The notes under the pieces are model-generated. The model ran no database searches. It was not told the origin of the DNA and saw only the letters and a list, made by a program, of their open reading frames with translations. Position numbers and translations under genes: made by a program. DNA of 53,171 nt from an uncultured Clostridia bacterium (lineage in GTDB: Bacteria > Bacillota > Clostridia > Oscillospirales > Oscillospiraceae). Below are positions 1-53,171 of the stretch, one piece after another. The stretch spans positions 1 to 53,171 of the forward strand of contig CAMAZB010000001.1 of NCBI GenBank assembly GCA_945862785.1. The letters run 5' to 3'. Position 1 is the stretch's first letter. Each line of letters starts with the position of its first letter.

Positions 1-60
1 AGGGGCTCACCTTTTGGTGAACTCCTGCGTTCTTCAAGGCTATTTTTTTACAGCCTCCTT

Positions 61-924
61 TTATGGTAACTCCTCCGGTAAAGGCTTGCGGGCATACCGG
101 GCAAGCCTGGAATCGCATACGCCGAGTGTTTTATAATTCTCTCGCCCCTGATTCAGAGTCAGGCCGTGATTTTCATCGCTGGGCTCATCATCGGAGGTGG
201 TAAACAGATCATTCTCCCACATGCATACCGGGCAGATGTACGCCAAGACCCCGGCGGCAGGCATCGGGAAGGTCCGGCAGTCGCAGCAGGGGCAGGGATA
301 TTGGCCGGCGGCAAGCTGAGAAACCGTTGCTGGGGACAGTGTGCCGGGACCTTCTAGAGACCTGCTTTTCGGCAGATACAAAAATTTTTTGCGTCGCTCC
401 TTCGGGAATGCGGTGCTGGGGCTGGACAGCCCCGTTGTGTTGACCCCCTCCAACTGCAGGAGGTACCGCTTGGCGGCGATGCCCCCGGCGTAGCCGGTAA
501 GGCTGCCGTCCGCACCCAGAACGCGGTGGCAGGGGATCAGGATGGAGATGGGATTATGGCCCACAGCGCCGCCCACTGCCTGAGGAGCGGCGGGAATGCC
601 GTTCTCCAGAAGCCTGCGGGCGAGTTCCCCATAAGTAGTGGTCTGCCCATAGGGGATCTCCTGGAGCAGCTTCCATACCGCCTGGCGGAACACGCTGCCC
701 TGAGGCGCCAAAGGCGGCAAGGCAGGGAGGGGGGACCTTTCAAAATAGGCGTTCAACCATTCTGCCGTCTGCCGGAATACCGGAAGCTCCGGCTGCTCTG
801 CGGTATCGCTACCCAAGGAGGCAGTAAAGTATTTCTGCCCCTCCAGCCACAACCCAGTAAGCGCCTGCCCGTCAGAAGCCAGGAGCAAATTTCCCACCGG
901 AGAGGAAATTTTTGTCACATACAT
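61..924 (-). CDS. ogt: Methylated-DNA--protein-cysteine methyltransferase fused to a C-terminal CPCC cysteine-rich domain
   Basis: Starts MYVTKISSPVG after AAAGGCGG; has IPYGQTTTYG and the active-site NPISILIPCHRV; C-terminus has CPCC...CPVCMWEND...TLNQGRENY. Confidence 0.85.
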   Translation of the reverse strand: MYVTKISSPVGNLLLASDGQALTGLWLEGQKYFTASLGSDTAEQPELPVFRQTAEWLNAYFERSPLPALPPLAPQGSVFRQAVWKLLQEIPYGQTTTYGELARRLLENGIPAAPQAVGGAVGHNPISILIPCHRVLGADGSLTGYAGGIAAKRYLLQLEGVNTTGLSSPSTAFPKERRKKFLYLPKSRSLEGPGTLSPATVSQLAAGQYPCPCCDCRTFPMPAAGVLAYICPVCMWENDLFTTSDDEPSDENHGLTLNQGRENYKTLGVCDSRLARYARKPLPEELP

Positions 925-1039
925 AGCCGCACCGCCTTTCTGCCTACCAGTATAGCAGTCCGCACCAACACTTGCAAGCGACGGGAAGTCGTGATACCAT
1001 AGATACAAGGATATATAAAGGTGAAAGGAGACATGCCCG

Positions 1040-1810
1040 ATGCTTCTGGCCATCGACGTGGGCAATTCTACGACCTCCGTGGGGCTGTTTGACAAGGATA
1101 AGAACCTGCGCTTTCTGGCCTCGCTGGATACAGACAGCCGCAAAACCGCTGATCAGATCAGCATTGACCTGATGAACCTGTTTGCACTGTATCATTACAG
1201 TTATACAGATGTAACCGGCGCCATCCTGTGCAGTGTCGTGCCCCCGCTGAATTTTATGATGGAAAAAGCCCTGACCCGTCTGCTGGGCAGACCGCCGATG
1301 GTGGTTGGCCCCGGCGTTCGGACAGGCCTGAACATCCGGCTGACAAACCAGACGCAAGTGGGTGCGGATATCGTGGCCGACGCGGTGGCGGCGCTGGAGA
1401 AGTTCCAACCGCCCATCATCACCATTGACATGGGAACCGCTACCACCATCGGCGTGATCTCCCAGGGCCGCACTTACGAAGGCGGGCTGCTGCTGCCGGG
1501 AGTCAATGTGTCTTTGGAAGCCCTGAGCCGCCGTGCCGCGCAGCTCCCGGACATCTCTTTGCAGCATCCAAAATCTCTCATCGGCAAAAATACAGAAGAT
1601 TGCATGCGCTCCGGTATCGTCTATGGTACCGCCGGGATGCTGGACGGCATCATCGACCGTATCCGGGAGGAGTTCCCGGGCCAGGAGGTCAGCGTAGTGG
1701 CCACCGGCGGCAATGCGCCCGTCATCGTCCGCTACTGCCGGAACTCCATTATTTATGACAAATACCTTCTGATGGAAGGCCTGTGGACCATCTATCAGAA
1801 AAACAAATGA
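1040..1810 (+). CDS. coaX: Type III pantothenate kinase
   Basis: LLAIDVGNS, SVVP, VGAD, IDMGTATT and ATGG motifs; AAAGGAGA RBS. Confidence 0.95.
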   Translation: MLLAIDVGNSTTSVGLFDKDKNLRFLASLDTDSRKTADQISIDLMNLFALYHYSYTDVTGAILCSVVPPLNFMMEKALTRLLGRPPMVVGPGVRTGLNIRLTNQTQVGADIVADAVAALEKFQPPIITIDMGTATTIGVISQGRTYEGGLLLPGVNVSLEALSRRAAQLPDISLQHPKSLIGKNTEDCMRSGIVYGTAGMLDGIIDRIREEFPGQEVSVVATGGNAPVIVRYCRNSIIYDKYLLMEGLWTIYQKNK

Positions 1811-1818
1811 GGAACGGT

Positions 1819-2811
1819 ATGACAGAGATTTACGGCACGCTGGGGCCTGCCTGCGGGGACCGGGCCACACTGGAATCTATGCTCCGCGCCGGTATGACCG
1901 GAATGCGGCTGAATTTATCCCATTGCGACCTGGCAGACAGTGCCTGTATGATCCAGGCGTTTCACGAAGCGGCGAAATCGGCAGGCACTGCGCCTCAGCT
2001 GGTCATTGACATCCAGGGCCCTGAGCTGCGGCTGGGAGACCTGGACGCTCCCAAGGCGCTGCGCCCCGGCACGATGGTCGTGTTTGGGAAAAACGGCATT
2101 CCAGTGCCTGACGTAGTGTTGAACGCCGTGTCTCCCGGCTGTGAGGTCCTTCTGGACGATGGGAAGATATTGCTCTGTGTCACCGCTGCCGGGAATGGCA
2201 GGGCTGAAGCGGAAGTCATCCGGGGAGGGACTCTTACCGGGCGCAAAAGCATCAAGCTGCCGGGAAAGGAACTTCACCTGCCAATCGTTACAGAGCGGGA
2301 CGTGCGGAACCTTCGCCGGGCCGCGGAGTACGGTGTGACGGGCCTGCTGCAGCCTTTTGTTCACAGCGGGGAGGAGCTGCGCCGGCTTCGGACCATCCTG
2401 CGGGAAAACGGTGTGGACCGTTTGACCCTGTTCGCAAAAATCGAAACTCTGGAAGGCGCCGCGCATTTAGCGGACATCCTGCCCCAGGCGGATGTCATCG
2501 TCATCGCCCGGGGAGACCTGGGGAACGATATGCCACTGTGGCATCTGCCGGCCGTGCAGAAGGATATTGCGGCCGCCTGCCGGGCGGCGGGCAAGCCATT
2601 TATCGTCGTGACGCAAATGCTGGCTTCCATGGAGCATTCGCCCGTCCCCACCCGGGCGGAGGTGAGTGACATCTTCAACGCCGTGGCGGACGGAGCCTGG
2701 GGCGTCATGGTCACAGGGGAGACCGCTGTGGGTGAATACCCGGTAGAGGCCATCCGCTATCTCGCCGCCACTACGGAGGACGCCCGCTCCTGGCTGGCTC
2801 AGAAAACATAA
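1819..2811 (+). CDS. pyk: Pyruvate kinase, short form lacking the C-terminal domain
   Basis: GTLGPA, RLNLSH, AKIET, IARGDLG, TQMLASM, PTRAEVSD, GETAVGEYP; only ~330 aa. Confidence 0.88.
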   Translation: MTEIYGTLGPACGDRATLESMLRAGMTGMRLNLSHCDLADSACMIQAFHEAAKSAGTAPQLVIDIQGPELRLGDLDAPKALRPGTMVVFGKNGIPVPDVVLNAVSPGCEVLLDDGKILLCVTAAGNGRAEAEVIRGGTLTGRKSIKLPGKELHLPIVTERDVRNLRRAAEYGVTGLLQPFVHSGEELRRLRTILRENGVDRLTLFAKIETLEGAAHLADILPQADVIVIARGDLGNDMPLWHLPAVQKDIAAACRAAGKPFIVVTQMLASMEHSPVPTRAEVSDIFNAVADGAWGVMVTGETAVGEYPVEAIRYLAATTEDARSWLAQKT

Positions 2812-2848
2812 ACAGCAGCGTGTACCGGTCGGTACACGCTGCTGTTTT
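2810..2848. terminator. Bidirectional intrinsic terminator between convergent pyk and pfk
   Basis: AAACAGCAGCGTGTACC-GGTC-GGTACACGCTGCTGTTTT perfect hairpin. Confidence 0.85.
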
Positions 2849-2865
2849 CCGGTCATAGGATGAGG

Positions 2866-4104
2866 TTACTTTGCCAGAACCTTCTTCAGCTTGGCAAAAC
2901 GGGGCAGGGAATCCTGCTTGGGCAGCTTAGGCTCGCCCTGGATCAGAGGCAGCACATAGTCGATGAAGGGCTTTTCCACGCCGTTGTGAGCAGCGTTGAT
3001 CCACTCCAGGGGGACCTTCTTCTCGGTGTTAGCCACATCGGTCAGATTCAGCAGCTTGGTCTTGCAGACGTACTTGCCATCTTCATAGGTGCGCTCGAAG
3101 CCCACCATCTTGTCGGTGATGCCGTTGACGGCGTTCTCAACAGCGGCCTTACCGGACATATAGGACTCCTCAATATCGGTCTCGGAGGCCAGGTGAGCGC
3201 CGCAGCGCTGCAACAGGCTCAGCTCAATGCCGCGAACCTTGGCGCCAGTCTTCTCCTTGACGATGTTGGCCAGCATAGCGGCCAGGCCGCCCAGCTGAGC
3301 ATGGCCGAAGCCGTCAGTGGCAGATGTCTTGGCCTCGGAGACGAAGGTGCCGTCGGCGTAGTGGATGCCCTCGGACACGGCCACCATGCAGTTGCCCTTC
3401 TCTTTGTAAATGCGGTCCACGTCAGCCAGGAAGGCGTCCATATCGAAGTCCACCTCGGGCAGATACACCAGGTCGGGACCGGCACCGTAAGCGGTAGCCA
3501 GGGCGGCAGCGCCGGCCAGCCAGCCGGCGTGACGGCCCATGATCTCGATGATGCAGACCATGCCGGTGTCGTACACGCGGGCGTCCTGATAGACCTCCAT
3601 GCAGCTGGTAGCGATGTACTTGGCGGCGGAGGCGAAGCCGGGGCAGTGGTCGGTGCCATACAGATCGTTGTCGATGGTCTTGGGCACGCCCATTACGCGG
3701 CACTCATAGCCCACCTTCTGCATATACTTGGAGATCTTGTTGCAGGTGTCCATGGAGTCGTTGCCGCCGTTGTAGAAGAAATAGCGGACATTGTACTTCT
3801 TGAAGATCTCCAGAATGCGCTTGTAATCGGTATCATCCACATCGGGATCGGCCATCTTGTAACGGCAGGAGCCCAGCGCGGAAGAGGGAGTATACTTCAG
3901 CAGCTCCAGCTCGGCGGGATCTTCTTCGCCCATATCGAACAGGCGGTCGTTCAGCACGCCCTTAATGCCGTGCTCAGCGCCCAGCACGCGGGTGATATTG
4001 GGATTTTTCAGCGCGGTATCGATGACACCGTACACACTGGCATTGATCACGGAAGTAGGACCGCCGGACTGCCCGACGATGCATGCGCCTTTCAGCTCAC
4101 TCAT
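2866..4104 (-). CDS. pfkA: 6-phosphofructokinase, probably PPi-dependent
   Basis: GQSGGP, GGNDS (Asp at the ATP/PPi discriminating site), PKTIDND, EIMGRHAGW. Confidence 0.9.
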   Translation of the reverse strand: MSELKGACIVGQSGGPTSVINASVYGVIDTALKNPNITRVLGAEHGIKGVLNDRLFDMGEEDPAELELLKYTPSSALGSCRYKMADPDVDDTDYKRILEIFKKYNVRYFFYNGGNDSMDTCNKISKYMQKVGYECRVMGVPKTIDNDLYGTDHCPGFASAAKYIATSCMEVYQDARVYDTGMVCIIEIMGRHAGWLAGAAALATAYGAGPDLVYLPEVDFDMDAFLADVDRIYKEKGNCMVAVSEGIHYADGTFVSEAKTSATDGFGHAQLGGLAAMLANIVKEKTGAKVRGIELSLLQRCGAHLASETDIEESYMSGKAAVENAVNGITDKMVGFERTYEDGKYVCKTKLLNLTDVANTEKKVPLEWINAAHNGVEKPFIDYVLPLIQGEPKLPKQDSLPRFAKLKKVLAK

Positions 4105-4344
4105 GGGAAAAAGCCTCCTCAAAAAATGTGTTGGTTTTCTGTGGGAAAATTAGCGTACTTATCATATCATTGAAAAAAAGAATTGTAAATACTTGCAATT
4201 TAATTTTTTTATGATATTATCTTAGAAGAAAATCGTTTTCGTCCATTTGAATAAACGGATTTGACAATCTGTTAACAACCCCTCTCCGGCGTTCCCGCCA
4301 ATGGGGCAGATGGACGGAACAATTAAGAATAGGAGTGAATCATT

Positions 4345-5313
4345 ATGGCACTGGTTACCACTACCGAGATGTTCAAGAAAGCCTATGACGGCGGCTACGC
4401 TGTCGGCGCTTTCAACGTCAACAACATGGAGATTGTCCAGGGCATCACCGAGGCTGCTCAGGAACTGAAGGCCCCCCTGATCCTGCAGGTTTCCAAGGGC
4501 GCCCGCGCCTACGCCAACCACACCTACCTGGTGAAGCTGGTGGAGGCTGCTGTCATCGAGTGCCCCGACATCCCCATCGCCCTGCACCTGGACCACGGCC
4601 CTGATTTCGAGACCTGCAAGGCCTGCATCGACGGCGGTTTCACCTCCGTTATGATCGACGCCTCCAGCAAGCCCTTCGCCGAGAACATCGAGATCACCAA
4701 GAAGGTCGTGGAGTACGCCCATGACCACGGCGTGGTGGTCGAGGCTGAGCTGGGCACCCTGGCCGGCATCGAGGATGATGTCAAGGTCGCTTCCGATGCC
4801 GCTTCCTACACCCGTCCCGAGGAGGTCGAGGAGTTCGTGTCCAAGACCGGCTGCGACTCTCTGGCCATCGCCATCGGCACCAGCCACGGCGCTTACAAGT
4901 TCACCGCCGCCCAGTGCACCCGCAATGAGAAGGGCATCCTGGTTCCGCCTCCCCTGCGCTTCGACGTGCTGGAAGAGGTCTCCAAGCGCCTGCCCGGCTT
5001 CCCCATCGTGCTGCATGGTTCTTCCTCCGTGCCTCAGGACTTCGTGAAGACCATCAACGAGCACGGCGGCAAGATGCCCGACGCCGTCGGTATCCCTGAG
5101 GAGCAGCTGCGCCACGCTGCCGAGCTGTCCGTCTGTAAGATCAACATCGACTCTGACCTGCGTCTGGCCATGACCGCCACCATCCGTCAGTACTTCGATG
5201 AGCATCCCGGCGACTTCGATCCCCGTCAGTATCTGAAGCCCGCCCGTGCTGCCATCAAGGCCATGGTTGCTCACAAGATCGTGGACGTTCTGGGCTGTGA
5301 TCACAAGGCCTGA
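4345..5313 (+). CDS. fba: Class II fructose-1,6-bisphosphate aldolase
   Basis: LHLDHG, SVMIDAS, EAELG, GTSHG, VLHGSS, KINID; strong codon bias. Confidence 0.95.
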   Translation: MALVTTTEMFKKAYDGGYAVGAFNVNNMEIVQGITEAAQELKAPLILQVSKGARAYANHTYLVKLVEAAVIECPDIPIALHLDHGPDFETCKACIDGGFTSVMIDASSKPFAENIEITKKVVEYAHDHGVVVEAELGTLAGIEDDVKVASDAASYTRPEEVEEFVSKTGCDSLAIAIGTSHGAYKFTAAQCTRNEKGILVPPPLRFDVLEEVSKRLPGFPIVLHGSSSVPQDFVKTINEHGGKMPDAVGIPEEQLRHAAELSVCKINIDSDLRLAMTATIRQYFDEHPGDFDPRQYLKPARAAIKAMVAHKIVDVLGCDHKA

Positions 5314-5329
5314 ACCCCTACATGTTATC

Positions 5330-5367
5330 AAAAAACCGGAGACGCTTCTGCGTCTCCGGTTTTTTTG
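5330..5367 (+). terminator. Intrinsic terminator of fba
   Basis: AAAAAACCGGAGACGC-TTCT-GCGTCTCCGGTTTTTTT. Confidence 0.85.
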
Positions 5368-5428
5368 TCGCGCGATCCGAAAAGCCGCATAGAATGAAAT
5401 AGAATGAAAGGGAAAGGGGAGGGGAGAT

Positions 5429-5932
5429 ATGCGCTTTTTGCAGGACTACGACCGTACAGCGGCGGTCATGTACGCACACCAGTGGGCCTATGGCCGGAAT
5501 CCAGCCTATTACGACTACGAAAAGCTGGGAGGGGACTGCACCAACTTTGCGTCCCAGTGTATTTTCGCAGGCAGCGGCATCATGAACTTCACGCCAACCT
5601 TTGGCTGGTATTACATCGACGCCAACCAGAAAGCCCCCGCCTGGACCGGGGTCATGTACCTCTGGAACTTCCTCACCCGAAAGGGCTTTTCCGTAGGGCC
5701 GGTAGGGGAGCCATGCCGTCTGGAGGACCTGCGCCCCGGCGATATCGTACAGCTCTCCTTCAAAGGTACAGACTTTCAGCACTCGCCGGTGGTGGTATCT
5801 GTCGGCGCGGTGCCTACGCTGGAAAACACCCTGGTGGCCGCCCACAGCTACGACGCCGACAACCGTCCGCTGTCTACCTACGAGTTCCGGGATATCCGGT
5901 ATCTGCATATTACCGGTACTGTGCGGCCGTAG
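5429..5932 (+). CDS. Amidase_6 (YhbB-like) domain protein
   Basis: YDRTAAVMYAHQWA, GGDCTNFASQC, PGDIVQ, H and AAHS motifs. Confidence 0.8.
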   Translation: MRFLQDYDRTAAVMYAHQWAYGRNPAYYDYEKLGGDCTNFASQCIFAGSGIMNFTPTFGWYYIDANQKAPAWTGVMYLWNFLTRKGFSVGPVGEPCRLEDLRPGDIVQLSFKGTDFQHSPVVVSVGAVPTLENTLVAAHSYDADNRPLSTYEFRDIRYLHITGTVRP

Positions 5933-5963
5933 CCTAGATGTAAGGATTTTGCGAATTCTCTAT

Positions 5964-6012
5964 AAAATGCCCCCTGTGCAGGTAGTTTTATCTCCTACAC
6001 AGGGGGCATTTT
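5964..6012. terminator. Bidirectional terminator between the amidase and recombinase genes
   Basis: AAAATGCCCCCTGTG...CACAGGGGGCATTTT inverted repeat. Confidence 0.75.
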
Positions 6013-6050
6013 CTTCATGTTTCTTTTGCTGATCCACTTTCGGATTTTTT

Positions 6051-7070
6051 TCATGTCGTTTCCGGAGGTTTCTTCGATTTTTTAACCCGTGACAAGGGAT
6101 TTGCCTTTGCAGCAACCCGCAGGGATTCATTGTCAATATGCGTATAAATTTCTGTGGTATTCAAATGGTCATGACCCAGGACCTCCTGAACCGCACGGAC
6201 ATCCACACCGTTTTGCAGCATCAGTGTGGCGGCTGTGTGCCGCAGCTTGTGGGAAGAATACTGGGCGCTGTCGATCCCGGCTTCACCCAGACGCTTTTTC
6301 ACCATGGCGTGGACCGTAGAACGGCTGATGCGCTCGTTCTGGGCCGATAAAAACAGGGCGTTGGCGTCCCGGCCCTGAATTGGCCGCCGGACGGCCAGCC
6401 AGCGTTTCAAAGCATCCTGGCAGGCGTCGTTCAGGTAAATGATGCGGACCTTGTTGCCTTTACCCAGCACCCGCAGAGCGTCGTCCTGAATATCATTCAG
6501 GTTCAGGCCAACCAGCTCGCTGATTCGCAGTCCGCAATTAAGGAACAATGTTAATATACAATAGTCGCGTTCCTGGTTTTTGCCATCCACAGACTCCAAA
6601 AGCTGCAAACTTTCATTCAAAGTCAGGTATTTTGGCAACGATTTCTTCAATTTTGGAGAATCGATATCTTTGACAGGATTTTCACGAAGTAGGTGCATCT
6701 TATTGGTCAGATAGTTATAAAACGACCGGATGGTGGCAATTTTGCGGGCCCGCGAGGCGGCGTTGAGGCCGTAATCGGAATTCGGGCTGTTCTGGTGCTG
6801 GATACGGTCGCGGCTGAGATAAGTCATATAACCGTAGATATCCGTCAGCGTCACAGACGATACAAAATCCAGATCCACATCCATGATGTCGATTTCATCC
6901 AGAGCCTTGCCGGCCAGCGCGGGATTGCGGATCTGTTTCATGTAGCGGAAGAAATTACGCAGATCAAGGAAGTATTCGTCGACCGTACGCTTGGAATGTG
7001 CTTTGATGTTTTCGTGGTAAGACAGGAAATCCCGCAGGATCTGCGGCGCTTCAGTGCGGTAATCATTCAT
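6051..7070 (-). CDS. Tyrosine recombinase, XerC-like
   Basis: GLRISEL, GKGNKVR, HKLRHTAAT and LGHDHLNTTEIYTH (R-K-H-R-H-Y); SAM-like N-terminus. Confidence 0.88.
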   Translation of the reverse strand: MNDYRTEAPQILRDFLSYHENIKAHSKRTVDEYFLDLRNFFRYMKQIRNPALAGKALDEIDIMDVDLDFVSSVTLTDIYGYMTYLSRDRIQHQNSPNSDYGLNAASRARKIATIRSFYNYLTNKMHLLRENPVKDIDSPKLKKSLPKYLTLNESLQLLESVDGKNQERDYCILTLFLNCGLRISELVGLNLNDIQDDALRVLGKGNKVRIIYLNDACQDALKRWLAVRRPIQGRDANALFLSAQNERISRSTVHAMVKKRLGEAGIDSAQYSSHKLRHTAATLMLQNGVDVRAVQEVLGHDHLNTTEIYTHIDNESLRVAAKANPLSRVKKSKKPPETT

Positions 7071-7188
7071 ATCGGATAGAAACCACCGGGTGTGGACAGC
7101 AGGTCATTCGCAGCCGCAGAATCGCTGGAAACCGGTCAATAACCGATTCAAAAGCGGCCTTAGCGGATATGGACCGTTTTACGCTCCC

Positions 7189-7224
7189 CTAAATTGAACA
7201 AAATTTTTATTTTGTTCAATTTAG
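7189..7224. repeat. Perfect 16-bp-arm inverted repeat upstream of the XerC-like gene
   Basis: CTAAATTGAACAAAAT-TTTT-ATTTTGTTCAATTTAG. Confidence 0.9.
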
Positions 7225-7333
7225 ACTATGGTCTCAAAACCTCCTCTCTCTGGACTCTAATACGGCGCCAGACATAAAAGCGGCGTTCCGGCGCAAAATA
7301 ACGGTGAAAACAAATTGGAACGGAGGATTATTT

Positions 7334-7555
7334 ATGAGCCTGATCCCCTGTACCAGCAAATGTGTGTATCAATCTGACGGCGTCTGTACGCTGGACAGCG
7401 CCGCTGCCGCCGGCCAACCGTCTCTGGGCGGTGCCTGCATCCATTTCATTCCGACGGACGCAAAGCGGCTCGGATCGCCTCACCGATATTCCGAGCCGGG
7501 ATCAGATCCAGATTGGGATATCGCCGCAAATCTCCCGCCCGATGGGCTGGAATAA
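7334..7555 (+). CDS. Small Cys-rich hypothetical protein
   Basis: GGAGGA RBS; MSLIPCTSKCVYQSDGVCTL...CIHF; 3' end overlaps radA. Confidence 0.6.
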   Translation: MSLIPCTSKCVYQSDGVCTLDSAAAAGQPSLGGACIHFIPTDAKRLGSPHRYSEPGSDPDWDIAANLPPDGLE

Positions 7556-8816
7556 CACACTTTCGGAAGCCCAGCCGCTGCACCTCGGAAATGCGCTGCT
7601 CCAGTTGGTTGACGGTACGCAGCTCTCCTGTCAAGCCTACTTCCCCGATGGCCACCAGATCATTGGGCACAGGCTTGTCCAGATAACTGGATGCCAGAGC
7701 CACGATGGCTGCCAGGTCGGCGGCAGGCTCGTCCAGATACAGTCCGCCGATAATATTGATGTATGCGTCACAGGCGGACACTTTAAGCCCCCCACGTTTT
7801 TCCAGCACAGCCAGCAGCATAGCCGCACGGTTGTAGTCAAATCCGTTGCTGGTCCGGCGGGGATTGCCGGACGAGGAAGTCACCACCAATGCCTGGATCT
7901 CCGCCAGAACGGGTCGCATGCCCTCCATCACACAGGCCACGCAAGTGCCCGGCGCGTCATCGGGGCGGCCGGACAACAGCATTTCCGACGGATTTTCCAC
8001 CTCCGCCAGGCCCTCGTTCCGCATCTCAAAGACGCCGATCTCGTTGGTGGCGCCGAAGCGGTTTTTCGCCGCCCGCAGGATGCGGTAGGACGTGTGTTGG
8101 TCTCCCTCAAAGTACAGCACACAGTCCACCATATGTTCCAGTACCTTGGGGCCCGCGATAGAACCCTCCTTATTGACATGGCCGATGACGAACACGGTAA
8201 TGCCCCGGCCTTTGGCAAGCTGCATCAGCGCCATGGTACAGTCTTTTACCTGGCTGACGCTGCCCGCCGGTGAATCCAGTGCGTCGTTGTATAGCGTCTG
8301 AATAGAGTCCACGATCAGCACATCCGGCTTTTCCTCTTCCACGGACTCCAGCAGATCGCCCAGGCTAGTCTCAGAAATCACATACAGGCTGTCACTGTCC
8401 ACGCACAGACGTTTTGCACGCAATTTCAGCTGATGCTCAGATTCCTCACCGGATACATATAAAACCTTGGAAAATTCACACAATTTGCTGCAAATTTGCA
8501 GCATCAGCGTGGATTTTCCGATACCCGGGGCGCCGCCCACCAGCACCAGGGAGCCCTTGACGGCTCCCCCGCCCAGTACCCGGTCCAGCTCCCCCATGCC
8601 GGTGGGAAAGCGAATTTCCTCATCGGTTTTCAGCTCTGTGACCGGGCAGGCCCTGCGGACACTGCCGATGCGGACAGACTTACCGCTTCGGGCAGGCTTT
8701 GCCGCTTCCGGCTGCTCTACGATGGTGTTCCAGGCGCCGCAGGCGGGGCACTTCCCCGCCCATTTTGCCGTTTCGTTGCCGCATTCTGTGCAGTAAAACA
8801 TCGTCTTTTGTTTCAT
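7446..8816 (-). CDS. radA: DNA repair protein RadA/Sms
   Basis: CTECG...CPAC zinc finger, GAPGIGKST, KNRFG, Lon-like C-terminus. Confidence 0.96.
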   Translation of the reverse strand: MKQKTMFYCTECGNETAKWAGKCPACGAWNTIVEQPEAAKPARSGKSVRIGSVRRACPVTELKTDEEIRFPTGMGELDRVLGGGAVKGSLVLVGGAPGIGKSTLMLQICSKLCEFSKVLYVSGEESEHQLKLRAKRLCVDSDSLYVISETSLGDLLESVEEEKPDVLIVDSIQTLYNDALDSPAGSVSQVKDCTMALMQLAKGRGITVFVIGHVNKEGSIAGPKVLEHMVDCVLYFEGDQHTSYRILRAAKNRFGATNEIGVFEMRNEGLAEVENPSEMLLSGRPDDAPGTCVACVMEGMRPVLAEIQALVVTSSSGNPRRTSNGFDYNRAAMLLAVLEKRGGLKVSACDAYINIIGGLYLDEPAADLAAIVALASSYLDKPVPNDLVAIGEVGLTGELRTVNQLEQRISEVQRLGFRKCVIPAHRAGDLRRYPNLDLIPARNIGEAIRAALRPSE

Positions 8817-9559
8817 GGTGCTTCCCCTTCGGATATGCCGCGCAGATACCCGGCAGTAATGGATACCGCCAGTCCGCGCTGATATGTTTCGTCCTGCAGC
8901 AGTGTCGTTTCCTCCCTGTTCGTGAGGAATCCGCACTCCACCAGCACTGCCGGTACGGTCACATGCTTCATCAGATAGACCGTGGACGGGATACGTTTCG
9001 TATGCTTCTCGTTTCCCACATTCACGGTACTGTTCAGAGCGGTTTGGATGACCTCGGCCAATTCCTCCGCCCCCTCCTGCTGATTCCAGAACACCTGGGC
9101 ACCATGGGTCACCGGGGACGACGGCAGGCTGTTCTGATGGATGCTCAGCAGAACTGCATTTTCAGTTTCCGCAACCATGTTGACCCGGTTGCGGATGTCG
9201 GAGGCCTTGCGCTCCCGAATGGTTCCCAAGCCTTCGTCACAGATGGTGACGTCCTCCTCCCGAGTCATCACCGTCCGCTGTCCGGCAAAACGTAGCAGGT
9301 CCCGGACCTGTTTGGACACAGCCAGGTTGATATGACTCTCCGCCACACCGCCGGAAGACACTGCGCCCCCGTCTTCTCCGCCGTGGCCGGGATCAATGAC
9401 CACCGTGACAGGCGTTTCCGCGCGGGCAGAAAATACGGAGACGGCAGGCAGTTCTCCCGCCAGGAGATGGAACACACAGGCGGCGCATAGGAACCCGCCG
9501 CAGCAGAGCAGCGCCTTTCGCAGATCGGTTTTCCTTATCAAAAAGATCACAGACAACAC
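8813..9559 (-). CDS. cwlD: N-acetylmuramoyl-L-alanine amidase (Amidase_3), CwlD-like
   Basis: N-terminal anchor, IDPGHGGEDGGA, SIHQN, VECGFLTN; SigE-like promoter upstream. Confidence 0.75.
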   Translation of the reverse strand: MLSVIFLIRKTDLRKALLCCGGFLCAACVFHLLAGELPAVSVFSARAETPVTVVIDPGHGGEDGGAVSSGGVAESHINLAVSKQVRDLLRFAGQRTVMTREEDVTICDEGLGTIRERKASDIRNRVNMVAETENAVLLSIHQNSLPSSPVTHGAQVFWNQQEGAEELAEVIQTALNSTVNVGNEKHTKRIPSTVYLMKHVTVPAVLVECGFLTNREETTLLQDETYQRGLAVSITAGYLRGISEGEAP

Positions 9560-9567
9560 CCCTAAAC

Positions 9568-9597
9568 AGGGTATGGTCCAACGCTTATCCCATATGC
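9568..9597 (-). promoter_or_regulatory. Putative SigE promoter of the amidase gene
   Basis: Minus strand GCATATG-N15-CATACCCT resembles the SigE consensus. Confidence 0.5.
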
Positions 9598-9722
9598 CTG
9601 ATTATAGCGGTTTCGCGCTTTGAAATCAAGGGCAGGCTCGTATCCGGAGTCTGATGCATAGGATGGCGTGAGCGCACGGTGCGCCCGTGCGCTATTCTTT
9701 CCAAAGGAGGTATTCCGCTTCA

Positions 9723-10235
9723 ATGGAAAAAACCGATATAAAACCCGAGATGAAACCGGAGACCATGCCTGAAATGAAGCCTGATATGAAACCGCCTGCC
9801 ACGTCCTGCGGCACTGGCAAGGGCTCCCTCCCCGGCGGCTGCTGTGGGTCTCTGGCGTACCCATATATCCCCATGCAGGAGCAGAATCCCGTCCGCTTCA
9901 GCCGGATGGAGGCTTTGCAGACCGGCACTCTGTTCCCCGGACTGAACCTGCCATTCAAGGCGGCTATCCAGGCCAGAACCAAGATGGCCAATACCGCCCT
10001 GGCGGAGCTGATGGCCCTGGATTTCGCGGTAGATGAGCTGGGGCTGTACCTGGTGACCCACCCCAAGGACCAGGAGGTCCTGCAGCTTTACTGGACCTAT
10101 ATCAAGCTGGCTCAGGAGGGCCGGGAGAAGTACCAGAAATTGTATGGTCCCCTGCTGCAGACGGACCTGACCCCCGAGGAGGGCTATGCCTGGCTGAAAG
10201 ATCCCTGGCCTTGGGATGAAGGAGGAAACGACTGA
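9723..10235 (+). CDS. Spore coat CotJA-CotJB fusion protein
   Basis: CotJA motif LAYPYIPMQ...ALQTGTLFPGLNLPF followed by CotJB motif LDFAVDELGLYLVTHP...YGPL...WLKDPWPW. Confidence 0.8.
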   Translation: MEKTDIKPEMKPETMPEMKPDMKPPATSCGTGKGSLPGGCCGSLAYPYIPMQEQNPVRFSRMEALQTGTLFPGLNLPFKAAIQARTKMANTALAELMALDFAVDELGLYLVTHPKDQEVLQLYWTYIKLAQEGREKYQKLYGPLLQTDLTPEEGYAWLKDPWPWDEGGND

Positions 10236-10831
10236 TGTTTGTCTATGAGAAGAAGCTGCAATATCCCGTCAAAATCAAGAATACGAACCCGAAGCTGGCG
10301 GCCATCATCATCAGCCAGTACGGCGGCCCCGACGGCGAGCTGGGCGCTTCCCTGCGCTATCTGAGCCAGCGGTACTCCATGCCTTATCCGGAGCTGAAGG
10401 GGCTGCTGACCGACATCGGAACCGAGGAACTGGGCCATCTGGAAATGATTGGCACCATTGTCCACCAACTGACACGGGACCTGACCGAGGACCAGATCAA
10501 GACCGGGGGCTTTGACACTTACTTCGTGGACCGCACCGCCGGGGTCTACCCCACCGCCGCCTCCGGCTTCCCCTGGAGCGCCGCCAGCATGGCGGTGAAG
10601 GGCGATCTGATCGCCGACCTGACGGAAGACCTGGCTGCCGAACAGAAAGCCCGGGTGACCTACGATAACATTCTTCGCCTTTCCGATGATCCTGACGTCA
10701 ACGACGTCATCAAGTTCCTCCGGGCCCGGGAGGTCGTCCACTTCCAGCGCTTCGGCGAAGGCCTGCGGCTGGCCAAGGATCGGATGGATGAAAAGAACGT
10801 GTATTTCATCAATCCGTCCTTTGACAAGTAA
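10235..10831 (+). CDS. cotJC: Manganese catalase-family spore coat protein CotJC
   Basis: MFVYEKKLQYPV, QYGGPDGEL, GTEELGHLE, REVVHFQRF. Confidence 0.92.
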   Translation: MFVYEKKLQYPVKIKNTNPKLAAIIISQYGGPDGELGASLRYLSQRYSMPYPELKGLLTDIGTEELGHLEMIGTIVHQLTRDLTEDQIKTGGFDTYFVDRTAGVYPTAASGFPWSAASMAVKGDLIADLTEDLAAEQKARVTYDNILRLSDDPDVNDVIKFLRAREVVHFQRFGEGLRLAKDRMDEKNVYFINPSFDK

Positions 10832-10911
10832 GCAACGGGAAAACAAGATTGTATCCCGGAGGATCTTGTGATATACTCTCATCAGAATCTTTACAAAGGA
10901 GAACCTGTGAT

Positions 10912-11136
10912 ATGCAGTCATTTGAAGATATCGATCTGTTCGACTGTCCCCTCTGTCACGGCCCCGGCCTGATTGAGGAGGAAAACGGCTGGTGTCTATA
11001 CGTCCAGTGCCTGGACTGCGGCTGCCATACGGCGGCGCTGACCTACGACAATGAGGAGGAGCGCCAAACGGCTGCCCGTCAGGCCGTCAGTCTCTGGAAC
11101 GTAGGTAAGGTCATCCACACCGGCGTCGGAGACTGA
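10912..11136 (+). CDS. Lar (restriction alleviation)-like zinc-finger protein
   Basis: CPLC...VQCLDCG...A..WN pattern; AAAGGAG RBS; TTGTAT-N17-TATACT promoter at 10849-10877; terminator at 11168-11203. Confidence 0.7.
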   Translation: MQSFEDIDLFDCPLCHGPGLIEEENGWCLYVQCLDCGCHTAALTYDNEEERQTAARQAVSLWNVGKVIHTGVGD

Positions 11137-11324
11137 ATTGGGGAGCTCACTTTACGCCATGCAAACGGAACGCCGCTTCGGAATGATCGGAGCGGCGTTT
11201 TTTGCCGGAAAAATCTGCGATTTTTTCCAAATGCATTTACAAACGTTGGGTTTTCGTGTAAAATTTAATTTATCGCTATAAACCAATGACGCTATAAAGA
11301 AAAAAAGAGTTTGGGAGAGTTGAA

Positions 11325-12731
11325 ATGAAGCTGCTGTATGCCATTTACAATTTTATGTGGGGCGATCTTGTTACCATTCCCCTTCCCGGAGGCGGGAGTG
11401 TGGGACTGTCTCTGCTGGTTTTGATCTTGGTGCCTGCGGGCATCTTTTTTACGTTCCGCACCCGGTTCCTGCCGGTGCGGCTCTTCCCCGAGATGATTCA
11501 TGTCACGCTGGAAAAGGAGACCAGTGCCAAAAAGGAAGGCATTTCCGGCTTCCAGGCGTTGATCGTGTCCACCGCCACACGGGTCGGCATGGGAAACCTG
11601 GTGGGCGTGGTGGCGGCTGTTTCTGCCGGCGGCGCGGGTGCCGTGTTCTGGATGTGGGTCACTGCGCTGGTTGGTTCCGCCACCGCTTTCATTGAAGCCA
11701 CCCTGGCCCAACTCTACAAGGAGAAAGACCCACTGTACGGCGGCTACCGGGGTGGCCCCGCCTATTTCATCCACCATTTCATGACCGGTCATTTCGGCAA
11801 TAAGTCCCGCCGCTGGTCTGTCATTGCCGTTCTGTTCGCCATCTCCGGCCTGATCTGCTGGTGCGGCATCAGCCAGGTCATCGGCAACTCTGTTTCTTCC
11901 TCTATCTACAATGCCTTCCATATTCCCCCGCTATATACGGCCATTGCCCTGGTGGCGGTGTCCGCCATTATCGTGCTGCGGAAAAACGCCACAGTGAAGG
12001 TGCTGGACATCGTAGTTCCCATTATGGCAGGCTGCTATTTCGTCATTACCCTGTTCATTATCTTCAAAAACCTGCCGCTCCTCCCCTCCGTATTCCGGCG
12101 CATTTTCTCTGAGGCATTCGGCCTGCGCCAGGCGGCGGCGGGCGGCTTCGGTGCCGTTATCATGAACGGTGTCAAGCGCGGCCTCTTCTCCAACGAAGCC
12201 GGCAGCGGCTCCGCCCCCTGCGCCGCGGCGGCCGCCGACATTGACCACCCCGCCAAGGAGGGATTGCTCCAGGCCTTCGGCGTATTCCTGGATACCATCG
12301 TTATTTGCAGCTGCTCCGCCATGATCATGCTGCTGGCCCCGGCAGAGGCCATCGACGGTCTGGCAGGCATGGATCTGCTGCAGGCGGCGATGGAGTGCCA
12401 TCTGGGCCGCTTCGGTGTGATGTTCATCGCCCTGACCCTGCTACTGTTCAGCTTCTCCACGTTCATCGGCATCCTGTTCTACGCCCGGGGCAATGTGGCC
12501 TACCTGTGCGGTGACAACTGGGCCTCCCAGACGGCCTATAAGGTGCTGGCGCTGGTAATGCTGTTCATCGGCTGCATGGCAGCCTACACCTTCGTTTGGG
12601 ATCTGGGTGATGTGGGTATCGCCCTCATGACCATTTTCAACATGATCGTCCTCTTCCCCATGTCCAAGGAGGCCCTGGCCTCCCTGCGGGACTACGAGAG
12701 GCTGATGAAACAGAGAAAACAGGCAAAATAA
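11325..12731 (+). CDS. Alanine/glycine:cation symporter (AGCS family)
   Basis: TRVGMGN, GGAGAVFWMW, GGPAYFI, GVKRGLFSNEAGSGS; many TM segments. Confidence 0.92.
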   Translation: MKLLYAIYNFMWGDLVTIPLPGGGSVGLSLLVLILVPAGIFFTFRTRFLPVRLFPEMIHVTLEKETSAKKEGISGFQALIVSTATRVGMGNLVGVVAAVSAGGAGAVFWMWVTALVGSATAFIEATLAQLYKEKDPLYGGYRGGPAYFIHHFMTGHFGNKSRRWSVIAVLFAISGLICWCGISQVIGNSVSSSIYNAFHIPPLYTAIALVAVSAIIVLRKNATVKVLDIVVPIMAGCYFVITLFIIFKNLPLLPSVFRRIFSEAFGLRQAAAGGFGAVIMNGVKRGLFSNEAGSGSAPCAAAAADIDHPAKEGLLQAFGVFLDTIVICSCSAMIMLLAPAEAIDGLAGMDLLQAAMECHLGRFGVMFIALTLLLFSFSTFIGILFYARGNVAYLCGDNWASQTAYKVLALVMLFIGCMAAYTFVWDLGDVGIALMTIFNMIVLFPMSKEALASLRDYERLMKQRKQAK

Positions 12732-12736
12732 ACGCA

Positions 12737-12766
12737 GAAAAGCGGGGCGAAAGCCCCGCTTTTTTC
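12737..12766. terminator. Bidirectional terminator
   Basis: AAAAGCGGGGC-GAAA-GCCCCGCTTTTTT. Confidence 0.85.
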
Positions 12767-12773
12767 TTTGCGT

Positions 12774-13184
12774 TCATATCAAAATCCCGTTGCAGTGGTC
12801 GATCTCATGCTGGATGATCTGGGCTGGCCAGCCCGTGAAGGTCTTGAACCGGACCTGGAACTGCTCGTTCTGATACCGCACCTTGATGGAGCGGAAGCGG
12901 GTGGTCTTACGGATGCCGTCCAGAGAAAGGCAAGCCTCCTCAGCGCCATAGGGACCGGAGGACTTCACGATCTCCGGGTTGAACATGGCCATATATGTTC
13001 CCCCGTTATCAAAGGCAATAACCCGGCGGCTGACGCCGATCATGTTGGCCGCCATGCCCACGCACCGGTCTTTACTTGCCTCCAGCGTTTCCAGCAGGTC
13101 CCGGGCCAGAGTAAGGTCCTCCGCCATGGCGGGAGCGGACTTTTGCACCAGGAAAATGGGATCTCTCATAATCGGTCGTATCAT
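12774..13184 (-). CDS. def: Peptide deformylase (short type)
   Basis: GMAANMIG, EEACLS, QHEIDHCNGILI. Confidence 0.88.
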   Translation of the reverse strand: MIRPIMRDPIFLVQKSAPAMAEDLTLARDLLETLEASKDRCVGMAANMIGVSRRVIAFDNGGTYMAMFNPEIVKSSGPYGAEEACLSLDGIRKTTRFRSIKVRYQNEQFQVRFKTFTGWPAQIIQHEIDHCNGILI

Positions 13185-14260
13185 ATCTGTCTCAGCCTTT
13201 CTATGATCTTGCGGTCCGCCGGGCAGAAGGGCATTTTCTCCATCTCTTCCACTGTCACCCAGCGCAGGGCCTGATGTTCCAGAAGCCGTGGCGTTCCCTC
13301 TGTGATGGCAGCATGGAGCACTGTCAGGCGTATGACAACATCCGGATAGCGGTGCGTCAGCTCCAGAAAGGTATCCGTCACGGAAACCGTGATCCCCAGC
13401 TCCTCCCGGCACTCCCGAACCAGGGCCTGGGGCTTCGTTTCGCCCGGCTCCACCTTACCGCCCACGAACTCCCACTGCCCGCCCCGGGCCTTGTTTTCCG
13501 GGCGCTGACAGGCCAGGAAGCGGTCACTATCCCAAATCAGCGCCGCCACCACTTCCAGAGGCTCGGCTGTTTGCAGGCGCTCCCAGTCCTTCAGCACCGC
13601 GAACTGCTCCGGGGTGTGGAACCAGTGCTCTCCCTCCTCGTAAACGGTCAGGGCGCAGCCGAAACGGGCGGCAAAGTCTTCTAACGTCTCCCGTTCCGTC
13701 AGGGCGTCTCCCACGGCGTACAGGATTGCTGTGGGACAATCCCAGCTTTGAATGGGATGCGCTCTGACATACTGCCAATAGTCCCAGGACAATGTCTCTC
13801 CAAATGCGGCGGGGATCGTACGTCGGGCTTCCAGCTCCGCTTCCGTGACACCCGCCCAGTCCATCATACGGCGGATGAGTGCCTCCATATCCAGCACCGG
13901 AGACACCAGCAGCGCTTGCTCCGGCGGAGCGTCCCCAAAAGCCAGCAGAGCGAACCAGGCGCCGATGCTGGTAGCTCGGAGGGCCGTCCTCCGCCACCGC
14001 TTTCGGATGTACTCCATAACGCTCCGCAGCTCCGGCACAACAGTCCAGGGGACCAGCTCTTCCGCGCCTCCCCGCCGTTCTCCATGCTCGGGGAGGTCAA
14101 TGGATATAACTTGCCACCCGTTGGCACAGGCGGTTTCCGCAAAAGATGCGCCCTCCTCCTTGCAGCCTTGCTTGCCGTGAATAAACAGCCACACGTTTTC
14201 TGACCCGGTGCCGTACACCACAGCGGGAATGCGACCGATCTGAATGTTTTGCTCCTGCAT
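13181..14260 (-). CDS. Alpha/beta hydrolase fused to a MutT/NudG-type NUDIX domain
   Basis: IHGKQG, ATSIG nucleophile, GEHWFH; then the NUDIX box GGKVEPGETKPQALVRECREELG. Confidence 0.85.
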   Translation of the reverse strand: MQEQNIQIGRIPAVVYGTGSENVWLFIHGKQGCKEEGASFAETACANGWQVISIDLPEHGERRGGAEELVPWTVVPELRSVMEYIRKRWRRTALRATSIGAWFALLAFGDAPPEQALLVSPVLDMEALIRRMMDWAGVTEAELEARRTIPAAFGETLSWDYWQYVRAHPIQSWDCPTAILYAVGDALTERETLEDFAARFGCALTVYEEGEHWFHTPEQFAVLKDWERLQTAEPLEVVAALIWDSDRFLACQRPENKARGGQWEFVGGKVEPGETKPQALVRECREELGITVSVTDTFLELTHRYPDVVIRLTVLHAAITEGTPRLLEHQALRWVTVEEMEKMPFCPADRKIIERLRQI

Positions 14261-14281
14261 CGTCTTTCCTCTCTCCTGCTC

Positions 14282-14709
14282 TTACCGGGAACGGATATAC
14301 GCGATATTGCTGAACCACAGGACTGCCGGGATATCCGCCGCCAGCATTTCCTCCACGCTTTGCCAGACGCGCCGCGGCCCCACGCCCCAGGATACTTTCA
14401 AGGGAACGCCGTAATCCCGGAAGCAGCGGCACAGACCCCGTGCCATCAGCCAACCGTTCGCTCCCAGCACGGGACAGAGCGGAACATATTTTTTCCACAG
14501 CAGCGCAAGACTTCATCGTAATCAGAACTCCAGACATTCATGGAACAGTCGGGGCGCCGTCGGGCCAGGTAGTGAAGCACATCGCAGCAGGCCACCAGGC
14601 CGCAGCCATAGGCCCGGACATCCCGGCGGGCGCTCCAGCTCTGGCTGCCGCCATAAGAGTGCCCGGTGTCCATTGGATAGGACACATAAGGTCCCCGCAG
14701 CTCCGTCAT
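14282..14709 (-). pseudogene. Frameshifted and probably internally deleted C39-peptidase-like gene
   Basis: SYGGSQ...GCGLVACCD N-terminus; frame switch near 14500 continues as LLWKKYVPLCPVLGANGW...; short abrupt C-terminus. Confidence 0.55.
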
Positions 14710-14761
14710 GCATGTTTCTCCCTTGAAAAAGCGCCGGGGCTGACCGCTCCGGCACTTCGTA

Positions 14762-17466
<2,705 letters not shown>

Positions 17467-17518
17467 GGTCTCACCCCCTCCCGCTATCCTTATGCGGCAA
17501 GAGGTTGGACCTAGACGC

Positions 17519-18895
17519 TCATTTCAGCCCGTTCACGATATCCTTAAATACTCTTCCTCTTTCCATGAAGTTTGCAAAACGGTCAAAGGAAGTACTGGCG
17601 GGGGACAGGATCACCACGTCCCCCTCCTGGGCACGGCTGCCCGCCAGAGCCACAGCCTGATGATAGTCTTCCACATCCACGATCTCCAATCCGTCGTAGT
17701 TCGCGGCCTGCTCTGTTACACGGCGGATGACCCCGGCAGTGGCACCGCAGAGGATCAGCAGCTTTACATGGTCATTGATGACCGGGCCCAGCGCGTCGTA
17801 AGAGATGCCCTTATCCTTGCCGCCGGCAATGAGGATGACCTTTTCCTTGAAGGAGTTGAGTCCCGCAATCGTACGGCTGGGACTGGAGGCGATGGAGTCG
17901 TTGTACCACCGCACGCCGTTGCGGGTGCGGATGAGCTCGATGCGGTGCTCCACGCCGCCGAACTCCCGGGCAAAGTCCCGGATGATGCCGTCGGGCACCA
18001 GACCGTCCACAGCGGCGATAGCCGCCATATAGTTTTCAATGTTGTGGACGCCGGGGAGTTTGATGTCTGCGGTGGTCATCACCTGCCGCTCCTCCCCGTT
18101 ATGCCGGGCGATGACGGCATCCCCCCGGAGGAATACGCCGTCCTCCAGCTCCTTCTTGCGTGAGAACAGCCGCGCCCGGCCCACGGCCCGGGAGGCTTCC
18201 TCCAGCGTATAGGGATTGTCCGCATTGAATACGGCAATATCTTTTGTCGACTGGTGTGTAAAGATATTTTCCTTTGCATCAATATACTCCTGGAAATCCT
18301 TATGAACATCCAGATGATTGGGTGCCAGATTAGTAACGACGGCGATATGGGGGCTGTGGGTCATGGTCATGAGCTGGAAGGAACTGAGCTCCAGCACCGC
18401 CACATCCTCCGGCTTCATCTTCCCGGTCTCCGCCAGCAACGGATGGCCGATGTTGCCGCCCAGGTGGACGGTCTTCCCCGCGCGCTTCAGCAGCTCGGCA
18501 ATGATCGTGGTGGTCGTGGTCTTTCCGTCGCTGCCGGTGACGGCGATTTTAGGGCAGGGGCAGACCTCAAAAAACACTTCCATCTCGGAAGTCAGGACAC
18601 TGCCCCGGCTGACGGCAGCGGCAAGCTGGGGCAGATCGGGCCGCATGCCGGGCGTCCGGAAGATGACATCCTCCGTCAAACCGTCCAGATACGCCTCGCC
18701 CAAGCGCAGGCGGCAACCGTTGGCCTCCAGCTGCTCGGCCACGATGCCCAGCGTCTCCCGGTTCTTCTTATCGCAGGCAGTAACGGCGATGCCACGCTCC
18801 AGCAGCAGCCGGATCAGCGGCTGGTTGCTGACGCCGATGCCGATGACCGCCACGGTCTTATTCTGCAAAGACGACAAATACTCCTCAAATGTCAT
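17519..18895 (-). CDS. murD: UDP-N-acetylmuramoyl-L-alanine--D-glutamate ligase
   Basis: GIGVSN, TGSDGKTTT, ELSSFQL, HLDVH, YNDSIAS, SPASTSFD. Confidence 0.95.
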   Translation of the reverse strand: MTFEEYLSSLQNKTVAVIGIGVSNQPLIRLLLERGIAVTACDKKNRETLGIVAEQLEANGCRLRLGEAYLDGLTEDVIFRTPGMRPDLPQLAAAVSRGSVLTSEMEVFFEVCPCPKIAVTGSDGKTTTTTIIAELLKRAGKTVHLGGNIGHPLLAETGKMKPEDVAVLELSSFQLMTMTHSPHIAVVTNLAPNHLDVHKDFQEYIDAKENIFTHQSTKDIAVFNADNPYTLEEASRAVGRARLFSRKKELEDGVFLRGDAVIARHNGEERQVMTTADIKLPGVHNIENYMAAIAAVDGLVPDGIIRDFAREFGGVEHRIELIRTRNGVRWYNDSIASSPSRTIAGLNSFKEKVILIAGGKDKGISYDALGPVINDHVKLLILCGATAGVIRRVTEQAANYDGLEIVDVEDYHQAVALAGSRAQEGDVVILSPASTSFDRFANFMERGRVFKDIVNGLK

Positions 18896-19009
18896 GGATA
18901 TTCGCTCCTTATCCCCTTTGCCAATGGCTGGGGTTGTGATCAAAAATTTGTACCGTAAAATTATATCGCAATAGAGAGAAAAAAACAACCGGCGGAGAAA
19001 TTTTCCGCG

Positions 19010-19038
19010 TTGACAATCCCGCACCGGTCTAGTACAAT
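19010..19038 (+). promoter_or_regulatory. SigA promoter of rnpB
   Basis: TTGACA-N17-TACAAT just before the RNA 5' end. Confidence 0.85.
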
Positions 19039-19044
19039 AAACGG

Positions 19045-19405
19045 GCGAGGAAAACAGACAGTCGCGGGGCCAGGCCGAAAGGCCGGTCATGAGGAAAGTC
19101 CGGGCTCCGCAGGGCAAGGATAACGGGTAACGCCCGCCCAGAGCGATCTGAGGAAAAGTGCAACAGAGATATACCGCCCGTGAGAGTCCCTCTCACGAGC
19201 AAGGGTGGAAAGGTGCGGTAAGAGCGCACCCGATGGCTGGGAACAGTCCGTCGCTGTAAACTCTATCCGGAGCAACACCGGTATGGGAGCAGGAGGCAAC
19301 TCCAAGGCTGGCCCGGCCGCTCCCGGGGTGGCTTGAGCGTGTTGGCAACAGCGCGCCTAGATAGATGACTGTCAAATACAGAACCCGGCTTACAGTTTTG
19401 CTCGC
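19045..19405 (+). ncRNA. rnpB: RNase P RNA, type A
   Basis: GAGGAAAGTCCGGGCT, AGTGCAACAGAG, GGTAAGAGCGCACC, ACAGAACCCGGCTTA; P1 pairing GCGAGGAAAAC/GTTTTGCTCGC; terminator at 19415-19452. Confidence 0.96.
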
Positions 19406-19460
19406 GCTATGATACGGCCCCTCTTGCGGAATACGCAGGAGGGGCTCATTTTATGTGCTC

Positions 19461-19974
19461 TCAGTGATAGCGGTACTGCGCGTCGGTATACTGTGGTCGA
19501 TGCAGCGGAGAATAACTCCTGGCTGCGAAATTCCAGTAGTTCATAGCCCTCCGCCTCGTGGAAGGAGACCGGCGGGTCTGTCCCAAATTCTGTGTAAACA
19601 CCGAAATGCGGTGCAAATAGAGCAAAATTGATTCAAGGCGGAAGTGGCGCAAGCTGCTGCCGCCTTGTTTTCAAAATAGCAGTGGATAGTGGGCATGTCA
19701 AGGGCGGGGGCGCCAGCCCCCGTTCATCTTGACCCTTGACATGCCGGTATGCAGCAGGTTATTCCGGCATGCGATCAGCAAAGAATACTGCCAGCTGAGC
19801 ATGAATCATGCTCCAGTCCTGTCTCCGGCCAGTCCATTTCTTTGTGATATCGATCATGGCTAGATACAGCATTTTCAATAGGCTGTCATCGGAGGTTTAC
19901 ACAAAATTTGGGATGGTCTCAGACCGGCCCGGGTGTCCCCCCCAGATACGCCAAAGGCTTTTGTTTTCAACCAT
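19461..19974 (-). pseudogene. Small ORF interrupted by the MITE and further frameshifted
   Basis: GAGGAG RBS and ATG at 19974; with the element removed it reads MVENKSLWRIW...VSFHEAEGYELLEFRSQELF...QYTDAQYRYH with frame slips. Confidence 0.5.
19574..19920 (-). mobile_element. 347-bp internally deleted IS256-family element (MITE-like)
   Basis: 26-bp TIRs (21/26 identical, core TCCCAAATTYTGTGTAAAC); 8-bp TSD AGACCGGC at 19566-19573 and 19921-19928; transposase C-terminal remnant SDDSLLKMLYLAMIDITKKWTGRRQDW. Confidence 0.9.
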
Positions 19975-19985
19975 AGCAGCTCCTC

Positions 19986-21023
19986 TTACCGGCCCCGGCC
20001 CTCCTTTTCAAGGTCTTTTTGTCGTTCAGTATCGGTCCGCAAGAGGGATGTCAGCTCCGGCTCCACTGTATCCGGCCAAATCTCCGTGATCTCCCCATCC
20101 ACCATGTCATAGACTGTGTAGGGCTTCTCTGCCCAGCGGGTACGGACTGCCAGTTCCGTGGTACCGTCATGATCGTAGTCAGTCTGTGCAAAGCCTAAGC
20201 AATCGTCTACCGTCAGCAAAAGCTTTTCCTTCTCCCATGTCTCCGGGTCACAGCTCCAGAAGCGGTAGCTGTAAAGCGCCCCATCGCCGTCAGGATTTGG
20301 ATAGGCATTTTTGTACTCGAAAAACACGCAGTCGTAGCCGAATAACTGATCCCCTGTTGCTCCCATTGTGTCCAGTCCCATCATGCTGCCCACCATACCT
20401 GACAAACCGAGTAGAATTCTGTCTGTTACTTCGCAGCTCCGGACGGTCCCCACATATGTTCTCTTGTTCCACCGGCAGTCCATGCGGAAAACATTGGGTT
20501 CCCCAAAATCATTTTTCAGTGTCAGCCCGTCAAAGTCGATTCCGTCTCCGCATTTCAATTTCAGAAGATGGCCTTTCTCCTCTACATACAGGTAATTCTC
20601 ACCGTCCACGGTCTCTTTCAGAGAAATAGCACTCTCCCGCTGTTCGCTGACGAAGGTATCCGCATACAAAAGTACCAGTGCCGTTAGCGCCGCCATCAAC
20701 AATACTCCCAACACTAAGGAACGTTGCCCGCCCCGCTGCTTCTCCTTCTTCAGATTATCCCGGGAAATATCCAATAACGCGCTCACAGGCTCCTCCGCTC
20801 CTCTCTCTGCCTCTCGTTTCCGGCAGGCCACCAGCTCCTCCACACTCAGACCGAGAACCTCCGCCAGCGGCTCCAGCAACGTCACATCTGGGTAACTCAG
20901 TCCCCGCTCCCATTTGCTGACGGCTTTGTCTGTGATGTGGAGTTTTTCTGCCAGCTCCTTCTGCGTCATGTTGTGTTCTTTGCGGCGCTCCGTGATGAAA
21001 GCGCCCAGCCGTTCCTTGTTCAT
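19986..21023 (-). CDS. Membrane-anchored XRE-family HTH regulator with an extracytoplasmic domain
   Basis: TQKELAEKLHITDKAVSKWERG HTH, one TM helix, beta-rich C-terminus with DYDHDGTTEL. Confidence 0.82.
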   Translation of the reverse strand: MNKERLGAFITERRKEHNMTQKELAEKLHITDKAVSKWERGLSYPDVTLLEPLAEVLGLSVEELVACRKREAERGAEEPVSALLDISRDNLKKEKQRGGQRSLVLGVLLMAALTALVLLYADTFVSEQRESAISLKETVDGENYLYVEEKGHLLKLKCGDGIDFDGLTLKNDFGEPNVFRMDCRWNKRTYVGTVRSCEVTDRILLGLSGMVGSMMGLDTMGATGDQLFGYDCVFFEYKNAYPNPDGDGALYSYRFWSCDPETWEKEKLLLTVDDCLGFAQTDYDHDGTTELAVRTRWAEKPYTVYDMVDGEITEIWPDTVEPELTSLLRTDTERQKDLEKEGRGR

Positions 21024-21094
21024 GAGCTTCACCTCATCACAGACTCTACGCCGTTTTTGGAAAAAAGACAACCGACCAGCGGTAGAATCGCCTG

Positions 21095-21514
21095 TCAGAC
21101 ATCGTTCCGGCCGTCCTGCTTCCCTCTCTTTGGCATCTGGTCGATATATTTCCGCATACAGGCGGCTTTCTCATCGCCCCTTCCGCCGTACCCGCCTTCG
21201 CCGGCGTACTGGCCCTTTTCCCAGCGGACTTTTGCGGCCTCGGAGTACCGCTTGTGCTTAGCCTTCCACTTCTCCGTGTCACGCCGGATGGTCTCCGCCA
21301 CAAAACGAAAGGCCATGCTGCATGCCTGGCTCATGTCCGGGTACCGGGCCATGATCTCCTCCGGCGTGATGTCCCGCTCCGCCGCCGACTGGGCATACTC
21401 GAACACCGCCCCCAGCAGCATCCCCTTCTGGTCGGCGGGCAGTACGCGGATGCTGGGGTACATGTCAAAATACAGCACAAAACTCTTTTTCTGTTCTTCC
21501 GCCAAAGCGATCAA
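21095..21514 (-). CDS. DUF6291-like protein (phage replication-initiator N-terminal-like)
   Basis: KKSFVLYFD...QKGMLLGAVFEYA...MAFRFVAETIRRDTEKW pattern. Confidence 0.65.
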   Translation of the reverse strand: MIALAEEQKKSFVLYFDMYPSIRVLPADQKGMLLGAVFEYAQSAAERDITPEEIMARYPDMSQACSMAFRFVAETIRRDTEKWKAKHKRYSEAAKVRWEKGQYAGEGGYGGRGDEKAACMRKYIDQMPKRGKQDGRNDV

Positions 21515-21594
21515 CTCCCTTCCTATCTCCCCCGCCCGCTCCGGAATCTTGCATGCCGGTATGCAACACTAAAATTTTTTTAAAATCATCCGCC

Positions 21595-21660
21595 AGTGCA
21601 AGTGATCGTGTAAGTGATACTGTTAGTGGAACTGTCAATGCTTCTGTAAGTGCCAGTGCG
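21595..21660. repeat. Degenerate 6-bp periodic tract (11 units, consensus near AGTGNN)
   Basis: agtgca agtgat cgtgta agtgat actgtt agtgga actgtc aatgct tctgta agtgcc agtgcg. Confidence 0.75.
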
Positions 21661-21766
21661 GCCTTGGCGCGGCCCGGCTTCACTTTTGAACAAAAGAATT
21701 TTTTTGTTGATTTTTAAGGACAAAAAAGAGGAACGGCTCTCGCCGTTCCTCCGGTTTTAACATCGA

Positions 21767-22504
21767 TCAGTCGTTGTCCCAGTTGTGCCAGACATTCTGC
21801 ACGTCGTCGGAATCCTCCAGCATGTCGATGAGCTTCTCCATGTTCTTCACGTCGCCCTCGGTGGTCAGAGTGATATAATTCTGGGGCACCATCTCGATGT
21901 CGGCGTTGACGAAGCTGTATCCCTTCTCCTCCAGGGCCTTCACCACATCGTTGAAGGCGTCGGGGTCGCAGGTAATCTCCAGAGCGGGGCCGTCGGCCTC
22001 GAAGTCGGCGGCGCCAGCCTCCAGCGCGTCCATCATGACGGCATCCTCGTCCAGCTCGCCCTCCTCGTTGTCGATGACGATGACGCCCTTCCGGTCGAAG
22101 GACCAGGACACGCAGCCCTGGGCGCCCAGATTGCCGTTGCACTTATCGAACGCGTGACGGACCTCGGGAGCGGTGCGCTGGCGGTTGTCGGTCAGAGCCT
22201 CCACGATGACAGCTACGCCGCCGGGGCCGTAGCCCTCATAGGTGACGGACTCGAAGTTCTCGGTGCTGCCGGCGCCCAGCGCCTTGTCGATGGTGCGCTT
22301 AATGTTGTCGTTGGGCATATTGACGGCCTTCGCCTTGGCGATGACGGTGGCCAGGCGGGAGTTGTTGGCGGGATCGCCGGAGCCGCCCCCTTCCTTGACA
22401 GCCACCAGGATCTCCTTGGCGATCTTGGTGAATGCGGCGGAGCGCTTGGCGTCCTGTGCGCCCTTGGTCTTCTGGATATTATGCCATTTAGAATGTCCGG
22501 ACAT
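21767..22504 (-). CDS. YebC/PmpR family protein
   Basis: MSGHSKW, YEGYGPGG, TDNRQRT, DDVQNVWHN. Confidence 0.95.
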   Translation of the reverse strand: MSGHSKWHNIQKTKGAQDAKRSAAFTKIAKEILVAVKEGGGSGDPANNSRLATVIAKAKAVNMPNDNIKRTIDKALGAGSTENFESVTYEGYGPGGVAVIVEALTDNRQRTAPEVRHAFDKCNGNLGAQGCVSWSFDRKGVIVIDNEEGELDEDAVMMDALEAGAADFEADGPALEITCDPDAFNDVVKALEEKGYSFVNADIEMVPQNYITLTTEGDVKNMEKLIDMLEDSDDVQNVWHNWDND

Positions 22505-22524
22505 GGTGAATATTCTCCTTTAAT

Positions 22525-23313
22525 TCAGTCTTTTACAATGTATTGGATGACTTCCCCATGGGAAGCCGCCTTGGAAACGGCCAGTTCAGGGAACCGCGCC
22601 GTCAAATACGAGATGATCTTCTTGCAGACCGGGTCCTCCGTGGGGAAATGGCCCGCGTCGATGAGGTTGATGCCCTTCCCTCTTGCGTCCAGGAAGGCGT
22701 GGTAGCTGAGGTCGGCGGTGACGAAGGTGTCGCACCCCGCCTGAATGGCCGCGCTCTCGTAGTCCCCGCAGGCGCCGCCGCCCACCGCCACCCGGCGGAC
22801 CGGCTTCCCGGCGTCCACAAAGCGGACACCGTTGGCGTCCAGCACCTTGCATACAAACGCGGCGAACTCCGCCAGGGGCATGGGAGCGGGCAGGGTGCCC
22901 ATGCGGCACAGCCCGTCCTCGTCGCCCAGAGGCCCAGGGTCGACCAGCTCCAGCGCTTCGGCCAGGCAGTCGTTGACCCCTCCCCTCGCAATATCCAGGT
23001 TGGTATGCATACAAACGGCGCTGACGCCGTGACGCAGCAGTTTTAGCAACAGGTGGCCCTGGGGCGTGTCGCTGCGGACGGTCTGCACCGGCAGCCACTT
23101 ACAGTTCATCACCGGGTGGTGGGCCACGATGAGCTGGCAGCCTGTTCCAATGGCCTCGTCGGCCACGGCTTCTGTAATATCCAGCGCCACCAGGACCTTT
23201 GTTACGTCCAGCTCCGGGTCTCCCAGAAGCTGGCCCACATTATCCCAGCTTATCGCCAGTTCCTCGGGCGCCAGGTCAAACAGCGCCTGTTCGATGTCAC
23301 GGACAGTTGGCAT
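22525..23313 (-). CDS. Nif3-like dinuclear metal centre protein
   Basis: WDNVG, AHHP, HTNLD, DAGHFPTE. Confidence 0.92.
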   Translation of the reverse strand: MPTVRDIEQALFDLAPEELAISWDNVGQLLGDPELDVTKVLVALDITEAVADEAIGTGCQLIVAHHPVMNCKWLPVQTVRSDTPQGHLLLKLLRHGVSAVCMHTNLDIARGGVNDCLAEALELVDPGPLGDEDGLCRMGTLPAPMPLAEFAAFVCKVLDANGVRFVDAGKPVRRVAVGGGACGDYESAAIQAGCDTFVTADLSYHAFLDARGKGINLIDAGHFPTEDPVCKKIISYLTARFPELAVSKAASHGEVIQYIVKD

Positions 23314-24004
23314 GACGCCACTCCTCTCTCATCGCCAGCAACGCGGTGAGGATGTCCCGCACCCTGTCGGCTTTTTTGCCGTCCTCTGGGCTGGCGGAGC
23401 GGTTCAGTCCCGCCACCGCGCCCTGCAGGCGGATAATTTTTTCGATAATGTACCGGTCGCCCAGGGGATCGTGCAGCAGCTTTGCGCCGCCCCAGAGCTG
23501 GCCCAGGGACAAAGTCATCTCCCCTGCTCCGGCCTCCAGTACCGGATAGATCGTACCGCGGTCATATACCAGGGCCTCCCGGCGGATGGCATAGCCATGC
23601 TCCATCAGGAAACGCCGCAACTCCTCCGCCCGGGTGTGGGGGGCGAGCAGCAGGGTGTGACGCCCGTCCGCCGTCCAGGGCGCCTCCGCCAGAATGGAGG
23701 CGATGTTCTCGCCGCCCATCCCCGCGATGACGATGGTCTCCGCCTCGTCGGCCCCAATGCCCGACAGGCCGTCTCCCAGCCGGTAGTCGATGCCGTCCGC
23801 GCCGTAGGCCCGGCCGGTCTCCTTCGCCCGCTCCAGGGGACCCTTCCGCAGATCACTGGCGATGGCGGAGCGCACCCGTCCGTGGAGCCGCAGCCACACT
23901 GGCAGGTGACCGTGATCCGTACCCACGTCAGCCAGGGACGTGCCCTGGGGCACCCACTGGGCCAACAGCGCCAGGCGGGGGGACAATTCCAGTTGTTTTG
24001 TCAT
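23297..24004 (-). CDS. trmK: tRNA (adenine-22-N1)-methyltransferase
   Basis: ADVGTDHGHLP, GDGL, IAGMGG; adjacent to nif3. Confidence 0.88.
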   Translation of the reverse strand: MTKQLELSPRLALLAQWVPQGTSLADVGTDHGHLPVWLRLHGRVRSAIASDLRKGPLERAKETGRAYGADGIDYRLGDGLSGIGADEAETIVIAGMGGENIASILAEAPWTADGRHTLLLAPHTRAEELRRFLMEHGYAIRREALVYDRGTIYPVLEAGAGEMTLSLGQLWGGAKLLHDPLGDRYIIEKIIRLQGAVAGLNRSASPEDGKKADRVRDILTALLAMREEWRHANCP

Positions 24005-24098
24005 GGTGACCCTCCCTTCCGCGCGCCGCGCCTGATGTCACAGGCGACAATCTGAGGACGCATACGGTGTCCCCGTATGCGTCCCGCGTTTTCTCAAC

Positions 24099-24305
24099 TT
24101 ACTGGGCCTTGTTGGCTTCCTCGTTCACCAGAGCCAGCAGCTTGTCCACATCCACGCCGTGGACCATGCAGGCCTCCTCCACGGTCTCGCCCCGGGAAGA
24201 GGGGCAGCCCAGGCAGTGCATGCCGATGGACAGGAAGATGGGCGCGGTCTGGGGAGCGATATCCAGGATATCACCAATGATGGTGTCCTTCGTAATGTTG
24301 ATCAT
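24099..24305 (-). CDS. DUF1858 domain protein
   Basis: ITKDTIIGD...GMHCLGCP...ETVEEACMVHG. Confidence 0.85.
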   Translation of the reverse strand: MINITKDTIIGDILDIAPQTAPIFLSIGMHCLGCPSSRGETVEEACMVHGVDVDKLLALVNEEANKAQ

Positions 24306-24471
24306 AGGTTCTGTTCCTCCAATCAAAAATTCACGGTGGTATTATACGCTATCCTACGGCTGAATTCAATAGAAAATCCAAGAAAATGCTGGCTTTTTCC
24401 ACAAAGATATGAAAAAGCGGCGTCCGCAATGGACGCCGCTCTTTGCAAGAGACAAAAACTGAAACGTTTTG

Positions 24472-24753
24472 TTATCTCTGCTGCTCGCGCATCTTGGCGA
24501 AGCACTCGCTGCAGTAAACAGGACGGTCAGACTTAGGCTCAAAGGGAACCTTGGCCTCGCCGCCGCAGGCAGCGCAGACAGCGGTGAAGTACTCGCGAGG
24601 GCCGCGGGCGGCATTCTTGCGAGCGTCACGGCAGGCCTTGCAGCGCTGGGGCTCGTTCTGGAAGCCGCGCTCAGCGTAGAACTCCTGCTCACCGGCGGTG
24701 AACACGAACTCCTGACCGCACTCTTTGCACACTAAAGTCTTGTCTTCGTACAT
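24472..24753 (-). CDS. Zinc-ribbon / CxxC-x17-CxxC domain protein
   Basis: DKTLVCKECG.EF.FTAGEQEFY...RCKACR...CAACG...PVYCSEC; terminator at 24411-24444. Confidence 0.88.
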   Translation of the reverse strand: MYEDKTLVCKECGQEFVFTAGEQEFYAERGFQNEPQRCKACRDARKNAARGPREYFTAVCAACGGEAKVPFEPKSDRPVYCSECFAKMREQQR

Positions 24754-24791
24754 GATTTTACCCTCTCTTTGAAAAGAAAAATATATTGCGT

Positions 24792-25433
24792 TCAGCTGTC
24801 GCTGAGATCGCCGGAAAGTAGGTGCTGTGCCACCTTGCGCCGGATGCGCTGCACAGCGTTGTCCACGGACTTTGGGGGCTTGCCGACAATGTCGGCGATT
24901 TCCCTGCACGAAAGGCCGTCTAAATAGTACCCCAAAATCTTCGCTTCAAATTCGGACAACTGTTTCCGGACAGCGGCTAAGAGGGCTGCTGTGTGTTCCC
25001 TGTCGATCAGGAAATCTTCGGGATCGCGCTGCGCCAAGCTACTGGTACCAGAGGTGTAGGAATTGCTGTCAAAGTCAGGAGTATTGAGAGAAATCGACTG
25101 ATTCAGCGCTTTGTGTTTATCCCGCGCCGAAGCACGGAGGACGGAATACAGCCGATTGCGTATACAAATCTCCGCGAAAGTCCGAAAGGACGCCGCCTTG
25201 TCGGGGGCGAATTCCCGGACCGCCTTGATGAGCGCCACCATTCCCTCCTGGGTCAAATCTTCGCTGTCCCCTCCCGCCAGGAAAAACGGACGGGCGCAGG
25301 TGCGGACCAGACGGGTATACCGGGTGACCAGAGTTTCCTCCGCCACGCGGTCACCGGCGGCAGCCATGGAGCACAAGGTCTCATCCGGCAGCTCCGCCAG
25401 GATCGGTGATAAATTCTCATCGAAATTGTACAT
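24792..25433 (-). CDS. sigH: RNA polymerase sigma-H-like factor
   Basis: FFLAGGDSEDLTQEG, SFRTFAEICI, KHKALN, KSVDNAVQRIRRK. Confidence 0.82.
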   Translation of the reverse strand: MYNFDENLSPILAELPDETLCSMAAAGDRVAEETLVTRYTRLVRTCARPFFLAGGDSEDLTQEGMVALIKAVREFAPDKAASFRTFAEICIRNRLYSVLRASARDKHKALNQSISLNTPDFDSNSYTSGTSSLAQRDPEDFLIDREHTAALLAAVRKQLSEFEAKILGYYLDGLSCREIADIVGKPPKSVDNAVQRIRRKVAQHLLSGDLSDS

Positions 25434-25590
25434 ATCGTATTATACCTGTCTATCTTATGAAATGTCAAGGAAATTATTGAATTTGCCCGGAATTTTTTTC
25501 AAAATCCCCTCATTTTTATGCCAACCTTACCAAAATCGTCTTTTCTCTTCCCTTCTTCACCGGGAAGGCCGCGCTTCACGGCGGAAAACA

Positions 25591-26652
25591 TCAGAGGGTG
25601 AGCTGCTCCATGGGGCTCTCCGGCACGGCTCCGCCGGGGATGGCCCGGTGCAGGTGCTGGTAGGCCTTCTGAGTCACGCACCGCCCCCGGGGCGTCCGGG
25701 TCAGGAAGCCCAGCTGCATCAGGTACGGCTCGTACACATCCTCCAGCGTCACGGACTCCTCGCCGATGGTGGCGGCCAGGGTCTCCAGGCCCACGGGGCC
25801 GCCGTTATAGTTGTCGATGATGGCGCCCAGCATCCGGCGGTCCACCGGGTCCAGGCCCAGATGGTCGATCTCCAGGGCGCACAGGGCCTCGTCCGCCACA
25901 TCCTTGCGGATGACGCCGTCGGCCTTCACCTGGGCGAAGTCCCGGACACGGCGGAGCATCCGGTTGGCGATACGGGGCGTGCCCCGGCTGCGGCGGGCGA
26001 TCTCATAGGCGCCCTCCGGGACAATGTCCACGTTCAGGATGCCCGCGCTTCGGGTCACGATCTTCGCCAGCTCCTCCGGGGTGTACAGCTCCAGCCGCAG
26101 CGTCACGCCGAAGCGGTCCCGCAGCGGCGCGGACAGCTGGCCCGCCCGGGTGGTGGCGCCGATGAGGGTGAATTTGGGCAGGTCCAGCCGGATGGAGTTG
26201 GCGGAAGGCCCCTTGCCCACGATGATGTCCAGGGCGTAATCCTCCATGGCGGGGTAGAGAATTTCCTCCACGGAGCGGTTCAGCCGGTGGATCTCGTCCA
26301 CGAACAGGATGTCGCCCTCGTTGAGGTTGGTCAGCAGCGCCGCCAGGTCGCCGGGCTTTTCGATGGCGGGGCCGGAGGTAATGCGGATGCCCGCCCCCAT
26401 CTCCTGGGCGATGATGCCCGCCAGGGTGGTTTTGCCCAGGCCCGGAGGGCCGTGGAGCAGGACGTGGTCCAGGGCCTCCTCCCGCTTCCGGGCGGCCTGG
26501 ATGAAGATCGCCAGGTTCTCCTTCGCCTTCTCCTGGCCGATGTACTCCGTCAGGGTCTTGGGGCGTAGGGAGCTTTCCTGGGCGTCCTCCGCCAGGAAGG
26601 TCTTGGCCACAATGGGCTCCTCGTAAATATCATTTCCAAAGTCGATGCTCAA
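25591..26652 (-). CDS. ruvB: Holliday junction branch-migration ATPase
   Basis: [31 protein letters not shown]. Confidence 0.97.
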
Positions 26653-26675
26653 AATGTCACTTCCTTATTTGGGCG

Positions 26676-26900
26676 TCATCTGCCGGGATGGAACATCACC
26701 CACATCAATAGCATATCTGCTGCGAAGGAGACAGCTAAAAATATCATCCAGCCCCGCAGCCATTCCACCAGTTCCCGCTTTCGTTTCTCTTCATCTTCGT
26801 ATAGCCCTTCTGCCTTGTCCCTTCGGTGCAGCTCTGCCAATTCCTGGAGCCTTGGAAGATAGCCCAGAAAAACCACGATCATCCCGAATAATGTTATCAC
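26676..26900 (-). CDS. Small two-TM hypothetical protein between ruvA and ruvB
   Basis: Start overlaps the ruvA stop; two hydrophobic segments around a charged loop; lower GC than flanks. Confidence 0.5.
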   Translation of the reverse strand: MITLFGMIVVFLGYLPRLQELAELHRRDKAEGLYEDEEKRKRELVEWLRGWMIFLAVSFAADMLLMWVMFHPGR

Positions 26901-27508
26901 GGCTTCACCATCTTCTTCAAACTCTGCCGGATAATTTCTTCAAGCGGCAGGTTCTCCACGTCCACGCCCTTCAGGGCCATCTGGACCTCCTGGCTGGAAT
27001 AACCCAGTACCGCCAGGGCCTGGGCGGCTTCTGTTGCCTTGCTGGTGAACAGCTGCGCCGCCGGGGCGCCCTTGCCGCCGGAGAAATCCAGTCCCCCGGC
27101 CGCCGACTCTTTCGCCATCTTGTCCTTCAGTTCCAGGATGATGCGCTGGGCGATCTTCTTGCCGATGCCCGGCGCCGCCGTCAGGGATTTTTCGTCTCCT
27201 GTGACGATGGCCATGGCCAGGCTCTCCGGCGTGCCGGAGGACAGGATGGCCAGGGCGGCCTTGGGCCCCACACCGGACACGCTGATGAGCAGCTTAAAAC
27301 TGTTCAGCTCGTTCTGGGTAGCGAAGCCATACAGCTCGAAGATGCCCTCGCCCACGTTCAGGTAGGTATACAGCTTTCCCCGCTGGCCCTTTTTCAGCGA
27401 CGCCAGGGTGTTGTTGGTGGTCTTGCAGGCGTAGCCCACGCCGCCGCAGTCGATGACCGCAAGATACGGCAGGATCTCCGCCACGGTGCCGTCCAGATAG
27501 TAAAACAT
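26897..27508 (-). CDS. ruvA: Holliday junction DNA-binding subunit
   Basis: GGVGY, LYGF, SGVGPK, PGIGKKIAQRIILELK, ALAVLGY. Confidence 0.96.
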   Translation of the reverse strand: MFYYLDGTVAEILPYLAVIDCGGVGYACKTTNNTLASLKKGQRGKLYTYLNVGEGIFELYGFATQNELNSFKLLISVSGVGPKAALAILSSGTPESLAMAIVTGDEKSLTAAPGIGKKIAQRIILELKDKMAKESAAGGLDFSGGKGAPAAQLFTSKATEAAQALAVLGYSSQEVQMALKGVDVENLPLEEIIRQSLKKMVKP

Positions 27509-27519
27509 ATCGTCTCTCC

Positions 27520-28029
27520 TTATACCGTCTCTTTCACATCCACCATCTGAGGCAGCCGTGAAGTAAAACTCCTTGCATGGCACAGGGCCAGAGCCAGTGC
27601 GTCCGCCGCGTCGTCCGGCCGGGGGACAGCCTTCAGCTTCAAAAGCCGCTTCGTCATGTCCATCACCTGGCGCTTCTCCGCCTTGCCGTAGCCCGTTACC
27701 GCCAGCTTCACTTGGGAGGGCGTGTACTCGTACAGCGGGATGCCGCACTTCTCGGCGGCGTACAGGATGACGCCCCGTCCGTGGGCCACGGCGATGCCGG
27801 TAGTGATGTTGGTGTTGAAGAACAGTTCCTCGATGGAGATGACGTCGGGCTTCAACTGCCCGATCAGGTCCTCCATGTCCGTGCCGATCTGGTACAGACG
27901 CCGGGAAAGGGGCAGGCCCGCCGGGGTGGTAATGGCTCCGTAGGTCACCATATGGACTTGTCCCCGGTCCGCCTCCACCAGGCCGAAGCCGATGGTGGCA
28001 AAGCCGGGGTCGATACCCAGGATACGCAT
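27520..28029 (-). CDS. ruvC: Crossover junction endodeoxyribonuclease
   Basis: ILGIDPG, EELFF, YTPSQVK, DDAADALA. Confidence 0.96.
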   Translation of the reverse strand: MRILGIDPGFATIGFGLVEADRGQVHMVTYGAITTPAGLPLSRRLYQIGTDMEDLIGQLKPDVISIEELFFNTNITTGIAVAHGRGVILYAAEKCGIPLYEYTPSQVKLAVTGYGKAEKRQVMDMTKRLLKLKAVPRPDDAADALALALCHARSFTSRLPQMVDVKETV

Positions 28030-28061
28030 GGTACGCCCCTTTCGATTCAGCATATATAAGT

Positions 28062-28113
28062 ATTATATCAAATCCGGGCCGGGAGTGCAACAGAGAAATC
28101 AGAACAGATGTAC
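28062..28113 (-). promoter_or_regulatory. SigA promoter of ruvCAB with an adjacent SOS-box-like site
   Basis: Minus strand TTGCAC-N17-TATAAT; GAAC-AGAT-GTAC at 28102-28113. Confidence 0.6.
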
Positions 28114-28149
28114 GAAAGAAGCGCCCGCCGTTTGGCGGGCGCTCAGAGG

Positions 28150-29511
28150 TTATTTGATGGGGATGGTGACAGGGGTGATCTCAGTGGTGGTGCGGGAATA
28201 GGTGGGCTGCAGCCAGACCACGTTCTCCTGATACCCCGGCAGGGGCATCATCTCCTCAAAGCAGCCGCTGTCGTCAGTGGTGGTGCCCCGACGGTTGGCC
28301 TCGTACTGGTTCCCCGCCTCGTCATAGAAGGTGGAGTACCAGACCTGGTGGGTGTGGTTTTCCTCCCGCTTCTTCACTCGGAAGGACAGAACCCAGCCGC
28401 CGTCCCGCTTTTCGGCGCTCCGGAAGGTGACGCCCTCCGGCAGCCTCTCCGCTGTCCGGTTCGCCAGGTCCACCCGGACCCGCTCCATGTCCTTGTCCAG
28501 CCACTCCGCCCCGGTGATGTGGAGGGTCAGATGCTCACTGTCGGCAAAGTATGGGCTCTCCAGCCGGAAAGAAACATAGGCAGGAGAATCCTCGCTGCCG
28601 CTGGCGGAGACACCGTTGGAGATGGGCTCAAACCGCTCTCCGTCCTCGTTTTCCAGATAGAATTCCAGGCCCTTCAGCCAGGCAGTGTTGGCCGGGTCGT
28701 CGGCCACGTTTACCCGTACGTGGGTGGGATAGACCTCCACCTCCGTCACCGTCAGGGACTGACCGTCCAGGTCAAAGGTTTGGTTGACGGGGACCATCTC
28801 ACCCTTGGCGGTAAACTCCGGGTCAAATTCCAAATCAAACGTGAACTCCGCCAGATAGTCCGGCTCCTCCTCTTCCACCGGCTCCAGCATTTCATCCTCG
28901 TAGGACTTTATGGGCGCTTCCGCCGGCCAGTCCGGCTCCACCCAGGTAGTGACGCCGAAGGTCATGGTGAAGCTGTCGGGCACATTGTTGTCACCGTAGT
29001 CCAGGGTGTAGTTCAGCAGGGTCCCGGGGGGCTGATTCCAGCTGCTGCCGATGGTGGAGCAGACCTGCTCCGGCTCATAGCGGGGCATCTCAGCGTTGAG
29101 GTTGTCGTAGTCATCCGAATCCAGGGTGAAAAAGATATTCAGCTGCTTCTGGTCCACGATGACGTACTCGACGGTGGCGGTGATGCCGTTCACCGTCTGG
29201 CTCTTCCCGATGGGCTGGACGTACTCATTTTCCACGGCGGCGGAGAGGGACGGCGACCAGGAAACGGCCTTCGCCAGTTCCCGCAGTACCGGGATATTCC
29301 CGCAGGCCCGGGCAAAGGGCACGGACAAGTTCACCAGCAGCACGAAACAGGCGAAACAGGCCGCAAGACTGCCGCAGAAAACGGCCCAGGCCCGCCGCTT
29401 TTTCCGTGAAGTGCTTTCCCTTTTCAGTGCTTTTTGCACAGTATTTCCCAGTTCTTTCGGGCTCTGCTCCAACTCCACCAGCAGGGCATGGTACTCCTCG
29501 TTCCGGTTCAT
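28150..29511 (-). CDS. DUF4179-type anti-sigma-factor-like membrane protein
   Basis: Short cytoplasmic N-terminus, TM helix, VNLSVPFARA..IPVL, AVENEYVQ; coupled to the ECF sigma gene. Confidence 0.78.
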   Translation of the reverse strand: MNRNEEYHALLVELEQSPKELGNTVQKALKRESTSRKKRRAWAVFCGSLAACFACFVLLVNLSVPFARACGNIPVLRELAKAVSWSPSLSAAVENEYVQPIGKSQTVNGITATVEYVIVDQKQLNIFFTLDSDDYDNLNAEMPRYEPEQVCSTIGSSWNQPPGTLLNYTLDYGDNNVPDSFTMTFGVTTWVEPDWPAEAPIKSYEDEMLEPVEEEEPDYLAEFTFDLEFDPEFTAKGEMVPVNQTFDLDGQSLTVTEVEVYPTHVRVNVADDPANTAWLKGLEFYLENEDGERFEPISNGVSASGSEDSPAYVSFRLESPYFADSEHLTLHITGAEWLDKDMERVRVDLANRTAERLPEGVTFRSAEKRDGGWVLSFRVKKREENHTHQVWYSTFYDEAGNQYEANRRGTTTDDSGCFEEMMPLPGYQENVVWLQPTYSRTTTEITPVTIPIK

Positions 29512-29981
29512 GCGTCTCCCTCCTCTCCCAGTTCCAGTCTCAACAGTGCCAGGGCTTTCCTCTGGCGGGTAGCCACTGTCCCCTGGGGAATGTCCAGGGC
29601 CCGGGCGGTCTCGGCCTGGGTGTACCCGGTGAAAAAGCGCAGGATGATGACAGCCCGCAGGTCCTCCGGCAGATGGCAGATTGCCTCTTTCAGCGGCAGG
29701 TGGTCGTACGCGTCCGGCCCGGCGGTATCCGGCAGCGGCGCATCTCCCGAAAACCGCTTCCGGCGGCGCAGCTCCGTGTGGCACTCGTTCAGCAGGATGC
29801 GGGTGAGCCAGGTCTCGAAGTATTCCGGCTGGCGCAGCTTCTTTAATGCCCGCAGGGCCTGATACACCGCCTCATCCACCGCCTCCAGGGCGTCGGCCTC
29901 GCTGCCCAGGTAGAGGTACGCGGTGCGGTACAGCCGCTGCCGGATCGCCTCTGTGCGGGCGGCAAATTCTTCATGGTCCAC
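29508..29981 (-). CDS. ECF sigma-70 factor (SigV-like)
   Basis: LYRTAYLYL...DALEAVDE, FETWLTRILLNEC, region 4 IPQGTVATR. Confidence 0.88.
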   Translation of the reverse strand: MDHEEFAARTEAIRQRLYRTAYLYLGSEADALEAVDEAVYQALRALKKLRQPEYFETWLTRILLNECHTELRRRKRFSGDAPLPDTAGPDAYDHLPLKEAICHLPEDLRAVIILRFFTGYTQAETARALDIPQGTVATRQRKALALLRLELGEEGDA

Positions 29982-30071
29982 GGCTCCCCCTCCTTTCTGT
30001 CTGTTAGAGTCTTTGAGGTAGGTTTTTGTTTTTGGGAAGCAAAGAATTTTTGCAAAAAATCAGCACAACAC

Positions 30072-30226
30072 AAAAAAAGTCCCGGCCAGGGCGTGTACCT
30101 GGACGGGACACCACTGCCCCTGGACAACCGTGGCCAGGGCCGCCTTTGCCGCGCAAAGGCGAGGGGGTTCAGTGGAGGCGGGCTCTGCCCGCCGGAACGT
30201 CTAAGGGGGACGCCAGTCCCCCTTGG
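30072..30226. repeat. Terminator plus a cluster of GC-rich REP-like hairpins
   Basis: GTCCCGGCCAGG/CCTGGACGGGAC after an A-run; CGCCTTTGC/GCAAAGGCG; GGCGGGC/GCCCGCC; AAGGGGGAC/GTCCCCCTT. Confidence 0.65.
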
Positions 30227-30228
30227 AG

Positions 30229-31116
30229 TTAAGCTCTCGGGTGCGCTTTTTGATAGACGTCTTTCAGCTGCCGCTTTACCACGTGGGTATAGATCTGCGT
30301 GGAGGAAATATCCGCGTGGCCCAGCATCTCCTGAATGGAGCGCAGGTCCGCGCCGTTTTCCAGCAGATGGACGGCAAAGGAGTGGCGGAGGGTGTGGGGC
30401 GTGATGTCCTTCTCGATACCAGCCTTCTCCTGATAGTGCTTGATGATCTTCCAGAAGCCCTGGCGGCTCATGCGCTCACCGTTCATGTTCACGAACAGGG
30501 CCGTCTCCCCGCTGTCGGCAATGAGCTGGGGCCGGATGTTCTTCACATAGTCGGTCAGGGCTTTCACGGCGGTGTGGTACAGGGGGATGATCCGCTCCTT
30601 GCCCCGGCTGGCGCAGCGGATGAAGCCCGCGGCCAGGTTCAGGTCATCCAGGTCCAGGGAGATCAGCTCGCTGACCCGGATGCCGGTGGCGTACAGCAGC
30701 TCCAGCATGGCGTGGTCCCGGAAACCCTTGGCGTCCACGCATTGGGGCTGCTCCAAAAACAGCTCCACTTCCTTGGAGGTCAATATCTCCGGGTATTTCC
30801 GCTCCACCTTGGCCGAAGCGATGCCCTTGGCGGGATTGACTGTTATGTCGCCCTGGGCGATCAGGAATTGATAAAAGGATTTGACCGAGGCCAGAAACCG
30901 GGTCACGGAGGCGGCGGACTTGCCGCGCCCCTGCATCCAGCTCATATAGCTCTGCACCATTTCGCCCGTGGCGTCCCGCAAAGAAACGTCCTCGTAATTC
31001 TGCAGATACTCCGCGAACTGGGTCACGTCCCTCAGATAGGAACTGATGGTGTTCTGGGAGGCGTGCTTCTCCTCCGCCAGATATGCGCCGTAGCGTTTGA
31101 TGTCATCTCTCTCCAG
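30229..31116 (-). CDS. xerD: Tyrosine recombinase XerD/RipX
   Basis: NTISSYLRD, TGIRVSEL, TPHTLRHSFA.HLLENGAD, LGHADISSTQIYTH; follows spoIIM; start uncertain (CTG after GGAGGAG). Confidence 0.88.
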   Translation of the reverse strand: MERDDIKRYGAYLAEEKHASQNTISSYLRDVTQFAEYLQNYEDVSLRDATGEMVQSYMSWMQGRGKSAASVTRFLASVKSFYQFLIAQGDITVNPAKGIASAKVERKYPEILTSKEVELFLEQPQCVDAKGFRDHAMLELLYATGIRVSELISLDLDDLNLAAGFIRCASRGKERIIPLYHTAVKALTDYVKNIRPQLIADSGETALFVNMNGERMSRQGFWKIIKHYQEKAGIEKDITPHTLRHSFAVHLLENGADLRSIQEMLGHADISSTQIYTHVVKRQLKDVYQKAHPRA

Positions 31117-31142
31117 GAGGATCTCCTCCCCTCTCTCAGCAT

Positions 31143-31769
31143 TCAAACAAACATATGCTCCAGCAGGAACCGCAGGATACGCGGCCCGCAGAGCAGGTCC
31201 ACACACAGAGCCAGCGCCAGCACCGCGCCGCAGACCGCCAGCCGGCGCCAGTACTCCCGGCCATAGGTCACAGCGGCCACCCGCCGTCCTCTCCCAAAGG
31301 ACAGACTGGCCAGGGCGCCGGAAGTCCCCAGGGCGGGGACAGCCAGCCAAAAATAGCAAGGCAGCGTCACCGCGCACCGCAGACCGAACACGCCGATGGC
31401 CAGCAGCACTCCGTCCGCCCCGAAAGCCGCTGTGAAGCAGCTCACGGAAAAGGACAGAAAAAAACCAAAAGCCACCGCGCTCAGCGGCAGCAGCAGCACG
31501 CCAATGGACGCGAAGCCCAGCAGAAACGCCAGCAGCGGATAACGTCCGTACAGCACCACCGCCGCCCACAGGGAGGCAGGCGTTGCCCCGCCGTCTCCGA
31601 GCGTCAGATAGTCTTTCAGATAGCAGCTCAGCTCCCGGCCCGTCTCATCCGGCACCCGGCCAGCAAGAACCTGTCCCAAACAGACGCCGCCGAAAAAACA
31701 GGCCGCCAGAAACAGCAGGCGCGGCAGAAATGAGGGCTGTCCGCCTTTGCTGCGCGTTTTCCACTTCAA
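31143..31769 (-). CDS. spoIIM: Stage II sporulation protein M-like membrane protein
   Basis: ~5 TM helices; spoIIM-xerD synteny; SigE promoter upstream. Confidence 0.7.
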   Translation of the reverse strand: MKWKTRSKGGQPSFLPRLLFLAACFFGGVCLGQVLAGRVPDETGRELSCYLKDYLTLGDGGATPASLWAAVVLYGRYPLLAFLLGFASIGVLLLPLSAVAFGFFLSFSVSCFTAAFGADGVLLAIGVFGLRCAVTLPCYFWLAVPALGTSGALASLSFGRGRRVAAVTYGREYWRRLAVCGAVLALALCVDLLCGPRILRFLLEHMFV

Positions 31770-31787
31770 ACCGCCTCACCTCGCTCC

Positions 31788-31816
31788 ATCCTATGTCCCG
31801 GGGCGGCGGTCTATGA
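31788..31816 (-). promoter_or_regulatory. SigE-type promoter of spoIIM
   Basis: Minus strand TCATAGA-N14-CATAGGAT. Confidence 0.7.
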
Positions 31817-32172
31817 CACGCTGGTTAACGTAAACCTGGTACTCAATAAATATAGTGCAATTTACCAAATTTATCAAGGAATTTACCTGAAAAACAAGTT
31901 TTTTGTAAGTTATGACAAAATGTTATGTAAACATATTTATGTTAACCGCTTAAACCTACAAAGCAGAGAGTTCCCTTTCCCCTTCCGAAAAGCCCACATT
32001 TAGGGGGAAGCCTTCATGCGGCAGCCTATATCTGCCGTCTCCTCTCTCCTCCCCGCGGCAAAAGGGCGCGTTTCAAAAAGGCCGCCGCAAAAAGCGGCGG
32101 TCTCTCAAAATTTGTGGAATTTCACAATGTATTTTTTGCCGCAGGTCCACAGCCGCCCGCAGCGCATCGGCC

Positions 32173-32595
32173 TTATTTGAATCTCGATGCATGATTTACG
32201 CGCTTCCCTTTCTTGCTGCGGCCCCGCCGGCTCCCGGCCAGAACTCCCGCCAGCAGGCCGCCCGCCAGAGCGCCCAGCAGCAGGACCCCCCCTCGGCCCA
32301 TCCAGGTGATGCCCTGCCAGCAGCCGGCGCCCACCGCCAGCAGCACGCCGGCAAAGCACCCCGAGACCGCCATCCCCGCCGGCAAAGGCGGCAGGGCCGG
32401 AACCGCCAGCAGGCCTCCGCACAGGGCGGACGCCACGCACAGCACCATCAGCACCGGGAAACCGGCTCTCTCCGGCACAGCACCCTTGACCATCAGCAGA
32501 GCCAGCAGGGCCGTTCCGCACAGGTACAACGCCAATGCCGCCAGCACACCTCTCGCCACGCCTTTCCAGGGCGCGGCCTTTCCTCCTTTTGCCAT
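32173..32595 (-). CDS. TIGR04086-like four-TM membrane protein
   Basis: Four hydrophobic helices, basic tail, lies downstream of yajC. Confidence 0.65.
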   Translation of the reverse strand: MAKGGKAAPWKGVARGVLAALALYLCGTALLALLMVKGAVPERAGFPVLMVLCVASALCGGLLAVPALPPLPAGMAVSGCFAGVLLAVGAGCWQGITWMGRGGVLLLGALAGGLLAGVLAGSRRGRSKKGKRVNHASRFK

Positions 32596-32672
32596 AAAAA
32601 AGCCTCCCTTGCAACACGCTCGTTACTGGAGCATATTCCAAGGGAGGTCCCATTTATGCTATTGCGCCGAAA

Positions 32673-33044
32673 TCACTTTTCCTCGGCAGTCTCGACAGTC
32701 TGGGCAGTCTCAGCCGCCTCGTCCTTCTTCTCTTCCTTCTTGCCTTCCTTCTTGGGCTCCTCAGGCTGCTCGCCGGTCTGGACGCCCACAGAGGACACAG
32801 CCCACTTGGTCAACTCCATGCGGACCCGGTCATCGCTGGTCTCGATCACAATGGTATCCTTGTTCACATGAACGATCTTTCCCACGATGCCGCCGATGGT
32901 GGTGACGGTGTCGCCCTTCTTCAGGCCGTCACGCATCTCCTGGGCCTTCTTCTTCCGCTTGTTCTCGGGACGGATCATGAGGAAATACATGATCGCGAAC
33001 ATCAGAACGATCATAATGATCATGGAACTACCTTCTGCACCCAT
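32673..33044 (-). CDS. yajC: Preprotein translocase subunit YajC
   Basis: YFLMIRP...LKKGDTVTTIGGIVGKI. Confidence 0.93.
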   Translation of the reverse strand: MGAEGSSMIIMIVLMFAIMYFLMIRPENKRKKKAQEMRDGLKKGDTVTTIGGIVGKIVHVNKDTIVIETSDDRVRMELTKWAVSSVGVQTGEQPEEPKKEGKKEEKKDEAAETAQTVETAEEK

Positions 33045-33149
33045 ATCAAAAAACTCCTTTTCCTTTGTAAATTTCACAAATACAGAATGATAACATTATA
33101 ACAGAGTTCAATTATTTTGCAAGAACTTTCTTTTCGGGACTCTTCCCCT

Positions 33150-34286
33150 TTACTGCGCCCGTTTTTCCAGCTCTCCGCTGTACCGGGCACGGAAGTCCGC
33201 GAAGGTCCCCTCGTCCAGAGCCCGGCGGATCTTCGCCATCAGGTCGTTGTAGAAATACAGATTGTGGAGCACCGCCAGCCGCAGGGCCAGCACCTCGTCA
33301 GCCTTGAACAGGTGCCGCAGGTAGGCCCGGGAGTAATTCCGGCACACCGGGCAGTTGCAACTCTCACTGACAGGCCGGTCATCGGTCTGGTACTTCTCGT
33401 TCAGGATGTTGACGGTCCCCTCCCAGGTGAACAGCTTGCCGTGGCGGCCGTTGCGGGAGGGCATGACGCAGTCGAAGAAGTCCACGCCCCGGCTGACAGC
33501 CTCGATAATGTTGCTGGGGGTACCCACGCCCATGAGATACCGGGGTTTTTCCGGGGGCATGTGAGGCTCCACCACGTCGATCATCTCGTACATGACCTCG
33601 GCAGGCTCGCCAACCGCCAGGCCGCCGATGGCGAAGCCGTCGCAGTCGATCTTGGCGATCTGCTGCATGTGCCAGGCCCGCAGGTCGGCAAACGTCGCGC
33701 CCTGGTTGATGCCGAAGAGCATCTGCCTGGGGTTCACCGTATCCGGCAGACTGTTGAGGCGGTCGTGCTCTGCCTTGCACCGCTCCAGCCAGCGCAGAGT
33801 CCGCTCACAGCTGGCCTTGGCGTACTCATAGGGAGCGGGGTTCTCCACGCACTCGTCGAAGGCCATGGCGATGTCGCTGCCCAGATTGGACTGGATCTGC
33901 ATGGACTCCTCGGGGCCCATGAAAATCTTGTGCCCATCGATGTGGGAGGCGAAATACACGCCCTCCTCCTTGATCTTCCGCAAAGACGCCAGGGAAAACA
34001 CCTGGAACCCGCCGGAGTCCGTCAGGATAGGGCCGTCCCAGTTCATGAACTTGTGAAGGCCTCCCATCTGCCGCACGATCTTATCGCCGGGACGCAGGTG
34101 CAGATGGTAGGTGTTGCTCAGCTCGATCTGGCAGCCCACTTCTTTCAAATCGTGGGCGGAGACGCCGCCCTTGATGGCGGCCTGGGTGCCCACGTTCATG
34201 AAAACCGGCGTCTGGACGGTACCGCCGTGGGCGCAGGAAAATTCGCCGCGCCGGGCACGGCCTTCGGTTTTGAGTACTTTGAACAT
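33150..34286 (-). CDS. tgt: tRNA-guanine transglycosylase
   Basis: NTYHL, TDSGGFQVFSL, GGLAVGE, DCVMP, CNCPVC...LHN. Confidence 0.96.
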   Translation of the reverse strand: MFKVLKTEGRARRGEFSCAHGGTVQTPVFMNVGTQAAIKGGVSAHDLKEVGCQIELSNTYHLHLRPGDKIVRQMGGLHKFMNWDGPILTDSGGFQVFSLASLRKIKEEGVYFASHIDGHKIFMGPEESMQIQSNLGSDIAMAFDECVENPAPYEYAKASCERTLRWLERCKAEHDRLNSLPDTVNPRQMLFGINQGATFADLRAWHMQQIAKIDCDGFAIGGLAVGEPAEVMYEMIDVVEPHMPPEKPRYLMGVGTPSNIIEAVSRGVDFFDCVMPSRNGRHGKLFTWEGTVNILNEKYQTDDRPVSESCNCPVCRNYSRAYLRHLFKADEVLALRLAVLHNLYFYNDLMAKIRRALDEGTFADFRARYSGELEKRAQ

Positions 34287-34355
34287 ATTTCTTCTCGTTT
34301 CTTATACTAATTTTAATAAAACAATTGCATCGTTTGTTTTGATGAAAGAATCGTA

Positions 34356-34613
34356 TTACGTTTTTACGCGGTCAAAAAGGCCCGCAACTCCGCCTTCCGC
34401 TCCGGGGACAGGTCCTTCTTGGGGGATGCCCGCATCGGCTCCCGCCAGGGCGGTGAGCTGGTGGAGACAGGCACCGCTGTCCACCCGGGCCCGGATACGG
34501 AGCCAGGCCTCACAGGCACCCACGGCCCGCAGCTCCTCCGGAGTGTTGATGTCCACCCGGCGCAGGTTGTCCGCCAGGACGGGGCCGATATTGGGCAGGT
34601 CTGTCAGTTCCAT
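34356..34613 (-). CDS. TfoX/Sxy C-terminal domain protein, probably frameshifted near its 3' end
   Basis: LTDLPNIGPVLA..L...I.T.EEL..VGA; removing one C at 34421-34425 restores IPKKDLSPERKAEL. Confidence 0.75.
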   Translation of the reverse strand: MELTDLPNIGPVLADNLRRVDINTPEELRAVGACEAWLRIRARVDSGACLHQLTALAGADAGIPQEGPVPGAEGGVAGLFDRVKT

Positions 34614-34714
34614 GCCGCACCTCCCATGATGTGCTGTTTGTATTATAATACACCGGCCCGGCAGGCGCAAGACGGAAAAGCAGAGCCTTTCACCGTTCGG
34701 CAAACCGGAATTCA

Positions 34715-34927
34715 TCACTCTTGGAAATAAAATAATTCTTCAAATTTCTTGTTCAAGGCGATACACAATATCAGCGCCAGCTTGGCGGTAGGGTTAAACT
34801 GCCCGGTTTCAATTGAACTAATCGTATTTCTGGATACACCGACCATTTCAGCCAACTGTGTTTGCGACATACCAGACTGCGCCCGTGCTTCTTTCAACCT
34901 GTTTTTCAGTATTAATTCATCATTCAT
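34715..34927 (-). CDS. XRE/Cro-family transcriptional regulator
   Basis: LKNRLKEAR...SQTQLAEMVGVSRNTISSIETGQFNPT. Confidence 0.9.
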   Translation of the reverse strand: MNDELILKNRLKEARAQSGMSQTQLAEMVGVSRNTISSIETGQFNPTAKLALILCIALNKKFEELFYFQE

Positions 34928-34931
34928 CTGT

Positions 34932-35252
34932 TTATCCCACCAGTCTGATTAGAAACAATACGGCAAATATGATAAACAACACAGTATAAAGGACTGCAAC
35001 CCATAATTCGTGCTTACTGTGAAGTTTTACATATTTTACTATGAAGGTCGTAGCCAAAATACTGAAATAAATCATCCAGCTTTCAAAGCTGATTGCGTCA
35101 GTAAAAATCACTTGCAGAATTGCCGCAATACAGCATACAAGCATCCCGACCTTGGCCGCAATTTTACCGGCAGCAGCCATTACATACTGCTCCATCTCGT
35201 CGGGACCTTGATTCTCCCGTCTGCTCTTTTCAAGAATATCGTCTTTGTTCAT
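34932..35252 (-). CDS. DUF6442-like small membrane protein
   Basis: MNKDDILEKSRRENQG.DEME followed by 3 TM helices; AAGGAGG RBS. Confidence 0.75.
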   Translation of the reverse strand: MNKDDILEKSRRENQGPDEMEQYVMAAAGKIAAKVGMLVCCIAAILQVIFTDAISFESWMIYFSILATTFIVKYVKLHSKHELWVAVLYTVLFIIFAVLFLIRLVG

Positions 35253-35265
35253 GGAATAGCCTCCT

Positions 35266-35339
35266 TGCCAAGTTTTATTGGCATTATTATAGCGATGCCA
35301 AGTATTCTTGTCAATACATTTTACCAAGTTTTCTTTGCA
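35266..35339 (-). promoter_or_regulatory. Consensus SigA promoter overlapped by three palindromic operators
   Basis: Minus strand TTGACA(35309-14)-N17-TATAAT(35286-91); TGCCAA-N6-TTGGCA-type sites at 35266, 35296 and 35322. Confidence 0.8.
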
Positions 35340-35551
35340 AAAAGACAGCCAGTTATTCACTGGCTGTCTTGCGTAAATTTCGATTTGTCACGTTCATGAT
35401 ACTACATGATGGAACTCTCCACAACAAAGATAGCCAGTGGAATCGACCAAAGTTTTCTATCAGGCAAAATGGCAAAAGAAGCACGCATGCGCCGCGGAAT
35501 TTCCGCTCCTGGCAAAAACCGCCCGCCCCGGGGCTGGGGCAGGCGGTTGGT

Positions 35552-36436
35552 TCAGGCGGATTCCTCCGCCGGATTCACATGTACCATGCAGTGCTTCACC
35601 TGGGGGAACTGGGCCTCCAGGGCATCGTGGACGGCCTGAGCGGTGGCGTGGGTCACCTTCAGGGGCAGGTCGCCGTCAGCCCGGATCTCCACGTCCACAT
35701 ATACCCGGTCGCCAAACAGGCGGGTATTCAGGGTGTCCAGGCCCAGTACGCCGGGCTGGGACAGGACGGATTCCGCCATCTCCTGCACCAGAGCAGGCGG
35801 GCAGGCGTGGTCGGTCATCTTCCCCAAGGCGTCCGCCAGGATGTCCCAGGCGGCCTTCAGGATGAACAGGCAGATGACCACGCTGGCCACGGGGTCCAGA
35901 GCCGGAAAGCCCAGCCGGGCGCCCAGGATGCCCGCGAAGCTGCCTACGGAGGACAGCGCGTCGGAGCGGTGGTGCCAAGCCTCCGCCTTCAGGGCGCTGG
36001 AGTCGATCTTCTTCGCCGCCAGCCAGGTGTACCAGAACATGGCCTCCTTCACCACGATGGAGACAGCGGCTGCAATCAGGGCCAGCGTCCCGGGTATCAG
36101 CAGTTCCTCACCACCGGTGATCTTCCGGATGCCGCTCAAGCCGATGCCAAAGCCCGTGGCGGCCAGAATCACACCCAGGATCAGCGCCGCCACGCACTCC
36201 AACCGCTCGTGACCGTAGGGATGGTCCCGGTCGGCGTCCCGGCCCGCCAGCTTCACGCCCAAAATGACGATGAAGGTAGCCAGCACATCAGACGCGGAGT
36301 GGACAGCGTCGGAGATCATGGCGCCGGAGTGAGCCACAAAGCCCGCCACGAACTTGAAGCCCGCCAGAACCAGGTTGATGATGATGGTGACCGTGGATAC
36401 ATTGACTGCGATTTTTTCATGCTGTTTGGGGTCCAT
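35552..36436 (-). CDS. Cation diffusion facilitator (CDF) metal exporter
   Basis: SDAVHSASD, HPYGHERLE, WHHRSD, C-terminal dimerisation domain. Confidence 0.93.
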   Translation of the reverse strand: MDPKQHEKIAVNVSTVTIIINLVLAGFKFVAGFVAHSGAMISDAVHSASDVLATFIVILGVKLAGRDADRDHPYGHERLECVAALILGVILAATGFGIGLSGIRKITGGEELLIPGTLALIAAAVSIVVKEAMFWYTWLAAKKIDSSALKAEAWHHRSDALSSVGSFAGILGARLGFPALDPVASVVICLFILKAAWDILADALGKMTDHACPPALVQEMAESVLSQPGVLGLDTLNTRLFGDRVYVDVEIRADGDLPLKVTHATAQAVHDALEAQFPQVKHCMVHVNPAEESA

Positions 36437-36654
36437 AAGTTACCTCCCGAAATGTATTTGGCAGATAGCTCTATGGCACTTCATCGGTGACATCCTGTTC
36501 CGCGAAAAAGAGTGCAAAACTTCATGTGCAGAAGGGTGTACCGATAAGTGTCGGAAAGCACTGTTGTGCATGAAGTTTTTTGTGCATCATTTCCTGTTGC
36601 CCCACAAGGGGCGAGGAAATTGCACATCCATCATTTTTTGCTATGCCTTTGCAT

Positions 36655-36772
36655 AGCAAAAAAGCACACCCGCAGCACAGGTAGCACTGTCCCGCAGATG
36701 TGTTTCATCCGCTGCCGCGCAAGGCGGCCCGACGCACAGGCTTTCTGGCCTGTCGTCTGCTCAGTTTGTACT
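36655..36772 (-). ncRNA. NiCo (czcD-type) metal-sensing riboswitch with overlapping terminator
   Basis: Minus strand AGTACAAACTGAGCAG...GGGCC...GCAGCGG...CTGCGGGACAGT, then a hairpin plus U-run; upstream of a CDF gene. Confidence 0.85.
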
Positions 36773-36949
36773 GTTGTCCGGCGCTTTTCCAAGAAAAGCG
36801 TGATGCAGTGCAAAGAGGGTTATCCATACCTTAGCATATGCAAAAACGGCTGTCAAGTTGTTTCGCAAACGTTTGTATATGCTAACTTTGAATTTTTTAT
36901 AAAAAAGAATTCCCACCCGGGACAGGTGGGAATTCCCTGGAAAGTTTTG

Positions 36950-37975
36950 TCAAGAAATGAACATCGCATCTCCGAAGCTGAAGAAGCGGTACCGCTCCTT
37001 CACCGCCTCCTGATATGCCGCCAGGACATGCTCGCGGCCTGCGAAAGCGGACACCAGCATAATGAGGGTGCTCTCCGGCAGGTGGAAGTTGGTCACCAGG
37101 CCGTCCATCACCTTGAACTTGTAGCCAGGATAGATATAGATGCTGGTCCAGCCGCCTTTGGCCTCCATGTGGCCGTCCTCCGCCGCCCAGCTCTCCAGCG
37201 TCCGGCAGGAAGTGGTGCCCACGCAGATGACCCGCCCGCCGTTGGCTTTGGTTCGGTTGATGAGGTCCGCCGTCTCCTGGGAGATGACGCAGTACTCGCT
37301 GTGCATCTCGTGGTCGGTGATCTCCTCCTCCTTCACGGGGCGGAAGGTACCCAGGCCCACATGGAGGGTCACATACCCGATGCCCACGCCCTTGGCTGCG
37401 ATCTTCTCCAGCAGCTCCGGGGTGAAGTGCAGGCCCGCCGTGGGGGCCGCCGCGCTGCCCAGGACCTTGGAGTAGACGGTCTGATACCGCTCCTGGTCCT
37501 GCAGCTCCTCCTTGATATAGGGCGGCAGGGGCATTTTGCCCAGGTGCTCCAGCACCTCCAGGAAGATGCCCTCGTAGTCGAAGCGCACCATCCGGTTGCC
37601 GTCGGGCAGCTCCTCCACCACCTCGGCGGTCAGTTCCCCGTTGCCGAAGCGCAGCTTCGCCCCTGTACGCATCTTCCGGCCCGGGCGCACCAGGCACTCC
37701 CAGGTCTTGTTGCCCCGGTCGATCAGCAGCAGCACCTCGCAGGCGCCGCCGCCGGGCAGCCTCTGGCCCAGCAGGCGGGCGGGCAGCACCCGGGAGTCGT
37801 TCAGAATCAGGCAGTCGCCGGGATTCAGAAAGTCCGGCAGCTCGTAGAAGTGATGGTGACCGGTCTCCCCTGTCTTCCGGTCCAGCGTCATCAGGCGGGA
37901 GGTGTCCCGCTTGTCCAGGGGCGTCTGGGCGATCAGCTCCTGGGGAAGGTCATAGTAAAAATCGCTTGTTTTCAT
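36950..37975 (-). CDS. queA: S-adenosylmethionine:tRNA ribosyltransferase-isomerase
   Basis: [45 protein letters not shown]; terminator at 36900-36935. Confidence 0.97.
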
Positions 37976-37988
37976 GGTACTCCTGTTC

Positions 37989-39665
37989 TCACCGGATGGT
38001 GATGTCCGTATAATAGAATTTGAGGATCTCCTCATAATCATAACCGTCCTCGGCCATGGCTTTGGCGCCGTACTGGCTCATGCCCACATTGTGGCCTCTT
38101 CCGGTACCTGTAATGGTAAAGGTGCCGTCCTTGGAGGTGGTAGGCTTCGCGCTTCCCCCAGACGCCGAAACAACGGAAACGCCGGAGGATGTGATGATGC
38201 TGACGCCGCCCCCGTCCAGCCCGGAAACCTTCCCGCTGCCGGAGATGACGGACACACCGTCCAGCTCACCCAGCACTGTGCTGCCGTTGACCATCACGGA
38301 GCCGGTACCGGAGGGCCCGCCGCCGCTGATGGAGAAGCGCAGGCTTTGGACAGACTTTCCATAGGTGCTGCTGTAAAAAATGCTGCGGCAGTTATCACCG
38401 CTGGCTGTCACGGTGCCCCGGGTGCCCTCAAAGGTCACTTTCTTCACGTTGCCCACCGGGGTGTACTCCGAGACATAGACGTTCTGCACCGTACCGATGT
38501 TCTTGCCGCCGGTCATGGAGGGCTTCTGCTCCAAAATCCATGTCAGCTCATCGGCGGTGTAGGTGACAGACCATCTGTAATTGGGGATACTGATCTGGCT
38601 CTCGTAGGGGTCCTTCTTCCCTTTCAGATAGCCCTTGTCGGTACCCCAGACGTTGGCCGCGTCCTCCGTGGCACCGCCGTCGGAGGAGTGGTACACGGCA
38701 TCCTGCACCAGGTCGCCGTAGTAGTACAGCATCTCCCCCGCCGTCTCCTCCACCGCCGCGTCGCTCGTCTCGGTGGCGGAAGTGCCGCCGCTGCCCTGGC
38801 CGTAATAGACCTGGCAGCAGGTGGTATTGCATACGTCGAAGCCGTAGACGGACAGATGCTTGCTGGTCCGGCAGGCATAGGTGCGGGCGCAGACCGCCTG
38901 GGCCTTCAGGGCCTCCAGAGGCCAGTTCCCGTTCATCTCATAGGGGATGACACCCTTCACATAGGATTCCAGGTCCAGCACATTATAGACATTCAAATTA
39001 CCGCCGGTGACTCTGGGATAGGCAAAGGCACCGCCGTATTTGTAACCCTTGAACCATGTGGAGCTCTCTCCCCGCTTTCCCTCCGGCTGCACCGCAAGGT
39101 CCAGCATGCCGCCGCAGTCGAACTCAAACAGCACGTCAGTGGTGCGGGTCACCGTCACCATCACGCCGGTGGAGGAGGATCGCTCCGCATAGCCCTCGCC
39201 CAGCCGGTCGGCGGCATCCTGGGCCTCGGACTTGGAGCCGTAGCAGCCCACCCGGACCACATATTCCCAGTTCACCCAGGCGGGATAGCCGCCGTAGTCC
39301 TCAGCGGCGTCCAGAGCGGTCTCATAGTCCCGAAAACCGTCGATCTGGACATGCCAGGGGCCCAGGTACTCCCCGCCGCCGTCGGAGGAATATGTACCGC
39401 TGCCGCCCATATAAATATCACCGGCAGCAGTCATGGAGATGGCAGTTTCCTCCGTCCAGCCCACGGACTCAAATTTCCTATCCTCGTCGAACCAGCCGAA
39501 CTCGAAGCCCTTGCCCAGCGCGTTCTCCAGATTGGCGGAGAACATGGCCGAGGAGCCGTACCGCAGGCCCACAATGACGGTATCGTTGGACACGGCGGAC
39601 GCCGAAACAGCGCTCAAGGCGAAAAATGTCACAACAAAGAGCAGCATCAGCAGTTTCTTTTTCAT
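37989..39665 (-). CDS. SpoIID/LytB domain protein
   Basis: Signal peptide, [40 protein letters not shown]. Confidence 0.9.
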
Positions 39666-39870
39666 GGAACCTCCCAATATCCGCCGCCTTGACGGCAGGC
39701 GCAAAGCATGGTACTATACATGCAAGATACAAATGTCCGTCTCACAAGCACAGTCTGTGAGCTTTTATGTTTACCTCATTATAGTACAAACCGAGGACAC
39801 GTTCAACAAAAATCGGCGGAAAACCTGTTCATTTTCAGATTCCGCCATATCACAGCAGGAGGAGATTCTT

Positions 39871-40962
39871 ATGAAACAGTACAAAGTCGGCATCATCGGA
39901 GGCACGGGCATGGTGGGCCAGCGCTTCATCACCCTGATGGAAAATCACCCCTGGTTCCAGCTTACCGCCATCGCCGCCAGCGCCCGCAGCGCCGGCAAGA
40001 CCTACGAGGAGGCCGTGGAGGGCCGCTGGGCGCTGGACATCCCCATGCCCGAGGAGGCCAAGAAGATCGTGGTGCTGGACGCCGAGGCCGACGCCGAGAA
40101 GATGGCGGAGCTGGTGGACTTCTGCTTCTGCGCCGTGGATATGAAGAAGGAAGAGATCCGCGCCCTGGAGGAAAAGTACGCCAAGCTGGAGTGCCCCATC
40201 GTCTCCAACAACTCCGCCAACCGCTGGACCGACGACGTGCCCATGGTGGTGCCGGAGATCAACGCCGACCACATCGCCATCATCGACGCGCAGCGCAAGC
40301 GCCTGGGCACCAAGCGGGGCTTCGTGGCGGTCAAATCCAACTGCTCCCTCCAGAGCTATGTCCCCGCCCTGCATCCCCTGCTGAAATACGGTCTGGACAA
40401 GGCGCTGGTCTGCACCTATCAGGCCATCTCCGGCGCGGGCAAGACCTTCCAGCGCTGGCCTGAGATGGTGGACAACTGCATCCCCTACATCGGCGGCGAG
40501 GAGGAAAAGAGCGAGCAGGAGCCTCTGAAGCTGTGGGGCCACATCGAGGGCGACAAGATCGTCAAGGCGGAAGGGCCCTCCATCACCGCCCAGTGCTTCC
40601 GGGTGGCCTGCCAGGACGGCCACATGGCCGCCGTGTTCATGAAGTTCAAGGACGGCCAGAAGCCCTCCATGGAGCAAATCAAGGCTGACTGGGCCGCTTT
40701 CCGGGGCCCCGCCCAGGAACTGGAGCTGCCCTCCGCCCCCAAGCAGTTCCTCCACTATTTTGAGGAGGAGAACCGTCCCCAGACCCGTCTGGACCGAAAT
40801 CTGGAGCACGGCATGGCGGTGTCCATCGGCCGTCTGCGGCCCGACACCCAGTACGACTACAAGTTCGTCTGCCTGAGCCACAACACCCTGCGGGGCGCCG
40901 CCGGCGGCGCGGTGCTCCTGGCCGAGCTGCTGTGCAAAAAGGGTTACATTGAGGCGAAGTAA
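39871..40962 (+). CDS. asd: Aspartate-semialdehyde dehydrogenase
   Basis: GGTGMVGQRF, VPEIN, SNC, QAISGAG, HNTLRGAAGG; terminator at 40986-41020. Confidence 0.95.
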   Translation: MKQYKVGIIGGTGMVGQRFITLMENHPWFQLTAIAASARSAGKTYEEAVEGRWALDIPMPEEAKKIVVLDAEADAEKMAELVDFCFCAVDMKKEEIRALEEKYAKLECPIVSNNSANRWTDDVPMVVPEINADHIAIIDAQRKRLGTKRGFVAVKSNCSLQSYVPALHPLLKYGLDKALVCTYQAISGAGKTFQRWPEMVDNCIPYIGGEEEKSEQEPLKLWGHIEGDKIVKAEGPSITAQCFRVACQDGHMAAVFMKFKDGQKPSMEQIKADWAAFRGPAQELELPSAPKQFLHYFEEENRPQTRLDRNLEHGMAVSIGRLRPDTQYDYKFVCLSHNTLRGAAGGAVLLAELLCKKGYIEAK

Positions 40963-41136
40963 GCGCTACATACTCCATCACGAAGGAAAGAGGATGCCCG
41001 ATCCGGGCATCCTCTTTTTTCATAAGCAGGACAGGTTTTGCATGGTTTTTCGCACATTTTCCGATGATACTGCATAAAGTAATCCTGTACAATTTGTGTC
41101 AACGCGAAAAATTCCGGACTGTATAGGAGGTACGAT

Positions 41137-42027
41137 ATGCGGAATCCCATTTTTACCGGTTCCGGCACAGCCATCGTCACGCCCTTCCGCAACGGCACCG
41201 TGGATCTGAATGCCTTTGGGCGTCTGCTGGACTTCCAGATCTCCGGCGGGACCGACGCCATCATCGTCTGCGGTACCACGGGCGAGGCCAGCACCATGAC
41301 CTACGGTGAGCGGATGCGGACCATCGAATACTGTGTGGATCATGTGAACGGCCGGGTGCCGGTCATCGCCGGCAGCGGCTCCAACGCCACATCCAACGCC
41401 ATCGCCCTCAGCCGGGACGCGGAGCGGGCCGGGGCCGACGGGCTGCTGGTGGTAACGCCATATTACAACAAGGCCACGCAGGCCGGGCTGGTCAGGCACT
41501 ACACCGCCATCGCCGACGCGGTGACAAAGCCCGTCATCCTCTATGATGTTCCCTCCCGCACCGGCGTCACCATCGCGCCGGAGACCTATGCCCAGCTTTC
41601 CAGGCATCCCAATATCAACGGCGTCAAGGAAGCGGGGGGCAATCTCAGCAGCATCCAAAAGACCCGGAACCTCTGTCCCGATGATTTCTCCATCTGGTCC
41701 GGCAACGACGACGAGACAGCCGCCATTTGCCTTTTAGGCGGAAAGGGCGTCATTTCCGTAGTGGCCAACGTGGCGCCGGACCGCATGCATCAACTGGTAC
41801 GGCTGTGCCTTGTGGGCGACTTTGCCGCCGCGGGTAAATTACAGCTTGAGCTGAAAGAACTGTGCGATGCGCTGTTCTGCGAGGTGAACCCCATCCCGGT
41901 AAAAACGGCGCTGAATCTGATGGGGATGGAAGCAGGGGACCTGCGCCTGCCCCTGTGCGAGCCCAGTGAGGCCAACCTGGAGCGGATCCGGCGGACGCTG
42001 GTAAAATACGGGCTGTTGGAAAACTGA
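41137..42027 (+). CDS. dapA: 4-hydroxy-tetrahydrodipicolinate synthase
   Basis: CGTTGE, TPYYNK, YDVPSRT, GVKEA, EVNPIPVK. Confidence 0.95.
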   Translation: MRNPIFTGSGTAIVTPFRNGTVDLNAFGRLLDFQISGGTDAIIVCGTTGEASTMTYGERMRTIEYCVDHVNGRVPVIAGSGSNATSNAIALSRDAERAGADGLLVVTPYYNKATQAGLVRHYTAIADAVTKPVILYDVPSRTGVTIAPETYAQLSRHPNINGVKEAGGNLSSIQKTRNLCPDDFSIWSGNDDETAAICLLGGKGVISVVANVAPDRMHQLVRLCLVGDFAAAGKLQLELKELCDALFCEVNPIPVKTALNLMGMEAGDLRLPLCEPSEANLERIRRTLVKYGLLEN

Positions 42028-42103
42028 AATACCCCCTGGCGCTCCCGGCCCGAGAACCGTCAGGCACCCGGGAGTCCACGAGAAAGCATCGTAAAATTTT
42101 ATC

Positions 42104-42171
42104 GAATTTTTGTTCGATTTCTCTTGACAGGAACGTTTGTTCGAGTTATATTGTGTATAGAACAAAAGTTC
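42104..42171 (+). promoter_or_regulatory. SigA promoter with three LexA (SOS/Cheo) boxes
   Basis: TTGACA(42124)-N17-TATATT; GAATTTTTGTTC at 42104, GAACGTTTGTTC at 42131, GAACAAAAGTTC at 42160. Confidence 0.85.
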
Positions 42172-42189
42172 TAAAAGGAGGAACATACG

Positions 42190-42315
42190 ATGACTGGTTG
42201 GAGCTTTTTCTTTGTTTTGCTGGGTGTTTCCTTTCTTGCCGCCCAACTTTTCCGCATCATCGACGCCATTGAGCGTCCCCATCGCCGGTCCCACAGCCGG
42301 GCCATAGCCCGGTAA
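42190..42315 (+). CDS. 41-aa single-TM peptide
   Basis: AAGGAGGA RBS; MTGWSFFFVLLGVSFLAAQLFRIIDAIERPHRRSHSRAIAR; stops 3 nt before the next ATG. Confidence 0.7.
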   Translation: MTGWSFFFVLLGVSFLAAQLFRIIDAIERPHRRSHSRAIAR

Positions 42316-42318
42316 GTC

Positions 42319-43587
42319 ATGGACGTTCTGGAGAAGCTGACGATCCTGACCGACGCCGCCAAATACGACGCCGCCTGTACCTCCAGCGGCGGTAACCGGA
42401 CTGCCCGGAAAGGATATATCGGCAACACATCCTCCTCCGTGGCGGGCTGCTGCCACACCTTCTCCGCCGATGGCCGGTGTGTCACGCTGCTGAAAGTGTT
42501 GATGACCAACCGCTGCGTCTACGACTGCAAGTACTGCGTCAACCGCCGCAGCAACGACACCCGGCGGGCCGCCTTTACCCCCGAGGAGCTTGCCGACCTG
42601 ACCATCAACTTTTACCGGCGGAACTATATCGAGGGCCTGTTTCTCTCCTCCGGCGTGTTCCGGAGCCCGGACTATACCACGGAGCTGATGATCAAGGCCC
42701 TGCGGCTCCTGCGGGAGCAGTACCGCTTCAACGGTTATATCCACGCCAAGGCCATCCCCGGCACGGCCCCGGAGCTGGTGGAGCAACTGGGGCTTCTGGC
42801 AGACCGTCTCAGCGTCAATATTGAACTGCCGTCCGAAACGGGACTGAAAACCCTGGCGCCGGACAAGACAAAAACCGCCATCCTCTCCCCCATGCGGCAA
42901 ATCCAGGTCCGGAACCAGCAGAACAAAGAAGAACTGGTAAAATACCGCCACGCGCCCAAATTCGCCCCGGCCGGTCAGAGCACCCAGTTGATCGTGGGGG
43001 CTACTCCGGATTCCGACTTTCATATTCTGCGGCTGACCCAGGGGCTGTACGACCGCTACCGCCTGAAACGCGTGTTCTACTCCGCCTATGTGCCGGTGGT
43101 GGAGCACGCATTGCTTCCCTCCAAGGACATAAAGCCGCCCCTTCTGCGGGAGCACCGTCTCTACCAGGCGGATTGGCTGCTGCGGTTTTACGGTTTCCGG
43201 GCGGAAGAGCTGCTGGACGAGGACCACCAGGATTTTGACCCCAGGGTGGACCCAAAATGCAGCTGGGCGCTGACCCATCTGGATTTTTTTCCTGTGGAGG
43301 TCAACACCGCCGATTACGAGTCGCTGCTCCGTGTCCCCGGCGTAGGGGTAGTCTCCGCCAGGCGCATTCTGTCGGCGCGGCGGGCCGGTCCTCTCCACAT
43401 TGAGAACCTGCCTAAGTTGGGCGTCGTCATGAAGCGCGCGCAGTATTTTCTCACCGCCTCCGGCAAAATGCCAGACGGACTCCGCTTCACCCCGGACAGT
43501 CTGCTACGGGGTCTCATCGCCGCAGAGCGGCCTTCCCTACCCCAGCAGGAACTGGTGCAGCTATCCCTCTTTGACACCGCGGTATAG
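42319..43587 (+). CDS. Putative DNA modification/repair radical SAM protein (TIGR03916-like)
   Basis: AAKYDAAC, CVYDCKYC, YIEGLFLSSG, REHRLYQADWL, HhH C-terminus. Confidence 0.9.
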   Translation: MDVLEKLTILTDAAKYDAACTSSGGNRTARKGYIGNTSSSVAGCCHTFSADGRCVTLLKVLMTNRCVYDCKYCVNRRSNDTRRAAFTPEELADLTINFYRRNYIEGLFLSSGVFRSPDYTTELMIKALRLLREQYRFNGYIHAKAIPGTAPELVEQLGLLADRLSVNIELPSETGLKTLAPDKTKTAILSPMRQIQVRNQQNKEELVKYRHAPKFAPAGQSTQLIVGATPDSDFHILRLTQGLYDRYRLKRVFYSAYVPVVEHALLPSKDIKPPLLREHRLYQADWLLRFYGFRAEELLDEDHQDFDPRVDPKCSWALTHLDFFPVEVNTADYESLLRVPGVGVVSARRILSARRAGPLHIENLPKLGVVMKRAQYFLTASGKMPDGLRFTPDSLLRGLIAAERPSLPQQELVQLSLFDTAV

Positions 43588-43604
43588 AGCCCGCCTGATC
43601 GCAT

Positions 43605-44468
43605 ATGATGAACCACGAAATGATATATTTCTATGACGGCAGCTTTGACGGATTTCTCTGCTGCGTCTTTGACAGCTACGCCAACAAAGAAGTCCTCACC
43701 GCGATCTCCCGCGATGAGGACTTCATACCTACGCTCTTTGCTTCCCGTGTAATTGTTACTGATAGAAGTCACGCAAACCGTGTATTTAAAAAGGTTGTAA
43801 AGGTTTCTCCCTATGCAGCAAATCTTCTGCAAAAAGGCTTCCTGACCTGTATGCCGGAGAAGGAGATCCACCTGTATCACCTGGTGGTCAAGCTGCTGCG
43901 GGACGGCCCGGGATTTCTTCGAAACTTCTCTGACGAGACGCTGTTTCCCGTGATCACTGCCGTCCGCCATCTGAACGGAGAGGCCCATCTGCTGAAGGGA
44001 TTTATTCGTTTTTCCGAGTTGGGCGGCGTTCTGGGCAGCGAGATCGAGCCCAAAAACCGAGTATTACCGGTCCTTCGCAGCCATTTCTGCGCCCGGTACA
44101 TGAATGACCGTTTTTTCATTTATGACCGCACCCACAAGGAAGCCCTGTTTTACGCCGCCGGAAAAGCCATGATCCGTCCTCTGGAGGATTTTCAAATGGC
44201 TCCGCCGGATGACGCAGAAGCGGCGTACCGGGTCCTTTGGAAGCGTTTTTACGATACCATCGCCATCAAAGAGCGGTATAATCCCAAGTGCCGGATGCGG
44301 AATATGCCAAAGCGGTACTGGAACACCATGACAGAATTTCAGGACGAAGCTTTTTTCAGGTCCCAAAACTCTCTCGCAGCCGTTCCAGACCCCTCCGCTC
44401 CAAACGGGATACCTGCACCTGCGACACCCCCAGGATCCGGGCTGTCTGCTCCTGAGTCAGGCTCTTGA
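43605..44468 (+). CDS. TIGR03915/DUF4130 putative DNA repair protein
   Basis: YDGSFDGFLCC, EAH..KGFIRF, HF..RY, LWK.FYD.I.I..R.N...MPKRYW. Confidence 0.88.
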   Translation: MMNHEMIYFYDGSFDGFLCCVFDSYANKEVLTAISRDEDFIPTLFASRVIVTDRSHANRVFKKVVKVSPYAANLLQKGFLTCMPEKEIHLYHLVVKLLRDGPGFLRNFSDETLFPVITAVRHLNGEAHLLKGFIRFSELGGVLGSEIEPKNRVLPVLRSHFCARYMNDRFFIYDRTHKEALFYAAGKAMIRPLEDFQMAPPDDAEAAYRVLWKRFYDTIAIKERYNPKCRMRNMPKRYWNTMTEFQDEAFFRSQNSLAAVPDPSAPNGIPAPATPPGSGLSAPESGS

Positions 44469-45060
44469 AATACCGAAGCAGAATCGTCATCCGCTCTTTT
44501 TCCGGAAGCCGGTCAATGGCTTCCCGCAAGGCGATGCGCTCCACCAGCCCTTCCTCCGGCGCATCCGTGCCCAGGGTGTTTTCCAGTGTCAGCCCATCCG
44601 CCATCTCCTGCTGCAAAGACTCCGGCGCATTGGTTGCCAGCTCGATCTGGGCGATGTCTTCCGGGGTGATCCCAGTGGCTTCCGCCAGTTCCGAAAGTAC
44701 CGGTTCCCGTCCCAGTTCATGTCGGAGCTGCTCTCTTTTGCTGTAAAGCATTTGCGCTTGCCCCCTGGTATTTCGCCCGACTTTGACGGCTCCATCATCC
44801 CGCAGAAAGCGCCGAATCTCGCCGGCGATCTTCGGAACGGCATAGGTAGAAAAGCAGGTGCCGTAATCGAAATCAAAACCCTGAATCGCTTTCAAAAAGC
44901 CAAGACAGCCAAGCTGATACAGGTCATCGGAATCCACCCCCCGGCCGTAATACCGGCGTACTACGCTCCAGATCAAGCCGTTATTTTCAATGACTGCCTG
45001 CTCACAGGCCTCTTTGTCGCCCTCCTGAGCCGCCCGCAGCAGCTCCAGCGTTGTACTCAT
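44356..45060 (-). CDS. sigF: Sporulation sigma factor SigF
   Basis: DDLYQLGCLG, FSTYAVPKIAGEIRRFLRDDG, GVSQVQVSRLE; follows spoIIAA/AB. Confidence 0.9.
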   Translation of the reverse strand: MSTTLELLRAAQEGDKEACEQAVIENNGLIWSVVRRYYGRGVDSDDLYQLGCLGFLKAIQGFDFDYGTCFSTYAVPKIAGEIRRFLRDDGAVKVGRNTRGQAQMLYSKREQLRHELGREPVLSELAEATGITPEDIAQIELATNAPESLQQEMADGLTLENTLGTDAPEEGLVERIALREAIDRLPEKERMTILLRYFKSLTQEQTARILGVSQVQVSRLERRGLERLRESFGT

Positions 45061-45503
45061 TTCGTTTTCAGTCTTGCCGCCAGCTTCTTTTTCATTGTGA
45101 CCGTTGTCCCCCGCCCTGGCACAGACCGGACTGTGAGGTTGTCCATGAAGCTCTCCATGATCGTAAAGCCCATGCCGCTTCGCTCCGCGCCTCCGGTGGT
45201 AAACATGGGCTGGCGGGCCTTTTCCACATCCGCGATGCCTCGGCCACGGTCCTTTACCGTCAGTTCCAGCACATTTCCCGGGCAGACGCGCATTTTCAGC
45301 GTTACCGTCCCGATTGCGTCCGGATAAGCATGGACGATAGCGTTTGTCACCGCCTCGCTGACCGCTGTCTTGATGTCCTCCAGTTCGTTGAGTGTTGGGT
45401 CCATCTGCGCGGTAAAGCACGCCGCTGCGGACCGGGCAAATCCCTCGTTGCTGCTGCGGCTGGGAAATTCCAAAGTTACCTCGTTGATTGCTTTGCTCCT
45501 CAT
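45057..45503 (-). CDS. spoIIAB: Anti-sigma F factor
   Basis: NEGFAR, IKTAVSEAVTNAIVHAY, ERSGMGFTIMESFMD. Confidence 0.95.
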   Translation of the reverse strand: MRSKAINEVTLEFPSRSSNEGFARSAAACFTAQMDPTLNELEDIKTAVSEAVTNAIVHAYPDAIGTVTLKMRVCPGNVLELTVKDRGRGIADVEKARQPMFTTGGAERSGMGFTIMESFMDNLTVRSVPGRGTTVTMKKKLAARLKTK

Positions 45504-45518
45504 TATGTAAACCCTCCT

Positions 45519-45824
45519 TTATCGAATCGTTACCAGCCGCCCGATCCCGGCGGCATCCAGGACCCGCTTTGCCTGTTCCGGCACATGGCACACCAGGATA
45601 CTGCCGTCCAAAAGGCGCATTCGCTGCTGCGCCCGCAGGATCAGGGCAATGCCGGAGCTGTCCATGAATGTCACGCCGGTCATGTCCAGCACCAGTTTTT
45701 TCGGCAGCGCCGCATCCACCGCCAGCTCCAACTCCCTCATGGCATCTCGGGCACCATGATGATCGATCTCGCCGCTGAGCTCCAGCAGCAGATTTCTGTC
45801 CATGCTTTTCGCGTTGATCTCCAT
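45519..45824 (-). CDS. spoIIAA: Anti-sigma F factor antagonist
   Basis: GEIDHH and FMDSSG STAS motifs. Confidence 0.93.
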   Translation of the reverse strand: MEINAKSMDRNLLLELSGEIDHHGARDAMRELELAVDAALPKKLVLDMTGVTFMDSSGIALILRAQQRMRLLDGSILVCHVPEQAKRVLDAAGIGRLVTIR

Positions 45825-45849
45825 ATTGACTCCCCTATTACAATAAGTT

Positions 45850-46062
45850 TTGGTTGGAAGCCCAGCATCCAGCTGGGCTTCTTTCCATCTCGTGCCTAAG
45901 CTACAATAAGGGGAGCAGCTGGCTGACCATCACCCCCTTGGGCTTCCATGTCCGTTAGAAAGACTGTCAGCCATCCCCTTGTTGCAGCGTTCGATTTGAG
46001 CAGGTTGAGCCATAGAGTTCGCGTCACCCAATAGATTGAATCGGCAGCGAGAAAAAGATGGA
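45850..46062 (+). ncRNA. Putative IS110 bridge RNA
   Basis: 5' hairpin at 45857-45881; target loop at 45920-45973; donor loop at 45992-46043, with guides complementary to the reconstructed target and donor. Confidence 0.72.
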
Positions 46063-46095
46063 TTCCGGTTGCAGATTTGTATGGGAGGCAGATAC

Positions 46096-47306
46096 ATGAA
46101 CTCTGTTGGCATCGACGTTTCCAAAGGCAGAAGCACGGTTGCAGCTATGCGTCCCTTTGGAGAAGTCGTCATCTCACCCTTTGAAGTATGTCACACCGAC
46201 AGTGAACTGAGCGAGCTGGCAAGGCGGCTCAAAAGCCTGGACGGTGAGACGCGCGTAGTCATGGAGGCCACAGGAAATTACCATTTGCCAGTAGCTCAGG
46301 CACTCCATGATGCGGGACTATATGTTTCCGTTGTCAATGCAAAGCTGGTGCATAGCTACGGGAACAACGAGTTGAGGCGAGTCAAGACCGACAAGAAAGA
46401 CGCTGTAAAGCTGGCAAACTATGGCCTTGACCGCTGGCTTTCCTTGCCGAGATACATCCCGGAGGAGAATACCCGGTTGCTGCTGAAGAACTGCTATCGG
46501 GGCAGTACCAGCAGGGATGCAAGGTGCAGACCATACAGAAAAACAACCTGGTTTCACTGCTGGATACCACATTTCCGAATGCAAACCGCTTGTTTCGCAG
46601 TCCTGCCCGTGCAGATGGCCACGAAAAGTGGGTGGACTTTGTAGCCGAGTTCTGGCACTGCGAGTGCATCCGCGAATGCTCTGAAAAGGCGTTTATGACC
46701 AAGTATCAGCGTTGGTGCAAAAAGAATGGCTATAATTTCAGCGAGGAAAAAGCCCACAACATTTACAACGAAGCCTGCGGGTGCGTTGGCGTTATGCCTA
46801 AGTCCGGCACGACAAAGCTACTTGTAAAACAAGCCGTATCTCAGTTCAAAGCGACCTCCTCTGCTCTCGCTGCGCTCAAGCAGGAGATGCAGACGCTGGC
46901 GGCTCAACTTCCGGAGTACCCAGTCGTCATGGGAATGTTCGGCGTTGGTCCAACACTCGTCCCACAGCTCATGGCTGAGATCGGCGATGTGCGGCGTTTT
47001 CACTCCAAAAAAAGCCCTCGTGGCCTACGCCGGCATTGACGCCCCACCGAACGATTCCGGCGATGTTACAGGCCGGCACAAGGCCATGAGCAAGATTGGC
47101 GCATCGTCCCTGCGGCGGACGCTTTTCTTGTCATGAGTGCCTATTTGGAGAACTCGCCGCCTGATGAACCCGTCTACCAGTTCATGGACAAGAAACGCTC
47201 CGAAGGTAAACCATACCGCGTTTACATGATGGCATCCGCTAACAAGTTCCTGTGGATTTACTATGTCACCGTGAAAGCCTACTCGAACACGCTGGAGCAA
47301 GTCTGA
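46096..47306 (+). pseudogene. IS110 recombinase/transposase with three frameshifts
   Basis: MNSVGIDVSK, MEATGNY, KTDKKDA, AYAGIDAPPNDSG; frame breaks near 46500, 47010 and 47130. Confidence 0.9.
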
Positions 47307-47615
47307 TCTCGTCACATACTGCTGGCTGGCCGCCGTTTCATTTTTGAGATGCTAAGCGGTTTGACTTAGTGCAGCCTTTTTGTGATATACAAAATCTCAG
47401 ATTTCCTGCTTGACAAAACTTAGCAGGTCTTTTTAGGCTTTGGTATATTTTACCGTCTGTGTTTTCCTTATTTTCCATTATATGGTTTGTCCTACTTCTT
47501 TTTTGTCGTTTTTCCGCTCAGACAAATATTCTTTTTCCAACGCTTGCCGTCCCATCGCCGATACGCTATAATGAGATATCACCGCCAGTCGCCGGTACAG
47601 AAAGGATCATACATC

Positions 47616-48242
47616 ATGAAAGTTTTGATGCTCAACGGCAGTTCCCGCCCCAGCGGATGCACCTACACCGCCCTGCGCGAAGTGGCAGTCTCATTGAAGG
47701 TCGCCGGGATCGAGACGGAGATCCTGTTTCTGGGCAATGAGCCGGTGCGGGACTGCACCGCTTGCGGGACTTGTGCGAAAGTACCCGGAAAATGCGTCTT
47801 TGACGATGACATCGTCAACCGTATCATCGAAAAAGCCCGGGGTGCCGACGGCTTCATATTCGGCACGCCTGTCTATTACGCGCACCCCAGCGGCCGTATT
47901 CTCTCCGTTCTTGACCGGGTATTCTACGCCGGTAAAAGCGCCTTTATCCACAAACCGGCGGCAGCCATCGCTTCCGCACGGCGGGCCGGCACCACCGCCA
48001 CGCTGGATGTCCTGCAAAAGTATTTCACCATTTCCCAGATGCCGGTGGTGACCTCCACGTATTGGACGATGGTCCACGGCAAGCAGCCGGAGGATGTGCT
48101 GAAGGACGAGGAAGGGCTGCAGACCATGCGGAACCTGGCGTCCAACATGGTCTGGATGCTCCGGTGCATCGAAGCCGGAAAGGCCGCCGGTATCCAGCCG
48201 CCCCAAGAGGAGTTCGGTGCCCGAACCAACTTCATCCGGTGA
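47616..48242 (+). CDS. Flavodoxin-family / iron-sulfur flavoprotein (FMN reductase)
   Basis: NGSSR..GCT, CTACGTC...C, GTPVYYA, DEEGLQTMRNL. Confidence 0.88.
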   Translation: MKVLMLNGSSRPSGCTYTALREVAVSLKVAGIETEILFLGNEPVRDCTACGTCAKVPGKCVFDDDIVNRIIEKARGADGFIFGTPVYYAHPSGRILSVLDRVFYAGKSAFIHKPAAAIASARRAGTTATLDVLQKYFTISQMPVVTSTYWTMVHGKQPEDVLKDEEGLQTMRNLASNMVWMLRCIEAGKAAGIQPPQEEFGARTNFIR

Positions 48243-48397
48243 TTTTGCGCGGAATGTTCCTCCCTATCCCCGCCCGTAATCGAAAACAGCCTCGGCGCAC
48301 AAAGTCCCGGATGCGAGGTGGGGCAGAAAAGGATAGAAATCGAAACAGCCCCGGCGCATATTGCGCCGGGGCTGCCGTCAGCGTGCACCCGTTTATA

Positions 48398-48433
48398 TAA
48401 CAGAGCCTCCGCGTAAACGGAGGCTCTGTTTTT
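48398..48433. terminator. Terminator between the flavoprotein gene and valS
   Basis: AACAGAGCCTCCG...CGGAGGCTCTGTTTT. Confidence 0.8.
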
Positions 48434-48448
48434 CTCTATGGGGATATT

Positions 48449-51085
48449 TTACGCCTGCATCGCCTTGGCCGATTCCTCCAGCTTGGCGATGAGCTCGTTG
48501 TACTTGGCAGCCTTCTCCTTCTCGGCGTTGACCACCGATTCGGGAGCCTTGGAGACGAACTTCTCGTTGGAGAGCTTCTGCTCCACGATGCGCAGGCCGT
48601 TTCTGGCCTTCTCGAGCTCCTTGTTGATGCGGTCCAGCTCGGCGGCCATGTCCACCAGCTCCGCCATGGGCATATAAGCCGTGGCGTTGTGGGTCACCAC
48701 CGACACCTGCTTGGAAACATCGGCGGGTGCGGCGTCGGCGAAGGTTACCTGGCTGGCATAAGCCAGACGCTGGATGAAGTGCAGGCCCTGCTGATAAATC
48801 TCGGGAGTGGCGGTCACCAGCAGCACCTCCGCCTTCTTGGAGGGCGGCACGTTCATCTCGGCACGGCGGGCACGGATGGCCTTGATGGTATCCATGACGG
48901 CCTCCATGGCGGTCTCCTCTGCGGGGAAGCTCAGGCTGTCCTGATACTCAGGCCACTGGGAGGTCATGATGAAGTTGCCTACGTGAGGCAGCGCCTGGAA
49001 AATTTCCTCGGTAATGAAGGGCATGAAGGGGTGCAGCAGCTTCAAAAGCTCCGTCAGCACGTAGCACAGGACGTTCTGGGCCACCAGCTTCGCCGCCTCG
49101 TCCTCGCCGTTCAGGCGGGTCTTGGTCAGCTCGATATACCAGTCGCAGTAGGTGTCCCAGATGAAGTCGTAGACCTTGGCGGAAGCCACGCCGATCTCGT
49201 AGGCATCCAGGTTCTCGGTGACTTCCTTCACCAGGGTGTTCAGCTTGGAGAGGACCCACTTGTCCTCGGGGGCCAGCTGATCGGCGGCGGGCAGCTCGCA
49301 CTTGTCGATGGTGAGGTTCATCATCACGAAGCGGCTGGCATTCCAGATCTTATTGGCAAAGTTCCGCATGGCCTCGCACTTTTCGGTGTAGAACCGAGTG
49401 TCGTTGCCGGGGCTGTTGCCGGTGATCAGATTGAAGCGCAGAGCGTCGGCGCCGTACTTCTCCGCCATCTCCAGGGGATCGATGCCGTTGCCCAGGGACT
49501 TGGACATCTTGCGGCCCTTGTCGTCCCGGACCAGGCCGTGGATCAGGACGGTGTGGAAGGGGATCTGCTTCATCTGTTCGCAGCCGGAGAAGATCATGCG
49601 GGCCACCCAGAAGAAGATGATGTCGTAGCCGGTGACCATGACGCTGTTGGGATAGTAGAAATCCAGGTCCTCGGTCTTTTCCGGCCAGCCCAGGGTGGAG
49701 AAGGGCCACAGGGCGGAGGAGAACCAGGTATCCAGCACGTCGGGGTCCCGGGTCAGGCTGGTGCAGCCGCACTTCTCACACTTAGTGGGGTCCTCCCGGC
49801 TGACGTTGATGTGGCCGCACTCGTCGCAGTACCAGGCGGGGATCTGGTGGCCCCACCACAGCTGGCGGGAGATACACCAGTCATGGACATTTTCCATCCA
49901 GTTGATATAGGTCTTGGAGAACCGCTCGGGGACAAACTTCACCTCGCCGTCCTTCACCACGCGCAGGGCCTCCTTGGCCAGGGGCTCCATCTTCACGAAC
50001 CACTGGGCGGAGATCAGGGGCTCCACGTCGTTGTGGCAGCGGTAGCAGGTGCCCACGTTGTGGTTGTAGGGCTCGGTCTTGACAAGATACCCCTGCTCCT
50101 CCAGGTCCTTCACGATGGCCTTGCGGCACTCGTAGCGGTCCATGCCCACATAGGGGCCGCCGTTCTCGTTGATCTTGCCGTCGTCGCCGATGCAGCGGAT
50201 GACCTCCAGGTTGTGGCGCAGGCCCACCTCAAAGTCGTTGGGGTCATGGGCGGGGGTCATCTTCACGGCGCCGGTGCCGAAGCCGATCTCGCAGTATTCA
50301 TCGCCCACGATGGGAATTTCACGGTTCATGATGGGCAGGATGCAGGTCTTGCCAATCAGGTGCTTGAAGCGCTCGTCCTCCGGGTTCACGGCTACGCCTG
50401 TATCGCCCATCATGGTCTCGGGACGGGTGGTAGCCACCACCAGGTCGCCGGAGCCGTCGGCCAGCGGATAGCGGATGTGCCACAGGTGGCCGGGCTTGTC
50501 CACATACTCCACCTCGGCGTCAGACAGGGCGGTGACGCAGTGGGGGCACCAGTTGATGATGCGGCTGCCCTTGTAAATGAGGCCCTTGTCGTACAGCTCG
50601 CAGAAGGTCTCCCGGACGGCCTTGGCGCAGCGGTCGTCCATGGTGAAGCGGGAGCGGCTCCAGTCGCAGGAGACGCCCATCTTCTTCTGCTGCTCCACGA
50701 TGCGGTTGCCGTACTCTTCCTTCCACTGCCAGACCCGCTGGAGGAATTTCTCACGGCCCAGGTCGTAGCGGGTCTTGCCCTCCTTGACCCGCAGCTCCTC
50801 CTCCACCTTGATCTGGGTGGCGATGCCGGCGTGGTCGGTGCCGGGCAGCCACAGGGTAGAGTAGCCCTGCATCCGCTTGAACCGGGTCAGGATATCCTGC
50901 AGGGTGCAGTCCAGAGCATGGCCCATGTGCAGCTGGCCCGTGACGTTCGGGGGCGGCATGGAAATGGAAAAGGGCTTCTTCTTGGGGTCGGGGTCGCCGT
51001 TGAAGCAGTTGCCGTCCATCCACATCTGGTAGATGCGGGACTCCACCTGCTGCGGCTCATACACCTTCGGCAGTTCTTTCTTCAT
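48449..51085 (-). CDS. valS: Valine--tRNA ligase
   Basis: PPPNVTGQLHMGH, DWCISRQLWWGH, KMSKS, coiled-coil C-terminus. Confidence 0.97.
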   Translation of the reverse strand: MKKELPKVYEPQQVESRIYQMWMDGNCFNGDPDPKKKPFSISMPPPNVTGQLHMGHALDCTLQDILTRFKRMQGYSTLWLPGTDHAGIATQIKVEEELRVKEGKTRYDLGREKFLQRVWQWKEEYGNRIVEQQKKMGVSCDWSRSRFTMDDRCAKAVRETFCELYDKGLIYKGSRIINWCPHCVTALSDAEVEYVDKPGHLWHIRYPLADGSGDLVVATTRPETMMGDTGVAVNPEDERFKHLIGKTCILPIMNREIPIVGDEYCEIGFGTGAVKMTPAHDPNDFEVGLRHNLEVIRCIGDDGKINENGGPYVGMDRYECRKAIVKDLEEQGYLVKTEPYNHNVGTCYRCHNDVEPLISAQWFVKMEPLAKEALRVVKDGEVKFVPERFSKTYINWMENVHDWCISRQLWWGHQIPAWYCDECGHINVSREDPTKCEKCGCTSLTRDPDVLDTWFSSALWPFSTLGWPEKTEDLDFYYPNSVMVTGYDIIFFWVARMIFSGCEQMKQIPFHTVLIHGLVRDDKGRKMSKSLGNGIDPLEMAEKYGADALRFNLITGNSPGNDTRFYTEKCEAMRNFANKIWNASRFVMMNLTIDKCELPAADQLAPEDKWVLSKLNTLVKEVTENLDAYEIGVASAKVYDFIWDTYCDWYIELTKTRLNGEDEAAKLVAQNVLCYVLTELLKLLHPFMPFITEEIFQALPHVGNFIMTSQWPEYQDSLSFPAEETAMEAVMDTIKAIRARRAEMNVPPSKKAEVLLVTATPEIYQQGLHFIQRLAYASQVTFADAAPADVSKQVSVVTHNATAYMPMAELVDMAAELDRINKELEKARNGLRIVEQKLSNEKFVSKAPESVVNAEKEKAAKYNELIAKLEESAKAMQA

Positions 51086-51149
51086 TGGTTTTCTCTCCTA
51101 TTCTCTTGAACGTTCGTTCTTGTTTGACAAGCACGGTTTTCGGGCTGCG

Positions 51150-51410
51150 GAAGCAAAAACGCCCCGAGCCTTTCGGCTCAGGGCGAACAAACTGTCCGTG
51201 GTACCACCTGGATTCGTGTCAAAACACGCACTCACTGACGTGCAAAACGTCTCTCCCGGATAACGGTGGGATACCGTTGCGGCTTACTCTCATTTCAGCC
51301 CAATGCTCCGGGACGACTTCTCCGGCCGCTTCACGGGAACTCTCACCGTCCGCTCCCTCTCTTGGCATCCGCCTGCCGGGTACTGCTTCCCTTCCTCGCA
51401 GTTTCCAATA
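51150..51410 (-). promoter_or_regulatory. T-box riboswitch leader with Val specifier
   Basis: T-box GGTGGTACCACGG at ~51197-51209; specifier GAA-GTC at 51315-51320; terminator; TTGACA-N17-TATACT at 51420-51448. Confidence 0.9.
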
Positions 51411-51451
51411 TACCGTTACAGTATAGTATACCCCTTTTGGATTGTCAAGAG

Positions 51452-52156
51452 TCAGCTTAGCCGCAAAATCTCCTTTTTCAGCCGTGAAATGATGCGTTTT
51501 TCCAGCCGGGAGATATAGGACTGGGAGATGCCCAGCTGGTCCGCTACCTCCTTCTGGGTCTGCTCCCTGCCGCCGCCCAGGCCGAAGCGCATGGTGATGA
51601 TCTGCTTTTCCCGGGGCGAGAGGATGTTGATGGCCTCCGCCAGCAGGCTGCGGTCCACATCCTCTTCAATGGGCCGCATGACGATGTCGGCGTCAGTTCC
51701 CAGCACATCGGAAAGCAGCAGCTCGTTGCCGTCCCAGTCCGTGTTCAGCGGCTCGTCGAAGGACACCTCCCCCTTGCGGTTTGCGTTTTTCCGCAGGTAC
51801 ATCAGAATCTCGTTCTCGATACACCGAGAAGCGTAAGTAGCAAGCTTGATATTTTTATCCGCACGATAAGTACCCACCGCCTTGATCAGCCCGATGGTGC
51901 CGATGGAGATCAGATCCTCGATATTGATGCCGGTGTTCTCAAACCGCCGGGCGATATACACCACCAGCCGCAGGTTGTGCTCGATCAGCTCCTTCCGGGC
52001 CTCCTCATCGTCCAGCCGGGCCAGCAGCTCGGCTTCCCGTTCCTTTGTCAGCGGCGGCGGAAGCGTATCGCTGCCGCCGATGTAGTGGACGCCCTCCTCC
52101 GGCAGCAGTCCCAACCACATCAGCAGCCGCCGCAGTCCGTTCTTCAAATCTGTCAT
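51452..52156 (-). CDS. sigE: Sporulation sigma factor SigE (pro-form)
   Basis: Pro-peptide, [48 protein letters not shown]. Confidence 0.95.
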
Positions 52157-53030
52157 GGTTTCCTCCCCTTTTCACCTCGCCGCCCCACAGGGCCGCATAG
52201 CCTGTTCCCAGTGCTGTGGGGGACAGCGCCACCGGCGCGCCGTCATAGAGCCGTCCTCTGACCTCCACCCAGTCGGCCCGGATCGTCAGCAGCAGACCTC
52301 CCGCCACACCCACCGCCCGGTAAGGCAGCAGCCGGGGCCGCAGGGCCGGAGCCGCCGCGCGCAGCGGCTCCAGAAGGTCGGCCGGGAACCGCAGCAGCTC
52401 CGGCGTCAGCAGTTTTCCAACACTTCTCGGCAGCACGCTGTCCAGACTGCCGGGGGCCGTCACCAACACCGCACCGCCGCCGGCCGGGTCCCGAAGGCCG
52501 TTTCCGCTGTCGTAAAGTGCGGTCAGCTGCACCGTTCTGCCCCCCACGCAGACCTTCACCGGCACGAGCGCGCCGCCCAGGCCGTGGCGGGCAGCCGCCC
52601 GGAACACCACCGTCAGAACCAGGTAGGCCGCAGCCACGGCCACCAGCAGCACTCTGGCGTCCACATCCGTGTAAAAAATACCGTTGCTCACCGGGACCCG
52701 GCTGCCCGCCAGTAGCCCCAGCGCCAACACGCAGCCCGCCATGGCGCAGGATACGGCGAACAGCAGCAGCACCAGGCGCAGCAGCTTTTCCTCCCCGCCG
52801 AAAGCGATCAGTGCCAGCAGGACTCCCACTGCCAGTTTGGACGCAAAGGCGCTCAAAAAGCCCATTCCCGGCAGAAAGACCGCCACGGCGTAAACAGCGC
52901 CCAGGGCGGCGGCCAGCAGATACCTTCGCCGCTTCAGCGGGATGCCCGCCAGCCGTGCGGTCACCAGAAGCAAAACGTAATCCATGGCTCCGTTCAAGAG
53001 GAACACACTGTCCGCGTATACCACCGTCAC
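52005..53030 (-). CDS. spoIIGA: Sigma-E processing peptidase
   Basis: GTG start VTVVYAD.VF..N..MDY, five TM helices, [11 protein letters not shown] aspartic motif; C-terminus overlaps sigE. Confidence 0.88.
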
Positions 53031-53171
53031 CCGGCTCCCCCCTTTCGCTTCACAGGCAGTATTATAATGCGTACGGACCAAAGGCAAGGCTTTCAAGGCC
53101 ATTTGGCTTTGTTCGAGTGCAAGGTTTTTGGACTAAATTGTCTAAAAACCTTGCACCTTCCACTGGTGCGC

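Follow-up and report, generated by a model that had tools for sequence, protein, structure and literature searches.

The window, meaning the whole 53,171-nt stretch of Clostridia DNA analysed here, carries a spoIIA operon with an IS110 element in the Shine-Dalgarno (SD) site of its first gene. Read from the sequence, the element spans 45837-47428 (1592 bp) between flanking CT cores at 45835-36 and 47429-30 and is oriented antisense to spoIIAA. Its left non-coding end measures 259 nt and its right end 122 nt, with CT at both, a layout that recurs in relatives. The spoIIAA-like gene is followed by spoIIAB, which scores above its NCBIfam cut-off, and then by a sigF-like gene. The features of the locus, with the basis of each call in brackets, are:

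45519..45824, minus strand: spoIIAA-like gene (anti-sigma-F antagonist), first of spoIIAA-spoIIAB-sigF and owner of the target SD (STAS Pfam domain; NCBIfam spore_II_AA is the best match, below cut-off)
45830..45836, minus strand: SD of spoIIAA, AGGGGAG, retained on the gene side; the core consists of its first two bases (sequence)
45835..45836, plus strand: left CT core (sequence; boundary common to relatives)
46096..47306, plus strand: IS110 recombinase gene, broken (PF01548 and PF02371 spread over three frames; alignment to the intact relative L002)
47420..47430, plus strand: left donor TTAGCAGGT and right CT core (sequence; relatives)
47477..47508, minus strand: candidate spoIIA promoter, a GACAAAAAAG box plus TATAAT, now 1.6 kb from the gene (motif conservation; putative function)

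Given these cores, the donor and the empty target read as the preliminary description had joined them. Removal of the element in silico restores AAAAAGGGGAGTCAAT-ATG on the minus strand ahead of the spoIIAA-like gene, and the empty allele in the closest relative is AAAAAGGGGAGTTCAAT-ATG. The purine-rich SD is uninterrupted in all 16 relative loci examined (of 29), six of which carry the GACAAAAAAG box and TATAAT 45-90 nt before spoIIAA. Contigs from four DNA runs (four studies) cross the right junction, and those of three of these runs also cross the left junction by at least 31 letters, all without differences, so the insertion is real and shared. Neither an empty site nor a circle joint was found in contigs of the 4 DNA and 4 RNA runs, which is no proof of absence; RNA-run contigs span the left junction, such contigs being silent on transcription, strand and level. 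In every DNA run examined the spoIIA operon is cut off from the candidate promoter, raising the question of whether the species still sporulates. Elsewhere in the window, at 42319-44468, a Radical-SAM-like gene is followed by a partner gene, a pair that we take to be a putative DNA modification/repair system.

Both the DEDD_Tnp_IS110 and the Transposase_20 Pfam domains are present in the window frames of the recombinase, which carry three frameshifts relative to L002, near 46499, 47007 and 47123; this copy cannot now move by itself. L002 scores 209.9 against the NCBIfam IS110 model NF033542 (cut-off 140), and the D-E-D-D and SG serine residues align with IS621. The genome holds one other copy, L018, which is intact, 83% identical and equipped with a different guide; its flanks are matched by that guide at 7+8 nt, and its site is an SD too.

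Predicted bridge RNA and junction promoter

The left end folds into a putative bridge RNA, whose parts and associated promoter elements, all on the plus strand, are:

45839..45844: -10 hexamer TACAAT of the predicted circle-junction promoter (17-nt spacer, 60 of 60)
45857..45881: 5' hairpin of the predicted bridge RNA (fold; two-sided change in 9 of 10 pairs)
45920..45971: target-binding loop, with its closing stem and an inner hairpin (fold; relatives)
45930..45938: left target guide TCACCCC-CT, 7 nt followed by the core (covaries over -7..-1; no signal at -9/-8)
45956..45962: right target guide TAGAAAG, 5 nt and the complement of the core (covaries over +1..+5, 72 right flanks)
45999..46005: left donor guide AGCAGGT (identical to 47422-28; nearly invariant in relatives)
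46030..46035: right donor guide AATAGA (four states, changing with the left end)
47410..47415: -35 hexamer TTGACA of the predicted junction promoter (sequence; relatives)

The motifs quoted in the preliminary description are all in place (hairpin 45857-81, ATCACCCCCT at 45929-38, TAGAAAG at 45956-62, AGCAGGT at 45999-46005 and AATAGA at 46030-35), and its claim of a bridge-RNA-like fold was borne out. The segment 45835-46070 folds at -91.1 kcal/mol (z -5.22; none of 200 shuffles equally stable), and a structure alignment of 37 relatives, picked for diversity from 43 candidates, shows two-sided changes in 28 of 47 predicted pairs and 90-99% pairing in six helices covering the 5' hairpin, outer stem and target loop. 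A search of Rfam with the window RNA returned no match at E up to 1.

For the donor loop, the proposed guides hold up, while its closing stem CGATTT/GAATCG, which pairs in 22-37 of the 37 rows, is rivalled by a shifted TTCGATT/GATTGAA that pairs in 25-37; two-sided change is scant in both registers, and RNAalifold recovered neither. Right donor guide and left end change together, as CTAT/ATAG in 157 of 165 rows, CTGT/ACAG in 27 of 29, CTCC/GGAG in 28 of 30 and TTGC/GCAA in 4 of 4 (duplicates included); the left donor guide covaries little because it is nearly invariant in relatives. At the joined ends the -35/-10 spacer is 17 nt in all 60 distinct full-length elements; the ends were located with these very hexamers, so only the spacing is informative. 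Judged from its sequence, the window copy appears to be a genuine IS110 bridge-RNA element and a member of a clade that targets SD sites.

Insertion sites of relatives and guide-target covariation

Relatives were gathered with scaffold patterns that omit the target guides. Metagenomes contributed 118 loci (of about 400), the GTDB collection 120 (of about 300) and a set of 101 related genomes 30. These gave 256 pattern matches, 22 of them without a left end, and 174 distinct sites once a 45-nt flank and a parsed guide were required and similar flanks were merged. Most of the named hosts belong to Oscillospiraceae or to related Clostridia. The recombinases fall into protein clades A (with the window copy), B and C and a small group D, in a quick version of the tree that includes two wrong-frame rows (L041, L175). 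A single target guide recurs on scattered tips of this tree (L038, L039, L055, L100, L107, L239), which suggests that elements exchange guides by recombination or that assemblies are chimeric. Because identical guides scatter in this way, some rows are mosaics or mis-assemblies.

At 105 of the 174 sites the opposite strand has an ATG-led frame that begins 6-21 nt from the core, against 9% of 2139 shifted control positions, and with GTG and TTG added the figure is 123 of 174 against 21%; these counts treat kin as independent and rest on a simple ORF call (an ATG opening at least 60 codons, or 25 to the contig end). Most relatives thus lie at RBS-like targets upstream of start codons, as the preliminary description had anticipated. 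ATG-led sites make up 61/93 in clade A, 9/17 in B1, 16/28 in B2, 15/26 in C and 0/3 in D, and 4/7 among clade A members with CCTTTCT guides. In L311 the start codon annotated independently by RefSeq is 14 nt away from the core. Insertions at SD sites are always antisense to the host gene. They leave the SD on the gene side, the core lying at its 5' edge or ahead of it; in clade C the element end completes the SD instead.

Both target guides covary with the flanking DNA, the second expectation of the preliminary description that was confirmed. The left guide tracks the flank from -7 to -1 but at neither -9 nor -8 (167 single-guide sites, within-clade shuffles), its match averaging 5.06 of 7 against 2.86 +/- 0.11 in shuffles (93 distinct guides); the right guide tracks +1 to +5 over 72 flanks, at 0.67-0.93 per position versus 0.28-0.57. 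None of 2000 shuffles reaches the observed values at these 7+5 positions, and no covariation was found beyond the 7+2+5 guide positions; the site, covariation and 16S-tail counts include L005/L179, whose guides were misread. A guide-target match of at least 11 of 14 occurs at 57 of 68 two-flank sites (leaving out L041, L175, L213 and L005/L179). The motif is not imposed by the protein, since there are also guides of non-SD type whose flanks match them and are likewise non-SD. Two small clade A lineages (L037, L090, L098 and L119, L141) carry such guides and flanks and are candidates for escapes from the SD aim. Group D (L168, L176, L178, L210, L215) shares the RNA scaffold but has TT or a changed core and non-SD targets, and three of its members occupy one orthologous site.

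The window copy itself fits its site poorly: its guides match at 9 of 14 positions, mostly in the right half, a level reached by 3357 places in the genome and thus no better than chance, and only 8 of the 68 two-flank sites show a match as low. The earlier proposal that this lineage is programmed to insert at ribosome-binding sites therefore stands for the relatives, through their sites and covariation, and is weak for the window copy, in which the guide motifs are present yet pair with the target at chance level. The copy likely arrived via a partial match or has drifted since; half-match insertion is reported for IS621 in the available part of 10.64898/2026.08.31.748434.

From the strong covariation we infer a guide-directed mechanism for the clade. 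As in IS621, the excised circle would close through the CT core, and its junction would join TTGACA and TACAAT into a promoter; the target guides of the bridge RNA would pair with 7 bases on one side of a CT and 5 on the other, where the recombinase would insert the circle. Selection would hold the rewritten guides on the SD, a target abundant in every host and outside reading frames, and landing outside coding sequence is a likely benefit.

Anti-SD guides, CT registers and the clade C end

The 16S tail of the genus is GGATCACCTCCTTTCTA in 11 of 12 loci, and the one-base difference of the left guide from the 16S 3' end, noted in the preliminary description, is correct; extended through the right guide, the guide-encoded target of the window matches the tail at 13 of 14 positions, joint best of 130 guides. 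Among the distinct guide-encoded targets of clades A-C, 117 of 127 share at least 5 nt with the tail and 107 share at least 6, against 20% and 6% of random CT-centred 14-mers; about 10 of the 127 guides are not SD-like, and in group D none of three shares at least 5 nt. We judge it highly probable that these elements form an IS110 clade in Clostridia whose predicted guides mostly spell the SD complement and which is likely steered to gene starts.

The anti-SD CACCTCCTTTCT holds three CT dinucleotides, all used as core by guides. The first CT is the best fit for all 24 clade C guides, while the 103 A/B guides favour the second (90) over the first (8) and third (5); the weaker register assignments are soft, since only 81 of the 127 guides match the tail at 9 or more of 14 positions. 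The median offset to the ATG moves with the register, from 11 (15 sites) through 14 (61) to 17.5 (4), the third register resting on 7 sites. The clade C cut falls within the SD, and the left end of these elements starts with CCT, so that the product reads AGGAG again: the SD duplex with the 16S tail stays at -14.7 kcal/mol before and after insertion, versus -7.2 with an A-type end (5 sites), and over 20 sites the clade C end gives -12.6 versus -5.65. The two changed end bases lie in the promoter spacer, where they are free to vary. L311 joins a C-type end to a guide in the second register, so the coupling of end to register is not strict, and the C-type end may have come first, permitting the register shift. 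Another reading of the compensating end is a longer shared core in clade C. The use of three CT registers, the offset moving with the register and the SD-rebuilding end of clade C are what this analysis adds.

The SD bias could also arise without selection for an SD aim, through inheritance of an ancestral CTCC seed with slow guide drift and the purging of coding copies. Guide sequence explains most of the start-site excess; guide-matched places in G000 at 12 or more of 14 are ATG-led in 29-47%, versus 60% observed, and the remainder, which may reflect purging of coding insertions or host composition, gives such survivor bias a share, as do the non-SD guides of group D and of two relatives at 42-50%. 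We nevertheless hold this account to be decidedly unlikely: there are 130 distinct guide-encoded targets with free distal positions, used in three registers and by clades whose identity is only about 52-57%, and the register shift alters both guides yet keeps the same 12-mer. The SD aim, moreover, outlasts deep divergence, since the recombinases of different clades are on average only 52-65% identical.

It is highly improbable that the 16S rDNA 3' end is the true or original target, with RBS insertions as by-products. The near-perfect fit of the window guide to the tail would suit it, but most guides match the tail in its SD part only, no tail-element junction occurs in the GTDB collection and no 16S flank appears among the left flanks listed; the search found no 16S-tail insertion, with the tail assembled in 19 of 121 genomes and absent from the G000 assembly, rRNA operons often being unassembled. 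That the loop anti-SD acts mainly at the RNA level, for instance by masking the element's own RBS, with DNA targeting secondary, is very improbable as well, for although each element has a GGAGG-type RBS downstream of the loop, the left guide is unpaired with the RBS in the fold of 45850-46115, and the covariation between guides and DNA flanks extends to positions beyond the SD.

Effects on the host gene and relation to known elements

A/B insertions weaken the SD duplex from -12.6 to -9.4 kcal/mol (28 sites), and that of spoIIAA goes from -8.7 to -7.9; they also cut the gene from its promoter. A terminator-like site lies on the host-gene strand in 31 of 60 elements. Because the duplex is weakened, the promoter cut off and terminator-like sites present, the insertions are perhaps not harmless. 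No outward sigma-70 promoter was found in the left end. Free read-through on the host-gene strand was not borne out: a crude detector, applied with no shuffle control, placed terminator-like sites at right ends 27 times on the plus and 0 times on the minus strand, and at left ends 13 times on the minus and 5 on the plus.

A bolder reading, which we consider unlikely, would tether the clade to the ribosome code: guides repeatedly rewritten from the host SD/16S tail would shift among the three CT registers, the donor end would co-evolve to repair the SD, and insertions would spare the protein while uncoupling the promoter, acting as excision-reversible switches, here on spoIIA.

RBS targeting by IS110 is already known from mycobacterial IS900, which inserts between the RBS and the start codon. 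This IS110-family element of Mycobacterium avium subsp. paratuberculosis is described, in the accessible part of PMC8141618, as using the motif CATGNNNNNNTCTCCTT and rarely lying in coding sequence, and it resembles the window clade in a target with start codon and SD on the opposite strand. IS900 carries an antisense hed frame that borrows the host RBS (same source), whereas in the window clade the host gene keeps or regains its SD, and no hed-like antisense frame spans the element in 60 elements (longest median 173, maximum 447 of about 530 codons).

IS621/ISCro4 (PMC11208160, as far as available; PDB 8wt6, 9t56) share with the window clade a DEDD plus Transposase_20 protein, a left-end bridge RNA (predicted here) with a 5' stem-loop, a target loop that varies and a conserved donor loop, a CT core, a left guide of 8-9 nt reading the bottom strand and a right guide of 4-7 nt reading the top strand. 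They differ in a protein that is only remotely similar (E 5e-16 over two stretches; 402 versus 328 aa) and in the target, ATCAGGCCTAC for IS621 and the SD here. REP-targeting IS110 elements such as ISPpu10 (available text of 10.64898/2026.03.19.712850) likewise direct a guide to an abundant non-coding host motif, but what they target are long, identical repeats in which a stem-loop is required, whereas the SD targets are short, degenerate and read by more than 100 guides. ISEc21/ISEc11 seekRNA (PMC11187229, in part) are alike in a circle junction that makes a promoter (predicted here) and a non-coding region that guides targeting, and unlike in having other targets, with no core duplication reported for ISEc21 and the RNA of ISEc11 lying downstream.

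No ISfinder-named member above 30% identity occurs among the 30 plasmid matches listed. Searches of the accessible literature turned up no publication that connects a bridge RNA with SD targeting, although large supplementary guide tables may include the clade. Term searches of the accessible text of PMC11208160, PMC11187229, 10.64898/2026.08.14.744561, 10.1101/2025.10.25.684509 and 10.64898/2026.03.19.712850 returned no SD-targeting bridge RNA, the first of these being without 'Shine', 'start codon' or 'IS900'; section 8 of 10.64898/2026.10.21.760802, in its available part, does not treat SD targeting.

The clade, from a host group unrelated to that of IS900, offers a readable guide-level account of the old observation that IS900 sits at translation starts. 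Its approximately 130 natural guide-target pairs bear on how bridge RNAs get reprogrammed and what holds them on target, and the register shift with its compensating end makes a sharp, testable case of guide/donor co-evolution. The elements are candidate bridge recombinases native to gut Clostridia, with insertion positions that allow altered gene expression without gene disruption.

Some relatives carry additional sequence. In L186 the right end of one element, after the recombinase stop, holds another element of the same family, whose non-SD guide matches that right-end sequence. In L027, L195, L192 and L232, extra sequence of variable length sits inside the inner hairpin of the donor loop, and the insert of L027 resembles a separate small repeat element.
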